Below, one piece after another: positions 1 through 64,000 of a DNA stretch of 64,000 nt. The position numbers and the translations under genes were made by a program. Under the pieces are notes generated by a model. The model worked only from the letters and a program-made list of their open reading frames with translations. It was not told where the DNA came from and ran no database searches. The stretch is from the NCBI GenBank assembly GCA_009839745.1, contig VXPE01000036.1, positions 4,763-68,762 of the forward strand. The letters run 5' to 3'. The stretch comes from Candidatus Poribacteria bacterium (lineage in GTDB: Bacteria > Poribacteria > WGA-4E > WGA-3G). Position 1 is the first letter of the stretch; the number at the start of each line of letters is the position of its first letter.

Positions 1-372
1 GGTGAATTTGAACTCACGGCGGTGAAGGAGATGTCCTATCCTGAGGCGAAGCGCGAATTAATGCGCAGAAAAGGTATAGGTGAGAAAGTCGCCGATTGTG
101 TCTGTCTATTTTCACTTGGGCATCTTGCAGCACTACCGATTGATGTTTGGATAAAACGAATCTTTGAGACACTTTATCTGCGCAGGCGTGCTACGTATCC
201 TGAGATACGCGAGTTCGCGCATGGTTACTTCGGGGATAGCGTGGGGTACGCGCAACAGTACCTTTTTCACTACGTCCATGAATGTCAAGATTGGGCGGAT
301 GCTGAGCATCTATCACTGATTGAAACGAGTGTTACCGCTGCGGCGGAGAATCGCAAATCCGTCGCGAATTAA
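1..372 (+). CDS. ogg: 8-oxoguanine DNA glycosylase/AP lyase, OGG1-type HhH-GPD family (C-terminal part, 5' end off-window)
   Basis: Frame open from base 1 to TAA 370-372; HhH-GPD hallmark RRKGIGEKVADCVCLF followed by LPIDVWIKR. Confidence 0.7.
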   Translation, partial: GEFELTAVKEMSYPEAKRELMRRKGIGEKVADCVCLFSLGHLAALPIDVWIKRIFETLYLRRRATYPEIREFAHGYFGDSVGYAQQYLFHYVHECQDWADAEHLSLIETSVTAAAENRKSVAN

Positions 373-399
373 TAAACATACCATTTTGGAGGAATTAAT

Positions 400-801
400 A
401 TGTCTGACGCATTAGAACAAAGTATTGTATCGCTGCTGGAGGAACGTGTTGAACTTGCGATTTCAACCGTTCAGGAATTAAGAGCAGACAAACTGGAACT
501 GGAGGCTGAAATTGCCCGGCTCAACAGTGATTTACTGCAACGCGATGCACAGATTCAAGATCTTGAAGATCGTAATAGTAATCTTAGGGAGGAACTTGAC
601 TCAGAGCGTGCAACCGTTTCGGATGAACGATCAGAGATCCGCGAAAGACTTGAGGGTTTGATGGATGTTCTCGTTGCTTCAGATGAAAGTTCAGTAGATA
701 TAAACGATGAAATCACTTTTGAGGCAGCCCCTGATGAATCGGATGCGGATGTCTCTGAAGATGAGCCGTCAGTGAGCCCGAGAATCTTTGGGAGTGTTTA
801 G
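400..801 (+). CDS. hypothetical acidic coiled-coil protein
   Basis: GGAGG 7 nt upstream of ATG 400; heptad-rich LELEAEIARLNSDLLQRDAQIQDLEDRNSNLREEL and a very acidic C-terminus; no family recognised. Confidence 0.5.
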   Translation: MSDALEQSIVSLLEERVELAISTVQELRADKLELEAEIARLNSDLLQRDAQIQDLEDRNSNLREELDSERATVSDERSEIRERLEGLMDVLVASDESSVDINDEITFEAAPDESDADVSEDEPSVSPRIFGSV

Positions 802-815
802 GGACTTAATGACCC

Positions 816-1967
816 GTGCGTATCTTAGTCCTCTCTCATTCCTATATTATGAAGCCGTACCGACGAAAGTTCGCTCTCATCGCGGAACGTCCGGATGTCA
901 CATTACGGGTTGTCGTTCCTGCACGTTGGTATGAAAGTTTTCAAGATATTGTCTTTGAACCGGAGTTGGACACGCCGTGTGAAGAATTTCCATGTCCAAT
1001 ACGATTCTCGGGATACGGCAGTCGTTTTTACTACCGCCACGGTGTGAAGCCACACTTCCAAGATTTTCAACCGGATATTATCCACTTAGAAGAGGAGGCT
1101 TGGAGCCTTAATGCTCTACAGACAGTTCGGTTGAAACGCAAATATTGTCCAAACAGTCGTTTTATTTTTCGGACATCCCTGAGTATACCGACTAAACAGC
1201 GGTTTGGCTTTTTACCTGTGTGGATTGAACGCCGTGTTTTTCGAGAAACGGATAGAGCTTTCCCACTGAGTGTGAATGCTGGCAAGATCCTAACGCAACG
1301 CGGTTACACCGGACAGCAAACCCCGTTTCCGAACGGTGTTGATGTCCGGCATTTCTATAAAATGGATGTCAGCAAGTTGAAGACTTCATTGCAGCTCAGC
1401 GACTGTTTTGTCGTTGGTTACGTAGGTAGATTACTTCAGATGAAGGGAGTAGACACACTTCTTGAGGCTGTAGCGTCCCTTGTAAACCGAGATACGACGC
1501 GCACATATAAACTGCTAATCGTCGGACAAGGTGAGGATAAACCGCGTTTTCAAAAAACTGCTGAAACTCTTGGAATCTCTGGACATATTGTGTGGATAGA
1601 CGCGGTGCCTCCTGAAGCGGTAGCCGCCTATATTAATTGTATGGATACACTGGTGCTGCCATCTCGAACAACACCCGGATGGGTAGAATTTTTCGGTAGG
1701 GTGCTTATCGAAGCAATGGCATGCGAAGTACCGGTCGTCGGTTCAAATTCCGGCGAAATTCCGCATGTGATTGATAACGCGGGACTTACCTTCCCTGAAG
1801 GCGATATGGAGACTTTGGCAGAACAGATACATCGCATCACACACGATGCGCGTCTTCGGAACGATTTAGTTGAAGGTGGGCTTAACCGCGTCAAGGACTT
1901 CACATGGGAAACGATTGCGGAACAGACTTATCAGGTATATCAGGAGTTGCTTGAAGGTGCTTCGTAA
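816..1967 (+). CDS. glycosyltransferase family 4 (GT-B fold)
   Basis: GTG start giving typical MRILVLSHSY N-terminus; C-terminal GT1/GT4 signature EFFGRVLIEAMACEVPVVGSNSGEIPHVI. Confidence 0.8.
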   Translation: MRILVLSHSYIMKPYRRKFALIAERPDVTLRVVVPARWYESFQDIVFEPELDTPCEEFPCPIRFSGYGSRFYYRHGVKPHFQDFQPDIIHLEEEAWSLNALQTVRLKRKYCPNSRFIFRTSLSIPTKQRFGFLPVWIERRVFRETDRAFPLSVNAGKILTQRGYTGQQTPFPNGVDVRHFYKMDVSKLKTSLQLSDCFVVGYVGRLLQMKGVDTLLEAVASLVNRDTTRTYKLLIVGQGEDKPRFQKTAETLGISGHIVWIDAVPPEAVAAYINCMDTLVLPSRTTPGWVEFFGRVLIEAMACEVPVVGSNSGEIPHVIDNAGLTFPEGDMETLAEQIHRITHDARLRNDLVEGGLNRVKDFTWETIAEQTYQVYQELLEGAS

Positions 1968-1996
1968 GTCGGCAACTGGAATCAAAGAAAGGGAGA

Positions 1997-2080
1997 TGCC
2001 CCCGACTGGACTCGAACCAGTATGCCAATTAAGGCACAGGCCCTCAACCTGCTGTGTATACCAAATTCCACCACAGGGGC
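1997..2080 (-). tRNA. tRNA-Leu (anticodon GAG), type II with long variable arm, CCA not encoded
   Basis: Reverse complement folds as cloverleaf: acceptor GCCCCTG/CGGGGGC (+A73), anticodon stem GCAGG/CCTGT with loop TTGAGGG, 14-nt variable arm, T-arm ACTGG-TTCGAGT-CCAGT. Confidence 0.9.
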
Positions 2081-2093
2081 ATTGTTATGATTA

Positions 2094-2122
2094 ATTATAC
2101 TTTACTCGGGTAGCGATGTCAA
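2094..2122 (-). promoter_or_regulatory. consensus sigma70 promoter of tRNA-Leu (TTGACA-N17-TATAAT with upstream A-tract)
   Basis: Minus strand reads aaaaaaaTTTGACAtcgctacccgagtaaagTATAATtaa; -10 ends 13 nt before the mature tRNA 5' end (2080). Confidence 0.65.
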
Positions 2123-2128
2123 ATTTTT

Positions 2129-5128
2129 TTGGGGAGGATAAAAAAGGAACGGTCGCGATTATCTCTCGCGATGTTTACAGTTTTTTGGACTACAAATATG
2201 GACCCTTCTACATTGGAAACCCTTGAACAACAATTATCCAATACGCTTGCAGGAGAGGTGCGCTTCGATTTGTATTCTAAGGCCCTCTATAGCACGGACG
2301 CGAGCCTCTACCAAATACAGCCGATAGGTGTTGTAATCCCGAAAGATAGCCAAGATGTTATTAAGACTGTGCAAATTGCGGCAGCACGCAATATTCCGAT
2401 CCTCCCGCGCGGTGGCGGCACGAGTCTCGCTGGACAGAGTGTCGGTAAGGCAATCGTGTTGGACATGTCCAAATACATGAATCAACTCCTTGAGGTAAAT
2501 GTCGCAGAGCGTTGGGCGCGCGTGCAACCCGGTATTGTCTTAGACGAACTGAACCATAAGTTAAAACCTCACGGTTTGATGTATGCCCCTGATGTCGCTA
2601 CGAGCAGCCGAGCGAACGTCGGTGGCACCATTGGAAACAACTCCGCGGGTTCGCATTCCCTCATCTACGGTAAAACCATTGATCACGTCATGTCGCTTGA
2701 TTTAGTGCTTTCCAACGCTGATGAAATCACAGCATCCCCCATTTCCATTGCAGAATTAGAGACTAAAAAACAGTGCAACACATTAGAGGCAAACATCTAT
2801 CGTGAACTTTGCCGAGTGTGTGCGGACAACGAAGATGAGATCCGTAAACGCTATCCTCGTATCCTGCGTCGCGTTGCGGGTTACAATCTCGATGAGTTTA
2901 TTCCAAATGCTGGTTCAAAAGAGGTTACACCTTATCGTCGTGATGGATGTGACGCAGACCATCCGTTTAGCTTGACGAAAATCCTCGTCGGCTCTGAAGG
3001 GACACTTGCAACGACGCTTGAGGCGACAATAAACCTCGTGCCGATTCCTAAATTGACCGCTTTGTGCGTTGTACACTTCGAGTCACTTGTCGGTTCCATG
3101 GAGGCGATGCAACCTATCTTGGAATGCAATCCGACTGCCGTAGAACTTATAGATAAGACTATCCTTGATATGGCGCGGGGTTCACTGGAATTTTCGCGGC
3201 TTACGACTTTTATACAAGGCGAACCTGCCGCACTGCTTGCTGTTGAATTTTACGGTGAAACTCAAGCGGAATTGGAGTCGCAGTTAGACAGGCTTGAAAA
3301 AACGCTGAAAAGTACTAGCTTCGGTTATGCATTCGTGCGCTGTTTTACCAGTGAGGAGAAGTCCCGCGTCTGGGAAACTCGGAAAGCAGGACTTGGCTTG
3401 TTAATGGGGATGAAGGGTGATGCGAAGCCGGTTGGTTTCGTCGAAGATGCCGCGGTGCCGATAGAGAACTTACCGGAATACGTCCGTAGATTTGATGAGA
3501 TTGTTACATCACACGATACGACTGCTGCCTACTACGCGCACGCGAGCGTTGGATTATTACACAACCGTCCTATCGTCAATCTCAAATCTGAAACCGATAT
3601 TCAGAAGATGCACGACATCGCCAGCGAGGTCCGAGACCTACTCATGGAATTAGACGGTGCGATGAGCGGTGAACATGGCGACGGTCTCGTCCGCAGTGAG
3701 TGGATAGAGAGCATGTTCGGTCCGCAGATATATCAAGCCCTCGCTGCAGTGAAAAAAGCGTTTGATCCGAACGGGATCATGAATCCGGGTAAAATCGTTG
3801 ATGCACCCCTGATGACAGAAAATCTCCGCTTCGGGACAGACTATAACACCATTAAGGTTGATACTTACTTCGATTTTTCCAGTCAAGACGGATTTGGCGG
3901 AGCAATCGAAATGTGCAACGGTGTCGGTGCGTGTCGGAAAACACTGACAGGCACGATGTGCCCGTCTTTTATTGGGACACGCGAAGAGGAGCACTCGACA
4001 CGTGGCCGTGCAAATGCGCTCCGATCCATTATTTCAGGTGCGTTGCCACATACGGAACTCACAAGTGAACGACTTCAAGAAGTATTAGACTTATGTCTGG
4101 GATGCAAAGCGTGTAAGGCGGAATGTCCATCAAATGTAGATATGGCGAAGATTAAGTATGAAGTCCTTGCACATTATCATAAAGCAAACGGTTTACCGTT
4201 GCACCGACGTTTGTTTGGTGAAATCGGTGCGCTCGCGCCTTTAGGCTCAATGTTCTCACCTTTCTCGAACTGGGCAGTCAATAACGGGTTTTCCAAATGG
4301 GTTGCCGAGAAACTCATCGGTGTTGATCGGCGGCGCGATATGCCGACTTTCGTGCGCCCTACCCATGAACAGTGGTTCCGAAAGCGGAAATCCCGACGAA
4401 GATCGGACAAAAAGGTGGTTCTTTTTTCGGATACCTTTATGAATTACAGCGAACCCTCTATCGGCAAAGCTGCGGTGGAATTGCTCGAAGCATGTGGCTT
4501 TGAAGTATTACTGCCGAAAAAAAAGTGTTGTGGACGCCCTCTTATCTCCGAGGGAATGCTTGACCGAGCCGTTGCGAATGCGAGTTACAATATTGACGCA
4601 CTTCGCGGTTATGCTGACGCGGGAATTCCAATTGTCGGGTGTGAACCGAGTTGTACCTCTGCTATCACTGATGATTACGTCGAGTTAATCGGCACGCCTG
4701 CCGCGAAAGGTGTTGCTGAGGCGACTTGTTCGTTCGAGGAATTTCTTGTCCAACTTGCTGACAAGGGTGAATTGCCCTTGGAATTCTCGGTAGAACCGCG
4801 TGATGTATTGCTGCATGGACATTGTCATCAGCGAGCACTTGTCGGTACTCAGCCGACTGTGAAGATGTTAAGTTTGCCATCGGAACACAATGTCACTGTG
4901 ATCGATTCGAGTTGTTGTGGCATGGCGGGTGCGTTCGGATACGAGAAGGCACACTATGACCTCTCTATGAAAATTGGCGAATTGAGACTTTTTGAGGCTG
5001 TTCGTGAGAAATCACCGGGTAGTTTTGCGTTGAGTGCTGCTGGCTTTTCTTGTAGACATCAACTGGAACATGGGACGGGTGTTCAACCGAAACACCCGAT
5101 TGAAATCTTACATGAGGCGGCAAGGTAA
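2129..5128 (+). CDS. FAD-linked oxidase fused to 4Fe-4S/cysteine-rich (CCG) domains (GlcD-GlcF-like glycolate/D-lactate dehydrogenase type)
   Basis: FAD_binding_4 motif PRGGGTSLAGQS; two ferredoxin-type clusters (CNGVGACRKTLTGTMCP, CLGCKACKAECP); C-terminal KKCCGRP and SSCCGMAG. Start uncertain (TTG 2129, ATG 2171 or ATG 2198). Confidence 0.8.
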   Translation: MGRIKKERSRLSLAMFTVFWTTNMDPSTLETLEQQLSNTLAGEVRFDLYSKALYSTDASLYQIQPIGVVIPKDSQDVIKTVQIAAARNIPILPRGGGTSLAGQSVGKAIVLDMSKYMNQLLEVNVAERWARVQPGIVLDELNHKLKPHGLMYAPDVATSSRANVGGTIGNNSAGSHSLIYGKTIDHVMSLDLVLSNADEITASPISIAELETKKQCNTLEANIYRELCRVCADNEDEIRKRYPRILRRVAGYNLDEFIPNAGSKEVTPYRRDGCDADHPFSLTKILVGSEGTLATTLEATINLVPIPKLTALCVVHFESLVGSMEAMQPILECNPTAVELIDKTILDMARGSLEFSRLTTFIQGEPAALLAVEFYGETQAELESQLDRLEKTLKSTSFGYAFVRCFTSEEKSRVWETRKAGLGLLMGMKGDAKPVGFVEDAAVPIENLPEYVRRFDEIVTSHDTTAAYYAHASVGLLHNRPIVNLKSETDIQKMHDIASEVRDLLMELDGAMSGEHGDGLVRSEWIESMFGPQIYQALAAVKKAFDPNGIMNPGKIVDAPLMTENLRFGTDYNTIKVDTYFDFSSQDGFGGAIEMCNGVGACRKTLTGTMCPSFIGTREEEHSTRGRANALRSIISGALPHTELTSERLQEVLDLCLGCKACKAECPSNVDMAKIKYEVLAHYHKANGLPLHRRLFGEIGALAPLGSMFSPFSNWAVNNGFSKWVAEKLIGVDRRRDMPTFVRPTHEQWFRKRKSRRRSDKKVVLFSDTFMNYSEPSIGKAAVELLEACGFEVLLPKKKCCGRPLISEGMLDRAVANASYNIDALRGYADAGIPIVGCEPSCTSAITDDYVELIGTPAAKGVAEATCSFEEFLVQLADKGELPLEFSVEPRDVLLHGHCHQRALVGTQPTVKMLSLPSEHNVTVIDSSCCGMAGAFGYEKAHYDLSMKIGELRLFEAVREKSPGSFALSAAGFSCRHQLEHGTGVQPKHPIEILHEAAR

Positions 5129-5138
5129 AATCAAAAAA

Positions 5139-6569
5139 ATGTCTAAGATTTATCAACCGCTTGACGATTTCAGGATCGTTGAATTACCAGAGAAACAGTT
5201 ACCTTTTTGGAAAATTGCGGGTCCCGGTGCTATCTTGGTTGGTCTGTCTATTGGTGCGGGTGAGAGTGTGATTTGGCCTCTCATCGCTGCTGAATATGGC
5301 GGGAGCATGATCTGGGCGGCGGTACTCGGCGTATTCCTTCAACTCTGGATAAACTTTGAAGTCGGACGCTGGACGATCGCTACAGGCGAGACAGTGTATA
5401 CGGGATACAACCGTATCTGGCGGGGCTTCGCCCCCTTGTTCATTCTCCTGACTGTGGTGGGTTGGATAGCACCCGGATGGGCACGGACATCGGGACTTGC
5501 GCTCAAAGCACTCATACTTGGACCCGGGGGTTGGGGTCCCGATACCTTTTGGACAATGGTAACATTTGCTGGGGTCGCGGTCATCCTTTTTGGACCCAAG
5601 ATGATTTACCAATCCGTTGAACGGACGGTTGAGGTGCTCGTTGCCATTGTAACAATCGGGTTAATTCTGGTTGCCATCGCTGTCGGCTCAATGGAAACCT
5701 GGCAGAAACTCGGTTCTGGTTTGATAAATGTTGGATATATAGACCCAGGTATGTCGGTCAAAAAATTGTTCAGTGCGTTAGTTTTTGCAGGGGCAGGGGG
5801 AACAGCAAATCTCTTTTACACGTTCTATCTACGGGATAAAAACATCGGTATGGGTGCGCAGCTGCCAGGACTACAGAACCCGCTTCGAGGCAGGAGCGAA
5901 AAGGTGCCCGCGACAGGGTTTCTTTTTGAGGCGACGGCGGAAAACCGAAAACGCTTCACTGAATGGTGGCAATATGTGAAAAAAGATCAGATACTGTTCT
6001 TTTGGGCACTCAACACATTCACGATTCTGCTCTTTATTTTCGGTGCGCTCGCGGTTTTACATCCCCAAGGCATTGTCCCTGAACAAGGCAAACTTATCTA
6101 CGACGAAGCACAGATATTAGGCGAAATCTGGGGCGTGGCGGGGCAGCGGATCTTCTTATTGGTTGGTGTTGCGACGCTTTTTGGCACGCAACTTGCCCTC
6201 GTTGATGGTGTGGCGCGTTCGGTTTCCGACATCATCTACACCAACTTCCGAGGGGCACAAAGACGAAACTTAAGCTGGTGGTATCTCCTGATTGCAGGCA
6301 TCTGGATCGTCGGTGGGTGTGTCATCACTTTCGTTATGGAGCAGTTAAACGTCAGTGAATTAGGATTCCTCTTTAATGCAGCGTACATGGGCGGTTTCGC
6401 TATGGCGATTTATGTGCCGCTTACGCTTTACATGAACTACCGTTTTCTGCCTGATTTCGCAAAACCGAAACGGCTTTCTACCTTCATGATGGTTATCGCT
6501 TCATGTGTCTATATCGGGTTTGCGATTTCAAGTATTGTCTGGGAAGTTAAACAATTAATTGGAGGTTAG
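5139..6569 (+). CDS. NRAMP-family-like transporter (non-canonical metal-site residues)
   Basis: ATG 5139 just after upstream stop 5126-5128; polytopic membrane protein with Nramp-like TM1 GPGAILVGLSIGAGESVIWP; track ORF start 5034 overlaps upstream gene and is unlikely. Confidence 0.6.
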   Translation: MSKIYQPLDDFRIVELPEKQLPFWKIAGPGAILVGLSIGAGESVIWPLIAAEYGGSMIWAAVLGVFLQLWINFEVGRWTIATGETVYTGYNRIWRGFAPLFILLTVVGWIAPGWARTSGLALKALILGPGGWGPDTFWTMVTFAGVAVILFGPKMIYQSVERTVEVLVAIVTIGLILVAIAVGSMETWQKLGSGLINVGYIDPGMSVKKLFSALVFAGAGGTANLFYTFYLRDKNIGMGAQLPGLQNPLRGRSEKVPATGFLFEATAENRKRFTEWWQYVKKDQILFFWALNTFTILLFIFGALAVLHPQGIVPEQGKLIYDEAQILGEIWGVAGQRIFLLVGVATLFGTQLALVDGVARSVSDIIYTNFRGAQRRNLSWWYLLIAGIWIVGGCVITFVMEQLNVSELGFLFNAAYMGGFAMAIYVPLTLYMNYRFLPDFAKPKRLSTFMMVIASCVYIGFAISSIVWEVKQLIGG

Positions 6570-6570
6570 C

Positions 6571-7392
6571 ATGGATTTGAAGGAGCGGAAAGCGTTTTTT
6601 GAAAAGGAAGGTTACCTCGTTTTTGAGAATCTGTTATCGGCAGCAGAAGTCGAAACCTGCCAAGCAGAGATCCACCGTTTGCATCAGTTTGCTGCAGGAC
6701 AGGAGTCCGATCCTGAGAAGGAACGGGCAGCGGTCGCACGTCGGCACGTCCAGCAGGAACCGTTCGCCCAAGATGAAACACAAGGGAATAATTTACCTGT
6801 GCTGCGGAAGGCAGAAAATACGCGTCAGTACTCCGATGTATTTCGGGACCTCGCACAACATCCGAAACTCATTAGCGTTGTTCAAGAACTGATTGGAACA
6901 GAAGACTTATTGCTTTTTAGAAGCACACTGATGTTCAAACCGGCGTTTCATGGCTCTTCGCATGGATTGCACCAAGATTCGGCGTATTGGCCCATGGAAC
7001 CCCCGAGCCTTGTTACCGTGAGTATTGCCCTCAATGACGCTACAGTCGAAAACGGTTGTTTCAAGGTAATTCCAAGAAGCCACCACTGGGGAATGCAGTC
7101 GTGGGGACATATCGCACGTCAGCAGGATGCAGCACTGACTGATCGGGAGGAAGTCTCGGAACAACAACTGGACGTTCCACTTTCTGCGGGAAGTGCTCTA
7201 TTTTTCCACAGTTTAATGGTCCACGGTTCTGGACCAAACACCACGCCTCATCCTCGGAACACGGCGTTGTATGCTTACTTTTCGCCGCAGGTCCGGTATG
7301 TGCCGAAAGATGGCAAGCCGGGGAACAAAACATTTCCGGTGGTTGCGGGACTCAGTGGCAAAACAGAACTGACGCTTGTCGCCCAAACATAG
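6571..7392 (+). CDS. phytanoyl-CoA dioxygenase (PhyH) family Fe(II)/2-oxoglutarate oxygenase
   Basis: GGAGG then ATG 6571, directly after Nramp-like stop 6567-6569; FFEKEGYLVFENLLS N-terminus, HGLHQDSAYW (HxD) and distal MVHGSGPN His. Confidence 0.75.
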   Translation: MDLKERKAFFEKEGYLVFENLLSAAEVETCQAEIHRLHQFAAGQESDPEKERAAVARRHVQQEPFAQDETQGNNLPVLRKAENTRQYSDVFRDLAQHPKLISVVQELIGTEDLLLFRSTLMFKPAFHGSSHGLHQDSAYWPMEPPSLVTVSIALNDATVENGCFKVIPRSHHWGMQSWGHIARQQDAALTDREEVSEQQLDVPLSAGSALFFHSLMVHGSGPNTTPHPRNTALYAYFSPQVRYVPKDGKPGNKTFPVVAGLSGKTELTLVAQT

Positions 7393-7445
7393 GAAGTTTT
7401 CGAGTAGAAATTCCACATTTTACGGAGGGCTATACTGCTATCCCT

Positions 7446-8384
7446 ATGGACGAAATTACCCAAGATGTTTCGGAAGAAAAAAATCGCCAGATGCCTGTTA
7501 TCAGAAAACAGGACAGGGCGGAAGTCGTACCTGTGAAACCTAATGCCCTTGCTGTTTATGAGGAACAACAGGAATCTGATCGTGAAAAAAAAGGGTTCTT
7601 CGGGAAATCAGGTCGAAAGTCGGTATTGTCCGGCGAACAACTGACGCAGTTAATTCAAGAGAACATTCAGGCACTTCCTGAACACGAAGGACAATTCTTA
7701 CGTGCGATCTTCGCCTTGAAAACATTGACGGTGCAGGAGGTGATGGTTCCGTTGTCAGAGATAGTTCCGTTAATAGTGGGATCGCCATGTTCTGAGATTC
7801 CAAAGTATTATCGCGCCTCGAGTTATCGTTACATCCCTGTTTATAACGAACGTGTTGATTGGTTGATTGGCATCGTTGATGCCATGGAAATCGCCACAAC
7901 CGAACAACAGGACCAGGATTTAGCGATATTTGTAAAGGAGACGCGTTATGTTCCTGCACTGAAGTCCGCCTTAGATTTACTAAACGAGTTGAGGCACTCC
8001 GAGGTCCCTATAGCGATAGTGGTTAATGAACACGGAAGTTGCATAGGTATCGTAGAATTAATAGACATTTTGGAAAAGATTGTCGGAGACATAGCGACAA
8101 ACCGGAAGCGGGAGACCCCTCGCGTGGAGCAACTCGAGCAGAACGAGTGGCGGATTGATGCGCGCGTGTTAATTCCTGAAGTGAATACGGCATTGGATAC
8201 TGATATTCCAAGGGATCGGTGTGATACCATTGGTGGCTTTATCCTCATGTTGCTCGGTCGCCTACCAGAACCAGGCGAAACAATTGCATACGAAAACCTC
8301 GAATTCACTGTAGACGAAGTCTTCAAATATCGCATTTCTGCGATCCGTATCCTGAAAAAAACCGAGCAACACACTAATCAATGA
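7446..8384 (+). CDS. CBS-pair / CorC_HlyC transporter-associated domain protein (no DUF21 membrane domain)
   Basis: CBS-pair region (LTVQEVMVPLSEIV ... VPIAIVVNEHGSCIGIVELIDILEKIVGDI) followed by CorC_HlyC-like C-terminus (WRIDARV...IGGFILMLLGRLPEPGE). Confidence 0.7.
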   Translation: MDEITQDVSEEKNRQMPVIRKQDRAEVVPVKPNALAVYEEQQESDREKKGFFGKSGRKSVLSGEQLTQLIQENIQALPEHEGQFLRAIFALKTLTVQEVMVPLSEIVPLIVGSPCSEIPKYYRASSYRYIPVYNERVDWLIGIVDAMEIATTEQQDQDLAIFVKETRYVPALKSALDLLNELRHSEVPIAIVVNEHGSCIGIVELIDILEKIVGDIATNRKRETPRVEQLEQNEWRIDARVLIPEVNTALDTDIPRDRCDTIGGFILMLLGRLPEPGETIAYENLEFTVDEVFKYRISAIRILKKTEQHTNQ

Positions 8385-8424
8385 GGTCAGGACGGACGCA
8401 ATTTTGACGATAGGAGGCTCCATT

Positions 8425-8559
8425 ATGCAACTGAAACGTTCTCGCCGCCACATTTTCAAAAGAACGCGTATCCGAGCATTAATTGTGTGGTATCTCATTC
8501 TACTCGGGACTATCATCATTCTTGTCTGGAAAATGCCAGCGATTGTTTCGCGTTTGTAA
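8425..8559 (+). CDS. hypothetical small membrane protein (44 aa)
   Basis: TAGGAGG 6-7 nt upstream of ATG 8425; MQLKRSRRHIFKRTRIRALIVWYLILLGTIIILVWKMPAIVSRL = basic N-terminus + one TM helix; below the track's size cutoff. Confidence 0.3.
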   Translation: MQLKRSRRHIFKRTRIRALIVWYLILLGTIIILVWKMPAIVSRL

Positions 8560-8779
8560 TGGTAAAATTTTTTGACAAAAATACCACCTCATCGCATTCT
8601 AAACGTTTTTTACTTGATTTGGTTACGTTTGCGCGGTATTTTATTTATAAACCAAGTTGCTATTGACAAGATTTTCGAGAGATAGACATCTTTTGCGTTG
8701 GAATCAGTTCAAAAGCGGAGTGGATTTCGCAGCATCGGAGACAGTCCGAGAAGCGAAAGAACAAAGGAGGATTTATTGG

Positions 8780-9754
8780 ATGTATACGCTTATCTTAATG
8801 TCAACTCGCAAGAATTCGGTGCGCCAGTACACCATTAACCGAGGACATATATTGCTTTTCGCTTGTGTTCTTGTCCTCCTATGTGTTGCGGGGATCGGAG
8901 GTGTAAACTACGGACTTTTTCAAAAGGATCAGAGAATTAGTGCTGAAGAGCAGTTACAAGCAAGCACAACCAAGAAAATTGAAGAAATCACACAGGCAAA
9001 ACTCACGGTTGAATCGGAACTCGCTGCCCTTAATGAGGAGATGGCAGATATCCATGAGATGATAGAACACATTCGGCAAGCTTTAGGGATATTGGGTCAA
9101 GGTGGCGGGGAGAATAGTATTGCTGGGGACTTCAAAGGGGCTGAGGGCTTAAATGAGACTCAGCAGGAAAACGTATCAGGGATTGGTAACATCGCAGAGG
9201 ATACACACGAACAACAGCAAGCCTTAACAGTGAGTCTCCTGAAGCAGAAAGTTCTGAGCCTCTATAACTATGTCAGCGAACATCAAAAACAGCTTGACGA
9301 ATATCCTTCGATTCTACCCATCAAACTTCAACAAGAAAACGGAAAGATATACACTTATTGGTATTCTTCTGGTTTTGGATGGCGGATGCATCCGTTGACG
9401 AAGCAACGCGAATTTCACCAAGGTCTTGATATAAAAGCGCAAGAAGGGGTTCCTGTCATTGCTGCTGCTGCTGGTACAATTGTGGAAGTCAAACAGAAGG
9501 GGTATTTAGGAAAAACGATCGAGATCGAGCACCTGAGATCACAGATGAAAACGTTGTATGCCCATTTGCAAGATTACGCGGAGGATCTCAAAGTGGGAGA
9601 GCAAGTGACACGCGGTCAACTGATAGGCTACGTCGGGAACACCGGCCGTAGCACTGGCGCACACCTTCATTACGGCATTTATAGTGAGCAAAAAGAGCAG
9701 TGGGTAAACCCAATAAAATATATTTTAGATCAGCAACCAGTGATTTCACCGTAA
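8780..9754 (+). CDS. M23 family metallopeptidase (LytM-type) with N-terminal TM anchor and coiled coil
   Basis: AAGGAGG upstream of ATG 8780; M23 motifs HQGLDI ... GNTGRSTGAHLHYGIY. Confidence 0.85.
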   Translation: MYTLILMSTRKNSVRQYTINRGHILLFACVLVLLCVAGIGGVNYGLFQKDQRISAEEQLQASTTKKIEEITQAKLTVESELAALNEEMADIHEMIEHIRQALGILGQGGGENSIAGDFKGAEGLNETQQENVSGIGNIAEDTHEQQQALTVSLLKQKVLSLYNYVSEHQKQLDEYPSILPIKLQQENGKIYTYWYSSGFGWRMHPLTKQREFHQGLDIKAQEGVPVIAAAAGTIVEVKQKGYLGKTIEIEHLRSQMKTLYAHLQDYAEDLKVGEQVTRGQLIGYVGNTGRSTGAHLHYGIYSEQKEQWVNPIKYILDQQPVISP

Positions 9755-9801
9755 CCGCATGCCTTGCGTATGCCTCCGCGTGAAAAAGGAGCAGGAAATA
9801 T

Positions 9802-11163
9802 ATGTCTTATTTAGAACCCCTCGGACGTTGCAGCACACATCTCGTGACGTGGGGGATTGTATTATGTCTTTTGGCACTGCCAACGGTCCTATTCGCACAA
9901 GACGAACTTATCATTATCTCACCACACCCCGAGGGTATTGAGACAGAGTTTGGAAACAATTTCGAGAAGTGGTATGAGAAACAAACGGGTAGAACCGTCA
10001 AAACCGATTGGCGAGATGTGGGGGGAACCTCCTCCAACTATCGGTTCATCGAATCGGAGTTTAAGCGTGTGCCAGATGGTATCGGTATTGATATTTTCTT
10101 TGGCGGTGGGACTGACAATTATCTCCGTCTTTCAAACAACGGTTGGTTAAACACCTACAAACTCTCCGAGACACAACTTGCGCAGCTGACGCAATCGTTT
10201 CAAGGTATCCCGCTCTACGATGCCGAATATCAGTGGTACGGTGCAGCGTTATCGAGTTTCGGCATCATGCACAATGAGGAGCTGCGTGAAATGCTGAGTC
10301 TCCCGAAAGTCAAGACATGGCGGGATTTGGGGGATGTCGCATTGCTCGGTAAAATTGGTGCCGCCGACCCAAGAGAGAGTGGCTCAGCACACATGGTGTA
10401 TGAGATTATCCTTCAAACGCTCGGATGGGAAGAAGGGTTCGCACTCCTGACGAAACTTGGGGGTAATGTTCGCGGTTTCTCCGCTGGTGCGAACGCTATT
10501 CCGACAGATGTCGTCGCCGGACAGGTCATTTATGGACTCGCAATTGACTTTTACGCGTACGGTCAAATCGCCGTTGTCGGGGCGGACAAAATCCAATATG
10601 TTGTTCCAGCGGATGGCGCAGTGGTCACTGCTGATCCTATTGCCATCCTCAAAGGTGCCCCGAATTTGTCTGTTGCTCAAAAGTTTCTTGAGTTTGTTTT
10701 ATCGGAAGACGCACAGAAACTTTGGATGCTCCGCGACACCGACTCGGAGGGCCCCAAATGGAAGGGTGGTTTAAACCGCGCGAGTGTGCTACCAGCACTT
10801 TACGATAAATTAGGCGAACGCTGTATTGTCCCAAATCCATTTGCGATGGAAGGAACCCCCTTCCAATATAACTCAGATAAAGGGGGGACCCGATGGAATA
10901 TCGTTAACGATCTCTTCGGTGTTTTAATTATTGATTCGCATAAGGATCTCGTTAACGCATGGAAGGCAATCCGGAAGTGTAAGGACCCGGCGAAACGTGA
11001 CGCAGCGATTGCGGCTTTAACGAAGATGCCGATCACCGAAGAAGAAGCGATGAATCTGGCACGTAGCGACTGGAAGGATCCGACTGTCCGCAACGAAAAA
11101 ATCAAGGACTGGGGACAATTCGCCAAAGAAAAGTTCAAAGAGGCACGAGATCTGGCAAAATAG
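9802..11163 (+). CDS. ABC transporter periplasmic substrate-binding protein (family 1 type)
   Basis: AAGGAG SD; signal-like LCLLALPTVLFAQ; overall solute-binding-protein character (my recognition only); no cognate permease/ATPase adjacent. Confidence 0.6.
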   Translation: MSYLEPLGRCSTHLVTWGIVLCLLALPTVLFAQDELIIISPHPEGIETEFGNNFEKWYEKQTGRTVKTDWRDVGGTSSNYRFIESEFKRVPDGIGIDIFFGGGTDNYLRLSNNGWLNTYKLSETQLAQLTQSFQGIPLYDAEYQWYGAALSSFGIMHNEELREMLSLPKVKTWRDLGDVALLGKIGAADPRESGSAHMVYEIILQTLGWEEGFALLTKLGGNVRGFSAGANAIPTDVVAGQVIYGLAIDFYAYGQIAVVGADKIQYVVPADGAVVTADPIAILKGAPNLSVAQKFLEFVLSEDAQKLWMLRDTDSEGPKWKGGLNRASVLPALYDKLGERCIVPNPFAMEGTPFQYNSDKGGTRWNIVNDLFGVLIIDSHKDLVNAWKAIRKCKDPAKRDAAIAALTKMPITEEEAMNLARSDWKDPTVRNEKIKDWGQFAKEKFKEARDLAK

Positions 11164-11470
11164 TCTTATCGTCCTTTTCGTCTTTAGTGTAAGTCAAGAC
11201 TGATTTGATGAATAAATTCGGACGTGACTGTAGATGAGACGCGAGTGTCGCCTCCAGGGGAGCGTTCACGCTGCTGGGTGGACGGTGTAACACTGGGTTC
11301 GCTTTATGGCTCAATCCCAGCGGCAAGGAGGGTAACATAGACCGTGCCTTCAGGTTCAGGATCATCGTCTCTGTAGGTCAGTCCAAAGATGAGGGAATTT
11401 TTGGGGAAAAGGTTTAAAAATATTGTCTGAATAGGGAATTCAGGAGATGACGCTTGTTGTAGCGAATCTT

Positions 11471-12586
11471 TCATCTCCGCCGTGATGCTATATCAAATCC
11501 TACGGCAGCGACAAGCACGATCCCTTTAATTATGTCTTGCCATGAGGCATCCATGTTCGCCATGCTCATCCCGTTGTTGAGGCTTTCCATAACGAACGCG
11601 CCTAAAATTGCCCCGAAGATGCTCCCGCGTCCCCCCATCAAACTGGCACCGCCAATCACACACGCAGCGATGGCATCCAATTCCAACAACCGTCCCGCTT
11701 CTGGACTGGCACTCCCGACCCGTGCTGTCATCACAACACCAGCGATCGCCATTAAAGCCCCCATGGTTCCAAACACCCGCAGCGTAATCCCGCGGACGTT
11801 GATCCCGGAGAGGTACGCCGCCTCCGAATTTCCACCGACCGCGTACACATAACGCCCAAAACGGGTGTGGTTGGCGATAAAATGGAATATGAACGCTAAT
11901 CCAAATAGAATGCAGACTGGAAACGGAATCCCTTTGTGAGCATTCATCACGGAGATGAACGCTACAATGAGGGCAGATGTTCCGATTACTTTCAATAGGA
12001 AAGTTCGCAAGGATGTCTGCTCAGTCCCGTATTGCAGCTGGGCGGTTCGCTGTCGGTAAAAGCGATACCCGTTGATACCCAAGCCAAGGACCATGAGTCC
12101 CCATCCGAGTCCTGACGAAAGATAGGCGTTCCCAATTGCTTTGAGCCAATTGTCTGGAAGGAGGATGGTCTCACCTTTGGTGAAGGCTAACATCAAACCG
12201 CGATACGCCAAAAATCCGCCCAATGTGACGATAAACGCAGGGATTCGCTGATACGCCACGAGATACCCCTGCATCACCCCCATCAGAACCCCGATGCATA
12301 AGACAGCGATGAGTGTCACGAAGATCGATTGTCCCCACCACACATGGACAATCGCCGCAATGGCACCGAGCAATCCAGCACCGTAACCGACAGAGAGATC
12401 GATATTCGCAGAAACGATGACCAAGGTCATGCCGACGGCGAGGATGGCGGTGACTGCGGCTTGGCGGGAGAGATTGGATAGGTTCCGAGTGCTGAGGAAG
12501 GTGCCGCCAGTCAGGAGTGTGAAAATCACCCAAACACAGACGAGGGCAAACACCATCGCATACATGCGGAGATTTAGGTGTTTCAT
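11471..12586 (-). CDS. sugar ABC transporter permease (CUT2, XylH/RbsC-like)
   Basis: Multi-TM protein with LSTRNLSNLSRQAAVTAILAVGMTLVIVSANIDLSVG and GGASLMGGRGSIFGAILGAFV typical of CUT2 permeases. Confidence 0.8.
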   Translation of the reverse strand: MKHLNLRMYAMVFALVCVWVIFTLLTGGTFLSTRNLSNLSRQAAVTAILAVGMTLVIVSANIDLSVGYGAGLLGAIAAIVHVWWGQSIFVTLIAVLCIGVLMGVMQGYLVAYQRIPAFIVTLGGFLAYRGLMLAFTKGETILLPDNWLKAIGNAYLSSGLGWGLMVLGLGINGYRFYRQRTAQLQYGTEQTSLRTFLLKVIGTSALIVAFISVMNAHKGIPFPVCILFGLAFIFHFIANHTRFGRYVYAVGGNSEAAYLSGINVRGITLRVFGTMGALMAIAGVVMTARVGSASPEAGRLLELDAIAACVIGGASLMGGRGSIFGAILGAFVMESLNNGMSMANMDASWQDIIKGIVLVAAVGFDIASRRR

Positions 12587-12596
12587 GTGTCAGGAA

Positions 12597-13379
12597 TCAC
12601 TCCTGCTTAGGTGAAAGCCGAATCCATGTTTCAAGGGCGGCAGTATCTTCAAAAAATGAACGGATGAGGGCAAATTCGTCGGGGGTTGAGATCGCACAGC
12701 GTAGAAGTCCTTCCCGGGAACCGTAAGTCTCCAGCTGCTCAAGCCAGATTTTACGAAATACCTCTGTATCCAGTGGAGCCATACCACTCGGGACCGCACC
12801 AATCTTCATGACTTTAATCGCATCGGAAGTGGACATTTTTGATGAATACGTATCCATTAACGGATCAATCAGGTGTATCTTCATGAATGCTTCCATCTCT
12901 TCGGAATCGGACGTGATGTCCGGTTCGTTCACGATCAGTTCTCGGAGTTCAAAATAAAAGTCCACACAGATTCGGATTTGCTCATCCGTTGCCTCTGGCG
13001 GAAGAATTTCTTTAAGCGCAAATAGGGTAGTCGATTTCTGTTCGGTAGTAGGGACCGCGGTAAGATAGGTTGGGTAATCTTTATGGGCTGTGCCGACCTG
13101 CCTTTCCAGATACGTCAAATACGGTTGACTCGACAAAACCACATCCAAACCCTCCTTTTCTTCAAGAAGTTGTGTTAAGAGCTTTTCTTGGCGTTCCGTT
13201 AAAGGCTCTTCCGCAGATTCTATCAAGAACGTTTCTCGTTCCTTAAGTTGTGCCACCATATCCTTCATGAATCCTGCCATTTCAAAGGTATGCTTTATCG
13301 CACAACTGGAAAACACAGCCAGCATCGGAAAGAGGAGAAAAAGATAGCGGAGAGAATTTTTCTTTAGGTTTCTGCACAT
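12597..13379 (-). CDS. hypothetical lipoprotein
   Basis: Lipobox LAVFSSC after MCRNLKKNSLRYLFLLFPM (ATG 13379; longest ORF starts 13409); stop 10 nt before the permease start, so probably co-transcribed; no family recognised. Confidence 0.5.
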   Translation of the reverse strand: MCRNLKKNSLRYLFLLFPMLAVFSSCAIKHTFEMAGFMKDMVAQLKERETFLIESAEEPLTERQEKLLTQLLEEKEGLDVVLSSQPYLTYLERQVGTAHKDYPTYLTAVPTTEQKSTTLFALKEILPPEATDEQIRICVDFYFELRELIVNEPDITSDSEEMEAFMKIHLIDPLMDTYSSKMSTSDAIKVMKIGAVPSGMAPLDTEVFRKIWLEQLETYGSREGLLRCAISTPDEFALIRSFFEDTAALETWIRLSPKQE

Positions 13380-13430
13380 TGTAGCGACTAATCGGTTGTT
13401 TGGTTCCATGGGAGCCCTTATGGATACGGG

Positions 13431-14192
13431 TTAAGGTGTAAAGAGTTTTTGGAAGTTTTTTGTCGTTGTTTCACCGATTGTTTCCATAGTGGTGTTGCGG
13501 AGTTCCGCAATCTTTTCTGCTACGGCGCGGACATAAGCAGGCTCATTCCGCTTTCCTCGTCGAAATTGCGGGGTCAGCCACGGACAATCGGTCTCTATCA
13601 GGAGTTTATCCGCTGGCACTTCTTGCGCGACTGCTTGGACATCTTTGGCATTCGGGTATGTTACAATCCCCCCGATACCGATATGAAAACCGATAGCGAG
13701 ACTTCTGCGCATTAATTCAACATCCCCAGTAAAGCAGTGCAACACGCCTCGGATTTTCCCCTGCCGTGCTTCTAAAATGGGGAGGATGTCCATATAGGCA
13801 TCGCGATTGTGGATGACAATGGGCAGCTGCAACTCTTCGGCGAGGTCCAACTGTTTTTCAAACGCCTCTTTTTGCACGGGACGCGGCGAGAGGTTGCGGT
13901 AATAGTCTAATCCCATTTCGCCGAGTGCAATCACTTTCGGATGTGCGGCAAGTTCACGAAAAGTCTTTAGTGTATCGTCGGTTAGATCCTTTGCATCGTG
14001 TGGATGCATGCCGACGGTGGCATAGATATGCGTATGCTGCTCCGCCAACTCGATAGCACCGAGGCTGGTCTCCATGTCAAACCCTATCGCAAGAATATGG
14101 GAGACTGAGACTTCGTGGGCGCGTTTTAGGACTGCGTCGCGATGACGGTTAAATTGGGAGAGTTGGATGTGTGCGTGAGAGTCGATAAACAT
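13431..14192 (-). CDS. tatD: TatD family metal-dependent hydrolase/DNase
   Basis: FIDSHAHI, GEMGLDY, HCFTG, ETDCPWL metal-ligand motifs. Confidence 0.88.
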   Translation of the reverse strand: MFIDSHAHIQLSQFNRHRDAVLKRAHEVSVSHILAIGFDMETSLGAIELAEQHTHIYATVGMHPHDAKDLTDDTLKTFRELAAHPKVIALGEMGLDYYRNLSPRPVQKEAFEKQLDLAEELQLPIVIHNRDAYMDILPILEARQGKIRGVLHCFTGDVELMRRSLAIGFHIGIGGIVTYPNAKDVQAVAQEVPADKLLIETDCPWLTPQFRRGKRNEPAYVRAVAEKIAELRNTTMETIGETTTKNFQKLFTP

Positions 14193-14198
14193 TTTTTA

Positions 14199-14226
14199 AT
14201 TATACCTTGCGGTTCGGTTAGGTCAA
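14199..14226 (-). promoter_or_regulatory. sigma70 promoter (TTGACC-N16-TATAAT) placing the TSS on the tatD ATG (leaderless candidate)
   Basis: Minus strand: TTGACCtaaccgaaccgcaaggTATAATtaaaaaATG; only 6 nt between -10 and ATG 14192, no SD. Confidence 0.5.
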
Positions 14227-14283
14227 TTGGGTGGATAACGCTGCTCTGCGTATATCCGCTCTCCACTTCGTTACGAGCTACAG
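14209..14283 (+). repeat. ~75-bp repeat, left copy (inverted partner at 15551-15625)
   Basis: Reverse complement ...TGTAGCTCGTAACGAAGTGGAGAGCGGATATACGCAGAG... aligns with 15551-15590 TGTAGCCCGTAAGCGTAGCGGAGGGCGGATATACGGAAAG (1 indel, few mismatches); distal GGTTCGG..TCA.TTGGGT also shared. Confidence 0.7.
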
Positions 14284-14311
14284 GTTTGGGGCTAACGAAC
14301 ACCTCTTAATT

Positions 14312-14335
14312 AACTGACAACCGATAACTGACAAC
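14312..14335 (-). repeat. GTTRTCR heptamer array (3 units)
   Basis: Minus strand GTTGTCA GTTATCG GTTGTCA GTT. Confidence 0.6.
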
Positions 14336-14412
14336 TAATTTCTTTCACCTTGCGGTGCGGTCAGTCGGGATTTCCGCATTGGAGACCTTGGATTCCTGGA
14401 GACACGTAACTC

Positions 14413-15162
14413 TCACATCAAGGGTGTTCGGATGACGGTCTCAAGCGTGTGTGCGCGGGGTGGCTGCGTCACCAGAAATAGGATTAGATCTGCGACATCT
14501 TCCGGAAGTGTGAGATGTTCAATCACATCGTCTGGATGGTTATCGCGGCGCATTTTGGTATCTACAGGACCGGGACAGACGACCGAGGCTTTTACACCGT
14601 GGGGTCTTCCTTCATTGTTCGTTGTCTCGGTGAAACCGATAACAGCGAATTTAGAGGCACAATACGCGCCACCGTTGACATGCCCAAATTTACCGGAGAC
14701 CGAGGAGACATTGACAATGTGTCCATACTTCTGCTCACACATGTGGCTGAAGACGGCTTGTGTGCCGAGGAATACACCCTTGAGATTGACTGCCATTGTC
14801 AGGTCCCAATCTTCTTCTCGGATCTTCGGGATCGGGTTGTGGATTGCGATCCCGGCATTGTTGACAAGGATGTCCACCTTACCGAAAGTGTCAAGCGTTT
14901 GGGCGACCATAGCATCAACATCCGTTTTCAGTTGAATATCGGTTTTGATGGCGAGTGCGCGTCTACCGAGTTGCTTCACCTCTTCAGTGACAGTGGTTAT
15001 CTCGGTGTCAGTCCGTGCGGCAAGCACGATGTCTGCTCCTTCTCTGGCAAACGCTAAGGCGGTCGAGCGACCGATGCCGCGTCCGCCGCCTGTGATAATT
15101 GCAATACGGTTTTCAAGTTTGACACTCCCACGTCTAAAGTCGTGGGATTCTTGCTTCGTCAT
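14413..15162 (-). CDS. SDR family oxidoreductase (3-oxoacyl-ACP reductase-like)
   Basis: GGGAGG SD then ATG 15162; TGGGRGIGR, NNAG, catalytic YCASK. Confidence 0.88.
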   Translation of the reverse strand: MTKQESHDFRRGSVKLENRIAIITGGGRGIGRSTALAFAREGADIVLAARTDTEITTVTEEVKQLGRRALAIKTDIQLKTDVDAMVAQTLDTFGKVDILVNNAGIAIHNPIPKIREEDWDLTMAVNLKGVFLGTQAVFSHMCEQKYGHIVNVSSVSGKFGHVNGGAYCASKFAVIGFTETTNNEGRPHGVKASVVCPGPVDTKMRRDNHPDDVIEHLTLPEDVADLILFLVTQPPRAHTLETVIRTPLM

Positions 15163-15209
15163 TTGTAACCTCCCGCAAGTGGAGGAATTACACAAACTCC
15201 ACAAGCGTT

Positions 15210-15509
15210 TTAACTCTCCGCGTGCCCCGCGGCGAGGGTTCTTAAGTTGATTGCTGCGTTGACATCTCTATCAAGAAACACACCACAGTCGCTACAGTGA
15301 TACTGCCGATCCGACAGCGTTAAGTCGTCTTTCTTGTGTCCACACGCACTACACGTCTTAGAACTTGCGAAGAACCGATCTGCTTGCACAATCCGAATAC
15401 CCAGTGCTTCTGCCTTCGTCTTGATCTTCTCAAGGAAACCGCCAAGTGCAGCGTCTGACAGTGCTTTGGCAAGTTTTCTATTTTTCAGCAAGTTCGTAAA
15501 TTGTAACAT
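15210..15509 (-). pseudogene. tnpB: 3' remnant (about 100 codons) of an IS200/IS605-family tnpB (OrfB, RuvC-III + zinc finger)
   Basis: NLLKNRKLAKALSDAALGGF...ADRFFASSKTCSACGHKKDDLTLSDRQYHCSDCGVFLDRDVNAAINL matches the TnpB C-terminus; in-frame TGA 3 codons upstream of the Met; N-terminal ~300 codons absent. Confidence 0.75.
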
Positions 15510-15550
15510 ACACGCTAATCAGTGCACCTCTCTCTTATGTGCCCGCAAAA

Positions 15551-15625
15551 TGTAGCCCGTAAGCGTAGCGGAGGGCGGATATACGGAAAGACACGTCAAT
15601 ACCCAAACCCAACTGACCGAACCCC
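15551..15625 (-). repeat. ~75-bp repeat, right copy (inverted relative to 14209-14283)
   Basis: See 14209-14283; abuts the truncation point of the tnpB remnant. Confidence 0.7.
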
Positions 15626-15634
15626 AAGGAAAGT

Positions 15635-16720
15635 TTAAAAAATTTGATAGGGGGCGAGTTTCTCTTTATTGAACAGAATGCCGTGTCCCGGACGTTCAGG
15701 CGGCGAAAAATGTCCGTCTTTAAGTGTCAAGGTATCGTCAAGGACCGGATCAAGCGAAGGGATGTATTCAACAAAAAGTGAATGTGGCACAGCCGCAGAG
15801 AGATGAACGTGCAAATCCATCAGGAAGTGTGGTGAAACGGAAAGCCCAAAGCATTCCGCCATGTGTGCCACCTTCATCCATTCGGAGATACCACCGACGC
15901 GGACCGCATCAGCTTGTAGGATATCCGCCGCGCCCTGCGCGATGTATTCCTTAAAGACGTATTTATTGTAGATGGTCTCGCCAATAGCAATCGGGATAGT
16001 GGTTTTCTCACGCAGGGTCACATGACCGGCAACATCGTCTGCCTCGATGGGTTCTTCAAACCAGAAGAGGTCTGCTTCTTCGACACGATAGGCGAGTTGA
16101 ATGGCTTCGCGGGCGTTCCACTTCATATTGGCATCAATCATGAGATAGGGTTCCTGCCCGATCGCCTTTCTGACGGCGAAGATGCGTGTCACGTCTTCGT
16201 AGAGACTATCTCGTCCGACCTTAATCTTGATACCTTTGAAGCCTTGCTCCACAAATTCCACGGATTGCCTAACGAGTTCGTCTTCAGCGAGGTGTAGCCA
16301 GCCACCATCTGTATTGTAAACAGGGACAGCGGATCTTGCCCCACCGAGGAGTTGGTAGAGCGGCACCCCTGCGCGCTTTGCCATGAGATCCCAGAGGGCG
16401 ATGTCGACTGCTGCCATACCTAAACCGACGATGCCCCCTCTCCCGACCCAGTGTGTCTCCATCCACATCCGATTCCAAATCCGGTCGATGTTGGCGGCAT
16501 CCTCTTCGAGGAGGATCGGTGTGAGGTAGGCATCCATTGTCTGCTTAATCGCTTCCCCACCCTTACCGATCGTGTAAGAGAACCCTGTTCCTACAACACC
16601 ATCTGCGTCTTCAATTTCAACGAAAGGAAACTCCATAGAGACGAAAGTTTGAATGGCATCGACGCGTTCCACTTCGGGTGGGATGTCGTAAAGGGATGTC
16701 CGAACTGCTTTAATTTTCAT
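15635..16720 (-). CDS. enolase superfamily enzyme (mandelate racemase/muconate lactonizing enzyme family)
   Basis: N-terminal capping + TIM barrel pattern: GIKIKVG, IDANMKW, WFEEP, acid/base and metal-ligand spacing typical of MR/MLE. Confidence 0.8.
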   Translation of the reverse strand: MKIKAVRTSLYDIPPEVERVDAIQTFVSMEFPFVEIEDADGVVGTGFSYTIGKGGEAIKQTMDAYLTPILLEEDAANIDRIWNRMWMETHWVGRGGIVGLGMAAVDIALWDLMAKRAGVPLYQLLGGARSAVPVYNTDGGWLHLAEDELVRQSVEFVEQGFKGIKIKVGRDSLYEDVTRIFAVRKAIGQEPYLMIDANMKWNAREAIQLAYRVEEADLFWFEEPIEADDVAGHVTLREKTTIPIAIGETIYNKYVFKEYIAQGAADILQADAVRVGGISEWMKVAHMAECFGLSVSPHFLMDLHVHLSAAVPHSLFVEYIPSLDPVLDDTLTLKDGHFSPPERPGHGILFNKEKLAPYQIF

Positions 16721-16740
16721 TGGAGTTTGGTTATTACCCG

Positions 16741-16768
16741 GTTACGGCACACGGCGTGTGCCTACTAC
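16741..16768 (-). repeat. REP-like element (GTAGTA head + 7-bp hairpin + GTAAC tail)
   Basis: Minus strand GTAGTA-GGCACAC-GCC-GTGTGCC-GTAAC. Confidence 0.6.
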
Positions 16769-16808
16769 AGCTCTGTCCATTTTCAAATGATGAGGGTCTG
16801 TTTTTGTT

Positions 16809-16870
16809 TGTAGTAGGGCAATTCATTGCCCGTTCTTGATATGGGAACGTGCGATAAATCGCACTACTAC
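16809..16870. repeat. REPIN-like inverted pair of REP-like elements
   Basis: Plus GTAGTA-GGGCAAT-TC-ATTGCCC-GTTC (16810-16835) faces minus GTAGTA-GTGCGAT-TT-ATCGCAC-GTTCC (16844-16870); same head/tail, different perfectly paired stems. Confidence 0.6.
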
Positions 16871-16902
16871 GAACGGACCTTCAAGTGCAGGCTGACAGAA
16901 CA

Positions 16903-17772
16903 CTATTTTAGGTTCTCAATCATCGCCAGTAAGTTTTCAATACAGATGCGTGAGGCTTCGTCACCAGCTTCAGAGAAGGCTTGCCCTGCTGGACGGTTGA
17001 GGATGGCTTCGTCAATTTTCAGTGAGGGTCGCCAATGCGTCTCAAGGCAGAGATGTCCTTCGTAGCCGTCGTCAATGAGGGCTTGCAGCTGCCCTTGCCA
17101 GTCAATGATGCCGTCGCCAACGGGAACGGATTCTATCTCGCCTGTATCGGGGTTCGGACCCGCGTCTTTGAGGTGCGCGTGGATCATTGTCGATTTCATG
17201 CGGTTGTAGGCATCGGGATACGGGGTCTCGCCCCCCTTCGCGTGTGCTTCATTGGCAGGATCCCAGATACCGCGGATATTCGGGGAATCAATCTGCTCAA
17301 TAAATTCCGCTGTGAGTTTGGCAGTGCGGAGCGAGGTGGTAGATTCGTTTTCCATGCCGAGGACGATGCCTTCGCCGTCTATCATTCTGCGCGGTTCATC
17401 GTAGGAGGCGATAATTTCATCCCACCGCGCCTCGGTTTCACCAGTGTCCCAAAAGACGAAGGTTCGGATGAGATTGGTATCAAACGCCTTTGCCGTCCGG
17501 ATGCACCCTTTGAGTATATCGAGATGTTCTTTCCGTTCCGCGGCGTTGTCTATATCGCATTTGAAGAACGGGGAGGCGATCCCAATAATCTCGATATCCG
17601 TGTCGTCGAGTAAGCGCTTCATCTCGTCGATGTCCGTGTCCGTGAGTTCGTGCGGGAGTTTGTCCCAGACGGAGCGGATTTCGATGGAGTGTAGATTGAA
17701 TTCTTTTACAAAATTGACAACGGTAGCAAAGTCTTGTGAAACTTCGTCGTTGATAACGCCGAGTTTAAACAT
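16903..17772 (-). CDS. sugar phosphate isomerase/epimerase (xylose isomerase-like TIM barrel)
   Basis: AP_endonuc_2-like pattern: LHSIEIRSVW, GMENES, HAHLKD, LCLETHW. Confidence 0.75.
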   Translation of the reverse strand: MFKLGVINDEVSQDFATVVNFVKEFNLHSIEIRSVWDKLPHELTDTDIDEMKRLLDDTDIEIIGIASPFFKCDIDNAAERKEHLDILKGCIRTAKAFDTNLIRTFVFWDTGETEARWDEIIASYDEPRRMIDGEGIVLGMENESTTSLRTAKLTAEFIEQIDSPNIRGIWDPANEAHAKGGETPYPDAYNRMKSTMIHAHLKDAGPNPDTGEIESVPVGDGIIDWQGQLQALIDDGYEGHLCLETHWRPSLKIDEAILNRPAGQAFSEAGDEASRICIENLLAMIENLK

Positions 17773-17880
17773 AGTTTCTTATCTCCTTTGAAACTTTCCC
17801 GATATATTAGCACAGTGTGGTGTTAATAGCAAGAGGATTTCAGTGGCAGCCAGCAAGCGACAATTAGTAGAGTCAGGTAT

Positions 17881-17906
17881 GCGGAATCGGAGTTCCGTTC
17901 TACAGG
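17881..17906 (-). repeat. REP-like GTAG hairpin
   Basis: Minus strand TGTAG-AACGGAACTCCGATTCCGC (CGGAA/TTCCG stem). Confidence 0.4.
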
Positions 17907-17997
17907 AACTCATGATTAGAAAATTGGTTTGCAATGCAGCCAAAAACGTGATAAAATAGCATTAATCTTAGCGTTGCATAGAGAGAGGAGAAAGGAA

Positions 17998-20900
17998 ATG
18001 ATAGATTACACAGAATTGTCGCTCCCACAACGTCAGAGAGAAGAAATTCATCGGATTTTATCCAATACTGCCGATAGAGCTGGTCATGTAGACAGCGAAT
18101 CTATATTGCGCAGCCTCCAAGAACTCACCACCAACAACACAGACATCCAGACCTGCTTTGCGGACTTCGCCATCCGCTTGTTGAAAGCCTCCATAGACGC
18201 ACCAAACCCTGAAGCCGCCTTAAATCGTTTTTCACGTTTTGCAGAGGCATCCTTTAATCGCAGATCGCTCTATCATCTACTGCGAGATGCGCCGCATATC
18301 ATACGTTCTGTCATCTTAACTTTCGGTGCATCTACCTATTTGTCTGAAATTTTAATTCGCACACCTGAATATTTCTATGACATCATCGATCCGAATGTAA
18401 TAGAGACACAGAAAACTTCGAAGATGATGTATCAGGAGCTTAAGCAATCCATCTCAAGGTTCGCTTCGGTAGAGCAGAAACTCCGTATCTTGCGGCGATA
18501 TAAACGGAGGGAAACGCTTCGTATCGGATTGCGCGATCTGCTTAAGGTGGCAAATGTTGAAACAACAACTTTAGAGTTGAGCAATTTGGCTGAAGCTGCA
18601 CTACAACACTGTTACGAAATCGGGCGTGACCAAGTGATGAAACCGAAGTTCGGGACACCCCTCGATGAAGAAGGCACTGCACCTTGTCGTTTCGCTATCA
18701 TCGGGATGGGAAAGTTAGGTGGCTATGAACTCAACTTCAGTTCTGACATTGATCTTATTTTCGTGTATTCGGATGATGCCCGGACGGATATGCGAACTGA
18801 CAATAGCGAGTACTTCTCACGCCTTTGCGAATTTCTCATCAAGGCGATGAGTGAGATAACGCCAGAGGGCTACGTCTTTCGCGTTGACATCCGCTTGCGC
18901 CCGGAAAGTAGCGCAGGTGTTATCATTCGTTCGATGGAGAGTTACGAGAGTTACTATGAAGGATGGGGTGACTTGTGGGAACGTCAAGCTTTAATTAAAG
19001 CGCGCCCTGTCGCTGGGGATATGGCATTTGGCGATGAGTTCATTCGCATGATCCAGCCGTTTGTCTATCAGCGTTATTTAGATGGCGTGACACTCACCGA
19101 GATTAAGGCAGATATCCGACGCACTAAAGCACGAATAGAGGAAAGGCTCGTCAGTGAAGGTGCGACTCTCGAAAAACATGTAAAACTCGGTCCGGGGGGT
19201 ATCCGTGACATTGAGTTCACGGTCCAGTGCCTTCAGATGATTCACGGTGCCAAGCGAAAGTCGCTGTGTTCACACAATACTTTGGAAGTGCTGGCGGCGT
19301 TAAAAGAAAACACACTCCTTAGTGTAGAGGATGCGGACGCGCTTATGGCTGCCTATAGGTTTCTACGCACGGTTGAAAACTGCATCCAACTCGAAGCGGA
19401 TCAGCAGCGTTATCTAATCCCAGAGAAAGAAACGGAGGAACGGGAACTCGCCCGGCGCGTGGGGTACCCACATACCACAGAAACGGATGCGCTGGCGGCG
19501 TTTCGAGAAGATTATCGCGTTCATACTGAACAGGTGCGCGCCATTTTTGAAAAGATCACTACGACTTCAATTCAATCTGAAGATGGGCTTGACATCGCCG
19601 TTCTACTCTCCGAAGAGGATCCGCATCAATTAGAAAATTTCTTGAGCACGTTCCGCTTTGAAAACGTCCGAAACGCGCAGCGTCTTTTAAAACAACTTGC
19701 GAACGGGGGCGATGGTATTCAATTCTCACCGAGTGTGCGGCGGACTTTCTTTAAACTTGCGCCGACACTCCTAAATGTTTTGCGTGACTCCCCGAATCCG
19801 GACATGGCACTCCGTTACCTTTCGGCGTTTACAGATAAAGTGGGTGCGCGGAGCAGCTACTACACGATGTTCGCTGAGAAGCCCTCGACACTTGAAGTGC
19901 TGACGCGGGTCTGTGGCACGAGTTTATATCTGGCAGATATGCTCATCGCGAGTCCCGAACTTTTTGATTTGCTGACGGTCCCTACGTTGATAGAACGTTC
20001 CAAAACGCTCGCCGAGAAGCAAACGGGGGCGTTACAAGTGGTCGAGGAGGCACCGGAGGGCAGACTGCTGTCTATGTTGCGGCGCTATAAAAACGATGAG
20101 ATCTGGCGTATCGCCTTGCGAAATATTCTTGGAAACGCGACATTACCCGATACGACGCAAGAACTCTCTGATTTAGCCGAAGCGACGTTGCAAGCCATTT
20201 ACCCAGAAATTGAGGCGGAACTTCGTGAGGCACACGGCACGCCACTTGCGCCCGATGGAACACCCGTAACGTTCGCGATCATTGCAATGGGTAAGTTTGG
20301 TGGACGCGAATTGAATTTCAGTTCAGACTTAGACGTTATGTACGTCTATTCGGCAGATGGTGAGACGACAAAAGGTACGCCGAATGTGGAGTATTTTTCA
20401 GCTATCGGCTTAGAGTTAGTAAATCGACTTGCTGGCAGTGGCGTGAGTATCTATGAAGTTGATCTGCGGCTCCGTCCACACGGGACAGGGGGTGCGATTG
20501 CCCTGCCATTGGCAGGATATCAGAATTATTACGATAATACTGCAGAGGTTTGGGAACGTCAGGCGTTGACACGTGGGCGTGTTGTCGCGGGAGACATAGA
20601 AGACCTTGGCAACCAATTCTTGAAAATCGCCCACGCCTTCTGTTATGGGGATGCTTTAACGTCTGAGGAGATCGCCGAGATTGTGCATACACGCCAACGG
20701 AAAGAAGCACAAGCGACTCGAAAGACATCCACTCGGCGGAGACGCGGTGGCAAAGCACAGACATCCACAGTTAATGTTAAGTCAGGCTACGGCGGACTTG
20801 TGGATATAGAATTCGCCGTTCAAACCCTTCAATTGGTGCATGGCGGCGGGGAAACTGCTGTGCGTGTGCAAAACACACCCCTCGCGATTGAGAGATTGCA

Positions 20901-21165
20901 CGAGATTGGAGTGCTGACAGAGGCACAGTGTGATGGATTCGCGGAGGCGTATCAATTTCTGAGACGCGTCGAGAATGCCCTCCGTATTGTTCACGATCGG
21001 GCGTTGGACGCGCTGCCGAAAAATCGCGCGGAACTCGGACAGCTGGCGCGCCGTCTCGGATATACAGGCAGTAACGATAGACCCGCTGCAGAAGCGTTTT
21101 TGCAGGACTACGGAAAATGGACCGAGATGACCCGTGCTCTTTTCAATGAGATTCTTGTCAAGTAA
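17998..21165 (+). CDS. glnE: bifunctional glutamine synthetase adenylyltransferase/adenylyl-removing enzyme
   Basis: GAGAGGAG SD then ATG 17998; duplicated nucleotidyltransferase cores GKLGGYELNFSSDIDLIFVY and GKFGGRELNFSSDLDVMYVY, each followed by a GlnE-C region. Confidence 0.92.
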   Translation: MIDYTELSLPQRQREEIHRILSNTADRAGHVDSESILRSLQELTTNNTDIQTCFADFAIRLLKASIDAPNPEAALNRFSRFAEASFNRRSLYHLLRDAPHIIRSVILTFGASTYLSEILIRTPEYFYDIIDPNVIETQKTSKMMYQELKQSISRFASVEQKLRILRRYKRRETLRIGLRDLLKVANVETTTLELSNLAEAALQHCYEIGRDQVMKPKFGTPLDEEGTAPCRFAIIGMGKLGGYELNFSSDIDLIFVYSDDARTDMRTDNSEYFSRLCEFLIKAMSEITPEGYVFRVDIRLRPESSAGVIIRSMESYESYYEGWGDLWERQALIKARPVAGDMAFGDEFIRMIQPFVYQRYLDGVTLTEIKADIRRTKARIEERLVSEGATLEKHVKLGPGGIRDIEFTVQCLQMIHGAKRKSLCSHNTLEVLAALKENTLLSVEDADALMAAYRFLRTVENCIQLEADQQRYLIPEKETEERELARRVGYPHTTETDALAAFREDYRVHTEQVRAIFEKITTTSIQSEDGLDIAVLLSEEDPHQLENFLSTFRFENVRNAQRLLKQLANGGDGIQFSPSVRRTFFKLAPTLLNVLRDSPNPDMALRYLSAFTDKVGARSSYYTMFAEKPSTLEVLTRVCGTSLYLADMLIASPELFDLLTVPTLIERSKTLAEKQTGALQVVEEAPEGRLLSMLRRYKNDEIWRIALRNILGNATLPDTTQELSDLAEATLQAIYPEIEAELREAHGTPLAPDGTPVTFAIIAMGKFGGRELNFSSDLDVMYVYSADGETTKGTPNVEYFSAIGLELVNRLAGSGVSIYEVDLRLRPHGTGGAIALPLAGYQNYYDNTAEVWERQALTRGRVVAGDIEDLGNQFLKIAHAFCYGDALTSEEIAEIVHTRQRKEAQATRKTSTRRRRGGKAQTSTVNVKSGYGGLVDIEFAVQTLQLVHGGGETAVRVQNTPLAIERLHEIGVLTEAQCDGFAEAYQFLRRVENALRIVHDRALDALPKNRAELGQLARRLGYTGSNDRPAAEAFLQDYGKWTEMTRALFNEILVK

Positions 21166-21290
21166 ATGACATAGCGATACACACCTATGTATGGTAGACT
21201 TCAAAATTATAGTTTTTAACCCAGTAAGGTTTTAGTTTTGGGATTGTGAAACCGCATTGACATTAAGAATACAACTCCGAGGAGGCATTC

Positions 21291-22316
21291 ATGGTATCCG
21301 AACTGCCATTTTTTGACTCTCGCTCTCCGAAGAATGTAATTTTTTGCATAGGAGACGGTATGGGCTTTGAAGCAGTCAAAGCCGCGGGATACTATGCCTA
21401 TGGTGAAACAGGCACCCTGTCTTTTGAAGCGTTCCCACACCATGCAGAAATGGCGACTTATGCAGCAAACTCACCTATGACAGACTCTGCCGCCGCTGCA
21501 ACCGCTATGGCAACGGGACACAAAGTCAACAACGGTGTCATCAGTATGGAATTCCCCGGTAGCGGTTCTCCATTGAAGACGCTCTTAGAAATTTTCAAGG
21601 CACAAGACAGATGGACTGGACTTGTGTCAACTACCTACATCACCCACGCGACCCCCGCAGCATTTGCTGCACACAACCCCGAACGCAACAACCTCACCGA
21701 TATTGCCCACGATTACCTTCATCTTACTCGCCCAAACGTCCTTTTGGGCGGCGGTGGCAATGGACTCACTGAGAAAGATGCCGAAGTCGCAGGTTATACC
21801 GTTGTGAGCGAGCGAGAGGGATTGTTGAACCTCAATACCGACATTGAAAACTATGTTTCTGGGCAGTTCGGAGATACGAATATCCCATACATGTTCGATG
21901 GTCCCAACGATTTGCCCCATCTGTCAGAGATGGCGATAGTAGCATTGGACATCCTCTCTAATGCCCCAGAAGGGTTTTTCTTGCTTGTTGAGGGTGGACG
22001 TATTGATCATGCCGGACACTCTAATGACATTGAACGCAACATTTTGGAGACAATTGAGTTTTCCAAAACGGTCCAAATCATTGTTGACCGCGTTTCTGAA
22101 CGAGACGATACCCTTATTCTTGTTACTGCCGACCACGAAACGGGAGGGCTGAAAGTTCATAAAAATAATGGGGAGGGACACGTTCCTGAAATTTCTTGGA
22201 GTACAGGTGGGCACACCGTCAGTAACGTGCCGCTTTACGGTTGGGGTAGAAACGCTGAACGGGTAGGAGGCATCATGAACAATACAGACCTTATTAAGAT
22301 AGTAGGATGTCAGTAA
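21291..22316 (+). CDS. alkaline phosphatase (PhoA family), no recognisable signal peptide
   Basis: GAGGAGG SD; CIGDGMG, TDSAAAATAMATGHK (nucleophile Ser), IDHAGH, ADHETGG. Confidence 0.85.
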   Translation: MVSELPFFDSRSPKNVIFCIGDGMGFEAVKAAGYYAYGETGTLSFEAFPHHAEMATYAANSPMTDSAAAATAMATGHKVNNGVISMEFPGSGSPLKTLLEIFKAQDRWTGLVSTTYITHATPAAFAAHNPERNNLTDIAHDYLHLTRPNVLLGGGGNGLTEKDAEVAGYTVVSEREGLLNLNTDIENYVSGQFGDTNIPYMFDGPNDLPHLSEMAIVALDILSNAPEGFFLLVEGGRIDHAGHSNDIERNILETIEFSKTVQIIVDRVSERDDTLILVTADHETGGLKVHKNNGEGHVPEISWSTGGHTVSNVPLYGWGRNAERVGGIMNNTDLIKIVGCQ

Positions 22317-22387
22317 ATTTTCCTTGAGAAATCGCGATGAACTTGCTAAAATAGCTGCCAATTCATTTTGGAGTAGGGAGAAAATTT

Positions 22388-23248
22388 ATGGTTTTTGGAC
22401 AAGGCACACATCAATATACTGTGCAAGAAAATTGGTGGACCCTTCCAGAGGGTTGGGAATTTGGTTGGGTTCCCGCTGTTGCTGTCGATTCACAGGATCG
22501 CATTTATGTTTACAGTCGCAGCGAGCATCCCATGGTCGTCTTCGATCGGGACGGCAATTTTCTCAATTCTTGGGGAGATGATATTCTTAAGGACGCTCAC
22601 GGGATTTTCATCGATGCCGACGATAATATCTATTGTACGGAACGGGACACACACGTTATGCGGAAGTTCACTACGGACGGTGAACTGTTGATGACGCTCG
22701 GCACACCAGACGTACCCGGTGCGGAAGGCGATCCTTTCAACAAGCCGACAGATTTGGCAGTCGGTCCTGATGGCGAACTGTATATCACCGACGGTTATGG
22801 CAACGCCCGCGTCCATAAATACTCACCTGATGGTGAGCTCATTAAATCGTGGGGACAACCCGGCACAGGTCCGAGTGAGTTTAACCTCCCGCATTGTGTG
22901 AGAGTTGATCCGCGCAATAGGCTCATGGTCGCCGATAGAGAAAACAATCGTATCCAATTCTTCACGCTCGATGGTGAGTACATTGAAGAATGGGGAGGTC
23001 TGGCACATCCAGACACGATCTACATCAGTGAAGATGAACTCGTCTATATCGCTGAACTGGATCAACGTATCACGATTATGACCTTGGATGGTGGGGTCGT
23101 TTCCCAATGGGGTAGCGAACGCGGCAGTAGCGTCCCCGGTGAATTTATGGCATGCCCACACGGTATCTGGTTGGATTCGCGCGGCGATATCTATGTCGGT
23201 GAAGTTCAAGCGGATGCCCGTCTTCAAAAGTTCATCCGACAACGTTAG
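22388..23248 (+). CDS. NHL-repeat six-bladed beta-propeller, peptidyl-alpha-hydroxyglycine alpha-amidating lyase (PAL)-like
   Basis: PAL-like motifs TDGYGNARVHKY, LPHCVRV, VADRENNRIQFF, ACPHGIWLD; no signal peptide. Confidence 0.65.
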   Translation: MVFGQGTHQYTVQENWWTLPEGWEFGWVPAVAVDSQDRIYVYSRSEHPMVVFDRDGNFLNSWGDDILKDAHGIFIDADDNIYCTERDTHVMRKFTTDGELLMTLGTPDVPGAEGDPFNKPTDLAVGPDGELYITDGYGNARVHKYSPDGELIKSWGQPGTGPSEFNLPHCVRVDPRNRLMVADRENNRIQFFTLDGEYIEEWGGLAHPDTIYISEDELVYIAELDQRITIMTLDGGVVSQWGSERGSSVPGEFMACPHGIWLDSRGDIYVGEVQADARLQKFIRQR

Positions 23249-23258
23249 TAAGCTAAAC

Positions 23259-23351
23259 GGTTATCAGTCGTCGGTTCGGTTGTCAGACAAGAGGTTTTCG
23301 TTTAACAACGCCCTCTTGTAACTGATAACCGATAACTGACAACTGAAAACC
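23259..23351. repeat. MITE-like imperfect palindrome: heptamer arms flanking an ACAAGAGG/CCTCTTGT hairpin
   Basis: GGTTATCAGTCGTCGGTTCGGTTGTCAG-ACAAGAGG-ttttcgtttaacaacgc-CCTCTTGT-AACTGATAACCGATAACTGACAACTGAAAACC; second copy at 29590-29650 in opposite orientation. Confidence 0.65.
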
Positions 23352-23375
23352 ATTCCTACATTCAGGTTGAGCATC

Positions 23376-24800
23376 ATGGAAACCGAAAGTTTCTCGTTTT
23401 TCCAGAAAGTGAATAAGGATTTTGACAAGGCTGCCCGGTTCACTGACTATCCGCGTGGGCTTTTGGAGCAGATAAAGATATGTAATAACTCCTGCCACTT
23501 CACATTTCCAATAAAGCGGGACGACGACACTATTCAAACTATTCACGGATGGCGCGCGGAACATAGCCATCATATCCTTCCGACAAAAGGGGGCATTCGT
23601 TACAGCACCCTCGTCAACGAAGACGAGATAATGGCACTTGCGGCATTGATGACCTACAAGTGCGCGCTTGTAGATGTGCCGTTCGGTGGTGCTAAGGGTG
23701 GCATCCAATTGGATAGACGCGAGTATTCCGAAAGTGAATTGGAACGCATTACTCGTCGTTATACGTATGAGTTGATCCAGAAGAATTACATCGGACCCGG
23801 GGTAGATGTGCCAGCGCCTGATTTTGGGACCAGCGAAACCGAAATGACGTGGATTTTGGATACGTATATTACAATGGCACCTGACAAACTCAATGCTATT
23901 GCGTGCGTAACAGGTAAACCGATCGAACAAAACGGGATCCAGGGACGGAAAGGGGCTACCGGACGCGGGGTCGTCTTCGGTTTGGAAGAAGCATGCAGCT
24001 TCGCAGAGGATATGAAACCGCTTGGGCTCTCCGCCGGTCTACAGGGAAAAAGTGTCATTGTCCAAGGGTTTGGTAATGTCGGTTATCATACTGCGAAGTT
24101 TCTGATAGAGGCGGATGCTCACATCATTGGGATTATAGAGCGAAATGGTGGCATCTATGACCCACGAGGCTTTGATGTCGAAAAAGTTGCCGCACATCGT
24201 GCGGAAACCGGATCAATCCGCGGGTATCCGGGTGCTGAACGCATTGAGCATCCGAGCGATGGTCTGGAATTAGCCTGTGATATTCTCATTCCCGCTGCGC
24301 TCGAGAATCAGCTGACAGCAGAAAACGCGCCCCGAATCAAAGCCGCTATTATCGCTGAAGCTGCAAATGGACCCACAACACCTGCTGCTGATGAAATTTT
24401 CCAAAAACGGGGGATTATGATTATACCGGACACTTTCCTCAACGCAGGGGGTGTCACCGTTTCCTATTTCGAGTGGCTTCGGAATCTGTCGCATGTCCAA
24501 TTTGGGAGGCTCGGCAAACGGTTTGAGGACCAAACGCAACACGTGATGCGTCGCGCTGTTGAGAAGGCGACTGGTTATACATTTTCAGACGAGGAACGTG
24601 AGTTCATACATGGTGCTGATGAGGAAGATTTGGTGAACTCTGGTCTTCAGGATACGATGATAAACGCCTATCAGGAGATACGTGAAATCTGCATGCAGCA
24701 CAGAAACAAAAACGATGTCATAGATTATCGAACGGGGGCGTATATCAACGCCATCCACAAAATCGCGAAATCCTATATGCAGTTAGGTATTTTCCCATAA
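23376..24800 (+). CDS. gdh: Glu/Leu/Phe/Val dehydrogenase family, glutamate dehydrogenase-like
   Basis: KCALVDVPFGGAKGGI catalytic Lys box and GFGNVG dinucleotide fold; ATG 23376 (track TTG 23367). Confidence 0.88.
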   Translation: METESFSFFQKVNKDFDKAARFTDYPRGLLEQIKICNNSCHFTFPIKRDDDTIQTIHGWRAEHSHHILPTKGGIRYSTLVNEDEIMALAALMTYKCALVDVPFGGAKGGIQLDRREYSESELERITRRYTYELIQKNYIGPGVDVPAPDFGTSETEMTWILDTYITMAPDKLNAIACVTGKPIEQNGIQGRKGATGRGVVFGLEEACSFAEDMKPLGLSAGLQGKSVIVQGFGNVGYHTAKFLIEADAHIIGIIERNGGIYDPRGFDVEKVAAHRAETGSIRGYPGAERIEHPSDGLELACDILIPAALENQLTAENAPRIKAAIIAEAANGPTTPAADEIFQKRGIMIIPDTFLNAGGVTVSYFEWLRNLSHVQFGRLGKRFEDQTQHVMRRAVEKATGYTFSDEEREFIHGADEEDLVNSGLQDTMINAYQEIREICMQHRNKNDVIDYRTGAYINAIHKIAKSYMQLGIFP

Positions 24801-24820
24801 AAGGATCTGATGGAGAAAAA

Positions 24821-25573
24821 ATGATAGCATTAAGTGTGAATGTCAATAAAATTGCAACATTACGAAACTCCCGAGGTGGTGATATTCCGGATGTTCTCAC
24901 CGCTGTCAATACCTGTGTCGCCGCTGGTGCGCAAGGCATTACCGTGCACCCACGCGAGGATCAGCGTCATATCACCCCAGCAGATGTGCAGGACATCGCT
25001 GAACGGTTAATAGAAATCAATACCCAAGAATCCCTCAACATTGAATACAACATCGAAGGCGATCCGAGACCTGACCTCATTGATATGGTGCTACGTACAA
25101 AACCGACACAATGCACGCTTGTTCCAGTCGTGGTAGGTGAAATAACAAGTCACACCGTCTGGGACATACGCAAAGATGGGGATATGCTGAAACCGATCAT
25201 CGAAACGTTGAAAAATGCTGATATCCGTGTGAGTCTATTTAGTGGAACAGACATGGAACAGATAGCGAGAACACGTGACATCGGCGCAGACAGAATTGAA
25301 CTTTATACTGCACCTTACGCGATGGCACAGACACAGTCGGAAATTGAACATGAATTTGCATTATTGGAAAATACCTCGACAAAAGCGGTAGATTTAGGGC
25401 TGGGTGTCAATGCTGGACACGATCTGAATCTTGAAAACCTACCGTTGATGCAGAAATTACCGGGCCTTCTTGAAGTCTCCATCGGACACCATCTCATGGC
25501 GGATGCACTTTATATCGGGATGGAAGCCGCTGTTAAAGCCTATCGACGCGCATTAGGGCAACAGACGACATGA
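24821..25573 (+). CDS. pdxJ: pyridoxine 5'-phosphate synthase
   Basis: LSVNVNKIATLRNSRGG, ITVHPREDQRHI, ELYTAPYA, NAGHDLN. Confidence 0.9.
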   Translation: MIALSVNVNKIATLRNSRGGDIPDVLTAVNTCVAAGAQGITVHPREDQRHITPADVQDIAERLIEINTQESLNIEYNIEGDPRPDLIDMVLRTKPTQCTLVPVVVGEITSHTVWDIRKDGDMLKPIIETLKNADIRVSLFSGTDMEQIARTRDIGADRIELYTAPYAMAQTQSEIEHEFALLENTSTKAVDLGLGVNAGHDLNLENLPLMQKLPGLLEVSIGHHLMADALYIGMEAAVKAYRRALGQQTT

Positions 25574-26211
25574 CAGCATCTAAAACATGTGCCATTTTCG
25601 ATTTAGATGGCACGATCATCCGTCTCTCCTCAGAACAGGTTTTTTTAACATATCTGTTGAACCACGGTGAGATCCCCATACCGAATCTGCTTGCGTGGAC
25701 CTCCAATTTTCTGAGAGTTAAGTCCTTACCTGTGGCAAAATCCAACAAAATCTATCTCCGCGGTTTAGAACAGAATCACATCCATGAGATTGCACATCGC
25801 TGTTTTGTCGAGAGGTTGCGTGCGAGCATCGCGCCTCACATTCCCGATTTGATCCACGCCCACCGTGCCGAAGGACGCACGGTTATTCTCATGTCAGGTT
25901 CGTTGTCGTTCCTTGTTGAGCCGTTTCATGAGCATTTTCAAACCGATATGATGGTCGCGCACGAATTGGAAGTCGTTGATGGAAGATTTACAGGACAACG
26001 TATCGGATTGCACCCTTTTGCGGCAAACAAAGCGAGACTTGCCCACCAGCTCGCGACTGAACATGGATTTGACCTGAGTGCTTCCTACGCATACGGAAAC
26101 CATCACACGGATGCCCATAAACTGGCGTTATTTGGACACCCAGTTGCCGTCAACCCCGACCGAAAATTGCGGCAAATTGCAACGGAAAAGGGTTGGGACA
26201 TCGAAAAATGA
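25570..26211 (+). CDS. HAD-IB family hydrolase (SerB/phosphatase-like)
   Basis: Motif I FDLDGTI, motif II MSGS, C-terminal YGNHHTD; 4-nt overlap with pdxJ stop. Confidence 0.75.
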   Translation: MTASKTCAIFDLDGTIIRLSSEQVFLTYLLNHGEIPIPNLLAWTSNFLRVKSLPVAKSNKIYLRGLEQNHIHEIAHRCFVERLRASIAPHIPDLIHAHRAEGRTVILMSGSLSFLVEPFHEHFQTDMMVAHELEVVDGRFTGQRIGLHPFAANKARLAHQLATEHGFDLSASYAYGNHHTDAHKLALFGHPVAVNPDRKLRQIATEKGWDIEK

Positions 26212-26918
26212 GACTTGAAAAGTATATTGCTACCTCAGGAATCGCCTCGCGGCGGTCGGTAAAAAAGAGCATCCATGCCGGTTTAGTCACTGTCAACGGC
26301 GAACCTGTTTTGGTTCCGGGACACCCGATTGAAGTGGGAATCGATACTATTGAATTTGAGGGGAAACAGGTTGAACCGTTAGCAGAACACATCTATTTGA
26401 TGCTGAATAAGCCCGCAGGCTGTTTAACGACGCGCCACGATGAACGCGGGAGACCTACCGTCATGGACCTCGTCTCGGACCTGTCCGACACCATCTATCC
26501 TGTCGGACGCTTAGATTTGGAGACCGAAGGACTCCTTCTCTTCACAAACGACGGAAACTTTGCATATCGGTTGCTACATCCGAGCCATGAAGTAGAGAAA
26601 ACTTATCTCGTGTGGGTGAAAGGTGTGCCGCGCGACGAAGCGGTTCAGCGGTTGCGTGAAGGGATCACAATTCCGAGCGGCAGAACGGCACCGGCGAAGG
26701 TCAAGCGCTTAAGAGTCAGTAAAGATGGCGCGACAGCGAAATTTGAGGTCGTGATCCACGAGGGAAAGAAACGGCAGGTACGGTTAATGTTTAAAGCCGT
26801 TGGACACCCAGTCATCCGTTTGAAGCGGGTCCGAATCGGCAATTTGCGGTTAGGGAATCTTCCGTCTGGACAGTATCGACTTCTAACCGCAGATGAGATT
26901 GCTGCGTTGATGTTATAG
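26208..26918 (+). CDS. rRNA pseudouridine synthase, RsuA/RluB family (S4 domain + catalytic domain)
   Basis: ATGA overlap with upstream stop; S4 motif RLEKYIATSGIASRR; catalytic VGRLDLETEGLLLFTNDG. Confidence 0.88.
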   Translation: MRLEKYIATSGIASRRSVKKSIHAGLVTVNGEPVLVPGHPIEVGIDTIEFEGKQVEPLAEHIYLMLNKPAGCLTTRHDERGRPTVMDLVSDLSDTIYPVGRLDLETEGLLLFTNDGNFAYRLLHPSHEVEKTYLVWVKGVPRDEAVQRLREGITIPSGRTAPAKVKRLRVSKDGATAKFEVVIHEGKKRQVRLMFKAVGHPVIRLKRVRIGNLRLGNLPSGQYRLLTADEIAALML

Positions 26919-27019
26919 GTACGGTTGGAATGCAGGTCGCATGAATCAACGGTATGAAGGTTCTCCGTGTGGCATTCACTGGGGCGAGTACGCCGCAAAA
27001 CCGCACCTACCAGAAATTG

Positions 27020-27934
27020 TTAGTTCGAACTCGCCAAATCTTTGACCCGTTCCAGCATCGCCTCAGCATTTTGCCTTACGTTCTTATCCTTAGCATGGTG
27101 GGATAACTTCTCAAGCATGGCGATCGCATCTTCAAAATTCCCTTTGATGGCGTATGTTACGCCGAGATAGTATTGGGCGGGTTCATGTGCCTTGCTTTTC
27201 GGATACGTGTCTATGACGACTTTGAAGTGAGAGACAGCCTTTTGAAAGTGCATCTCCGCTTCTTCGGTGTTCTCAAGCATCGCCTTTTCAACCAGTCCGC
27301 CGTAAGCGAGTCCCAATCGGTTGTGTAGGTCGGGGAGGAGTTTCGTCCGGTTTCTCGGATCATGCTCAAACGCTTTCTCACTAAACGAGACTGCTTTTTC
27401 AAGCTGGTTCCGTTCAATATAGGTCAGCGCGACTTGAGCGTTGAGTTTGGCATCGTCTGGCTTCTTCTTGAGTTCGTCGAGTTTCTTTGAAAAGACTTCC
27501 TCTTTTGCCAAAGCATCTTGCATAATCGGTGAAAACTGTTCCGGTGTGAGAAATCCTGAAACCCTTTGGATGAGACCTCCATCTGGACTGACGAACAGAA
27601 CTGCTGGGTAAGCAGTGACTCCGTACCGACTCCGCGTCTCTTCATTGAGCGGATAACTCTTATCTTCGGGATTCACTTTGACGGAAACAAACTTCTCAGA
27701 AAGCTCAATAATGCGTGCATCCGTGAACGTTTCGGCATCCAGCCGCTTACAAAACCCTCACCAATCGGTATAGAAGTCCATCATCATCGGTTTGCCGGTT
27801 TTTTCGGCTTTTGTCAGGCTGTCCTCAAGCGTTTTTTCCCATTTAATTTCGTCGCTCGCGATGAGTGCGGGGACAGTGCCTACCATCAGCAGCAGAACAC
27901 CGAGTGATATGCGGCGAAAAACAGAATTGAACAT
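27020..27934 (-). CDS. thioredoxin-fold + TPR protein, predicted selenoprotein (Sec at codon 59, W-U-G-F-C-K)
   Basis: AAGGAG 7 nt before ATG 27934; signal/anchor MFNSVFRRISLGVLLLMVGTVPALIA; ...KPMMMDFYTDW-TGA(27760-27758)-GFCKRLD... continues in frame into track ORF 27020..27676 (YPAVLFVSPDG + TPRs). Confidence 0.7.
27729..27757 (-). promoter_or_regulatory. SECIS-like hairpin immediately 3' of the in-frame UGA
   Basis: UGA-GG-GUUUU-guaagc-GGC-UGGAU-GCC-GAAAC: lower stem GUUUU/GAAAC, upper stem GGC/GCC, 5-nt apical loop with G at position 2, loop about 19 nt after UGA. Confidence 0.45.
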
Positions 27935-27966
27935 CAATTTTCTCCTTTTTTGTTTAATAACGTCTT

Positions 27967-27994
27967 ATTTTACTTACGATTTGATTTATTTCAA
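27967..27994 (-). promoter_or_regulatory. candidate sigma70 promoter of the selenoprotein gene (TTGAAA-N16-TAAAAT)
   Basis: Minus strand gcTGTTGAAAtaaatcaaatcgtaagTAAAATaagacg, about 30 nt upstream of ATG 27934. Confidence 0.4.
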
Positions 27995-28142
27995 CAGCAT
28001 TATTGCACATTTGACAGCGAGGGCACCACTGTTGTTTTGCTCCCAACATGACTCACTCCTTTGTGATGTTGTGTCCAAAACGCTTCCCTCTGCTCGCCTA
28101 CAGGAAATAGACACACCCAATCACGATAAAAGTTCTCATTTT

Positions 28143-29531
28143 TTACTTTCCGACGCAGAACTGAGAGAAGATTCTATCCAAAATATCTTCAGTTGTCGTC
28201 TTACCAACGATGTCTCCGAGACCATCCAAACTGATCTGCAGATCAACAGAAACGAGATCAGGAGGCATACCGTTTTCGAGGCTCTCTATCGCATAATTGA
28301 GTCCTTCGCTGGCGCGTCGGAGCGCTTCTTGGTGGCGAGCGTTTGTCACAATGGGGGATTCACCGACACTTAATTCGCCTCCCAGTAATTCTTCACAGAT
28401 CGTAGACTTTAGGGTATCAAGTCCTTTGTCCTCAGGAATCGCTGTCTCAACAATCCGTTTCTTAGGACAGTGCACAAGCAATGCCGTTGACGGTGTCACA
28501 ACTGGTAGATCCACCTTGTTGAGAATAAGAATTGCTTTGGCTGACTGCGCTATCTGTAAGAGTTCCAAATCTGCGTTATTTAGGGGTTGCGAAGCATCGA
28601 ACATCAACAGTAACAGCTCTGCCCTGTCAATCACCGCTTTGCTCCGTTCAACGCCTTGTTGCTCTACAATGTCATCTGTCTGTCGAATTCCAGCGGTATC
28701 AATAAGTTTCAACGGAATGCCCTTGATATTAATCGTTTCTTCAATTGTATCGCGTGTTGTGCCGGGTATATCTGTAACGATTGCACGTGTCGCACCAACG
28801 AGTACATTGAGCAGGCTCGATTTTCCGACGTTGGGTTTTCCGAGTATAGCGACATTAACTCCTTCCGCGATAATTCTACCCTCATCGGCGGTGTCGAGGA
28901 GTGTGGTTAAGTCGTTCTGAACAGCACGCGCCGCTTCAAGTTGCATTTCTACCTTCATGAAATCCAGATCTTCCTCGGGGAAGTCGATGGAAGCTTCAAT
29001 TTCTGCGAGCAAGTCAGCGAGTCGATCGCTGAGAGAATTGACAGTATCAGAGAGTTTTCCGGCGAGTGCGTCTATAGCGATCTTTCGGCTGAGATCTGTT
29101 TTCGAGGCGATGAGTTCGGCAACTGCTTCCGCTTGTGCTAAATCCAGTCTTCCGTTGAGAAAGGCACGTTTTGTAAATTCTCCGGGTTCGGCGACCCGTG
29201 CCCCACTCTTTACCACCAGGTCCAGCACTGTCGTGAGTGTCAGGATTCCGCCGTGGCAGTTAAATTCGACGATGTCTTCACCGGTATATGTGTTGGGTGC
29301 GTGCATGATACCGAGTAGCACTTCGTCAATGACTTCATCGGATGCGTTTGTATCTATGACGTGTCCATAAGTAAGTGTATGCGTTGATAGTTCTGTGGGA
29401 GACACACCGCGCGGTGATTGGAATAATTCAGCAGCAATCGGTCGGGCAAGGTCCCCACTCACTCGGACGATGCCGATGCCGGCTTCACCGCGTGCTGTTG
29501 CGATGGCTGCAATCGTATCGTGGAACTTCAT
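28143..29531 (-). CDS. mnmE: tRNA modification GTPase MnmE
   Basis: [14 protein letters not shown]-terminus, G1 [20 protein letters not shown]-terminal CVGK. Confidence 0.95.
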
Positions 29532-29536
29532 AGAAT

Positions 29537-29716
29537 AGTTATCGGTTTTCAGATAGATGGTTATCGGTGCGCATTGCTACGCAATGCTTTCGGTTATCGG
29601 TTACAAGAGGAGTTTGTTAAACGAAAGCCTCTTAACCGACAACTGAAGGATTTTCGGAGACGAGGAAGCCCATAAGAACTCCATACCGTTGATTCCCCGA
29701 ACCGATAACTGACAAT
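29537..29716. repeat. composite repeat block filling the jag-mnmE spacer (heptamer arrays + GTA-loop hairpin + MITE-like core)
   Basis: AGTTATCGGTTTTCAG..GGTTATCGG, palindrome GCATTGC-TAC-GCAATGC (29571-29587), ACAAGAGG-N17-CCTCTT core (29603-29633), ..CGAACCGATAACTGACAA. Confidence 0.65.
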
Positions 29717-29720
29717 CCTT

Positions 29721-30344
29721 TTAAGGTTGTTGTGTTGTGACGACGACGCGTCGCATTTCACCCTCGCCTTGGCTGTAGGTAGACACAATCTCGTCTCCTT
29801 TCAAGGTAACATGAATGATACGGCGATCGCGTGCGGACATCGGTGCAAGGACGACTTCCCGATCCGTATACCTGACCTTTTCAGCGACTTGGTGTGCCAT
29901 TTCGACGAGTCGTTCTTCCCGGCGTTCTCGATAGCCCTCCGTGTTGACAAAAACGCGTCTTTTTACAAGCGAGGCTTTGTTGACGATACAATTAAGCAAA
30001 CGTTCGATTGCATCAAGGGTTTGCCCGTGTTTCCCGATGAGTAGGGCAGGACTGTCGGTGGCAATATTGAGGTGTATGCTTCCGTCAACAAAACTCGATT
30101 CAACCTCCGCGTCGATTCCCATCCGGTTGAGCATTTCCTTTAGAATCGTTTCCGGTGCGGAAGAGACATCTTGTTTGAGCGTTGCGCGGACCTTCGCGGG
30201 TTTAGCACCGAAGTTTAAAATCCCTTTCGTAGGTTCGCTGACGATGTCAATCGTGACTTGATCGCGAGTTGCTTCAAGTTCGGTGAGGGCGTGTTCAATT
30301 GCTTCTTCCACAGTATCGCCTTCGGTTTCGATGTAGTGCTGCAT
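29721..30344 (-). CDS. jag: RNA-binding protein Jag/KhpB (Jag_N, KH, R3H)
   Basis: KH-like IGKHGQTLDAIERLLN and R3H MSARDRRIIHVTL; 1 nt after the yidC stop. Confidence 0.85.
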   Translation of the reverse strand: MQHYIETEGDTVEEAIEHALTELEATRDQVTIDIVSEPTKGILNFGAKPAKVRATLKQDVSSAPETILKEMLNRMGIDAEVESSFVDGSIHLNIATDSPALLIGKHGQTLDAIERLLNCIVNKASLVKRRVFVNTEGYRERREERLVEMAHQVAEKVRYTDREVVLAPMSARDRRIIHVTLKGDEIVSTYSQGEGEMRRVVVTTQQP

Positions 30345-30345
30345 T

Positions 30346-32169
30346 TTAATTTTTCCTTCTTTTCGTGCCTGCTGGTGTGGATTGATCCTCGTCAGTCTCG
30401 GTTCGGTTTTGTAAGTATTGTTGTGCTATCGTGAAAACATTATTACACAACCAATACAACACAAACCCGGATGCCCAGTTATAAAAGATGAAGATAAAAA
30501 TGAGAGGCATAAACTGCATTAATTTCGCTTGCATGTTGTCCGTTGTTGGTGCCATATTGCCGACGAATTTCTGTTGGAGCCAGGTTGTTAAGCCGTTTAT
30601 TATAGGTAATAGGCGGACGGCATCTATTTGCGTGACAATCAATGGAATCGTGAAAGGCAGTTCGATTAAAGTGTCGGGAGCAGAAAGGTCATCAATCCAT
30701 AAAAGGAAGGGTGCTCCACGGAGTTCCACTGCGCTTCCAAGCAGTGCGAAGAGTGCCCAAAAAATAGGAATTTGTGGGAGCCATGGTATACAGCCCCCTA
30801 ACGGGTTGACGCCGTGCTCCTTGTAAAGTCGCATCGTGGCGCGATTGAGTTTCTGCGGGTCATCCCTGTATTTCTCCTTCAATTCCACTAACTGCGGTTG
30901 AAGTTTCTGCATCTCCTTCATAGATTTATGTGCTTTGCGTGTGAAGGGATAAGAGATGACCTTCACCAAAGCAGTCAGGAGGATAATCGCGACGCCGTAG
31001 TTTCCAACAACACTGTGAAACCCTTTAAATATCCAGAGCATTCCCCATGCGAGGGGCCAGAAGAATCCGAAATCAATGATTTTCGAGAGACGCACTGGGT
31101 TTTCAGGGGCATTCGGTGCTTCTATACCTTTTAGGATCGTATCGTCCTTGGGACCAACGTAGAGCCGAAAAACATGCGTTTTCTTTTCCTGTGGTGCGAG
31201 ATAAAAACTCGGCAAGACGAGTGCGGCGGTCTCTGTTGGTGCGGTGACAGCAATATCGGTTGTAACATCTGCCTGTGGTGTTTCTATAAATTTATAGGTA
31301 GCGGCCAGCTGCTGATCTGGAATCATCAATGCGCTGAAGTACTGGCTGTCCATGCCAGCCCAGAGGACCGTGGCTAACGCCCGTTCAGATTTGAGTTCAC
31401 GCCTCGGTTTGTCTTCACCGATATACGCTTTTGCGCCTTCACTGCCGCGTCGTCCACGTTTGCCGCTCTTTTTTTCATGTGGAAGCAGATCGGCATTAAT
31501 ACCGCGTCCCCACTGAAGTTGGTATCCATTTGCGGGTTCGGTTCCACCCATAAGCAGCGGTTCATCAGAGACGTTTTGGAAGGTTAGCACCATATCAACG
31601 AAGTAGTTGTCCGGATTGAAGGCGAACAGCTTTGCGACCTGTAATTTTTCTCCGATTTGTGTCCTGAAGACAAGTGTTTCAGCAGTTTGCCCATTTGTGA
31701 TGTTAACTTCCGATTTGTCAGCCTTCCACCTGGCACGGAGTGAATCAAGTTGGAGCTGCGAATTACCGAACCGAAGTGCAAGGCAGTTAAGTGCGTTTTC
31801 AGGAATTAGGTTCAAAGGGGTTTTGTCTGCGTCCGTCCTGTCTGGAAAATGATTTAATTGCCACTGTTTAGGGATTGCGAGTTTTTCGTTAAAAACAACA
31901 GTGTAGTTATCGGTTTGGACGCTGACTTTTGCATCGTCTGGACTTTCCTCAACGGGTGTCCAGAGGTCAGCACTCACGGACGCATCAGTTCCATCGAGTG
32001 TTCCGTGTGTTGCAGTGCCCGATTGTGCCTCACTTGGACTGGGCGCTGCTGGTGTCTCGGTAGTTGCGGGGTCCTCGGGTTGCGGGGCAAAACGTTTGCC
32101 GAAAAATAGGCTCCATCCGATCATCACTGCAATCATTAGAACCAATGCAAGAATATAACGTACTCCCAT
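30346..32169 (-). CDS. yidC: membrane protein insertase YidC
   Basis: N-terminal TM + large periplasmic domain + conserved core YGVAIILLTALVKVISYPFTRK, MQKLQPQLVELKEKY, GCIPWLPQIPIFWALF. Confidence 0.93.
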   Translation of the reverse strand: MGVRYILALVLMIAVMIGWSLFFGKRFAPQPEDPATTETPAAPSPSEAQSGTATHGTLDGTDASVSADLWTPVEESPDDAKVSVQTDNYTVVFNEKLAIPKQWQLNHFPDRTDADKTPLNLIPENALNCLALRFGNSQLQLDSLRARWKADKSEVNITNGQTAETLVFRTQIGEKLQVAKLFAFNPDNYFVDMVLTFQNVSDEPLLMGGTEPANGYQLQWGRGINADLLPHEKKSGKRGRRGSEGAKAYIGEDKPRRELKSERALATVLWAGMDSQYFSALMIPDQQLAATYKFIETPQADVTTDIAVTAPTETAALVLPSFYLAPQEKKTHVFRLYVGPKDDTILKGIEAPNAPENPVRLSKIIDFGFFWPLAWGMLWIFKGFHSVVGNYGVAIILLTALVKVISYPFTRKAHKSMKEMQKLQPQLVELKEKYRDDPQKLNRATMRLYKEHGVNPLGGCIPWLPQIPIFWALFALLGSAVELRGAPFLLWIDDLSAPDTLIELPFTIPLIVTQIDAVRLLPIINGLTTWLQQKFVGNMAPTTDNMQAKLMQFMPLIFIFIFYNWASGFVLYWLCNNVFTIAQQYLQNRTETDEDQSTPAGTKRRKN

Positions 32170-32260
32170 CGAGATTAGACGCTCCTCACTTTTTGTGTTT
32201 TTTAATTTTACTTTGGGGCGGAAGGATATGCGTTTTGATGTTGACGTGCGTTCCTTCCTG

Positions 32261-32566
32261 CTATTTTAGAAGGTCAAAGCCTCCGGGATGGTAAGGGTGA
32301 CATTTTGAAAGTCGTTTAATTGTTAACCAGCACCCTTTGAGGGCACCGTAGCGTTTTAACGCTTGGAGGGCATATTGCGAGCATGTCGGATAGAATCGGC
32401 AGGACGGTGGAAAGAACGGCGAAATAAAGCGTCGATAAAAGCGGATGAGTTGTAGAAGTATCACCGTCCCGTCCAATTTATTGCGTATCCGCCGGTTTCC
32501 ATGTTGGTTGTTACCTTCTTCGCAGTGCTTACAATGTGGCACGCTTCTATCCTTACCGACTGCCAT
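32261..32566 (-). CDS. yidD: membrane protein insertion efficiency factor YidD (with N-terminal extension if ATG 32566 is used)
   Basis: [39 protein letters not shown]; overlaps the rnpA 3' end by 14 nt; internal TTG/GTG starts possible. Confidence 0.8.
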
Positions 32567-32936
32567 CGTTTCTACCTTGCCTTAGCGTGTCGCTGGGTGG
32601 ATTGTTTAAAATAAATGCTTTCCGAAAGAGGTGAAACAATCCATCTTTTGCTTCTTGACACGTGAGTCGACGGGCTGGTGTTCTTCCGACGACTACGATG
32701 TCATATTCAGTTTTTATGCGTGGGCGTAACTGCCGAAACGATTCGCGAATGAGCCTTTTGACCCGATTTCGCTGAACGCTTTTTCCGACTTTTTTACTGA
32801 CGGTTATTCCTAATCGGAGGTTATTGAAATGGTTGTGGAAGACGTATATCACAAAATAGCGATTCCAATACTTATTGCCCTTCTGATAGGCACGCTGGAA
32901 TTCCCAACGTTTTTTTAGTTTTTTCGGATCGTGCAT
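32553..32936 (-). CDS. rnpA: ribonuclease P protein component
   Basis: [25 protein letters not shown] RNase P protein motif; position upstream of yidD-yidC. Confidence 0.88.
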
Positions 32937-32939
32937 GAT

Positions 32940-33476
32940 TTAGTTGATATACAGATATTTTCTCCACGATGGGTGGCACCCGCGAAAGTGACGATTGAGT
33001 TGCAAATAGGTCAAAATTGACGGTGTTTTCGGCTGACGTTGCAGTTTCCATCGCGTTTCATAGAGCATTTTACTGCCCTTTTTGTTATTACACTCTTTGC
33101 AGGCCGTCACAACGTTCTCCCATGTCGTTTCTCCGCCGCGAGAGATGGGTATCACATGGTCCATCGTGAGTTGCGCTGCTGGGAACTCGCAATGACAGTA
33201 TTGACATGTATACTGGTCGCGGACGAGAACATTCCTCCGTGAAAATTTGACAACGCTGCGCGGGACGTGGACGTAGTTTACTAACCGAATTACATGTGGT
33301 ACTTTCATCGCAGCACTGGGTGAATGAATCTCAATATCAGAGACTTCTTCAGTCTGTGCAGTGCCCTTAAAAACCATTTTCATAGCGCGCCTGAGGTTAC
33401 AAACGTTGATTGCTTCGTAGCTGGCGTTAAGTACTAAAACAGATATTTCCACTTGCATGCCCTCTAACTTAGACAA
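32940..33476 (-). CDS. HNH endonuclease (McrA-like, about 175 aa)
   Basis: CQYCHCEF...MDHVIPISRGGETTWENVVTACKECNNKKG; stop only 3 nt before the rnpA start; start uncertain (TTG 33476, ATG 33458, GTG 33452). Confidence 0.82.
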   Translation of the reverse strand: MSKLEGMQVEISVLVLNASYEAINVCNLRRAMKMVFKGTAQTEEVSDIEIHSPSAAMKVPHVIRLVNYVHVPRSVVKFSRRNVLVRDQYTCQYCHCEFPAAQLTMDHVIPISRGGETTWENVVTACKECNNKKGSKMLYETRWKLQRQPKTPSILTYLQLNRHFRGCHPSWRKYLYIN

Positions 33477-33504
33477 CTGGCTTTAACCACATTAACTCTT
33501 ATGA

Positions 33505-33533
33505 ATTTTAACACATTTTTCGTGTAATTGCAA
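33505..33533 (-). promoter_or_regulatory. candidate sigma70 promoter of the HNH-rnpA-yidD-yidC operon (TTGCAA-N17-TAAAAT)
   Basis: Minus strand agTTGCAAttacacgaaaaatgtgtTAAAATtcataag. Confidence 0.45.
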
Positions 33534-33546
33534 CTAAAATCGTAAT

Positions 33547-33620
33547 AGTTATCGGTTATCAGTTGTCAGTTGTCAGGGATAAGGTAGGGATTAGTTGTCA
33601 GAGTGGCGGGGTTCGGAAAC
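33547..33620 (+). repeat. GTTRTCR heptamer array with GGTTCGGAAAC tail
   Basis: AGTTATCG GTTATCA GTTGTCA GTTGTCA GGG..TTAGTTGTCAG..GGGGTTCGGAAAC. Confidence 0.65.
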
Positions 33621-33702
33621 ATCGCTAATGGGGGTAGGGAGAAAAAATAAAGATACACCTGACACACGGTTTTGTGTATAATGTTTATACAACACGAGTT
33701 AG

Positions 33703-33726
33703 GTAGACGAGGTTGAAAACCTCACC
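33703..33726 (+). repeat. GTAG-headed hairpin of the GACGAGGTT/AACCTC family
   Basis: GTAG-ACGAGGTT-GAAA-AACCTCAC. Confidence 0.45.
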
Positions 33727-33766
33727 AGCGAAAGCGTGGAACAGTTCTTATCTGAGAGGAATTTGA

Positions 33767-35374
33767 ATGCCCCATCGGTTGCGAGACGCTATTGCGGTCT
33801 TGAGTCTTACGTTTAGTTTGAGCAGTTACGCCTCTGATATTCGATTTGTGGATGTCACTGAACAAGCGGGCATCCATTTTGAGCACGCCGGTGGTATCGA
33901 CTTGCGTGTGGTGCCTGCGCTCGTGGGTTCGGGAGCGGCGTGGTGCGACTACGACAACGATGGGAAGTTAGATCTTTATATAGCCAACAGTGCTTTGGTG
34001 CGCCCAACATCGGACGCGGTGTTACCGAAAAACGCGCTCTATCGGAATAACGGTAATGGCACTTTCAGCGATGTAACGGATACTGCTGGCGTCGGCGACA
34101 CCGGTTGGGGGATGGGGTGTGCCTTTGCAGATTATGACAACGATGGTGATGCTGATCTCTATGTCACGAACTATAAGGCCAACCTGTTCTATCGGAACAA
34201 CGGCGACGGGACTTTCAAACGCTTCTCGTCTGGTGCTGGCGGTATTGGTCATGATGGTTTTGGAGCAGGGATCGCTTGGGGTGATTACGATAGCGACGGT
34301 TACCTCGACCTTTATATCGGTAACTATATTGAATATACCAAAGTTCCACAAGGCGATGAAGTCTTTTTCCCGTATGATTTCTTCGGACAGGCGAACGTTC
34401 TTTATCTAAATAAAGGAGACGGCGGTTTCATAAACATTACGGATGCCGCCAAAGTGAATGGCGGATTTCACTTGACCCTTGGTGTTGCCGCGGCGGATTA
34501 CGATGCCGATGGCGATCTGGATCTGTATCTCGCCAATGATACCGACCAGAATATCCTCTATCGCAACGATGGTGAGTTAACGTTCACGAACACGAATCGT
34601 CCAGATGCCAGGAGTCGCACCGGTGATATACGGAGTGGGATGGGCATCAGTTGGGGCGATTACGATGCCGATGGTGATTTGGATCTCTTTGTTACGAACT
34701 GGTTGGATGAAAACAATGTTCTCTATAAAAATAATGGTGACGGCACCTTTACCGATGTTTCGGCGAAGAGTGGTGTTTTTGAGTCGGGACTCGGTAAAAC
34801 ATGTTGGGGGACTGCCTTGTTCGACGCGGATAACGATGGGGATATGGATATCTTCTTCTCGGCGGGACACATCGATCCGGCTTCATGGGAGGCACACGGG
34901 CAAGCGGATGTTTTTCTCCAGAACAATGGTGACGGCACCTTCACTGACATTTCTGACGCTGCCGGACTTCGGGAATTCAACTCGGACGGGGTTGGTAGAG
35001 GGGTCGCCGTTGCGGATTACGATGCCGATGGCGATTTAGATCTATTTATCGTCAACAGTGGTGGGAAGCCGATGTTGCTTCGAAACGATGGGGGGAACCA
35101 ACGGTCGTGGCTTCAGATTCGCACGGTCGGCACAGTAAGCAACCGGGATGGTGTTGGGGCACTTGTGAAGGTGAGTGCTGGCGATCTTCATCAGATTCAG
35201 CAGGTGACAGCGGGCGACAGTTACCTTTCTCAAAGCAGTATTGATGTCGAGTTTGGACTTGGGCATCACGAAACAGTGGATCGCATTGTTATTCAATGGC
35301 CGAGCGGCATTGTGCAAACGTTGACCGATGTGCAAGCGAACCAGCGAGTTGTTGTGATTGAGCGCGCGGAGTAA
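33767..35374 (+). CDS. FG-GAP/VCBS repeat protein with ASPIC/UnbV-like C-terminus (CRTAC1 family)
   Basis: Signal peptide; repeated DYDNDGxxDLYV / GDYDADGDLDL calcium-binding FG-GAP units; C-terminal RDGVGALVKV...GDSYLSQSS. Confidence 0.85.
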   Translation: MPHRLRDAIAVLSLTFSLSSYASDIRFVDVTEQAGIHFEHAGGIDLRVVPALVGSGAAWCDYDNDGKLDLYIANSALVRPTSDAVLPKNALYRNNGNGTFSDVTDTAGVGDTGWGMGCAFADYDNDGDADLYVTNYKANLFYRNNGDGTFKRFSSGAGGIGHDGFGAGIAWGDYDSDGYLDLYIGNYIEYTKVPQGDEVFFPYDFFGQANVLYLNKGDGGFINITDAAKVNGGFHLTLGVAAADYDADGDLDLYLANDTDQNILYRNDGELTFTNTNRPDARSRTGDIRSGMGISWGDYDADGDLDLFVTNWLDENNVLYKNNGDGTFTDVSAKSGVFESGLGKTCWGTALFDADNDGDMDIFFSAGHIDPASWEAHGQADVFLQNNGDGTFTDISDAAGLREFNSDGVGRGVAVADYDADGDLDLFIVNSGGKPMLLRNDGGNQRSWLQIRTVGTVSNRDGVGALVKVSAGDLHQIQQVTAGDSYLSQSSIDVEFGLGHHETVDRIVIQWPSGIVQTLTDVQANQRVVVIERAE

Positions 35375-35459
35375 TTGCGAAAATCTTGCAATTGCGACCC
35401 TGATGTGTTATTCTTAATTCAGTATCTTCATGTTTCTCAATTAAAATAAGGAGGAAAAC

Positions 35460-36107
35460 ATGCAACACAGTTTATTTTTTGTTGTTTTGATTGCCGCATA
35501 CCTTGCGGTAACGATCGTCCACGATGCGGGTTCAGCCGAAGAGATTCGGGTATGGGGCGGCAAAATGGAGGATTTTAAAGATTCCGATGGTCGTATTTGG
35601 CACGGTGGACAGAACGAAAAGAAAGAATGGGGCGGTTGGGTTGAAAAATTGCCGCGCACAGCAGAGGTTGTACAACTCACGAAAGATGCCGAAAAACTGG
35701 CGAAGAAAGAGGGGTACGATAAGGAACTTTTCTATGCTGTGAGTTGGGCACAGTTTCCTGATGTCGTGAAGATGGACCTGAAGACTGGCAAAGGTATGTT
35801 CACTGTTACTTATCTCGTCGGCGAACACTGGTCTCCGAACAACCGCGGTTTCGATATTATCATTGAAGACGAGATTGTTGAAGAGGAATATGTGACGCCG
35901 GGTAATCACGAGATAGATATTATACGATACGAGGGCATTGAAGTTAAAGACAAGGTGATGAGTTTTGAATTCGCTGGCAATCCGAAGACCGGTGCTGGAG
36001 ATCTCAATGCGATGTTTAGCGGGATAGAGGTAATCCCTGCATTAGCCGTTGACCCGAAGCAGAAGCTCACCACGACTTGGGGAACTTTGAAAGCGGAGCG
36101 GAATTAG
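35460..36107 (+). CDS. secreted malectin-like carbohydrate-binding domain protein, paralog 1
   Basis: AAGGAGG SD; signal peptide; WGG..DSDGR.WHGG, GMFTVTYLVGEHWSPNNRGFDIIIED (malectin-like core); C-terminal DPKQKLTTTWGTLK. Confidence 0.55.
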   Translation: MQHSLFFVVLIAAYLAVTIVHDAGSAEEIRVWGGKMEDFKDSDGRIWHGGQNEKKEWGGWVEKLPRTAEVVQLTKDAEKLAKKEGYDKELFYAVSWAQFPDVVKMDLKTGKGMFTVTYLVGEHWSPNNRGFDIIIEDEIVEEEYVTPGNHEIDIIRYEGIEVKDKVMSFEFAGNPKTGAGDLNAMFSGIEVIPALAVDPKQKLTTTWGTLKAERN

Positions 36108-36129
36108 CGAACAAATGGAGGTATTTTTG

Positions 36130-36777
36130 ATGAGATTATTCAGTGTTTTGATGGTTGTCGCTTTTCTGGGGATTCTTGCAGTCCCTTCGTTGCTACCGGC
36201 TGAAGAATTTCGGGTGTGGGGTGGCAAGACAGATGACTTCACGGATTCCAAAGGGCGCGTCTGGCACGGTGCACAGCAGGAGGATCAGTCTTGGGGTGGA
36301 TGGATTGAAAAACTTCCCCGCACGGCTGAAGTCCAAACCCTGACAGCGGATGCGCAAGCGCAGGCGGAAGCCGCTGGCTATGATGTGGAACTCTTCTACG
36401 CTGTGAGTTGGGCACAATTCCCTGACACTGTTAAGTATCAGTTTAAGACTGGCGATGGTGTTTTTGATGTTACCTATCTTGTGGGTGAGCACTGGTCACC
36501 GAACAACCGCGGTTTCGATATTTTTATTGAAGAGGACAACGTTGAGCCGCTTTACGTGACACCGGGCAAAGATGAGATTGATATTAAAACGTATTCGGGG
36601 ATTGAAGTCAGTGACGGCACCCTGGATCTCCACTTTGCAGGAAACGCGGAGACGGGGGCGGGTGATCTGAACGCGATGTTCAGTGCTTTGGAGGTTGTGC
36701 CTGCCGCGAGCACTGCTGTAGATCCGAAGACGAAACTTACGACAACGTGGGGGGCGCTGAAAGACAACCGTCAGTAG
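36130..36777 (+). CDS. secreted malectin-like carbohydrate-binding domain protein, paralog 2
   Basis: GGAGG 8 nt before ATG 36130 (track start 36115); same 215-aa architecture as 35460..36107; C-terminal DPKTKLTTTWGALK. Confidence 0.55.
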   Translation: MRLFSVLMVVAFLGILAVPSLLPAEEFRVWGGKTDDFTDSKGRVWHGAQQEDQSWGGWIEKLPRTAEVQTLTADAQAQAEAAGYDVELFYAVSWAQFPDTVKYQFKTGDGVFDVTYLVGEHWSPNNRGFDIFIEEDNVEPLYVTPGKDEIDIKTYSGIEVSDGTLDLHFAGNAETGAGDLNAMFSALEVVPAASTAVDPKTKLTTTWGALKDNRQ

Positions 36778-36796
36778 GGAACATAGGAAAATTAAA

Positions 36797-36832
36797 ATGC
36801 CCGCGGTATTCTTGTTACCGTGGGCATTTTTT
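36797..36832. terminator. bidirectional intrinsic terminator between convergent genes
   Basis: 12-bp stem ATGCCCGCGGTA/TTACCGTGGGCAT (one G-T pair), loop ttcttg, followed by TTTTTT; A-run on the other side. Confidence 0.75.
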
Positions 36833-36846
36833 GTGCGTAGGGTATA

Positions 36847-37626
36847 TCAAACCTTAGGAGTCGTCAAATCACCGCTCAGGATTGTAGGACACCAGAATTT
36901 CTCAATATATTCAATAATGAGCTGCGTCCCTTCCTCATGGCTGACGTAAGGCGGCTTGAACGGGTTGTACATCGCATCGGTGAGGTCGCGTGCAAGAACG
37001 GCGTTGCACCCCCAACGGACCATCTGTTTAATAGCGAAGGAACGTCCGAGAACGCACATATTGGTGTGAACGCCCATGAAGATAATATTTTTAATACCTT
37101 TGTGATCCAGTAGGTTGTAGACCTCCTGCCCGTCGTCACTGATGGCATCTATATCAGAGATTTCAATGGCTGGATGCTGACGGTGCCACGCTTTGTAGCC
37201 ATCAGTTTCGCCGGTATCTGAGCCGCCATCCGAGGCATCAACGGGTAAGGGTGGATCGGGGAGTTCACGTTCGGGAGGAGTATCAGCGTGCGGTAGCTCC
37301 AAAACGGCACGGCGCGCTGGATGCGCTTCGTAGAAGTCCATTGTGTCGGACGGCGCATGGATAATTTGTATGCCGCGTTCTCGCGCTCGATCCAGAACGA
37401 TGTTCATCCGCGGTGCCATCACGTTCACCCGTTCTGTCGCGCCCCATGACCAGTGTTCGTTCCACATATCAACGACAACGATAGCGGTTTCAGCGGTATT
37501 CCAGTTAATCTCTTCTTCAATGACACGCCAACCGTTTCTGCCGACTGTCCGCGCTTCCTGTCGGCGGGTTGAGAGCGATAGGTTTGTCGTTGCTGAAAAG
37601 GTTTGGCTTAATACATTAAACAACAT
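36847..37626 (-). CDS. isochorismatase-family cysteine hydrolase
   Basis: AIVVVDMWNEHW (Asp), IIFMGVHTNMCV (nucleophile Cys) pattern. Confidence 0.7.
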   Translation of the reverse strand: MLFNVLSQTFSATTNLSLSTRRQEARTVGRNGWRVIEEEINWNTAETAIVVVDMWNEHWSWGATERVNVMAPRMNIVLDRARERGIQIIHAPSDTMDFYEAHPARRAVLELPHADTPPERELPDPPLPVDASDGGSDTGETDGYKAWHRQHPAIEISDIDAISDDGQEVYNLLDHKGIKNIIFMGVHTNMCVLGRSFAIKQMVRWGCNAVLARDLTDAMYNPFKPPYVSHEEGTQLIIEYIEKFWCPTILSGDLTTPKV

Positions 37627-38095
37627 GAATTTCTACTCCTTTTCGGAAAACATAAGCGTCTTTATAGCGCCCGTAGTAGTTTTTTCGGATGCCACAGATG
37701 CGGAACCCGAACTGCCGGTAGAGATACTGAGCGGGTAGATTGCTAACAGCGACCTCCAGAAAGACCTCGTGCCCATCTTGTGCCTGTATCATTTTTAGGG
37801 CTGAAGTGAGCAAGTATTTGGCGATGCCCTGTCGCCGATAGACAACTGGTACTGCGAGGTTCAGGATATGCGCCTCTTCATGAAGGATACTGAACACAAT
37901 GTAACCGACGATGGTGTTCTCGTGACGAGCCACATAAAAGTGTTCATACGACCGAGGTCGCTTCAGAGACAGCGTGTAGTAGGTTTCACTCCACGGATTC
38001 TCAAAGCACTCGTTTTCGATTTTCAGGACCTCCTGTAGATCACACGAGCGCATCGATTCAAAGGTGAGGTTTGGAAGCAGGTTTTGGGTTCTCAT
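37616..38095 (-). CDS. rimI: GNAT N-acetyltransferase, ribosomal-protein-alanine acetyltransferase-like
   Basis: RimI-like ENECFENPWSE and motif A RRQGIAKYLLTSAL. Confidence 0.7.
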   Translation of the reverse strand: MRTQNLLPNLTFESMRSCDLQEVLKIENECFENPWSETYYTLSLKRPRSYEHFYVARHENTIVGYIVFSILHEEAHILNLAVPVVYRRQGIAKYLLTSALKMIQAQDGHEVFLEVAVSNLPAQYLYRQFGFRICGIRKNYYGRYKDAYVFRKGVEIHVV

Positions 38096-38161
38096 CTGTG
38101 CTAATGCGTGTAGGAAAACGGAAGATTATCATAGTTTGTGCCGCCCTCATCAAGATACCAA

Positions 38162-38191
38162 AGTATAGCACGAGGTGGAATGTGATGTCAA
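38162..38191 (-). promoter_or_regulatory. candidate sigma70 promoter for rimI (TTGACA-N18-TATACT)
   Basis: Minus strand aaTTGACAtcacattccacctcgtgcTATACTttgg. Confidence 0.45.
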
Positions 38192-38225
38192 TTGGGATGG
38201 TTACGCGTCCGTGCGTTTTTGGGTG

Positions 38226-38254
38226 TTGCCTTTTTTCACGGAGTCTGTTATAAT
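38226..38254 (+). promoter_or_regulatory. candidate sigma70 promoter for the aminotransferase operon (TTGCCT-N17-TATAAT)
   Basis: gtgTTGCCTtttttcacggagtctgtTATAATtcat. Confidence 0.45.
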
Positions 38255-38292
38255 TCATTTATATGGAATCTGCCAAGAACAAGGAGTATACT

Positions 38293-39438
38293 ATGAAAGA
38301 TTTTGGTTTTACAGGCGGGCGTCCGGATCCATATACATTCCCGACGGAAGGGTTAATTGCCGCGAGTGAAAAGGCTCTCCGTAAGCTGGGCGGTGATCTG
38401 GTTAACTATCCGGGCGAATCGGGCTATCAGGGATTACGAGAACTGGCATCAATGCGATTTGAGAGACGTGAAGGTATCCCACTGCCGATAGATAACATCT
38501 CAATTACCTCAGGCTCCATGCAGGCACTGGAATTGGTATTAGGGACGTTGATTAATCCTGGGGACACGGTATTAACAGAAGAATATACTTATAGTGGCAC
38601 CTTAGGTATCATGCGGCACTTCAAGGCGAATATCGTCGGTGTGCCGATGGACTATACCGACGGCATGAATATGGATGCCCTGGAAGCGAAACTTGGGGAA
38701 CTCAAACGCCAGAATATCCGTCCATCGTTCATCTATACGACATCGAACCATCAGAACCCGACAGGTGCGATTCTCTCACTTGAGCGTCGTCATCGGATGT
38801 TAGCCTTAGCGGAAGAATACGACACACTCATCGTCGAAGATGATTGCTACGGCGACATTGACTTTACATCGACACCGACACCAGCTTCGCTTTTTAAGTT
38901 AGATATCTCCAATCGGGTGATCTTTATTGCGACTTTCTCTAAGATTTTAGGGGCAGGTGTTCGTCAAGGGTATTTTGTTGCGAGAGAACCCTATTGGGGA
39001 CAAATCCACCAGAACCGCTGGGACGGTGGGACGAGTGCATTGGCGAGTGCAATCGTTGCTGAATTTTTCATGGAGCACTTGGAAGCCCACCTCGTGAAAA
39101 CGAATGCGGCGGTGGGAGCGAAATGTCGCGCAGTGGTGGAGACGCTTGAGAAGCACGTCAGCGACCTCTGTACATGGACACATCCCCGTGGTGGACTCTT
39201 CCTATGGATAGATCTACCGGAGACTACGGATCTCAACAAGTTACAGGAACTTGCCTCGGCAAAAGGGGTCGGATATAGTAATGGAAGTGCTTTCCATTAC
39301 GCGAGCGATCCGGTGAAAGCGATCCGGTTGGCGTATGCTTACTGCCACGTGGATGATATTCCTGAAGGGATTACTTATCTGTGTGAGGCGATTCGTGAGG
39401 CACAGGTGACCTCAGCGGATGTTGCGGCAGGGGATTAG
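38293..39438 (+). CDS. PLP-dependent aminotransferase, class I/II fold
   Basis: AAGGAG SD then ATG 38293; SNHQNPTG and ATFSKILGAGVRQGY (PLP Lys). Confidence 0.8.
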   Translation: MKDFGFTGGRPDPYTFPTEGLIAASEKALRKLGGDLVNYPGESGYQGLRELASMRFERREGIPLPIDNISITSGSMQALELVLGTLINPGDTVLTEEYTYSGTLGIMRHFKANIVGVPMDYTDGMNMDALEAKLGELKRQNIRPSFIYTTSNHQNPTGAILSLERRHRMLALAEEYDTLIVEDDCYGDIDFTSTPTPASLFKLDISNRVIFIATFSKILGAGVRQGYFVAREPYWGQIHQNRWDGGTSALASAIVAEFFMEHLEAHLVKTNAAVGAKCRAVVETLEKHVSDLCTWTHPRGGLFLWIDLPETTDLNKLQELASAKGVGYSNGSAFHYASDPVKAIRLAYAYCHVDDIPEGITYLCEAIREAQVTSADVAAGD

Positions 39439-39456
39439 CGGAAAGGAGTCGAATTT

Positions 39457-40824
39457 TTGCGTAATATTATCCTTATCTCGTTAGATACGCTACGGGCATC
39501 GAGTATGAGTTGTTACGGACATCGTAACCTGACAACGCCGCACCTCGATGCACTCGCAGAGAAAGCGACGCTTTTTGAGAAGTGTATCAGCCCGCATATT
39601 CCGACACATCCTGCCCATACGACGATGTTTACGGGCAAGGATGTCTTATCCCACCAAATTATTACGCAGGGTGGGACGTTAAACTTAGCAACGGACATAA
39701 AGACGGCTCCGGAACTGTTGAGTGAGGCGGGCTACTTTACTGTTGCTGCGGACAATTTGGGACGCTGGTTTCAGCGTGGTTTCCCCGAAGCATACTATCG
39801 CGGCTACCAATGGGAAACAGGTTACCGCAAGGCTCGGAAGGCGGAGGCGGTTAACGAAACGGCGATTGAACTTTTGGACCTCGCGCAGGCGCAGGATAAA
39901 CCTTGGTTCGCCTTTCTTCACTATTGGGATCCACATACCCCGTATCTTCCACCGTTGCCGTTTGAACGGATGTTTTATAGTGGGGATGAGTGTGATCCGA
40001 ACAATCGAAGTATGGATGCTGTCTACGCATGCGAACCTTTTACGGACTATTTCCGGCAGTGGATGTGCACACCAGACCCATCGGATCCGGACAATATTAC
40101 GAAGAAGCGGCTTTGGACGGATAGACAGTATGTGAACGCGCAATACGATGCCTCGATCGCTTACATGGATGTGTGCCTGGCGCAATTGTTCCGATATTTG
40201 AAAGATTGCGGGCAACTTGAGGAGACGCTCCTGATTATTACCGCCGATCACGGTGAAGAACTTGACGAACACGAACTCTGGTATGATCATCATGGCCTCT
40301 ACGAAACTAATTGCCACGTGCCGTTAATCGTTCACTGTCCGGCACTTATTCCTGAAGGACAACGGCTTGATGGTCTTGTCCGTCTTACTGACATTGCCCC
40401 GACCCTCCTTGATTATGCGGGGTTGACGGCTGTGGCGACGCGCGAAAAGATGGAGGGGACAAGTCTACGAGCCTTGATGGAAAACAGCTCGCACGGCGGG
40501 ACGACGGAAGCGGTCTATCTTACCGAATGCGGGTGGATGAAAAAGCGTGGGTGGCAAACTCGGAAGTGGAAATTAATTGTTGAAACCGGTGGCACGCCTG
40601 CCGTTTACAAGACACCGGATTTGGAACTCTACGATCTTGAAGAGGATCCCGACGAGGTTTATAATCTGGCTGAAGAGGCAGATGATGTCGTTGCGCGTCT
40701 GAAAGCAGATATGGAGGCTTTTCTGCAACGCCGACTCGCCGAAACAGGACTGCCCGATCCAACAGTCGAACAGGAGATTACCATGCGACGCATCGGTGAT
40801 ACGTCTAAGGCAGTGCCGCTTTGA
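39457..40824 (+). CDS. sulfatase-like alkaline-phosphatase-superfamily hydrolase (Thr in the nucleophile position)
   Basis: LISLDTLRA...TPHLD sulfatase N-terminus; nucleophile box reads T-H-P-A-H-T-T-M-F-TG where sulfatases have C/S-x-P-S-R-x-x-x-x-TG; ITADHGE later. Confidence 0.72.
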   Translation: MRNIILISLDTLRASSMSCYGHRNLTTPHLDALAEKATLFEKCISPHIPTHPAHTTMFTGKDVLSHQIITQGGTLNLATDIKTAPELLSEAGYFTVAADNLGRWFQRGFPEAYYRGYQWETGYRKARKAEAVNETAIELLDLAQAQDKPWFAFLHYWDPHTPYLPPLPFERMFYSGDECDPNNRSMDAVYACEPFTDYFRQWMCTPDPSDPDNITKKRLWTDRQYVNAQYDASIAYMDVCLAQLFRYLKDCGQLEETLLIITADHGEELDEHELWYDHHGLYETNCHVPLIVHCPALIPEGQRLDGLVRLTDIAPTLLDYAGLTAVATREKMEGTSLRALMENSSHGGTTEAVYLTECGWMKKRGWQTRKWKLIVETGGTPAVYKTPDLELYDLEEDPDEVYNLAEEADDVVARLKADMEAFLQRRLAETGLPDPTVEQEITMRRIGDTSKAVPL

Positions 40825-40886
40825 AGAGGACTATCGTGAAATATAGACGTAGATTGTGCCCTATTGTTCCGATTTTCAATAGCGTG

Positions 40887-41882
40887 ATGCGAATGCGAGT
40901 CGTGCTTGTGCCGCTTGCGTTGCTGTTCGTTTTTAACGGTTGTCGTGCCTTAACTGCGTTAGAGGAAGCGCAGCAACGGCGCGAGAAACGGATACTCGAA
41001 GAACGGGATGCCACTTCGCTCATGCTGAGACCCTCAAAGGCAACGATTAAGATTAGACCGGACGCCCTATTCGGGGAGAGTGATCACTATACCCTCAAAT
41101 TTGCTGAGGATCTGCAAGTGCTCGAAGGGTTTGACGAAGTCGAGGAACGGGAGTTGTTCACACGAAGTGCACTCGGTTATATGGAAAGTCTTTACGAGGC
41201 GATGAATCGACTTTTCGGTTTCCAGCCGAAGCATAAGATTCATGTGACGTTGCATCACCTTTATAGGGGCAGTAACCTCTCGGCGGTTACACGCACTGAT
41301 TACCGTTCCGGGATTCTGGACGGACGCTATGTGAAGTTTATTAACAGCATTCAGATGGATTTCCCAATACAGATGTATGAAAAACATGGCGTGCGCGTCC
41401 ATGAACTGACCCATGCCTTTACGAATATCTATTTTTTACCGGTATGGTTCTCAGAAGGCATTGCTGTCCTGATTCAGACGGAATATGCGAAAGGTGGCAC
41501 GCACCCTAAGTTTGACAGTCTTGAGGGAGATCTACGAGTCGACCTCGATGGCGTGAATCAATTGGAGAGTTGGGGGGGGCATACTGAAAATAATCCGCTG
41601 ACGCATTGGCGCTATAGATATGCCTACACACTTGTTGCTGAGTTGTGGAAGCGATATGGCACAGATTTTTACATCCGGGTTTTTCGGTTGATGGAGCGAG
41701 ACGGTCTACATCAAAAACTGGAGGGGACGATGAAGACCAGTTTTTTGGTGTATTACTTCAGCGAAGCGGCGGGTGAGGATTTGGTGCCGTTCTTTAGGAA
41801 ATTGCATTTCAAGGTGCGTAAATTGACGAAAGAGGACATTCTCAATCAGATTGAGGCGAATCGTGTCCCTCGGAGGCAATAA
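40887..41882 (+). CDS. lipoprotein with MA-clan (Peptidase_MA_2-like) HExxH domain
   Basis: Lipobox LFVFNGC after MRMRVVLVPLALL; HELTHAF...PVWFSEGIAV; longest ORF starts TTG 40821, overlapping the upstream stop. Confidence 0.55.
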   Translation: MRMRVVLVPLALLFVFNGCRALTALEEAQQRREKRILEERDATSLMLRPSKATIKIRPDALFGESDHYTLKFAEDLQVLEGFDEVEERELFTRSALGYMESLYEAMNRLFGFQPKHKIHVTLHHLYRGSNLSAVTRTDYRSGILDGRYVKFINSIQMDFPIQMYEKHGVRVHELTHAFTNIYFLPVWFSEGIAVLIQTEYAKGGTHPKFDSLEGDLRVDLDGVNQLESWGGHTENNPLTHWRYRYAYTLVAELWKRYGTDFYIRVFRLMERDGLHQKLEGTMKTSFLVYYFSEAAGEDLVPFFRKLHFKVRKLTKEDILNQIEANRVPRRQ

Positions 41883-42484
41883 TGCGTGTTAAATTCAGAT
41901 CATACAGCGGGCACGTAGCCGTGTTATTGGGGTTGATGTGTCTATACTACGGTTGTAATCTCGCTCAGCAGTGGAGTGAGAACTACGCCCTTTTACCGGG
42001 TGTCACCGCCAGTGACCCAGCAATCATTGATGGAAACACTGAGACTATCGGACAATCTCAACGTAAAAAGAGTTCGGGTAGTGTCGTAACCGATCTTGAT
42101 ATTCCATCGGAAGCGATCATTTATTTGCCGGAAAAGAGATCCGTCTATCGGATTGTGATTCACTCGACGAATTTGGAAGAGTTCGAGTTGATGGCGTATA
42201 ACTCGCGCGGCGAGTGGGATAAAATTTATGACAAGCGGAGTAATAAGGAGTCGATCATTGATGTGCGTTTTAACAAAGTGATTATGACAACGGGCATCAA
42301 ATTGGTCGTGCATCGGACGACGGAGGATGCCGCTCGAAGACGGGAGAACGTTCAGATACGACGCGAAAATGTGGAAATCAAAGAGGGACAAGTGCGGCGT
42401 GGACGTTTATTATACCGTATAACAGGACCGACAACGGCACTCGCGAAGATTGCGGAGATTGAGTTATACGGTTACGCGAATTAG
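41882..42484 (+). CDS. lipoprotein with discoidin (F5/8 type C)-like domain
   Basis: TAATG overlap with upstream gene; lipobox-like LYYGCN; DPAIIDGNTET...KIAEIELYGY. Confidence 0.5.
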   Translation: MRVKFRSYSGHVAVLLGLMCLYYGCNLAQQWSENYALLPGVTASDPAIIDGNTETIGQSQRKKSSGSVVTDLDIPSEAIIYLPEKRSVYRIVIHSTNLEEFELMAYNSRGEWDKIYDKRSNKESIIDVRFNKVIMTTGIKLVVHRTTEDAARRRENVQIRRENVEIKEGQVRRGRLLYRITGPTTALAKIAEIELYGYAN

Positions 42485-42500
42485 TTGTCAGTAATTGTCT
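42481..42500 (+). repeat. short GTTRTCR-type heptamer remnant
   Basis: TTAGTTGTCAGTAATTGTCT. Confidence 0.4.
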
Positions 42501-42545
42501 GAAGTAGGATTTACAGGATTAGCAACACTTCTTGATTTGAGATTC

Positions 42546-43697
42546 ATGCAGTCGACTCAGCTTCAACAGCACTTAGACCGATACCTTGGTATTCCGCTTT
42601 GTGTGCTGCTGCGCCTATTTTCTAAGCAGGCATCGACAAAACCCATCCCAAAAAAGATTATCTTCATCCAACTCTCTGCTTTGGGTGACACAATTTTGGC
42701 GATCCCCACCATTCGTGCAATTCGATATGCCTTTCCAGATGCCGAAGTCTCAATGTTAGCGTCTCCAACAAACCTCAATTATTTAGCGGCGTGTCCTTAT
42801 ATTGACAGGCATATCCCCTTCCATAAACCAGGAGGTCGATTGATTTCGCTGCTGCGTCGCGAGAGATTTGATTGGGCAATCGACTTAGAGCATTGGCCCC
42901 GATTGAGCGCGCTGCTCGCTTACGCAACGGGTGCCCCGATGCGAGTCGGGTTTTCGACAAAAGGACAATATCGTCACTTCCTTTTCACGAAGACAGTGCC
43001 GCACGTTCAAGGACGGCATGAGGTCCGCAATTTTTTGAGCCTTGCGGCGCAACTGAACTGTTCAGTCCAAGAATTTGAACTTGAGGCTTGGTGGCGCGAA
43101 AAGGAACGCACGTGGGTGCGCGAAGTTTTGGCAGAAGAAAACATCTCGCTGGAGAAACCCCTTATTGTCCTACATCCAGAGGCGGGTAGACGCAGCGAGC
43201 CTCGCAGGCGGTGGCCACAGGGACGCTATGTAGCGCTGGCAAATGCTCTCACTGCAAAATATGGTGCACAGATACTTTTGACAGGAACTTCCGGTGAGGC
43301 GGCGGTCTCTAAAGAGATCGCAGATCGGACGAAACATCGAGCCGTCGTACTTGCAGGACGGACAGATGTCAACCAACTCGCCGCGCTTTTTGCGGATGCG
43401 ACGTTAGTAGTGAGCGGTAACTGTGGTCCGATGCACCTCGCGGCGGCGACCGGAACGCCGGTTATAGGGTTGCATGGTCCTACAAATTTTGCGCAATGGG
43501 GTCCTTGGAATCGTAATTCGAGTATCGTGCGTGCGCGGATACCCTGTAGTCCATGTCTCAATTTGGGATTTGAATATGGGTGTCAAGCACTTGCCGATGG
43601 GACCTCGCCGTGCATGCACACGGTTTCGGTTGCGGCTGTGCTTCGGGAGTGTGAACGGTTGTTGTCAGCAGTCAGCGGTTCGGAAACAGAAGAATAG
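42546..43697 (+). CDS. glycosyltransferase family 9 (heptosyltransferase-like)
   Basis: KKIIFIQLSALGDTILAIPTIRAI and GNCGPMHLAAATGTPVIGLHGPT; start ATG 42546 or TTG 42495; last codons run into a heptamer/GGTTCGGAAAC repeat. Confidence 0.8.
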   Translation: MQSTQLQQHLDRYLGIPLCVLLRLFSKQASTKPIPKKIIFIQLSALGDTILAIPTIRAIRYAFPDAEVSMLASPTNLNYLAACPYIDRHIPFHKPGGRLISLLRRERFDWAIDLEHWPRLSALLAYATGAPMRVGFSTKGQYRHFLFTKTVPHVQGRHEVRNFLSLAAQLNCSVQEFELEAWWREKERTWVREVLAEENISLEKPLIVLHPEAGRRSEPRRRWPQGRYVALANALTAKYGAQILLTGTSGEAAVSKEIADRTKHRAVVLAGRTDVNQLAALFADATLVVSGNCGPMHLAAATGTPVIGLHGPTNFAQWGPWNRNSSIVRARIPCSPCLNLGFEYGCQALADGTSPCMHTVSVAAVLRECERLLSAVSGSETEE

Positions 43698-43727
43698 AAA
43701 AGGCGAGATTCGGAAACCTCGCCTTTT
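43698..43727. terminator. bidirectional intrinsic terminator (GT9 gene / groEL)
   Basis: AAAA-GGCGAGATT-cgga-AACCTCGCC-TTTT. Confidence 0.7.
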
Positions 43728-43741
43728 GTGGTACTAAGGGT

Positions 43742-45678
<1,937 letters not shown>

Positions 45679-45799
45679 GTCGCTGAATTCCTCCTGAGTA
45701 TGGCGTGAAAATTGTGAGGGAAGGGTTCTATGCCTTCACTCAGTGCCTCTATATCATCAGACGGCGTAGAAACGCCATCGTGTTTTCAGAATATGTTTA

Positions 45800-45814
45800 G
45801 CAATTTTCGTGCCA
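45800..45814 (-). promoter_or_regulatory. sigma54 (RpoN) -24/-12 promoter element upstream of groES
   Basis: Minus strand TGGCAC-GAAAA-TTGC(T): exact TGGCAC-N5-TTGC, about 120 nt upstream of ATG 45678. Confidence 0.55.
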
Positions 45815-45919
45815 ATCCCTAAAACTGCCATATTATCAGGGTTGGACGGAAGAACGTGACATTTTGACAGGCTTTTTGTCGTGACAATTTGTCGTATTCA
45901 AAAAAGACACGGGGAATAC

Positions 45920-45936
45920 TGTGCCATTTTGGCACA
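45920..45936. promoter_or_regulatory. 17-bp perfect palindrome, candidate enhancer-binding-protein site
   Basis: TGTGCCA-TTT-TGGCACA about 105-120 bp upstream of the -24/-12 element; further GACA/TGTC repeats at 45857-45893. Confidence 0.35.
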
Positions 45937-45947
45937 CATTAGCCATC

Positions 45948-46934
45948 CTATGTAGCGGGACACGGAATCAACTGCCCTGTTTTCCCTGCGCGATATGCGG
46001 CGGCAAGAATTTCGTTTGCTCTTAATCCATCATCTCCGGTTGTGATGGGTGTGACACCTTCGTGTACACATGCTGCGAAATGCTCAAATTGATATTGATA
46101 CAGGTCCTCGTATTGTGAGGGGATCAATTGCTGTTCACCGTCAAAGTAGGTTTTGATTTTCCAACCCTCGTCGTTGTAGACCCAGGCTGTGCCCTCTGTG
46201 CCGTAGAGTTCCAAAACGATATCGCAGCTGGGTACTGAAAAACTGAGGTCAGTGAAAGCTTGCGCCCCGTTCTCAAAGCGCATGAGGATGCCCCCGGTTT
46301 CTTCAACAGTGGTGTCTTGGGGAGCGGTGTTGTAAAACGCGCTGACGGCATTCACCTCGCCGATGAGGTAGCGAAGTAGATCTACACTATGCGGACCGAG
46401 GTCCATGAAGCATCCGCCGCCACTCTTTTCGGGTTGGGCGCGCCATTCGTCTGGCGTGAGTTGATACTGTTTGAGAAATGGCATACGTCCATGGACGATG
46501 GTGCCGAAACGTCCTTCCTCTACCCACGTTCGGATCCGTTGGAAGCAGGAGTGAAATCGGAAGAGGAAACAGACTTGCAAATGGACTCCGTTTGTCTCAC
46601 AGGCGGCGATCATTTCTGTACATTCTTGTGGTGTGAGCGCCATCGGTTTATCGCAAAGCACATGTAAGCCGCGTTCTGCGGCGGCGATTACCTGCCGACA
46701 GTGTAGGTGAACGGGCGTTGAGACGTAGATTGCGTTAAGTGTATCGTCCGCAAGCAGTGCTTCGACGGTAGTGTAGGCATGGGTTGCCCCGTATTCCCGC
46801 GCCAATTGTTCTGCTCGCGTAGCGTCGCGTGAGAGCAAAGCATGGAGTTCTGCACCTTCCGCTTTGTTAATAGCTGGCATTGCTCTGCGTTGTGCGACGC
46901 TGCCTGCGCCTAATACCCCCCATTTTAAACTCAT
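45948..46934 (-). CDS. Gfo/Idh/MocA family oxidoreductase
   Basis: N-terminal Rossmann KWGVLGAGSVAQRR, CDKPMAL motif, C-terminal alpha/beta domain. Confidence 0.85.
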   Translation of the reverse strand: MSLKWGVLGAGSVAQRRAMPAINKAEGAELHALLSRDATRAEQLAREYGATHAYTTVEALLADDTLNAIYVSTPVHLHCRQVIAAAERGLHVLCDKPMALTPQECTEMIAACETNGVHLQVCFLFRFHSCFQRIRTWVEEGRFGTIVHGRMPFLKQYQLTPDEWRAQPEKSGGGCFMDLGPHSVDLLRYLIGEVNAVSAFYNTAPQDTTVEETGGILMRFENGAQAFTDLSFSVPSCDIVLELYGTEGTAWVYNDEGWKIKTYFDGEQQLIPSQYEDLYQYQFEHFAACVHEGVTPITTGDDGLRANEILAAAYRAGKTGQLIPCPAT

Positions 46935-46972
46935 TGTGTTAAGACCTCATCTGTTTTTTGTCGTTTAGAAGA

Positions 46973-46995
46973 TAGACGAGATTACAAACCTCGTC
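46973..46995 (+). repeat. hairpin of the GACGAGGTT/AACCTCGTC family
   Basis: TAG-ACGAGATT-aca-AACCTCGTC in the 5' UTR region of the Gfo gene. Confidence 0.45.
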
Positions 46996-47052
46996 AGCGG
47001 TGGGAAACTGGTCCCTTTGTTTTTAGACCTCGTTTGTTTTGTTGCACTGTAT

Positions 47053-47081
47053 ATTATAGGGGATATTTGGACATATTTCAA
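47053..47081 (-). promoter_or_regulatory. candidate sigma70 promoter for the Gfo/Idh/MocA gene (TTGAAA-N17-TATAAT)
   Basis: Minus strand acTTGAAAtatgtccaaatatccccTATAATatac. Confidence 0.5.
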
Positions 47082-47100
47082 GTTGGCTTTCAACTTTAGC

Positions 47101-47128
47101 GTATCGCGAGCACAGCTCGTTCCTACAG
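47101..47128 (-). repeat. REP-like GTAG hairpin (near-identical copy at 53701-53730)
   Basis: Minus strand CTGTAGGAACGAGCTGTGCTCGCGATAC (stem CGAGC/GCTCG). Confidence 0.6.
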
Positions 47129-47141
47129 AGGGAAAGATATG

Positions 47142-47897
47142 TCAACTGAACAAGAGATGCACACCGGTCGCGAATAGGAAGAAAAGGACGATCCTTGAAA
47201 AGAGGAGTTCCGGCACGCGATTGTTGAGCGAGATACCTATTAGCACACCTAATCCGATGAACGGAAGCAGCGCGAGGGCTTCAATCAGAATCTCAACAGA
47301 GAAAAGTTGCAACCGGAAATAGAACGGAATTTTGATGAAGTTGAGCAGGAAATAGGTGGCGGTTGTGGTTGCAACAAAGGCGTTGTTGCCCAAGCGTTGT
47401 GGGAGTAGGTACATGATGACAACGAGTCCGCCCATGTGTGCGAGGGTTGAGAATGCCCCGGCGAATATTCCGGCAAGTAGCCCATGCCACGTCTTGAATT
47501 GGAGTGCTGTTTGGACGGGTTGCCCGGAATTTCCGAGGAGTGGCTGCCAATACGGACGCAGAAATTCTAATATCGCAAATAGACAGGCGATACCACCGAT
47601 GACCTTTTTTAGATGGACATCAGAGATGTCTTTCAAAATCAGGCTGGCGACGGTGATACCGAGTAGGGAGCCGAGGATCAGTCGTGTGACACTTTGGCGA
47701 TGCCACTGCTTCCAATAGTGAAAAAGCGAGAAAATGTCTGTTGAAAACAGGAGTGGAAGCATCAATCCGATGACGTTTCGAGCGCTACGGAAATGCGTGA
47801 ACATAGGGACGACGATCATCCCAATGCCGCCGCCGAAACCGGCTTTGCTGACCCCAGTGAGCCATGCCCCGAAGCAGAGGATGATGATTTCGTAGAT
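47142..47897 (-). CDS. sulfite exporter TauE/SafE family membrane protein (probable non-canonical ATC start)
   Basis: Conserved TM1 (IYEIIILCFGAWLTGVSKAGFGGGIGMIVVP) lies upstream of the first ATG (47819). The frame opens right after TAA, inside a GGAGGGAG SD; no ATG/GTG/TTG in between. Confidence 0.65.
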   Translation of the reverse strand: MYEIIILCFGAWLTGVSKAGFGGGIGMIVVPMFTHFRSARNVIGLMLPLLFSTDIFSLFHYWKQWHRQSVTRLILGSLLGITVASLILKDISDVHLKKVIGGIACLFAILEFLRPYWQPLLGNSGQPVQTALQFKTWHGLLAGIFAGAFSTLAHMGGLVVIMYLLPQRLGNNAFVATTTATYFLLNFIKIPFYFRLQLFSVEILIEALALLPFIGLGVLIGISLNNRVPELLFSRIVLFFLFATGVHLLFS

Positions 47898-47923
47898 AGT
47901 ACTCCCTCCTTTTTAGTGAGATG

Positions 47924-47952
47924 AGTATAGCAGGCGGTTCGTAAATTGTCAA
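47924..47952 (-). promoter_or_regulatory. candidate sigma70 promoter for the TauE gene (TTGACA-N17-TATACT, TGn extended -10)
   Basis: Minus strand gtTTGACAatttacgaaccgcctgcTATACTcatc. Confidence 0.5.
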
Positions 47953-47979
47953 ACGGTTATTGGAATTGGCAAGAAATAC

Positions 47980-48008
47980 TTGACATCCAGTGCGAGATAT
48001 GATATAAT
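47980..48008 (+). promoter_or_regulatory. consensus sigma70 promoter for rpsU (TTGACA-N17-TATAAT)
   Basis: acTTGACAtccagtgcgagatatgaTATAATttat. Confidence 0.6.
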
Positions 48009-48054
48009 TTATGAAGTGTTTTTGTAACTTTAAATTCCAATGGAGGCTAAAAAA

Positions 48055-48294
48055 ATGGTTCAAGTAGAAGTGAGTGTCGATTCAGGTGAGGCGTTTGACC
48101 GTGCCCTGGCACGTTTTAAGAAGATGTGTGGAAAAGCTGGTATCGTCACAGAAATAAAAAAACGGAGTTTCTACGAAAAGCCGAGCGAAAAACGTCGTAG
48201 AATTGAGATGAAGCGGCAGCGGAAGGTGAAACCTCGTAGAATGGGCGGCGAACGTCCATCGTTTTACAATAGTGGCGGTGGTAATACTCGGTAA
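48055..48294 (+). CDS. rpsU: 30S ribosomal protein S21
   Basis: GGAGG then ATG 48055; MVQVEV..GEAFDRALARFKKMCGKAGIVTEIKKRSFYEKPSEKRRR. Confidence 0.9.
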   Translation: MVQVEVSVDSGEAFDRALARFKKMCGKAGIVTEIKKRSFYEKPSEKRRRIEMKRQRKVKPRRMGGERPSFYNSGGGNTR

Positions 48295-48313
48295 ATCGCT
48301 TGAGGAGGGATAC

Positions 48314-48832
48314 ATGACAGATTTGGCGACTGGCGAGGCTGTGGAAAATTATAAAGGGCTTTTGATTCAATATTGCCAGGAACGCGGGCTACGCCACCCG
48401 ACTTACACTGAGACGCAGTGCGGACCTGCGGATTCTCCACAATGGCAGGTAACCGTGTCTTACGGAGATTGGGTCCATGAGACACCGGAGCCGATTCCTG
48501 GTTCAAAAAGATTTGCGCACCAAGTAGCCGCACAACAAGTGTTAGACGAAATTAATTCGCGGCGCGAAAGTTTTTTAGCAGGTGATACAGTAGATACACC
48601 CTCTGCGCCAATTTCGGAACCTGTTCCAGATACATCTATCCCTCTTGAAGTACCTATACCTCTCGTGTCAAGCGCACTGACGATCGCCAACGAACGGCTT
48701 ACCGCATCGCAACCTTCACGGTACCGGACGCTTACAGATGCCGAATTTTCGCAAAAACTCTCCAAATTGACGTTAGAGATTGTTCGGGGTTTGTTTGAGA
48801 AAGCGAAAGCGGACAAGATTACGTTCCAATAG
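48314..48832 (+). CDS. stand-alone double-stranded RNA-binding domain (DSRM) protein
   Basis: GAGGAGGG SD then ATG 48314; NYKGLLIQYCQERGLRHPTY...GP..SPQWQVTV...GSKRFAHQVAAQQVL fits the alpha-beta3-alpha dsRBD pattern; C-terminal about 90 aa unassigned. Confidence 0.6.
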   Translation: MTDLATGEAVENYKGLLIQYCQERGLRHPTYTETQCGPADSPQWQVTVSYGDWVHETPEPIPGSKRFAHQVAAQQVLDEINSRRESFLAGDTVDTPSAPISEPVPDTSIPLEVPIPLVSSALTIANERLTASQPSRYRTLTDAEFSQKLSKLTLEIVRGLFEKAKADKITFQ

Positions 48833-48861
48833 AGCAAGACTCGGATTGTACCTTTTTTGCT

Positions 48862-48891
48862 GGCGAGGTTTCTTAACCTCGCCTTTTTTTT
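48862..48891 (+). terminator. intrinsic terminator after the dsRBD gene
   Basis: GGCGAGGTT-tctt-AACCTCGCC followed by T8. Confidence 0.8.
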
Positions 48892-48913
48892 GGTCAGTTG
48901 TCAAGGGTTAACC
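48892..48913 (+). repeat. short GTTRTCR-type heptamer remnant
   Basis: GGTCAGTTGTCAAGGGTTAACC. Confidence 0.35.
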
Positions 48914-48968
48914 GTGTTTTTTTGACATTTTATAAGAAGATGCTATATAATACGAAAGACATATATGC

Positions 48969-49670
48969 TTACGGTTTCCTCCCGACGAAATAGACGGCTG
49001 ATGCCAAAATGTGGGCATCTTTATGTAAGGAAAGTGGTATATCTAAGAGTAGGATTGGAAATGTCAGCCACCCGACAATAAGAGAGATTGTTTTCGCGAG
49101 GAGTAGACTGCCGAACGAACAGACCAGCCCGATATATTCTCGGAAGATCCAGTGCAAAGAGGTCGTTGGACCGGCACAGGGACCACTCTCAAGTTCGGAG
49201 AAGGCGGCACAAAGTTGAACAACGCCCGGCACTGTCCACCGTTGATAATCATGAGGAGAGGCGTGGTAGCCTTGTAGGAACGGGACAGCGAGGCAAATAT
49301 AACCCCCGGGTTTCAGCACACGATAGATCTCCTCGACAACCAGATTCGGCGATTGGACGTGTTCAAGGACGGCTTCAGAGACCACGGCATCGAAGGTCCG
49401 GTCGCTGAACGGCAAAAAGTGCCCATCTGCGACAATATCGACTTCAGGCGTTACTTCGATTTCGAGATTGATGACGTTTGGGGCGCGGCGGCGGTTACCG
49501 GCACCGAGATCCAAGATTCTCGCGTCGGGACCGAGTCGTTGGAGTCGTTTTTTGACACATCGATTCCATCGTGGGGCGGGATACGGGCATCCGATGAGGT
49601 AAGATAAGAACGGATTTTGTCTAAGTTTGCGTTTTATGCGTGAAATCAAATCCGGTTTCGAGTCTGTCAT
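48969..49670 (-). CDS. class I SAM-dependent methyltransferase
   Basis: Motif I ILDLGAGNRR, Methyltransf_11-like core. ATG 49670 preferred, because ATG 49703 would overlap the divergent yihY-like start. Confidence 0.75.
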   Translation of the reverse strand: MTDSKPDLISRIKRKLRQNPFLSYLIGCPYPAPRWNRCVKKRLQRLGPDARILDLGAGNRRRAPNVINLEIEVTPEVDIVADGHFLPFSDRTFDAVVSEAVLEHVQSPNLVVEEIYRVLKPGGYICLAVPFLQGYHASPHDYQRWTVPGVVQLCAAFSELESGPCAGPTTSLHWIFREYIGLVCSFGSLLLAKTISLIVGWLTFPILLLDIPLSLHKDAHILASAVYFVGRKP

Positions 49671-49678
49671 AAGATACG

Positions 49679-50911
49679 ATGATACATAACCTTTCTGAAA
49701 CATACAAGGGATATTTCCGCGATGCTCGGGGGTCTGCTTTGCGTCTCGGCGTGAACGTCTGGCATCAATTCATGGGGCATAAATGTCTCCAGCAGGCATC
49801 GTCGTTGGCGTTTAATACGTTGTTATGTCTTGTGCCGTTGTCGGCAGTTGCGCTGTTTTTACTGAAAACATTTGGTGTTGTGGAAGATGGCAATTCGCCG
49901 TTAATTGCGGTGCTCCGTGATAACTTCCTGCCGCGCTATAGTGCTGAGGAAATTGTATCAGAACTTTCAGGATTTGCCAATAGAAATCTTGGTGGACTGA
50001 GTGTTGGCGGGTTTCTCCTGTTCCTGCTGGTCTCGACGATGCTATTCATGTCGGTGGAGCAGCATTTTAACGATATTTGGGGGGCACGGCGGCGGTTACC
50101 GGTGGTGCAAGCGTTCCAGAAATACGCTGTTTTCTATACACTGCTCTCCGTGGGACCGCTGTTGATTTGGCTCTTCTTTTCGACAGCTACCAACTGGGTG
50201 TTTGGTCATGTGTTCCCATGGGTGTTGGTCTACTGTCTGTTTTTCTTGATGTATATTGCCATGCCGAATACGTTTGTGAAGTGGAGTGCGGCACTGCTGG
50301 GTACACTTGTTGCTGGGACGCTTTTCCAGATCGCCAGGATCGCCTTTGGGCGTTATCTTGAGTTGCTGTGGCAGAACTATAGCGACATCTATGGTGCAAT
50401 GGCGATGTTGATTACCTTTGCTATCTGGACATACGCGGCGTGGGTGGTGATTTTGCTTGGTGCGGAGGTCTCGAATTCTGTTCAGCATTTCCGTCAGCAG
50501 GATGCCGAGAGCGGTCAGTTTCACTATGCGGCCAACGGTTATTTGAACGCTCCGGGTGTTATTACGTTGTTTCTGATTGTAGCGGAGCGCTTTGCTAAAG
50601 GCGACGGAGCGTGTTTGGCAGAAGAGATTGTTGCACGTTCGGGTGTTTCGGAGGAGGTTGTGCACCAGAGTTTTGAACGGTTTAAGGCGGCGGGGTTAAT
50701 CTATGAAGTTGAAGGGGACACGAACGGGTATCTCCCGGCGCGTGCGTTAGAGAAGATTACGGTGGCAACGCTTGTGGATGCGGTTGAGGGTGAGATGACA
50801 ACGCATTTTGTGCGCGGAATATCGTCTGAGTCGGGTGCACGTGTGTTGGGGAGGCTTCAGGAGTCTCAGCGTGAGTGTTTGGATCAGGTTACGGTCGCGT
50901 CGTTGTTGTGA
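49679..50911 (+). CDS. YihY/BrkB family membrane protein with soluble C-terminal domain
   Basis: ASSLAFNTLLCLVPL...YGAMAMLITFAIWTYAAWVVILLGAEV typical of YihY (formerly RNase BN) proteins. Confidence 0.75.
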   Translation: MIHNLSETYKGYFRDARGSALRLGVNVWHQFMGHKCLQQASSLAFNTLLCLVPLSAVALFLLKTFGVVEDGNSPLIAVLRDNFLPRYSAEEIVSELSGFANRNLGGLSVGGFLLFLLVSTMLFMSVEQHFNDIWGARRRLPVVQAFQKYAVFYTLLSVGPLLIWLFFSTATNWVFGHVFPWVLVYCLFFLMYIAMPNTFVKWSAALLGTLVAGTLFQIARIAFGRYLELLWQNYSDIYGAMAMLITFAIWTYAAWVVILLGAEVSNSVQHFRQQDAESGQFHYAANGYLNAPGVITLFLIVAERFAKGDGACLAEEIVARSGVSEEVVHQSFERFKAAGLIYEVEGDTNGYLPARALEKITVATLVDAVEGEMTTHFVRGISSESGARVLGRLQESQRECLDQVTVASLL

Positions 50912-52739
50912 GATCCGGTGAAAATTCGCTGGCTTTGACGTAATATAGAAATCCGATACACATCTCGTCTGTCGTTTTTTCACCCCAACCAACAGGGATC
51001 GGTGGATCATGGGGGTTGGCTGGGTTTTCCGCGGAATTATCGAAATGCGCGACGAGATCGACACGGGTGCCAGCCGGAAAGAAAAGCGGCTCGCGATAGT
51101 GATAGACATCCTGCCAATTGAAATCCCAATCCTGGATCCAGATGAGGTCATGTTTATCCCCAGATGGCGTTATGGCAACAAGCCGCATGTCGCGCCCAAG
51201 GAGGTGCATGTGCGGCATCGTTGCTAAGAGGTAAACGTCTTTTTTAAACGTTTCCGATGCCAAAACCTCATACCAATCTTCACCGGCAGGGATAACGAAA
51301 TCGCTGTTAATTGCGTCTCCGATACGCAATTTGGCGGTTTCTGCGGTTTTGGAGAAATATAACCCCAACCGCGAACGATCGCGTTCAAGATGTCCGGTGC
51401 GATAGTAATGCACTTGCATGACGATGTCGGCCCCTTTCGGTAGGAGATAACCGACACCCTCCGGTAGGACCAATGGTGTAACACCCGGCGCCCAACCACC
51501 AACTGTCCCTTCACTATCAAATCCAGGTCCTGTCCCCTCTGTAACATAGCCCGGTTTGGGGTCCTGCGCGTCGAGTTTACGCGCTTCGCCGTTTACGTCT
51601 AAGTAGGCGATGACGTGATGTACGGTTTTGCGGTTGCCGGGTTGGACATCAACGGCTTGGACGTACATGTCCGTCTCGAAGTTAGTGGGTATAATGAACT
51701 GCCGATATTCGTCTTCGCCTTCGGGTTCAATTTCATATTCGACTGGCATTTCAGCGATCCAATCGGGTTCACCGAGTGCCCAACTGTCAGGGAACTCTGG
51801 TGCCGGTGGGATGGAATCAAGATCGCCTGCAGGTGCCCCGGCTTCCACCCAGTGTGCGATCACCTGGATCTCGGTATTTGTGAGTTGCCGTCCGTTTTTG
51901 AAGTCCCCGTAGCCGGGTGCGGGTTTCCACGGTGGCATGAGACGTGCCTGTGTATATTCAGCGATTTCGGTTGCCCACGCCTTTGCGTCGCTGTAATCGG
52001 TGAGCGTGAAGGGGGCGACTTCGCCGTGTCGATGGCACGTCTGGCAATTCTTCTGGAGGATCGGTGCGATGTGCTGACTATAGGTAATCTCTGTGGGGAG
52101 ATCGGTTTCGGGGAGATGGATCGTGCATCCGAACGCCGGTGTCTCCTGCACGGGGATAAAGGTATCGGTGTGTATCGCGAGAAGGGCATCTTGTAGGTAG
52201 TGGTGCTTGACGCGTGGCTCGTAGCGGTTATCATCAATGGCACCGCGGTAGGTGATCCGACGGGTTGTATCAACGATAACAGCCTGCGGTGTCATCGTTG
52301 CGCCGAGAGCACGTGCGATTTTGCCGGTTGTGTCCTTCACGACAGAGAAGGGATAATCTGCTTTGGTGATGTAGTTCTTTACGTCGTCTTCGGAATCGTT
52401 TTCATTGGCGTAGACTGCGATGAAAGTGGTATTTCGAGGTGCGAATTCAGCATGTAACCGTTTCAGGCGCATCGTATAGCGTTGTGCGACTGGGCATTCG
52501 GTTGCGAGGAACGCGAAGACAACGGGTCCCTGTGCGGTGAGGGTATCTAAATTATGTGTCTCGTTGTGGAGTGTCGTGAAGGTGAGACGCGAAATTTTTG
52601 TGCCGATGGGAACGTTGCTCGGTTGTAAGGATGCCTCTTGGATAACGCGATGTTTTTTTGTGATTTTGTATTCGGACGCGGTGTGTCCCGCGAAGGGGAG
52701 TACAAGGACCAGAAAAAGCGTTAGTAGATACGACTTCAT
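50889..52739 (-). CDS. secreted redoxin (thioredoxin-like) - CxxCH - copper type II ascorbate-dependent monooxygenase (PHM/DBH)-like fusion protein
   Basis: Signal peptide; AhpC/TSA-like VVFAFLATECPVAQ; ILQKNCQTCHR; Cu-ligand pattern TVHHVIAY, VMQVHYY, MPHMHLLG, DEMCIGF. Confidence 0.7.
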   Translation of the reverse strand: MKSYLLTLFLVLVLPFAGHTASEYKITKKHRVIQEASLQPSNVPIGTKISRLTFTTLHNETHNLDTLTAQGPVVFAFLATECPVAQRYTMRLKRLHAEFAPRNTTFIAVYANENDSEDDVKNYITKADYPFSVVKDTTGKIARALGATMTPQAVIVDTTRRITYRGAIDDNRYEPRVKHHYLQDALLAIHTDTFIPVQETPAFGCTIHLPETDLPTEITYSQHIAPILQKNCQTCHRHGEVAPFTLTDYSDAKAWATEIAEYTQARLMPPWKPAPGYGDFKNGRQLTNTEIQVIAHWVEAGAPAGDLDSIPPAPEFPDSWALGEPDWIAEMPVEYEIEPEGEDEYRQFIIPTNFETDMYVQAVDVQPGNRKTVHHVIAYLDVNGEARKLDAQDPKPGYVTEGTGPGFDSEGTVGGWAPGVTPLVLPEGVGYLLPKGADIVMQVHYYRTGHLERDRSRLGLYFSKTAETAKLRIGDAINSDFVIPAGEDWYEVLASETFKKDVYLLATMPHMHLLGRDMRLVAITPSGDKHDLIWIQDWDFNWQDVYHYREPLFFPAGTRVDLVAHFDNSAENPANPHDPPIPVGWGEKTTDEMCIGFLYYVKASEFSPDLTTTTRP

Positions 52740-52786
52740 ACAGAACTCTTGCTATTTCAGGAGCGGTAGCATCAGCAGAAGCGGTA

Positions 52787-52815
52787 ATTATAAGGGCAGC
52801 ACAAGCAAGTGCCAA
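52787..52815 (-). promoter_or_regulatory. proximal sigma70 promoter of the redoxin-PHM-like gene (TTGGCA-N17-TATAAT)
   Basis: Minus strand cTTGGCActtgcttgtgctgccctTATAATtacc, about 48 nt upstream of ATG 52739. Confidence 0.5.
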
Positions 52816-53157
52816 GATTACAATTAAACTTGTTCAGGAAAATGTCCACTTATTAGACAACATTACTAATTTTCCTCCATTTAAATCAAACTAAAAAACA
52901 TTCGTACCAAACACCGTGGGGCAGTAGGGATGCGTGCCCCCGCACACTTCACATTGTGTGCTTTCTTGTCAAACAGCAAGAACAGATTTTCAGGGATGAA
53001 ATCTATTCTGAACTAACCTTTGGTGCGTGTTATTGAAGGCTGTGAGGTTAGGGAGCCTCTCTACCAGTAAAGGTAGGTGTCTTCGGAACACGCTTGGAAA
53101 TTTAGGTTTGGAGTATCTTTTATAGATTATGCCAAACCACTTGCATAAACGTTGTTA

Positions 53158-53185
53158 ATTGTAAACGAGTTACGAAAAAAGTCAA
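53158..53185 (-). promoter_or_regulatory. island promoter P1 (TTGACT-N16-TACAAT)
   Basis: Minus strand aagacTTGACTtttttcgtaactcgttTACAATtaac; paralogous to P4. Confidence 0.45.
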
Positions 53186-53259
53186 GTCTTTTTTAGCGGG
53201 ATCGGAAATCGCTCAAATTTTAGAATTCAGGAAGTCCGTTCTACCACAGTTATGTAATT

Positions 53260-53288
53260 ATTATACTACATTTGTAATGCAGTGTCAA
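53260..53288 (-). promoter_or_regulatory. island promoter P2 (TTGACA-N17-TATAAT)
   Basis: Minus strand aTTTGACActgcattacaaatgtagTATAATaatt. Confidence 0.5.
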
Positions 53289-53367
53289 ATTTTTCTTCAA
53301 AAAAATGTGTAGTGGGTTTTTGTTGGGTTTCGCTAACCCCCTACCCAACCTACGTTACACGTTATTA

Positions 53368-53396
53368 ATTATACCGTAGGCTGTATTTTTTGTCAA
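53368..53396 (-). promoter_or_regulatory. island promoter P3 (TTGACA-N17-TATAAT, A-tract upstream)
   Basis: Minus strand aaaTTTGACAaaaaatacagcctacggTATAATtaat. Confidence 0.5.
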
Positions 53397-53496
53397 ATTT
53401 TTTTGAAAAAATGTTTTCAGAGGTGGAGCGTTCGGATTCTCGGTTTCGGTGAGGATTCGGTCTCCATGCCTTCTATGCCCTTTATTAACACTCATA

Positions 53497-53525
53497 ATTG
53501 TAAAATAGTTACGAAAAAAAGTCAA
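53497..53525 (-). promoter_or_regulatory. island promoter P4 (TTGACT-N17-TACAAT)
   Basis: Minus strand tagtgTTGACTttttttcgtaactatttTACAATtatg. Confidence 0.45.
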
Positions 53526-53548
53526 CACTATTTTTTCGTATATTTGGA

Positions 53549-53577
53549 ATTCTACAGAAATTGGGTATTTTTGTCAA
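53549..53577 (-). promoter_or_regulatory. island promoter P5 (TTGACA-N17-TAGAAT)
   Basis: Minus strand tacTTGACAaaaatacccaatttctgTAGAATtcc. Confidence 0.45.
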
Positions 53578-53642
53578 GTATTTTTTTTCAACAGGGTGCG
53601 AAAAACGCGTATTTCGGTGTTTTTAGGGTTGAATCGATATTA

Positions 53643-53671
53643 ATTATAGCGTAATGGATGTTTTTTGTCAA
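53643..53671 (-). promoter_or_regulatory. island promoter P6 (TTGACA-N17-TATAAT, A-tract upstream)
   Basis: Minus strand aaaaaaTTTGACAaaaaacatccattacgcTATAATta. Confidence 0.5.
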
Positions 53672-53700
53672 ATTTTTTGTCTGAATCGTGGATTACGCGG

Positions 53701-53730
53701 ATTATCGCGAGCACAGTTCGTTCCCACAAG
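53701..53730 (-). repeat. REP-like hairpin, degenerate copy of 47101-47128
   Basis: Minus strand TTGTGGGAACGAACTGTGCTCGCGATAAT. Confidence 0.55.
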
Positions 53731-53800
53731 TTAGCAATCAGCAGGCAGCAATCTCCTGTTCTGAAAATCCTGATTCTGACGAATTCGCTGACGGGCGAAT

Positions 53801-53829
53801 TTGCGAAGTCCCTACACCTATGCTATAAT
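53801..53829 (+). promoter_or_regulatory. candidate sigma70 promoter of the UPF0182 gene (TTGCGA-N17-TATAAT)
   Basis: aTTTGCGAagtccctacacctatgcTATAATgtc, then GTAGGAGG SD and ATG 53851. Confidence 0.5.
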
Positions 53830-53850
53830 GTCTTGTAGGAGGCATTCATT

Positions 53851-56760
53851 ATGACAGCAGATCTTGCTATCGCACAGTTACTTTTAAGCACACTCTTTGT
53901 CGGTGTTACCTTAATATGGGGTATCCTTCGGTATCGACGGAGCGGTTCCTGGCGGCGTGGCGTTCATAACAAATTGCAGGCGTATCTGCTCTGGACGTTG
54001 AGCGTGCTGATTGCGATGAGCTGCTTTTTCCCTTTGGCGCATCTCTATACAGAACACCTCTGGTTTGAACACGTTGGCTACGCTGCTGTGTTCTGGGGGC
54101 TCCAGAAGGTCCGGTGGGGCATTTTCGGTGTCTGTTTCATTGTCGCTGCTGGATTTATGAATGCCAACACGGCAATCGCTAACATGTTATGCCCAGAATC
54201 CCGCGAGTTTCGGCGCTGGACACATACGCAGACCTTCTCTTTCCATCGGATGGTCATCTGTATCACGTTGATTGCGGCATTTCTGCTCGCAGGACCGATG
54301 CTTCTATTAGACGATATAATGCTTCGGTACCTGAATCAATCAGATGTGGTAGCGGTAGAGAGTTCTCTCCACTTCGGAATGGATCGGAATTTCTACCTTT
54401 TTAGTTTCCCACTCCACCGATGGGTGAGTCTCTGGGTAGAGATAACGCTGTGGGTAACGTGTATTGTCGTTGGGTTGTTATATAATTTCTATTACCGTCG
54501 GGACGCCCACACAATGGCACGTGTGAAACGACATATTATCTTTCACGGCTCGGCTTTATGGATATTGCTACTGATCGTCAACGGGTGGCGGAGCTATGTG
54601 AACCTCTGGGACAAGGTATATACAAAGCCCCTGACGAACGGGCTGCAGACCCTCCATGGATTATTTTACATGGATTTTCACCTTGCAGGTGCTACGAAAA
54701 TTTATTGCGGCGTGCTGATCGGCATCGCAATCGTTATCGTGATTAACATCTTCTGGCGGAAACGCCTGTTGTGGTATGTGTCTGGGGCGATATGGGGATT
54801 GAGTTACGTGTTGTTGATCCAAGCATATCCGCTGGGTCTCCACGTGGCACGTATGCGTGTGGAACCTTTTCTCAAAGAGGGTCGGTACTTGCAGAGGCAC
54901 ATTGAAGAGACACGCCGCGCCTTTGATCTCGATGAGATCGTGAGGGTTGACCGCGAGCCTGGGACCGCAACACTGGAAATGATAACGGAAAATGCCGAGG
55001 TCAAGAAGAATATCCAAATTTGGGATCGACGCGTACTGTATGAGGCCCTCCGAGAGACACAGATTAAACCGCATTACAACTTCCATCCGTATACCGATGT
55101 CGACAGATATACAGTAGATGGTGAATATCGGCAGGTCCTGATAGCCGCCCGTGAAATTGATCCCGGTCCTGAGATTACGGGGTGGGATCGCCTGAAAACG
55201 GATCTGCGCTCTTTTACGCACGGCTATGGCGTGTGTGTCGCCCCCGTGAACGAGTTCGTTGGCGAGGGTTTACCGAAACTCTGGGTCAAGGATACACCGA
55301 TCGATAGTGCTTACAAGGAACTGACAGTAGAATATCCGCAGATTTACTACGGTGAGATGATCCGCAATTACATGATTGTGAACACCGATCGCGATGCAAA
55401 TAGTGCTGAACGCAGGCTGGACCCCGAAAGTGACGAGGGTGTTACGGAAACCCCAGAAATACCTGAATGGATGCAGCATACATACGCCGGGGACGGAGGC
55501 GTGTCTTTAGGTGGTTGGTTCCGTCGACTCTGTTTCGCGCTTCGATTCGATTTCATCCCCATCCTCATCTCAGAGAAGTTGACACCGGAGAGCCGAATCA
55601 TGTTCCGACGAAGGATCGGTACCCGTCGAAATGACCGCCTCGTCAAAGACCGTGTTTCATACATAGCCCCCTTCCTGAATTACGACCCCGATCCGTATAT
55701 TGTGATTAACGATAAACAGTTGTATTGGATCATCGACTTCTATGTAACGAGCCGGTATTATCCGAACGCACAGATGTATGTGGACGATAAGACGCAACTC
55801 ACAGACAGTGAGCTATATGAGGAGCCGGATTTTGACACATTCAACTACATCCGAAATGCTGGTGTCGCTGTCGTTAACGCTTACACCGGTGCGGTGGATT
55901 TCTATGCCATCAAGAAAGATGAAGTAGACGAAACCGTGATGCGGACTTATCAGAAAGCGTTTCCGAATCTCTTTAAATCACTCTCGGAGATGCCGGACGG
56001 GTTGGAGGCGCACTTGCGGTACCCGGATTACCTGACCCGGATTCAAGCGAGACTCTACGGCGATTATTACCGGCAAGCGAGCGGGTTCTATGATAATACG
56101 AACCCTTGGTCGATACCGAAAGAGGCATACTACTCCTCACAAGCCGATCAGGAAATGATGCCCTATTATGCTATGTTGAAGTTGCCGGGTGAGGAAAAAG
56201 TTGAGTTTGTGAATGTGATTCCATTCGCGCCGCAAGATCGCGAGAAACAGTTGAAGGCATGGATGGTGGCACGCTGCGATCAACCGCATTACGGTGAGCG
56301 TATCGTTTATGTGCTCCCTGAGAACGCAGGGATCGCCGGACCGACACAGGTGGAAGACGATATTAATAAAAAGACCGGAGATCAGCAACGCGGTTGGCAA
56401 ACGGCAAACGATGTGATTCGGGGCAATCTACTGATTATTCCGATTGAGAACGCGCTGTTCTATCTTGAGGCGATTTACCTGCAAGCGAAAAAGCCGGAGG
56501 GTGAAGATGACGACAAGCCGCGGCGTCCGAAGTTAGAGATGGTGGTCCTGAAGGCAGGATCAAATGAACTTGAGGCGGTACAGGCGCAGACATTTGATGA
56601 GGCGTTGAATATGCTGCTGTTGGGAATCCCAGCGAATGGTGAAACACTCACAAAAGGTGAGAAACCGTCAACGTTAGCGGAGTTAGTCCAACAATATCGG
56701 GAGCGGGAAGCCGATAGCAATCAACTCCTTGAGCAGATCCTTGAGAAGATGGTGGAATAG
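53851..56760 (+). CDS. UPF0182 family membrane protein
   Basis: About 970 aa; N-terminal multi-TM region, large C-terminal domain with YYAMLKLPGEEKVEFVNVIPFAP, GNLLIIPIENALFYLEAIYLQA typical of UPF0182. Confidence 0.8.
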   Translation: MTADLAIAQLLLSTLFVGVTLIWGILRYRRSGSWRRGVHNKLQAYLLWTLSVLIAMSCFFPLAHLYTEHLWFEHVGYAAVFWGLQKVRWGIFGVCFIVAAGFMNANTAIANMLCPESREFRRWTHTQTFSFHRMVICITLIAAFLLAGPMLLLDDIMLRYLNQSDVVAVESSLHFGMDRNFYLFSFPLHRWVSLWVEITLWVTCIVVGLLYNFYYRRDAHTMARVKRHIIFHGSALWILLLIVNGWRSYVNLWDKVYTKPLTNGLQTLHGLFYMDFHLAGATKIYCGVLIGIAIVIVINIFWRKRLLWYVSGAIWGLSYVLLIQAYPLGLHVARMRVEPFLKEGRYLQRHIEETRRAFDLDEIVRVDREPGTATLEMITENAEVKKNIQIWDRRVLYEALRETQIKPHYNFHPYTDVDRYTVDGEYRQVLIAAREIDPGPEITGWDRLKTDLRSFTHGYGVCVAPVNEFVGEGLPKLWVKDTPIDSAYKELTVEYPQIYYGEMIRNYMIVNTDRDANSAERRLDPESDEGVTETPEIPEWMQHTYAGDGGVSLGGWFRRLCFALRFDFIPILISEKLTPESRIMFRRRIGTRRNDRLVKDRVSYIAPFLNYDPDPYIVINDKQLYWIIDFYVTSRYYPNAQMYVDDKTQLTDSELYEEPDFDTFNYIRNAGVAVVNAYTGAVDFYAIKKDEVDETVMRTYQKAFPNLFKSLSEMPDGLEAHLRYPDYLTRIQARLYGDYYRQASGFYDNTNPWSIPKEAYYSSQADQEMMPYYAMLKLPGEEKVEFVNVIPFAPQDREKQLKAWMVARCDQPHYGERIVYVLPENAGIAGPTQVEDDINKKTGDQQRGWQTANDVIRGNLLIIPIENALFYLEAIYLQAKKPEGEDDDKPRRPKLEMVVLKAGSNELEAVQAQTFDEALNMLLLGIPANGETLTKGEKPSTLAELVQQYREREADSNQLLEQILEKMVE

Positions 56761-56790
56761 TCATTAGCCGTCAGCAATCAGCAATTATTG

Positions 56791-57531
56791 CTAATGACCA
56801 ATCGCCTCTTTACACAGGGCACTGTAATACTCCACACACACCGCTAACACCGCCTCCAATTCTGTGGGAAACGGTTCCGATTTCGGACGGTACGGCGCAA
56901 ACCCTGTGCTCCGATGCACGTTCTGATACCAATACGGTGCCCATACGCCATCCGCGGGATTCCCACCAGCCTCCCAAGACAGCATTGATCGCTCGAATTC
57001 CAACCCGAGCCGCTCACATAATTGTGACAAAACAGTAGACGGGTTCTCCAATAACAGTCGCGCGTCGAGAATTGGAGGGGACTGCCCCGCGGCGCGTAGG
57101 TCCTTTAAGAGATCGTATTGTGTTTTGAGTCCGGTGTCGGCGAGTGTTGGTGTCCCGATGACCTTGGCAAGAGAGGGAAGCATCTCTCGTGGGTCGCGGA
57201 TGAGTAGAACGTTGTGGGTGTGTTGAAGGAAACTGAGGTTAATGTTGAGGAGGTGGTGCGCCATCTGTTTCATAAAAAGCACAGGCTTCTCACAGGAACC
57301 AAGGATCACCTGCTCAATCACCTGTTCGCCGTCTGTTGACATAGATGCCAGCACCTCTGCTGCGCCGGGATGTGTACCCTTGAAAGCCTGTGCACCGTAT
57401 TTTGTGTAGAGGTAGTGTGCGTAGAGCGGTTCGTCAATGACCTCGGTATCGCTGCGTTGTGCGAAGGCGTACATCAGTGCGGTTGAGACGTTCCGCGGTC
57501 CCGACCAGAGACAGATACGTTTTGTGTCCAA
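56791..57531 (-). CDS. sulfotransferase-like P-loop protein
   Basis: N-terminal ICLWSGPRNVSTALMYAF (PAPS-binding-loop-like) and LLIRDPREM; assignment from motif recognition only. Confidence 0.5.
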   Translation of the reverse strand: MDTKRICLWSGPRNVSTALMYAFAQRSDTEVIDEPLYAHYLYTKYGAQAFKGTHPGAAEVLASMSTDGEQVIEQVILGSCEKPVLFMKQMAHHLLNINLSFLQHTHNVLLIRDPREMLPSLAKVIGTPTLADTGLKTQYDLLKDLRAAGQSPPILDARLLLENPSTVLSQLCERLGLEFERSMLSWEAGGNPADGVWAPYWYQNVHRSTGFAPYRPKSEPFPTELEAVLAVCVEYYSALCKEAIGH

Positions 57532-57551
57532 GTTGTGTATCCTTTAAAACA

Positions 57552-58391
57552 TTACCGCCGCTGGCGGTGTCTACCCCGCCTATTCCGTCGACGCGCCTTC
57601 CTCTCTTCGCCTTCTCCGGTTTCGCCGGTGAGATCGCTCACTCCAACCAGCGCTACGTGAGGTCGGTTGTGCATCCAGAAAATGAGCCCAATGCCGACAA
57701 TGAACGCCGCGATACTGAAAAATTGTGCTGCGGTCATCCACCCAAGTACGCGCGGTGTGATCCGCCAGAACTCGGCAATAAACCGCTCCACCCCCAACGC
57801 GACAAGACTCGCACCGAACAAAACACCAGGTGTCTCCTCAAGTCTACGGCGTTGCGACCAGAGAATACCGAAAAATGCGAATGACATTAGGGTCTCGTAT
57901 ATAGGGGTTGGATGGACAGGAACATCGGTTGGGACAGTGCCGTTAGGGAACGCCATCGCCCACGGTAGATCTGACGGGGGTCCATAGTCACCATCACCAG
58001 CGAGGAGACATCCGATCCGACCAATGCCGTATCCAAGAATGACTGTCGGACCGACAATGTCGATTGTAGGTAGGAATGGATTCGGAGAGCGGAGGACGAC
58101 GATAATAACGGCGAGACATCCACCGATGAAACCGCCATACCAGACTAATCCACTCGTTGAGAAGAGTTCGTGAAAAGTGATTTGACCGTCGAGTAATGCA
58201 GAATAGAGTTTCGCGCCGACAATGCCGCCGATTGCTGCAGCCATGACGATCGTCGAAGCGAGTTCTGGGACAAAACCCCTTCGCTTCAAATCGGATTGTA
58301 TAACAAAGACGACAGTAATAAACGCCGTAGCTAACATCAACCCGTAAGAATGGATACCCACGGGACCGAAATCAATGATCGTTGGATACAT
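57552..58391 (-). CDS. lgt: prolipoprotein diacylglyceryl transferase
   Basis: GPVGIHSYGLMLATAF, GRIGCLLAGDGDYG, HPTPIYE; basic C-terminal tail. Confidence 0.9.
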   Translation of the reverse strand: MYPTIIDFGPVGIHSYGLMLATAFITVVFVIQSDLKRRGFVPELASTIVMAAAIGGIVGAKLYSALLDGQITFHELFSTSGLVWYGGFIGGCLAVIIVVLRSPNPFLPTIDIVGPTVILGYGIGRIGCLLAGDGDYGPPSDLPWAMAFPNGTVPTDVPVHPTPIYETLMSFAFFGILWSQRRRLEETPGVLFGASLVALGVERFIAEFWRITPRVLGWMTAAQFFSIAAFIVGIGLIFWMHNRPHVALVGVSDLTGETGEGEERKARRRNRRGRHRQRR

Positions 58392-58397
58392 TAATAT

Positions 58398-59102
58398 TTA
58401 TTCTCCGAGGTAAGCCTGTCGCACGCGTTCGTCGGCTAACAGGTCGGCAGAGGTGCCTTCAATTGTAATTTCACCGGTTTCCATAACGTAGCCTCTATCG
58501 GTTACTTGCAGTGCGATTTGTGCGTTCTGCTCGACGAGGAGGATAGTTGTGCCATCGGCGTTAATCTGCTGGATGATCTCGAAAATCTGTTTTACGATCA
58601 GAGGTGCAAGTCCTAAGGAGGGTTCGTCTAATAAGAGAAGTTTCGGTCTGGACATCAGGGCGCGTCCGATTGCCAGCATCTGTTGTTCGCCACCGCTGAG
58701 ACTGCCCCCCCGCTGTTTCTGCCGGTTCTGTAGGACGGGAAAAAACTGAAAGATTCTGTCTAAATCATCTTTGATGGCACTTTTGTCGCTCCTTGAATAG
58801 GCACCGAGTTCGAGGTTTTCAAGGACACTCATATCCGGAAAGATGAGTCGTCCCTCTGGGACCTGTGAGATACCGAGGATGACGCGTTCTTCTGCGGATG
58901 TTGTTGTGATGTCGTTACCATCAAAGTGTACACTGCCTTCAACGGGGGTATGTATCCCGGATGTCGTCATGAGCGTTGTCGATTTTCCGGCACCGTTGGC
59001 ACCGATCAAACAGACCATCTCGTTCTCATTGATAGCGATAGAGATGCCTCGAACGGCGCGTATGTTTCCGTAATAGGTATGAATATTTTGAAGTTCAAGC
59101 AT
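58398..59102 (-). CDS. livF: branched-chain amino acid ABC transporter ATP-binding protein LivF-type
   Basis: ATG 59102 overlaps the livG stop (ATGCTTGA); Walker A GANGAGKST, signature LSGGEQQML, Walker B LLLLDEP. Confidence 0.88.
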   Translation of the reverse strand: MLELQNIHTYYGNIRAVRGISIAINENEMVCLIGANGAGKSTTLMTTSGIHTPVEGSVHFDGNDITTTSAEERVILGISQVPEGRLIFPDMSVLENLELGAYSRSDKSAIKDDLDRIFQFFPVLQNRQKQRGGSLSGGEQQMLAIGRALMSRPKLLLLDEPSLGLAPLIVKQIFEIIQQINADGTTILLVEQNAQIALQVTDRGYVMETGEITIEGTSADLLADERVRQAYLGE

Positions 59103-59877
59103 CGTCAGAAGTCCCCAAATATGCCTCAATGACGCGTTGGTCGTTCTGTACGTCCGTAGGTATCCCCTCGCTGATTTTTTCCCCATGGTCTAATACGGTA
59201 ACCCAATCGGAGATTTGCATCACCAACTTTACGTCGTGTTCAATGAGAAGCACGGTGATTCCCTGCTCTCGTATGGCGTAGATCAGGTCAATAAGTTCTT
59301 GCGTCTCTTGAGGATTCATTCCAGCGGCGGGTTCATCAAGGAGCAGGAGTTTCGGTTCAGTTGCTAAAGCTCTGGCGATTTCAACGCGGCGTTGGTCGCC
59401 GTAGGAAAGGTTTCCTGCTGTGTGGTCGCTGATGTCGTCTAACCCGACAAATTCAAGCATATCACGTGCGCGTGCGGTGATCTCCTCTTCCTCACTTTTC
59501 TGCCGATTTGTGCGGAAGACTGCGCCGACAAACGTGCTGATCGTGCGGGGATGCCTTCCGATTTTAACATTATCAAGAACTGTGAGTTCTGCGAAGAGTC
59601 GTATGTTCTGAAAGGTCCTGCCAATGCCGAGTTTTGTAACTTGGTCTGGACGGAGATCTGTAATGGCTTCTCCTAAGAAATCAACGGTGCCAAATGTTGG
59701 TTTATCCAAACCCGTAACACAGTTGAAGAGTGTCGTTTTTCCTGCACCGTTCGGTCCAATTAAGCTGAAGATTTGTCCGGGGTGTACAGCCATTGTCACT
59801 TCGGACAACGCGATGACCCCACCATAATGTCGACTGAGTCCATTTGTTGAGAGCAAGCGTATGGAGGTATTTTGCAT
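59095..59877 (-). CDS. livG: branched-chain amino acid ABC transporter ATP-binding protein LivG-type
   Basis: Walker A GPNGAGKTT, signature LSYGDQRRV, Walker B LLLLDEPAAG, LivG-type C-terminus. Confidence 0.88.
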   Translation of the reverse strand: MQNTSIRLLSTNGLSRHYGGVIALSEVTMAVHPGQIFSLIGPNGAGKTTLFNCVTGLDKPTFGTVDFLGEAITDLRPDQVTKLGIGRTFQNIRLFAELTVLDNVKIGRHPRTISTFVGAVFRTNRQKSEEEEITARARDMLEFVGLDDISDHTAGNLSYGDQRRVEIARALATEPKLLLLDEPAAGMNPQETQELIDLIYAIREQGITVLLIEHDVKLVMQISDWVTVLDHGEKISEGIPTDVQNDQRVIEAYLGTSDDA

Positions 59878-59911
59878 TTTTCTCCCCTCGTTTCGATTGT
59901 CTACACTTTAA

Positions 59912-59941
59912 AGTATACCTTTAACTGAAAGGAGATGTCAA
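59912..59941 (-). promoter_or_regulatory. candidate sigma70 promoter for livGF (TTGACA-N18-TATACT)
   Basis: Minus strand aaTTGACAtctcctttcagttaaaggTATACTttaa. Confidence 0.45.
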
Positions 59942-60061
59942 TTTGTTTTTCGGGCTTATTCCTGTAGGAGCAGCACAACACAGATTTGACATCCATCCTT
60001 ATACTATGTTATACTTTACTTATATATTAAGGTATAGAGGAAAGACTTTATCGAACTGTAA

Positions 60062-61027
60062 ATGGATATGACGCATTCAAAAAAGAACACCACTCTTGAA
60101 TATTGGTTGGCACTTGCCTCCGTTGAGGGACTCGGTAGCGTGCGGATTAGACGGCTGATAGCACGCTTCGGTAGTGTGCAGGCAATTTTTGAAGCGGAAC
60201 TCCCCGAAATTGCGCGATTGCCTTCCTTCAACCCTGTTCTCGCATCTCGGATACTCACAGTATCCGGGAACTTTCCGACCTTTCGTGAGAGACTCGATGC
60301 TCTCGAAAATCAGGATGTCAGGGTAATGTGCCTTGAAGATCCAGACTATCCAGCCCCTCTCAAAAATCTGCCCGACGCTCCGGGAATCCTCTGTAGGGTC
60401 GGGACGTTAACAGGCATCGGTGATCGATGTGTTTCGATTGTGGGGAGTCAGAAACCGAGCATAGAAGGAATTGAACTGACGCTTTCGCTGGCGACACAAC
60501 TCGCGCTTGCCGGATTCACGGTTGTCAGTGGATTAGCAACGGGTATTGATACGTATGCCCACTCGGGTGCGCTCGCGGGTATGGGAAAGACGATTGGCGT
60601 TGTCGGAACGGATCTGTCTTCTATCTATCCCGGACGGAACAATCCACTCGCAATGAAAATTTATGAGCATGGTTGTCTGTTTTCAGAGCATCCATTCCCG
60701 ACTGCCCCGTCACCGGGCAACCTTGTGCAGAGAAACCGTATTATCAGCGGTCTTTCTATAGCAACCATTGTAATTGAAGCGCGAAAGACTGGGGGTGCGA
60801 TGCATACAGCACGGTATGCGCAGCGTCAGGACAGATCGGTTCTGGCATGTCGCTGGGATACAGGGCACACGCAACGGGAAGGACCTCAAGAGTTGATAGG
60901 GACAGGCGCGTTTCCTTTCGCACCGACCGAAGTTGACAAGGTGATTGATGTGCTAACGCATCCAGAACGGCTTGAAACGTATGTGAGTGGAACAATCAGC
61001 GAACAGATGGGATTGTTTGAAGAGTAG
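60062..61027 (+). CDS. dprA: DNA-processing protein DprA (Smf)
   Basis: Rossmann-like core VSGLATGIDTYAHSGALA...GGAMHTARYA with N-terminal SAM-like helix bundle (LASVEGLGSVRIRRLI). Confidence 0.85.
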   Translation: MDMTHSKKNTTLEYWLALASVEGLGSVRIRRLIARFGSVQAIFEAELPEIARLPSFNPVLASRILTVSGNFPTFRERLDALENQDVRVMCLEDPDYPAPLKNLPDAPGILCRVGTLTGIGDRCVSIVGSQKPSIEGIELTLSLATQLALAGFTVVSGLATGIDTYAHSGALAGMGKTIGVVGTDLSSIYPGRNNPLAMKIYEHGCLFSEHPFPTAPSPGNLVQRNRIISGLSIATIVIEARKTGGAMHTARYAQRQDRSVLACRWDTGHTQREGPQELIGTGAFPFAPTEVDKVIDVLTHPERLETYVSGTISEQMGLFEE

Positions 61028-61144
61028 CACTCAGAAGTTGGGAACTGGAGTTCCTTGAAGAAAAAATTGCTTTTTTTTTCAATGTGTGATATACTATATA
61101 ATGTCCTTAAACTTGATGATGTGAGTACATGTATCAATTTTTTC

Positions 61145-61172
61145 TTGACACCGTTAAAATTTATGGTAAATT
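61145..61172 (+). promoter_or_regulatory. candidate sigma70 promoter A (TTGACA-N16-TAAATT)
   Basis: tcTTGACAccgttaaaatttatggTAAATTtacg. Confidence 0.4.
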
Positions 61173-61194
61173 TACGTAAAAATGAAGTTTTCTC

Positions 61195-61223
61195 TTGACA
61201 AAAGAGACTAATTTTCATATAAT
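61195..61223 (+). promoter_or_regulatory. consensus sigma70 promoter B (TTGACA-N17-TATAAT)
   Basis: tcTTGACAaaagagactaattttcaTATAATtttg. Confidence 0.55.
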
Positions 61224-61246
61224 TTTGGGAAAATCCGTAATTTACC

Positions 61247-61275
61247 TTTACAAAGTTTGCAATTTTTGCTAAACT
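61247..61275 (+). promoter_or_regulatory. candidate sigma70 promoter C (TTTACA-N17-TAAACT with TGn)
   Basis: ccTTTACAaagtttgcaatttttgcTAAACTttaa. Confidence 0.45.
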
Positions 61276-61561
61276 TTAAGGTACTCGTTTAGATATTGAC
61301 TTTCGGGCGAGGGGTGCAACAATCCAATGGTGTTTTACTCTGTTAACTGCCCTCGCGGAATTCTGTTCTCAACGTGTCGGTTTGTTCTTTACGCACCGCG
61401 AAGAGGACAACAAACGAAATAGCCTTACGTTACTTGACTTAACGAGAATATGATCATAGGTTTTGAAGCGTTGCTGAATTGTACAAGCAGCAGCACTATA
61501 GAAACCGACTTTCCCCGATGCTTTCGCGAGCGTCTATGGGAAAGGACCGAAAGTTGTTAGG

Positions 61562-61586
61562 ACACCCTATCCGAAGGGTGTATTTT
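61562..61586 (+). terminator. terminator/attenuator-like hairpin just upstream of the lipoprotein SD
   Basis: ACACCCT-atccga-AGGGTGT followed by ATTTTG; the AAGGAG SD follows about 20 nt later. Confidence 0.4.
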
Positions 61587-61618
61587 GATAAACTTTACAA
61601 TTTAAGGAGTTAACTCTA

Positions 61619-62272
61619 ATGACAAAATTGTTTAGAACCTTCGCTTTATTGCTGGCAGGCTTGTTCGCCCTTTCGCTGATAGTCGGCTGCGGTGGCGATG
61701 ATGATGGTGACGGTGAAGCAGCTGCACCAGCCAACTTCGTAAGTGCTGCCCCGCCGGGCGGTGAGATTGCCGCGAATGGAAGTATTACAGTTACCTTTGA
61801 CAACGCCCCCGCTGATGTCACGGTAAGTGCCGGTACTGTCACAGTTGCCGGTAAAACAGCGACTATCGCGGGTCCTTTCACCCCTGGTCCGCTCGCGTTG
61901 ACGATCACTTGGGCTGATGGAACGCAAGCACTGAACTATACGGTCACCGCACCGGATACCGATCCACCGGCAGTCACGGGTGGCACCGTCTCAGATGGTG
62001 ATAAAGATGTCGATCCCGAAGCTATCAACACCGCCGCAGCGATTGAAATCGAGTTCAGTGAAGACGTTTCTGGTAACGTCGCACTTCAGACCGAAGGCGG
62101 CGATGATGTCGGTTGGCTTGGTAAAGTCGAAGGCAACAAAGCGACGCTCGAGCTTGTCAAAGGTAAAGAGATTGGCAACGAGACGACTTATGTTATCGCA
62201 GGTAAAGTCTCAGACGCTGCTGGCAACTCTACTGATGTCAGTGTAACCTTTGTAACCAAGGGTAAAGAGTAA
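61619..62272 (+). CDS. lipoprotein with Ig-like (SbsA_Ig/Big-type) repeats
   Basis: AAGGAG SD; lipobox LIVGCGG; two units of the type SPADGATDV-like (PPGGEIAANGSITVTFDNAPADV; VSDGDKDVDPEAINTAAAIEIEFSEDV). Confidence 0.6.
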   Translation: MTKLFRTFALLLAGLFALSLIVGCGGDDDGDGEAAAPANFVSAAPPGGEIAANGSITVTFDNAPADVTVSAGTVTVAGKTATIAGPFTPGPLALTITWADGTQALNYTVTAPDTDPPAVTGGTVSDGDKDVDPEAINTAAAIEIEFSEDVSGNVALQTEGGDDVGWLGKVEGNKATLELVKGKEIGNETTYVIAGKVSDAAGNSTDVSVTFVTKGKE

Positions 62273-62295
62273 AATTGAGGCTATTTCGACAAAGA

Positions 62296-62328
62296 GGGCG
62301 GCGTATTTTCAATACGTTGCCCTTTTTT
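62296..62328 (+). terminator. intrinsic terminator after the lipoprotein gene
   Basis: 11-bp stem GGGCGGCGTAT/ATACGTTGCCC (two G-T pairs), loop tttca, then T6. Confidence 0.8.
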
Positions 62329-62354
62329 AATGACTGACTGCCAATTATTTTTTG

Positions 62355-62384
62355 TTTACACAATTTTTGGAGTCATGCTATAAT
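62355..62384 (+). promoter_or_regulatory. candidate sigma70 promoter upstream of the ECF sigma gene (TTTACA-N18-TATAAT with TGn)
   Basis: tgTTTACAcaatttttggagtcatgcTATAATaaaa. Confidence 0.45.
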
Positions 62385-62493
62385 AAAATCGTAGAAGGGA
62401 CTTCTGATAACTAACAACCATTTTTTTTGAACGGTTTTCAAAAAGGCGTTGTCTAACCCATTAATCCGTTAGAAACCTGAAGGAGAAAGTTCG

Positions 62494-63078
62494 GTGGAAA
62501 GAACTGAAGCCTTGCTCATTGCCGATCTTTGTGAAGGTGACGAGACAGCATTGGCACCGTTGGTGGAAAAATATAAGCGGACGGTCTACCGTCTCGCGAT
62601 GCAGATCACCAAGAACCACGCGGATGCCGATGATGTTATGCAAGAGACCTTTATTAAGGTGTACCGCTCAATTCGGACGTTTCGGAAGGATGCAGCCTTT
62701 GAGACGTGGCTCTACCGAATAACGGTCAATGAAGCACTGAACTTTGTCAAACGTAGAGAGCGGCAGCGAGTGTCTACACTTGAGACGGCATCGGAATCGG
62801 AATATGAGGCGGTCACGCGATACCGCGCCCAGGTCGCCAATGATCCGCATGCCCATGCTGAAAAGGCTGAATTGCGACATCACGTCACAAAGGCAGTCAA
62901 TAGTCTCTCACTGAAGCATCGGACAGTTGTTATTCTTCATGAATTTGAAGGGTTAACGCACGCGGAGATCGCTGCAATCCTCAATTGCTCCGAAGGCACA
63001 GTCCGCTCCCGCTTGCATTATGCGCGCAAAAAGCTCCGAACCTTGCTCAAACCTTACGTAGATGCGAGTAATGTTTAG
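62494..63078 (+). CDS. RNA polymerase sigma-70 family, ECF subfamily
   Basis: AAGGAG SD, GTG start; region 2 DADDVMQETFIKVYRSIRTFR...FETWLYRITVNEALN; region 4 LKHRTVVILHEFEGLTHAEIAAILNCSEGTVRSRLHYARKKL. Confidence 0.88.
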   Translation: MERTEALLIADLCEGDETALAPLVEKYKRTVYRLAMQITKNHADADDVMQETFIKVYRSIRTFRKDAAFETWLYRITVNEALNFVKRRERQRVSTLETASESEYEAVTRYRAQVANDPHAHAEKAELRHHVTKAVNSLSLKHRTVVILHEFEGLTHAEIAAILNCSEGTVRSRLHYARKKLRTLLKPYVDASNV

Positions 63079-63247
63079 GTTTCCTTAAAACCAAACCGGT
63101 AGCCTGCAACAATACGCAGAAATACCCTATCAAAAACACGCAGGCGGATCTAAGGAACGCCTCTGATAGTTCTAACGGACGTTATTTCTCCGCAAGGTAA
63201 AATTAAAAAATAGACGTGTGGAACACACTCTCTCGAGGAGAATATCA

Positions 63248-64000
63248 ATGAGATTGAAGTGTGAAAAAATAGGACGCCTTTTATCCGACTATATAGATGG
63301 AACGCTTTCCGAACGGCAGAACAGCAAAGTCGCATTGCATCTCCGCTCTTGCGGATTGTGCAAACGAGAAGTCGTAGCCCTGAAGAAAACGAACCACCTC
63401 CTCGAAAACTTTTACGTTGAACCGGAGGCATCCGATGCCTATTACGCCCGGTTTACAACGCAACTCCAGCATCGTATTGAACAGAGCGCGCCAACTGCCC
63501 TCCATCAACGTATCTTCGCAGTTGCTACGCGTTTGGGGTGGCATCTACTTACCCAGTTTCATCGTGGTATTGATCATTCGCGTTTAGGCGGGCTTTTCTC
63601 CATAAGGCAACACGTTTTTCCGTATTACATATTCGGGTTAACACTGACGATGTTAGTTGTTGCGTCGCTTCTGCTTATCCAAGTATCAACACACGATGAT
63701 GGTAGTCATGTGCTTAGTCGCCTATATGCAGCGACGAAAATTCGGTTCTTCTCTGTCGATTCACCTATCTCCGTTCAACCTACCGCAGCACTTGCTATCA
63801 AACAGGATACGACTGGTACTCAACCGACTGGCATTCGTCGCAATGTCAGTAGTGGGCGTCCGACAGAACCCCCTGCTATTGATTCAGGTTCTGATGTCTG
63901 GGTATTCACCGATGAACCGATGACAGAAGGATACATCTTCACTACACTTCAAGAAGATGATTCTGATACAATACCGAGTGTCGCGTTAGACATTGACTCG
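63248..64000 (+). CDS. putative anti-sigma factor (zf-HC2 N-terminus, one TM), 3' end off-window
   Basis: GAGGAG SD, ATG 63248, open to the window edge so absent from the track; CEKIGRLLSDYIDGTLSERQNSKVALHLRSCGLCKRE = zf-HC2 pattern; TM YYIFGLTLTMLVVASLLLI. Confidence 0.6.
   Translation, partial: MRLKCEKIGRLLSDYIDGTLSERQNSKVALHLRSCGLCKREVVALKKTNHLLENFYVEPEASDAYYARFTTQLQHRIEQSAPTALHQRIFAVATRLGWHLLTQFHRGIDHSRLGGLFSIRQHVFPYYIFGLTLTMLVVASLLLIQVSTHDDGSHVLSRLYAATKIRFFSVDSPISVQPTAALAIKQDTTGTQPTGIRRNVSSGRPTEPPAIDSGSDVWVFTDEPMTEGYIFTTLQEDDSDTIPSVALDIDS

Follow-up and report, generated by a model that had tools for sequence, protein, structure and literature searches.

The commonest bacterial selenoproteins are thioredoxin-fold proteins with a UxxC active site, and among them a "thiol:disulfide interchange protein" UxxC family (PF13098) has already been catalogued (PMC9312934, PMC13188914, PMC2398784). 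This family was first predicted in early prokaryotic selenoproteome surveys, and the GOS survey lists it as "Trx-like 2, cd02953". A gene in the 64-kb stretch of Candidatus Poribacteria DNA analyzed here (hereafter the window) has several features in common with it, namely PF13098, the predicted UxxC motif, a DsbD-gamma-like fold and a candidate SECIS within the coding sequence directly downstream; the designation cd02953 stands for the DsbD-gamma family. By the domain and motif criterion of the reviews, the predicted window protein is a member of the thiol:disulfide interchange category; the catalogue entries (representative WP_011366075.1) make no mention of a TPR fusion or of Poribacteria, whereas the window protein has TPRs.

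The best full-length Foldseek matches (E ~1e-6; the AlphaFold structure being that of an orthologue, P0107, pLDDT 85, and not of the window protein) are to YbbN of E. coli and Salmonella (3qou, 3qdn), which we take to be the chaperedoxin CnoX. Both proteins place an N-terminal thioredoxin domain before a C-terminal TPR domain within ~280-300 residues, but the domain orientation differs (global TM-score only ~0.29, rmsd ~21 Å, 14% identity) and the Pfam TPR_20 score of 17 bits (E = 0.0075), below the gathering cut-off of 25 bits, leaves the window protein outside the YbbN sequence family. YbbN is cytoplasmic, with an SxxC motif in E. coli; the window protein, unlike YbbN, has a predicted N-terminal signal/anchor peptide and a predicted UxxC.

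The closest solved fold to the thioredoxin domain alone is the periplasmic gamma domain of DsbD (2fwg, 1uc7, 1vrs), with a TM-score of ~0.75-0.78 relative to the target and an rmsd of 2.5 Å by Foldseek, sequence E-values of 1e-9 and the W-C-x-x-C position in common. Residues 28-140 match the C-terminal positions 458-571 of the NCBIfam DsbD profile (NF001419), at 62.8 bits against a cut-off of 330; the membrane and alpha domains of DsbD are absent, and where DsbD has Cys the window protein is a stand-alone, predicted exported protein with TPRs and a predicted Sec. The NF041199 Trx7/PDZ (seleno)protein likewise combines an exported Thioredoxin_7-type domain, a Sec/Cys active site and a protein-binding module, but its partner domain is PDZ rather than TPR, and the match is confined to the first 60 profile positions (27.9 bits vs a cut-off of 300).

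Reading frame, in-frame UGA and domain structure

The gene lies on the minus strand (27020..27934), where translation bears out the single continuous frame that a sequence-only reading of this DNA had proposed: it runs from ATG 27934 to TAA 27022-27020, comprising 304 codons (MFNSVF...DFYTDW*GFCKRLDAETF...ASSN*) of which one, the TGA at codon 59 (27758..27760), is an internal stop and the predicted Sec codon. The proposed Shine-Dalgarno sequence is also in place (AAGGAG, 27942..27947, 7 nt upstream of ATG 27934-27932), and the MFNSVF... N-terminus is kept across orthologues. A promoter-like TTGAAA-16-TAAAAT (27967..27994, minus strand; 10/12 consensus matches) is found in the spacer toward the mnmE gene; such sites are weak candidates identified by consensus match only, with 2 found vs 1.3 expected. 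A small upstream ORF with WCPRCQMC (28049-27954) was set aside as a chance ORF, seen in just 2/66 loci, and a scan of the 64-kb window for further TGA-split genes returned nothing convincing.

The predicted product of the full frame consists of a signal peptide, a thioredoxin fold bearing U-G-F-C and a TPR domain. Codons 1-27 (27854..27934, minus strand) encode a predicted N-terminal signal or anchor peptide (MFNSVFRRISLGVLLLMVGTVPALIAS), residues 43-137 (27524..27808) form the thioredoxin-fold domain (Thioredoxin_2 / Thioredoxin_7 / DsbH-like), and residues ~150-290 (27065..27487) the C-terminal all-helical TPR domain (Pfam TPR_1/2/8/19). With U replaced by C, the top Pfam match is Thioredoxin_2 (PF13098, 2.8e-14, residues 43-137), which covers both sides of the TGA in the same frame and so confirms the continuity that had been claimed. 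The AlphaFold model of orthologue P0107 displays a separate low-confidence N-terminal helix (residues 1-28), and beyond it, within the one chain, an N-terminal thioredoxin domain followed by a C-terminal TPR domain, with helices over residues 134-297; by Foldseek, the TPR domain matches those of YbbN (3qou/3qdn), YbgF and BamD.

The TGA occupies, as had been noted, the first Cys site of the thioredoxin W-C-x-x-C-K motif, which would make the encoded Sec the N-terminal (attacking) residue of W-U-G-F-C-K. The partner Cys of this UxxC, codon 62 (TGT, 27749..27751, minus strand), is invariant in 68 orthologues. The sequence-only reading had reasoned that Cys homologues aligning at residue 59 would support recoding, and such an alignment is found in an Aminicenantes relative (L067, DFYTDWCPPCK), in the PDB relatives 2kuc, TXNDC12 and DsbD-gamma, and more broadly among full-length relatives, with CxxC in 183/190 thioredoxin domains (mostly TDWCGWCK). 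Two "full-length" database homologues seemingly have Trp here: that of P0107 is an artefact of a mistranslated codon, which is in fact TGA, and the other is a real TGG (L070/P0096), the one relative with this codon at the site, in a contig labeled 5x and within a degraded motif (DVYTDSWGSCK) that is followed by an intact hairpin.

Codon 59 is TGA in all 66 of the 66 species representatives of the sponge-associated phylum Candidatus Poribacteria, at protein identities of ~34-98% (the 98% identical protein being from source OY764016.1), and DFYTDW-TGA-GxCK is conserved among these loci; tblastn matched residues 1-304 across the TGA in 65 of them. Because every one of the 66 loci carries the same TGA, the codon is not a chance feature. 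The TGA-bearing genomes include many complete long-read chromosomes. Coding selection acts on both sides of the codon: dN/dS is 0.135 over codons 28-58, immediately upstream, and 0.163 and 0.161 over the thioredoxin and TPR parts downstream, with a value of 0.26 for the signal/anchor peptide (codons 1-27). Purifying selection upstream is thus as strong as downstream (0.135 vs 0.16), in place of the lack of coding conservation that would have indicated a pseudogene or a true internal start.

The hairpin downstream of the UGA

In E. coli fdhF, SelB binds an apical stem-loop that has G/U in the loop and whose start lies ~11-12 nt downstream of the UGA. The fdhF SECIS, like the window element, is a hairpin within the coding sequence, but the window sequence is unrelated and its upper stem, at 4 bp, much shorter. 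Bacterial SECIS elements in general bear little mutual resemblance (PMC13188914).

The downstream hairpin described in the sequence-only reading is present, but its given start, 3 nt after the UGA, was imprecise, in that the conserved core begins 12 nt after the codon; the weaker flanking stems either take in the TGA or begin ~2 nt downstream of it. This SECIS-like core, CGGC-UGGAU-GCCG (27733..27745, minus strand; 4-bp stem, 5-nt GG loop), is formed by codons R64-L65-D66-A67 and the first base of codon 68, and occurs a single time in the 64-kb window. The whole predicted stem-loop (27723..27761, minus strand) adds a lower stem, GUGAG/UUCAC, that takes in the UGA, and a middle stem of variable register beneath the apical hairpin. 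Folding of the 43-nt stretch 27722-27764 gives an MFE of -14.9 kcal/mol (z = -2.67), the fold of a longer 76-nt stretch not being significant (z -0.67); in the Cys homologue L067 the SECIS-like hairpin is absent (fold z -0.18).

Constraint on this element is seen at the level of RNA. Across 68 orthologues, synonymous entropy at codons 64-67 is ~0 (CGG 68/68, CTG 68/68, GAT 67/68, GCC 67/68), where other conserved Arg/Leu codons in the same comparison show 1.5-2.2 bits. The invariance of R-L-D-A is not a protein requirement, because just 6/171 Cys-form sites are followed by xRLDA. In an RNAalifold comparison of 26 sequences, both the lower and the apical helix are retained; the only changes are GU<->GC, and no compensatory base pairs are found, the helices themselves being without variation. 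In place of covariation, it is synonymous-site invariance and association with the TGA that speak for an RNA element. The closing pair of the hairpin is lost in two orthologues (L054, L056).

The check for a SECIS-like element that the sequence-only reading had proposed is thus answered by a hairpin invariant at synonymous sites, and this hairpin can be compared with the bSECIS model, which allows a loop of 3-9 nt with G in the first two loop positions, an upper stem of 4-16 bp, a distance of 16-37 nt from the UGA and an MFE <= -7.5 kcal/mol (PMC13188914). The window hairpin agrees with all of these (a UGGAU loop whose second and third bases are G, a 4-bp stem, a 16-nt spacing and -14.9 kcal/mol), its stem and spacing standing at the minimum that the model allows. 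No Rfam family matched the whole window at gathering threshold, and a permissive scan of 27600-27850 returned chance snoRNA-like matches only and no SECIS family.

Using the hairpin as query, with the third base of the TG- codon left free, a metagenome scan returned 80 loci in at least four protein clusters, divided into 65 TGA, 15 TGY and 0 TGG forms. The stem-closing G is present in 58/65 TGA forms vs 4/15 Cys forms (p = 2.8e-6), the closing pair being lost in 7/65 of the former. Sibling thioredoxin-fold genes from Marinimicrobia and soil metagenomes likewise have an in-frame TGA with this hairpin downstream of it, and one cluster (its contigs taken as soil/rhizosphere samples) mixes Sec and Cys forms.

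Decoding of the UGA

We put at roughly 0.88 the probability that TGA 27760-27758 does not act as a stop but is decoded as selenocysteine through the usual bacterial route. The predicted product is a DsbD-gamma-like UxxC oxidoreductase that is exported and has a TPR domain as its fusion partner. A ribosome at the UGA would encounter an mRNA that, 12 nt downstream, folds as CGGC-UGGAU-GCCG atop weaker lower stems; SelB carrying Sec-tRNA(Sec) would bind this hairpin, such that Sec is delivered to the UGA. The resulting protein would have 304 residues, comprising the signal/anchor peptide, a DsbD-gamma / Thioredoxin_7-type fold with W-U-G-F-C-K and the C-terminal TPR domain. It may act as an extracytoplasmic thiol/selenol-disulfide oxidoreductase, in which Sec would attack substrate disulfides or oxidized cysteines and the TPR domain would hold client or partner proteins.

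ARAGORN found no tRNA-Sec in the window, in 60 loci or in all 1.1 Mb of fetched DNA, a null result that carries no information, since Sec genes may lie far from the genes they serve; selA, selB and selD are likewise absent from the 46 annotated long ORFs of the window and from the 1.1 Mb of fetched DNA. SelA, SelB and SelD COGs are tabulated for Poribacteria bin70, bin44 and WGA-3G (PMC5649159 Table S4), and WGA-3G carries an orthologue of the window gene (L036). Enrichment of SelA/SelB has been noted in sponge symbionts (PMC5649159), and Sec-type hydrogenases have been reported from Poribacteria (PMC13582414). From this literature on related genomes we infer that SelB is present in the window's own genome, where tRNA(Sec) is presumed to accompany it.

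Gene sequence alone cannot tell delivery of Sec from that of Cys, and the same gene would serve a SECIS-dependent insertion of Cys, in which a tRNA(ReC)-type tRNA (SelC-like, Cys-charged) reads the UGA with SelB to leave a mature CxxC; tRNAs of the tRNA(ReC) kind, which read UGA as Cys when a SECIS is present, have been described and are found in some MAG lineages, but tRNA(ReC) occurs in only ~2% of other (non-UXXU) Sec-type genomes (PMC13582414). We judge this reading quite improbable: Poribacteria genomes have SelA (Sec synthase) and SelD COGs, and Sec-tRNA can therefore be made, whereas Cys insertion would be expected to tolerate TGA to TGY changes, and TGY is found in 0/66 Poribacteria species. 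A little less probable again is decoding of the UGA as one of the standard amino acids with no involvement of Sec machinery, through a reassigned code (Trp/Gly) or hairpin-stimulated read-through by tRNA-Trp. The TGG of L070, with its hairpin intact, and the W that a gene caller rendered in P0107 would speak for it, but the former comes from the 5x contig with the degraded motif and the latter is the artefact described above. The genetic code of the genome is standard, because TGA terminates 11/46 other long ORFs in the window (pdxJ among them); TGG is found in 0/80 loci of the metagenome scan, and Trp at the attacking position of a CxxC whose homologues have Cys in 183/190 domains would abolish redox chemistry.

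That the TGA is a real stop, leaving either a pseudogene or two genes, one for a peptide of 58 residues and one for a 218-residue protein with an internal GTG/Met start, would fit the 218-aa ORF reported by all gene callers and the use of TGA as an ordinary stop elsewhere in the window. Such a split would, however, sever the thioredoxin fold between strand beta-1 and the active-site helix, and purifying selection acts equally on the codons upstream and downstream; frame and TGA are retained in 66 species and in sibling families, and the frameshifts and further stops that a pseudogene would gain are not seen, such that we find this explanation scarcely credible. The chance of a sequencing or assembly error (TGT/TGC to TGA), which the sequence-only reading had named as a possible refutation, is negligible, the same codon being present in 65 metagenome contigs and in 66 genomes that were assembled independently. 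Selenocysteine is our favored reading, and it is almost certain that the gene's product is a full-length redox protein that is exported and has Sec in its active site.

Annotation and significance of the family

In the mechanical ORF list the frame appears as two ORFs, 27758..27937 (59 aa) and 27020..27676 (218 aa, GTG start; both minus strand), and the latter, truncated ORF is called in place of the full gene, without the export signal and the active site. This is the loss that had been predicted for gene callers, and it extends through the databases: homologues are nearly all ~218 aa (~72% of the query), with >100 Poribacteria entries cut to this length and labeled "TPR repeat protein" or "hypothetical protein", and Marinimicrobia contribute a parallel set of shortened entries. 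No curated NCBIfam model would rescue them, because scores lie below the cut-offs; the selenoprotein models NF045694 TsoB (74.4 vs 805 bits) and NF041383 VPGUxxT (25.2 vs 275 bits) fall short for the window protein, and the sibling clusters are likewise below the cut-offs of the NCBIfam selenoprotein models. The 13-nt hairpin at its fixed 12-nt offset offers a simple, specific signature by which SECIS elements of this class can be sought, 65/80 scan loci being TGA-containing.

The active-site region and hairpin together make up a nearly invariant cassette, W-UGA-x-x-C-[K/D/N]-R-L-D-A, encoded as UGA-N12-CGGCUGGAYGCC(G), that recurs in at least four clusters of proteins and in two or more phyla (Poribacteria, Marinimicrobia). 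It is conceivable, although we would on balance doubt it, that the window gene belongs, as one branch, to a large set of exported selenoproteins, DsbD-gamma-like and unannotated, that share this one recoding cassette. Were this so, active site and SECIS would have been inherited, or have spread, as a single module; fused to TPR in Poribacteria and Marinimicrobia, the module would amount to a counterpart of the chaperedoxin CnoX that works outside the cytoplasm and depends on selenium, and the SelA/SelB enrichment of sponge symbionts would gain a concrete client found throughout the phylum.

The UxxC thioredoxin-fold type is already known, and the general understanding of selenoproteins is unchanged by this finding. 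For the organisms themselves, the gene is evidence that Sec decoding operates throughout Poribacteria, and it supplies a concrete selenoprotein client, as predicted here, for the enrichment of SelA/SelB in sponge symbionts (PMC5649159).

A TGA codon inside a thioredoxin–TPR frame

Read from ATG 27934 (7 nt after an AAGGAG) to TAA 27020, the minus strand holds one frame, MFNSVFRRISLGVLLLMVGTVPALIASDEIKW...GKPMMMDFYTDW*GFCKRLDAETF...DLASSN*, whose sole internal stop is TGA 27760-27758 at codon 59. A mechanical ORF list breaks this frame into a 59-aa piece and a 218-aa ORF (27020..27676), into which the translation runs without a change of frame, as the sequence-only reading had stated. Pfam searches of the product with U replaced by C place Thioredoxin_2 (2.8e-14), Thioredoxin_7 and DsbH at residues ~32-137, hence covering both sides of the TGA, and TPR families at residues 150-290; the claim of an in-frame TGA at the CxxC position is confirmed as written, with one frame, one TGA and a thioredoxin domain across it. 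The gene sits directly 3' of yidC-jag-mnmE and opposite a pseudouridine synthase/HAD/pdxJ block, and the neighborhood matches at L070 (the variant locus discussed below, and the sole other locus whose flanking genes were examined).

Gene callers were predicted to miss the N-terminal part, and a protein search bears this out: more than 100 homologues are cut exactly at the predicted point, nearly all being called at ~218 aa (~72% of the query covered). A locus scan (one genome per species) yielded 66 loci, every one from Candidatus Poribacteria, with protein identities of 34-98%; all 66 carry TGA at the identical codon in the common context ...MMDFYTDW-TGA-G[F/W/Y/S]-C-[K/D]RLDA..., and the tblastn alignment crosses the stop in 65 of them (about residues 1-304).

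The expectation that Cys homologues would align at residue 59 also held. The nearest locus outside Poribacteria, from Aminicenantes, reads DFYTDWCPPCKRL, and in the solved relatives 2kuc, TXNDC12/ERp18 and DsbD-gamma it is the leading Cys of W-C-x-x-C that aligns with this residue. An exhaustive HMMER search with the orthologue P0107 recovered many full-length (~275-290 aa) thioredoxin-plus-TPR relatives at 30-37% identity, named only “thioredoxin family protein” or “thioredoxin-related protein”; 183 of their 190 aligned thioredoxin domains carry CxxC, mostly as TDWCGWCK.

Assembly error, pseudogene, a true internal start and reassignment of the genetic code are each excluded or very unlikely. 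The 58 codons upstream of the TGA, whose coding conservation bears on the pseudogene and internal-start readings, were assessed by Nei–Gojobori dN/dS on the window gene together with 36 orthologous loci, the 37 closer sequences: values are 0.26 for the signal peptide and 0.135 for mature codons 28-58, versus 0.163 and 0.161 for the thioredoxin and TPR parts downstream, indicating that the upstream codons are translated and constrained like the remainder of the gene. TGA terminates 11 of the 46 long ORFs of the window, pdxJ included; a TGA-sense code is not in use in this organism.

What might favor a sense codon at the site is a pair of database proteins, apparently complete, that show Trp in place of Sec. 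For P0107 (L069:268-270, Logan SRR23261226) the Trp is rejected, the DNA codon being TGA; gene calling on this short contig evidently treated TGA as Trp and so happened to yield the full-length protein, and such “W” calls could be a cheap flag for missed selenoproteins. In P0096 (L070:2241-2243; ENA ERZ25069191 ctg501724_5x_l) the codon is a true TGG, making this the sole relative with a sense codon there. Its motif is degraded (TCG TGG GGT TCG, giving DVYTDSWGSCK), two TGG-to-TCG (Trp-to-Ser) differences flank the TGG, the contig is labeled 5x, and the downstream hairpin CGGCTGGATGCCG is intact; either Sec was lost recently, or the long-read contig, of low coverage, contains errors. The window gene is almost certainly a real selenoprotein gene, systematically mis-annotated.

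The hairpin downstream of the TGA

The sequence-only reading placed a SECIS, the RNA hairpin directing Sec insertion, 3 nt after the UGA; a hairpin is present, but its core starts 12 nt past the UGA. Codons 64-67 are CGG and CTG in 68/68 orthologues and GAT and GCC in 67/68, with codon entropies of 1.5-2.2 bits at equally conserved Arg/Leu codons elsewhere in the gene. Together with the next G, these 12 nt form CGGC-UGGAU-GCCG (27745-27733). A 43-nt fold (27764-27722) has an MFE of -14.9 kcal/mol (z = -2.67); the same element in other lineages gives z of about -2.9, with a few weaker, and the Cys homologue -0.18. RNAalifold retains two helices across 26 sequences, the lower stem GUGAG/UUCAC and the apical stem. 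The only substitutions there are GU<->GC, and compensatory pairs do not arise, since these helices show no variation; the middle-stem register differs between GFC...AE and GWC...AD lineages. The element agrees with the bacterial SECIS model of PMC13188914 in all four respects (loop of 3-9 nt with an upper stem of 4-16 bp; G within the loop's first two positions; a distance of 16-37 nt to the UGA; MFE <= -7.5), stem length and spacing both lying at the lower limit. Since xRLDA follows WCxxC at only 6 of 171 sites in Cys-form relatives, protein-level conservation does not explain the invariance of the hairpin.

A metagenome scan with TGGTGN-N6-TGYRAN-CGGCTGGAYGCC (codon third base free) found 96 matching stretches; among the 80 loci returned, the site codon is TGA in 65, TGY in 15 and TGG in none. 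The stem-closing G is present in 58/65 TGA forms versus 4/15 Cys forms (Fisher p = 2.8e-6). At least four clusters can be distinguished among the read-through ORFs: the thioredoxin–TPR proteins, including the window gene; two of ~350-aa proteins with, on our reading of the sequences, lipoprotein-like N-termini; and one of ~190-aa proteins mixing TGA and TGC/TGT (Sec/Cys) forms, on contigs taken as soil/rhizosphere. In at least three thioredoxin-fold clusters beyond that of the window gene, W-TGA-x-x-C-[K/D/N]RLDA comes with an identical hairpin at an unchanged offset (metagenome contigs L071-L150; examples at L106:5707-5736, L079:6546-6575 and L081:3478-3507). One ~350-aa cluster is Candidatus Marinimicrobia; its database entries, likewise truncated, go under “hypothetical” or “thioredoxin family protein”. 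No cluster reaches the threshold of the curated NCBIfam selenoprotein models.

Search for Sec machinery, and other features of the window

The window holds no tRNA-Sec and, among its 46 long ORFs, no selA, selB or selD; none of the four lies in the flanks of the compared loci. SelA/SelB/SelD COG counts are 2/1/1 in Poribacteria bin70, 4/1/2 in Poribacteria bin44 and 2/1/1 in Ca. Poribacteria WGA-3G (PMC5649159 Table S4), the last (ASZN01...) being the source of L036, which bears a TGA orthologue, and Sec-type group 4 [NiFeSe] hydrogenases are reported from Poribacteria (PMC13582414). These related genomes give good indirect evidence, not proof, of Sec machinery in the window's own genome.

In the spacer between mnmE and the gene, a 31-codon minus-strand ORF (27954-28049) encodes MLGAKQQWCPRCQMCNNAVEINQIVSKIRRY, whose cysteines are spaced as CxxCxxC; a similar short ORF with CxxC lies upstream in only 2 of the 66 orthologous loci and is missing from the locus with the 98% identical protein, so we reject it as a real gene and regard it as most likely a chance ORF. 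A second thiol-peroxidase-fold protein, unusually large, is encoded by a 616-aa minus-strand ORF (50889-52739). Pfam gives it just one strong match, an AhpC/TSA (redoxin) domain near the N terminus (residues 45-171); for the other ~440 residues no family reaches E <= 1e-10, and the ORF has no in-frame TGA. A stand-alone 178-aa HNH endonuclease ORF (32940-33476, minus strand), ~770 nt from yidC (30346-32169) and adjoining the conserved yidC-jag-mnmE block, may be a mobile or defense-related insertion. On the plus strand, the end of a 999-aa FAD-linked oxidase ORF (2129-5128) and the beginning of a 511-aa ORF (5034-6569; no Pfam match at E <= 1e-10) share ~95 nt; the mechanical ORF rule has probably placed the second start wrongly. 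ARAGORN calls a tRNA-Leu(GAG) at 1995-2081 (minus strand); a gathering-threshold Rfam scan of the whole window returned zero matches, tRNA family included, a silence that seems to stem from the program or its filtering, not from biology.

Predicted fold and place among selenoproteins

The AlphaFold model of P0107 (pLDDT 85, pTM 0.75) comprises a signal or anchor helix at the N terminus (1-28), a single continuous thioredoxin fold with the recoded codon between the beta-1 strand and the active-site helix, and a helical TPR domain (~134-297). The best full-length Foldseek matches are to YbbN (3qou, 3qdn; E about 1e-6), but with a TM of only about 0.29; the thioredoxin domain alone matches DsbD-gamma (TM about 0.78). 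We infer that the product is, somewhat probably, an exported selenol/thiol-disulfide oxidoreductase whose TPR domain binds clients or partners.

Among bacterial selenoproteins, those with a thioredoxin fold and UxxC are the commonest, and by domain plus motif the window protein belongs to the catalogued “thiol:disulfide interchange protein” UxxC family. We found no description in the literature searched of a TPR fusion of such a selenoprotein, of its phylum-wide conservation in Poribacteria or of a shared near-invariant SECIS cassette. A selenoprotein specialist would not be surprised by the gene; the value of the finding lies in annotation and in sponge-symbiont biology.

Follow-up and report, generated by a model that had tools for sequence, protein, structure and literature searches.

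The AT-rich island upstream of gene 50889-52739, in a 64,000-nucleotide stretch of Candidatus Poribacteria DNA (the window), appears to be a conserved tandem promoter battery with a structured leader, resembling the region in front of an S-layer gene and now orphaned; we give this reading about an even chance. Four to seven sigma70 promoters of the stable-RNA class would be stacked head-to-tail before one transcription unit. That unit would start with a long structured leader, U5, and ancestrally, as in many relatives, would run from U5 into a large gene for a secreted LTD-domain protein. The anatomy of the locus, its conservation and synteny, the gene loss and the lack of classical terminators can be read directly from the sequence. 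Beyond the original prediction, which had described a promoter island in a gene desert, our analysis points to a structured leader after P1, the remnant of a secreted-protein gene, and a one-base origin for what had been taken as the normal promoter of gene 50889-52739. If the promoters fire as predicted, the array would be among the largest natural stacks of near-consensus, UP-bearing promoters known. It has been kept across deeply diverged members of an uncultivated phylum, and would then offer a natural test case for addition versus interference between tandem promoters.

Anatomy and conservation of the promoter array

Six tandem, co-oriented, near-consensus promoters had been predicted here, and all six were recovered on the minus strand between 53158 and 53671 as discrete sigma70-type matches spaced 52-129 bp apart, three of them matching at 12/12. 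The AT-richness described for the island was also confirmed, with a GC content of 0.34-0.42 inside it and ~0.50 in the flanks. On the minus strand the array consists of the following elements.

53671-53643, minus strand: P6, TTGACA / TATAAT, spacer 17, 12/12; element 53643..53680, with an A-tract at 53672-53680
53577-53549, minus strand: P5, TTGACA / TAGAAT, spacer 17, 11/12; element 53549..53597, with an A8 tract
53525-53497, minus strand: P4, TTGACT / TACAAT, spacer 17, 10/12; element 53497..53535, with an A6 tract
53396-53368, minus strand: P3, TTGACA-17-TATAATTAAT, 12/12; element 53368..53412, with a T6-C-A7 tract in the full UP-element layout
53288-53260, minus strand: P2, TTGACA / TATAAT, spacer 17, 12/12; element 53260..53306, with a T7-GAAG-A5 tract
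53185-53158, minus strand: P1, TTGACT / TACAAT, spacer 16, 10/12; element 53158..53194, with an A6 tract
53195..53637, minus strand: inter-promoter segments, after P6 (53598-53637), after P4 (53408-53491), after P3 (53305-53362) and after P2 (53195-53254)

Background density, proposed as a check when the island was first described, was determined at several scales. The 2.6-kb region scanned holds 11 promoter matches compared with 4.0 +/- 1.9 in shuffled sequence. On both strands of the whole window there are 30 matches of at least 10/12, 6 of which fall on one strand within the 514 bp of the island, a density that exceeds the local background ~18-fold. In 1.11 Mb of Poribacteria sequence, matches on both strands amounted to a background of 0.65 per kb, and every cluster of at least four co-oriented matches within 700 bp was this island.

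The individual promoters carry features of their own. P6, with a predicted transcription start at ~53636, has an identity of 0.81-0.84 in clade A versus 0.30-0.45 in neutral flanks, and P5 is conserved at 0.79-0.89 in the same clade. The spacer of P4 contains an invariant CGTAAC and includes the best-conserved 20 nt of the whole island (0.98). CGTAAC recurs in the spacer of P1, which has a predicted start at ~53151 and a conservation of 0.86-0.89. The proposed paralogy of P1 and P4 was upheld by repeat families D3 and D4, the likeness of the two including promoter and 5' end, and this promoter type is confined to the island. P3 and P6 are alike in their promoter part. An inverted repeat, CCTACG/CGTAGG, flanks the -10 of P3 on both sides, and P2 has a palindromic spacer (CTGCATTACAAATGTAG) and an upstream tract conserved at 0.95.

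In the UP-element consensus, positions of about -38 to -44 are occupied by an A-tract and those of about -45 to -51 by a T-tract. Both tracts are present at P3 and P2, and the proximal A-tract at P6, P5, P4 and P1; together with near-consensus -35 and -10 hexamers and 17-bp spacers this is, judged on base composition and position, the layout of UP-element promoters. The likeness to the tRNA-Leu promoter pointed out earlier is real, as that promoter reads AAAAAAATTTGACA-N17-TATAATTAAT and has the same design as P3. By these features the upstream promoters belong to the stable-RNA class. Consensus promoters as such are ordinary in this genome and are found, for example, at the S21 gene and tRNA-Leu.

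Read as intrinsic terminators of the preceding units, the T-runs were mostly rejected. The distance of the T- and A-tracts to the next -35 is constant at 9-10 nt and hairpins beside them are mostly missing, and the T-runs are therefore better read as UP elements. A stable hairpin adjoins the run in only ~2 of the 68 promoters that have one, and P5, P4 and P1 are without any upstream T-run. No terminator-like site was detected on the minus strand between 52000 and 54600. The 'GTAG' hairpins were unsupported as a REP-like repeat family of the window, the one related hairpin found being the terminator at 48864-48881.

From their sequences we infer that these promoters would be active and, acting additively, would yield very high transcription. 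The -35 of P5 lies only 52 nt upstream of that of P4, so that the polymerase footprints of the two overlap. Polymerase interference should be expected between strong tandem promoters this close together, and it counts against an additive battery.

The inter-promoter segments bear on a possible, if tentative, reading that formed part of the original prediction, namely an array of separate small-RNA genes. Every promoter would then have its own product, an abundant and structured RNA of just 50-130 nt or, for P1, the 255-nt U5. These RNAs would act in trans, for example as regulators or protein sponges, and they, not a cargo gene, would be the reason why the locus is maintained. Each unit has its own promoter, of the stable-RNA class and like that of tRNA-Leu. 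Each segment is able to form a hairpin, and the segments are conserved at 0.46-0.66, above the 0.30-0.45 of the neutral flanks, within clades and in part between them. Helices in them are preserved, with some compensatory changes: the U4 helix TAAGAG/CTCTTA shows two double changes, and the U2 helix GGAG/CUCC is found in both clades. In several segments the 5' end is also able to pair with the 3' end directly before a U-run. The sequence of the U5 hairpin is frozen, and battery and U5 are conserved whatever the integrity of the cargo gene. However, the short segments fold no better than their shuffles (z from -2.4 to +0.4), a cross-clade consensus fold of the P4/U2 segment gave no structure and worked within clades only, and the P3 segment is wholly different in clades A and B. 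The units do not look like sibling RNAs either, since likeness is limited to P1/P4 (promoter and 5' end) and P3/P6 (promoter), the transcribed parts differ, and a common 5' end is restricted to P1 and P4. The fixed phase of the T-runs to the next -35, the scarcity of hairpins beside them and their lack at P5, P4 and P1 all weigh against separate genes, as do a P5 transcript that would have just ~17 nt before the P4 -35 and the 63-bp units of L130, which end in an A-run. With a promoter for each unit on one side, and no terminators and partly non-conserved segments on the other, the small-RNA array stays alive in weakened form. A 16-aa ORF after P4 was rejected as a small peptide; its SD spacing is improper and it is not kept in clade B.

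Comparison with related genomes, also proposed at the outset, revealed the array in conserved synteny in ~40 Candidatus Poribacteria species, with order and strand unchanged. A global alignment of whole intergenic regions was too gappy, and unit-wise nhmmer searches with MAFFT alignment were used instead. In clades A and B the AhpC-like gene and UPF0182 flank the ordered array; more distant arrays are those of L121-L132, and relatives carry 4-7 promoters per array. Four-fold-site identity among clade-B species is 0.40-0.59 and hence saturated, yet their promoters still match at 11-12/12. Within the island, conservation is highest in the promoters (0.8-0.98 versus 0.30-0.45 in the flanks). L130 contains a tandem duplication of 63-bp units in 2.7 copies with an A-run at the unit end, which suggests that promoter number changes through local tandem duplication. 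The sequences diagnostic of the island occur in 1-2 copies per genome, always at this locus. Relatives have IS and REP-like insertions near the locus. On the strength of this distribution, the island is neither foreign DNA nor a product of chance.

Two of the origins first suggested for the array were a xenogeneic promoter island and a mobile promoter-carrying module, taken here as horizontally acquired, AT-rich and silent DNA full of promoter-like sites, of the E. coli type, and as a transposable promoter cassette. The GC content of 0.34-0.42, the insertions nearby in relatives and the local duplication of promoter units would agree with such an origin, but the vertical synteny in ~40 species, the discrete sites on one strand with no dense overlap on both strands, and diagnostic sequences present 1-2 times per genome at this locus only make it exceedingly improbable. 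Both the xenogeneic island and the mobile module were rejected, local tandem duplication as in L130 being the one kind of movement that does occur.

It is very unlikely that the promoters are kept for polymerase binding or DNA topology near UPF0182, as an RNA-polymerase sink, insulator or supercoiling device; nothing speaks specifically for this explanation, of which the sink and the insulator had also been offered. Full-consensus promoters with UP elements do bind polymerase very tightly, the promoters are more conserved than the transcribed parts and persist where the cargo is lost, and in the window the UPF0182 promoter (53801-53829) points away from the island. However, insertions of 1-3 kb separate UPF0182 from the island in L006, L007, L008, L014, L018 and L020, and the array is not adjacent to UPF0182 in L044/L130, whereas U5 is always kept directly downstream of the array. 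Moreover, promoters of consensus quality are nothing special in this genome, as the S21 gene and tRNA-Leu illustrate. A replication origin was considered and rejected because the window has a positive GC skew throughout, and no convincing DnaA boxes were found.

The predicted U5 leader RNA

Directly after P1, which would drive it, lies U5, a candidate new structured RNA predicted by folding and absent from Rfam. The features named below are those of the computed fold and the alignment.

52893..53152, minus strand: U5, structured leader/non-coding RNA, ~255 nt, MFE -75 kcal/mol, z = -3.4
53143-53152 with 52898-52907, minus strand: closing helix of the 5' and 3' ends of U5, followed by U6
53132-53138 with 53105-53111, minus strand: helix GGTTTGG/CCAAACC
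53087-53093 with 53025-53031, minus strand: optional domain closed by GCGTGTT/AACACGC
52942-52961 and 52918-52940, minus strand: two 3' hairpins
52977..53021, minus strand: near-invariant core of 45 nt, AAAGGTTAGTTCAGAATAGATTTCATCCCTGAAAATCTGTTCTTG, conservation 0.95-0.99
53000-53009 with 52979-52988, minus strand: core stem of 10 bp, loop of 9-11 nt

Homologues of U5 fold with z = -2.7 and -4.8. In the alignment of 30 sequences (A1) the named helices are 97.5% paired, with changes that are almost solely wobble-compatible; covariation in these helices did not rise above that of shuffles, because the columns hardly vary. A 27-mer of the core hairpin is found exactly in 41 stretches, all of them from Poribacteria or sponge metagenome-assembled genomes, at 1-2 copies per genome and in a single copy in the window.

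The earlier statement that no known RNA was recognisable held up against Rfam 15, which gave no match at the gathering threshold in the window and nine related loci. Lowering the threshold to E <= 10 over 52700-53900 returned chance-level matches only, and the motif 'Poribacteria-1' was not among the Rfam matches. With no Rfam match, 6S, SRP, tmRNA, RNase P, Y-like RNAs and riboswitches were rejected. ARAGORN identified tRNA-Leu at 1995-2081 only, and a literature search turned up no work on non-coding RNAs or LTD proteins of Poribacteria.

U5 is followed within ~30 nt by GGAGG and ATG. In the computed fold its 5' end is paired and GGAGG lies exposed after the structure, as expected of a stabilising leader. 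By analogy with S-layer gene leaders, the U5 structure would make the mRNA more stable and keep the SD accessible; each transcript of the array would begin with, or quickly form, a hairpin, and U5 would pair its own 5' end.

The same fold is also what a conserved, aptamer-like element upstream of a coding region would look like, and U5 might instead be a riboswitch-like or protein-controlled attenuator. The choice would then be between termination at the U-tract before the SD and read-through, the upstream promoters would be secondary, and the regulated target would be the cargo gene in relatives and the AhpC-like gene here. A conserved multi-helix RNA directly upstream of SD and ATG is in keeping with this, as is the closing helix with its U6 ~15 nt (in the window, 16) before the SD. 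The repeated GGGAAC/GUUCCC segments of clade B have possible alternative pairings, and the hairpin is invariant, as is often seen in elements that contact a ligand or protein. We nevertheless consider attenuation unlikely. The closing helix with its U-tract is present in clades A and D, where it is weak and AU/GU-rich, and is reduced to ~4 bp before the U-tract in clade B, and no clear pair of terminator and antiterminator is conserved across clades. No Rfam family matches even at E <= 10, and a single gene family is associated with U5, so that no regulon is apparent from which a ligand might be guessed.

The cargo gene and the gene downstream

In relatives, U5 forms the 5' leader to a gene for a secreted LTD-domain protein of 900-1500 aa, whose signal peptide and C-terminus are conserved and whose middle is hypervariable. 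At least 17 copies of U5 are followed by ORFs of 300-1518 aa that share the signal-peptide start and contain LTD domains; intact versions of 926-1052 aa follow U5 in L006, L007, L010, L011 and L012. DNA conservation over the stretch of SD, ATG and signal peptide is 0.87-0.97. NCBIfam returned no match for the cargo protein, which is not a recognised S-layer protein. It is probably a major, repeatedly lost surface component of sponge symbionts, and as such would bear on host recognition and phage pressure.

Only a remnant of this secreted-protein gene is present in the window, upstream of an intact gene.

52745..52878, minus strand: cargo-gene remnant, with ~40 frameshifted codons left
52874-52878 and 52861-52863, minus strand: SD GGAGG and ATG of the remnant
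52787..52815, minus strand: TTGGCA-17-TATAAT, 11/12, inside the signal-peptide remnant
50889..52739, minus strand: AhpC/redoxin + cytochrome c + Cu-monooxygenase-like gene, 616 aa (Pfam)

The remnant runs for nine codons (MLSNKWTFS) before a 1-nt frameshift leads to a stop at 52834-52836, and the remaining signal peptide (TSLIVILALACAALIITASADATAPE...) can be read down to the start of the AhpC-like gene. The description of the region as a gene desert thus needs correcting: it holds ~40 frameshifted codons from the start of a gene that has been lost.

Loss of the cargo has left little trace on the promoters. Beside truncated cargo the battery has a mean of 4.5 promoters with a mean score of 11.28 (25 copies), and beside intact cargo 3.9 promoters with a mean score of 11.40 (17 copies). 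Such independence is unexpected if expressing the cargo is the battery's sole job, and a battery equally intact without cargo suggests a function of the RNA itself or of genes that lie downstream. It would be explained if the locus were kept for its RNA, with U5, with or without the short transcripts, as a highly expressed, trans-acting and Poribacteria-specific molecule, or if it were a swap-in expression site. On the former version U5 would, for example, titrate a protein or guide a process at the symbiont surface; on the latter, hypervariable surface-protein bodies would be swapped by recombination into a fixed cassette of promoters, leader and signal peptide. We regard this pair of possibilities, taken jointly, as doubtful. 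The conserved promoter/leader/N-terminal cassette is duplicated in L004, L009, L010, L047 and L050.

The sequence shows how the battery and leader, on the reading we prefer, came to lose their gene. The cargo has been cut down to its ~40 frameshifted codons, a second deletion, of 181 nt, has taken the promoter of the AhpC-like gene, and a one-base change has made a fresh predicted promoter inside the remnant. Relative to L002, 181 nt are missing that hold the AhpC-like gene's own promoter and SD. The supposed normal promoter at 52787-52815 does exist as an 11/12 match, but it is a one-base novelty in dead coding sequence: one extra base creates its TATAAT, which is therefore present in the window only, L001 and L002 having CCCT-TAAT. 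L001 and L003 share the 181-nt deletion, lack the new -10 and keep the AhpC-like gene intact. In L001, P1 is the sole promoter-like site upstream of that gene, with no terminator between them.

Gene 50889-52739 is the first intact gene downstream of the battery. Given the cargo deletion and the 181-nt deletion, the battery now most likely makes an orphan U5 RNA and, via read-through, the mRNA of this gene. In the one expression table found, that of the single-cell genome SAG 3G (L020), the peroxiredoxin and an adjacent 300-nt ORF stand at only ~0.2x housekeeping level; these values speak against very high transcription, but are weak evidence because they come from cross-species mapping and CDS-only counts. 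The locus may represent a case of promoter capture, in which two deletions place a peroxiredoxin-like gene under a foreign promoter battery and a one-base change then makes a new predicted promoter within dead signal-peptide sequence.

Comparison with known systems

At the sap locus of Campylobacter fetus, highly variable protein bodies follow a conserved cassette made up of promoter, leader and N-terminal coding sequence. The Poribacteria locus likewise has a conserved 5' cassette before a variable body, duplicated in some genomes, but no silent cassettes, invertase or recombination switching were found there. Sibling small-RNA clusters, such as Listeria LhrC1-4, Pseudomonas PrrF1/2 and the Nostoc NsiR1 repeats, consist of homologous units that each end in a Rho-independent terminator. 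The island resembles them in its short head-to-tail units, each with its own promoter, within one intergenic region; it differs in having units that for the most part share no sequence and in lacking classical terminators.

The rrnB P1-P2 promoters are arranged in tandem and have consensus or near-consensus hexamers and UP elements of A-tract plus T-tract, as described by Estrem and Gourse. With promoters of this rrn/tRNA type the island has the hexamers, UP tracts and tandem arrangement in common, and its tRNA-Leu promoter is of the same design. In contrast to them, it has AT-rich discriminators and up to seven tandem copies, and its product matches no known stable RNA in Rfam.

The 'promoter islands' of E. 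coli go with genes gained by horizontal transfer, are almost silent in transcription and are bound by H-NS; AT-richness and an unusually large number of promoter-like signals are what they share with the present locus (Panyukov and Ozoline 2013, PMC3661553). The Poribacteria array differs in its discrete one-strand sites and in the vertically conserved synteny of AhpC-like gene, island and UPF0182.

The closest parallel lies with genes for S-layer and cell-wall proteins. The cwp operon of Brevibacillus brevis 47 reportedly has five tandem promoters. In S-layer genes, strong or tandem promoters occur together with a stem-loop in the 5' UTR that has a stabilising effect, and Lactobacillus slpA has promoters P1 and P2 together with a stabilising 5' UTR (PMC10221546). 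In the same way, the Poribacteria locus has co-oriented promoters stacked within a few hundred bp before a large secreted-protein gene, as seen in relatives, and a long structured leader that includes the 5' end and leaves the SD exposed afterwards. It departs from these genes in the number and quality of its promoters, four to seven, most of them at or near full consensus and with UP-like tracts, and in a leader of 200-340 nt with a sequence-invariant hairpin. Unlike theirs, its cargo is an LTD-domain protein and not a known S-layer former, and its battery is kept where that cargo is truncated and, in the window, gone.

Stacked promoters in the 52740-53850 intergenic region

A promoter scan recovered all six tandem, co-oriented, near-consensus sigma70-type modules of the original prediction, each in its predicted place on the minus strand (53158-53671; P6 first and P1 last in the direction of transcription). 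The array, here called the battery, occupies the intergenic region 52740-53850 between two divergent genes and is followed by a structured RNA, U5:

50889-52739, minus strand: 616-aa AhpC/redoxin and Cu-monooxygenase-like gene (AhpC-like gene), left flank
53851-56760, plus strand: 969-aa UPF0182 gene, right flank
about 53152 to 52893, minus strand: U5 structured RNA, from computed fold and alignment

P6, P3 and P2 score 12/12, P5 11/12, and P4 and P1 10/12. The 2.6-kb scanned region holds 11 promoter matches, against 4.0 +/- 1.9 in shuffles, and of the 30 sites that score 10/12 or better on either strand of the whole window, 6 fall within the island's 514 bp. The island is AT-rich as described (GC 0.34-0.42 vs ~0.50 in the flanks), P1 is a paralogue of P4, and P3 and P6 have a common promoter context. 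The proposed likeness to the tRNA-Leu promoter also held, as the site at 2094-2122 is built in the same way (A7-TTTGACA-N17-TATAATTAAT). Near-consensus promoters are usual in this genome, for instance a 12/12 site at the S21 gene, so the anomaly is their stacking rather than their quality.

In P1/P4-type promoters (53158-53185, 53497-53525) the spacer always contains CGTAAC, and the predicted transcripts start with ACAACGTT or GTGTT; GTAAC-N16/17-CGTT in these promoters resembles an ECF-sigma promoter overlaid on the sigma70 promoter. Immediately 5' of P6 is a 9-nt repeat, ATCGCGGATT (2.6 copies, 53685-53709), weakly conserved in relatives. The UPF0182 promoter (53801-53829, plus strand; TTGCGA-17-TATAAT with an upstream TG) is kept across clade A (blast hits 53798-53848) and still adjoins UPF0182 where insertions shift the island 1-3 kb away.

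Two further sites were observed in the window. A 12/12 promoter (TTGACA-18-TATAAT, 48922-48951, plus strand) lies just after a bidirectional terminator hairpin (48864-48881, GGCGAGGTTTCTTAACCTCGCC between A- and T-runs), is antisense toward the 3' end of a methyltransferase gene (48969-49703, minus strand), and is a possible source of an antisense or small RNA. Tandem promoters scoring 10/12 and 12/12 (61145-61223, plus strand) and a ~400-nt leader precede a lipoprotein-like 217-aa ORF (61619-62272). On the same contig of the single-cell genome SAG 3G, the supplement of PMC5087111 lists a 657-nt pfam13205 (Ig-like) CDS as the sixth most expressed CDS in sponge metatranscriptomes.

Conservation of the array and its design

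The UPF0182 protein assigns the window to Candidatus Poribacteria, a group of sponge symbionts. Related genomes yielded 78 loci via the UPF0182 protein, three genomes being 98% identical. The island's intergenic DNA can be aligned well past close relatives, and the order AhpC-like gene, island, UPF0182 is kept in many species. Every locus scanned has 4-7 co-oriented promoter sites at the homologous position, always on the same strand, and wherever four or more matches point the same way inside 700 bp in the 1.11 Mb of Poribacteria sequence scanned, the cluster is this island. The unit order P6/P5, P4, P3, P2, P1 is common to the two main clades, A (the window, L001-L012, L030, L045, L047, L050 and L076) and B (L013-L023, L037, L041, L042, L051, L069, L072 and L073). 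A P1/P4-type-specific pattern (TTGAC-N6-8-CGTAAC-N3-TTTACAAT), run on 185,579 species genomes, matched 43 stretches, 40 of them in Poribacteria or sponge metagenome-assembled genomes at 1-2 per genome, and uncovered additional, more distant arrays.

Clade-B species share only 0.40-0.59 identity at the four-fold degenerate sites of UPF0182, which are thus saturated, yet the promoters hold 11-12/12. This persistence, together with the conserved array, excludes a chance, foreign or mobile origin. The original prediction had offered a xenogeneic promoter island, which is inconsistent with the synteny and the same-strand order in many species, and a mobile promoter-carrying module, which is inconsistent with 1-2 copies per genome.

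Part of the battery of a distant Poribacteria genome (L130:7220-7389) is a tandem repeat with a 63-bp unit, present in 2.7 copies at 89% identity. Every unit comprises a full promoter and a perfect palindrome, TCAGGAATTCCTGA, and downstream of the battery come a minimal U5 and a 1126-aa cargo gene that is intact.

The likelier design is a stack of promoters serving a single transcription unit. If each upstream unit were instead a separate small-RNA gene, as the original prediction suggested, the conservation of the segments after P4, P3 and P2 (0.46-0.66 vs 0.30-0.45 in neutral flanks) and their retained helices, which show a few compensatory changes, would be accounted for. However, sibling small-RNA clusters consist of homologous units, each with its own terminator, whereas the minus strand of the 2.6-kb region has no terminator-like site. 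T-runs that might end the P4 and P3 transcripts keep a constant distance of 9-10 nt to the next -35 and are almost never preceded by a stable hairpin, and P5, P4 and P1 have no upstream T-run. In a full UP element, a T-tract precedes an A-tract at these same positions; the T-runs read better as parts of one, and the tRNA-Leu promoter shows some of this layout. The predicted P5 start is just 17 nt ahead of the P4 -35, the P3 segment is unrelated between clades although the P3 promoter is identical, and three promoter units of L130 are 63-bp tandem repeats with an A-run at the end. The best-conserved parts of the island are the promoters themselves (0.8-0.98).

With stacked promoters, inverted repeats within or around P2, P3 and P1/P4 would form hairpins in read-through RNA. 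P2 has a palindromic spacer (53266-53282), kept although the clades differ in sequence, P3 has CCTACG/CGTAGG around its -10 (53349-53380), and P1 (53175-53194) and P4 (53515-53534) have an A6/T6 pair around the -35. These could be such hairpins or operator sites.

The U5 leader and its cargo gene

U5 has a computed fold of -75 kcal/mol (z = -3.4) in which the 5' end pairs with the segment directly before a U6 run; homologues gave z = -2.7 and -4.8. A 30-sequence alignment defined these parts:

conserved 5' segment
helix GGUUUGG/CCAAACC enclosing a variable insert
optional domain with closing helix GCGUGUU/AACACGC
52977-53021: near-invariant 45-nt block forming a 10-bp hairpin
3' hairpins, differing by clade

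The three named helices are 97.5% paired, compared with 25-50% when the partners are slid. Read on the minus strand, nearly all changes are wobble-compatible (UA to UG, GC to GU), and two base pairs have double changes. Covariation measures for these helices showed no excess over the shuffle control because the alignment columns scarcely vary. The modelled fold is therefore supported, not proven. The species-genome collection has exact matches to the 27-nt core in 41 stretches, 1-2 per genome, all from Poribacteria or sponge metagenome-assembled genomes. The original prediction had recognised no known RNA and proposed an Rfam search, which returned no family for the region.

The optional domain (53040-53075, minus strand; also L004, L045 and L047) contains GGTAG-led hairpins, e.g. 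GGTAGATGCGGTTTTGAACCGCATC in L004, which look like REP-type insertions. The islands of L008 and L045 contain the start of an IS200-like transposase.

In the window, GGAGG lies 16 nt past the U6 run, followed by an ATG (52861-52863) that opens only nine codons (MLSNKWTFS) before a stop. The same start in L010 begins a 937-aa ORF, MLSNKWTFSLTSLIVILAFALAAPAMAQ..., and full-length homologues follow U5 in L006, L007, L011 and L012. Over the full set of loci, ORFs of 300-1518 aa come after at least 17 copies of U5, and truncated ones after about 25-40, depending on counting. The long proteins share a signal peptide, LTD (lamin-tail) domains and a ~120-aa C-terminus (...NAGFNILRS...KPNVVYYYQIEDVSLDG...AGKLTTTWGDLKSQD); their middles are mutually unrelated, and NCBIfam gave them no name. 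U5 is thus the leader of this cargo gene, which is missing in the window. With one base restored, the remaining signal peptide can be read to 52745; the gene body is lost. The predicted gene desert thus holds this frameshifted remnant of a lost gene.

The cargo gene was disrupted independently in separate genomes, by an IS605 TnpB-like insertion in L047 (L047:2747-3916) and by an IS with another transposase in L018 (L018:1421-2452); in several clade-B genomes it is reduced to ~0.6 kb. The U5 and signal-peptide cassette is duplicated in L004, L009, L010, L047 and L050, with copies 1-3.5 kb apart; the locus is a rearrangement hotspot. In clade B (L042:4570-4700, minus strand; L015, L017, L041 and L072) a decayed cargo 3' end, ...WGELKLQD*, is ~90% identical, as are the next ~60 nt and a strong terminator (GCAGGCG..CGCCTGC plus T6), in species with saturated synonymous sites. 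This could be a conserved 3'-UTR element.

Probable downstream capture and relation to known systems

Relative to L002 (L002:4692-4890), the window (52740-52815), L001 and L003 lack 181 nt that held the AhpC-like gene's own promoter (TTGACC-17-TATATT) and SD. The 11/12 site at 52787-52815, originally taken for the gene's normal promoter, is a novelty inside the dead signal-peptide sequence, present in the window alone because one extra base turns CCCT-TAAT into CCCTTATAAT. Judged from sequence, promoter loss appears to have been followed by promoter birth. L001 has the deletion, an intact AhpC-like gene and no new -10; over the 450 nt ahead of that gene no promoter-like site other than P1 is present, and nothing resembling a terminator lies between the two. 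This is indirect evidence that battery transcription may read through U5 into the AhpC-like gene.

Batteries beside truncated cargo genes average 4.5 promoters (mean score 11.28, n = 25) and those beside intact ones 3.9 (11.40, n = 17). This equal integrity possibly means that all cargo losses are recent, that the battery works for genes downstream too, as it now does in the window, or that the RNA, above all the frozen U5 hairpin, is itself functional. The SAG 3G (L020) expression table, which covers CDS only, gives ~0.2x housekeeping level for the peroxiredoxin and an adjacent 300-nt ORF, and so speaks neither for nor against strong transcription of the non-coding part.

Taken together, the original observation is confirmed and its interpretation finds partial support. 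The island is a promoter battery that is conserved in, and specific to, Poribacteria, and it comes with a new structured leader RNA; in the window it lacks its cargo gene and appears to have been captured by the peroxiredoxin-like (AhpC-like) gene. There is a real chance of an independent role for the RNA.

E. coli 'promoter islands' are linked to horizontally acquired genes, H-NS-bound and near-silent (PMC3661553). The battery was tested for association with horizontally acquired DNA and showed none, and its sites are discrete and on one strand rather than crowded. The nearest analogue is found in genes for S-layer and other major wall proteins; the cwp operon of Brevibacillus brevis reportedly has five tandem promoters. 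At S-layer genes, strong or tandem promoters are paired with a stem-loop in the 5' UTR, which makes the mRNA more stable and the ribosome-binding site accessible (PMC10221546). The battery differs in promoter number and perfection, U5 in leader size and its sequence-invariant hairpin, and the cargo is an LTD protein. The battery is best read as a variant of a known arrangement, tandem promoters with a stabilising leader.
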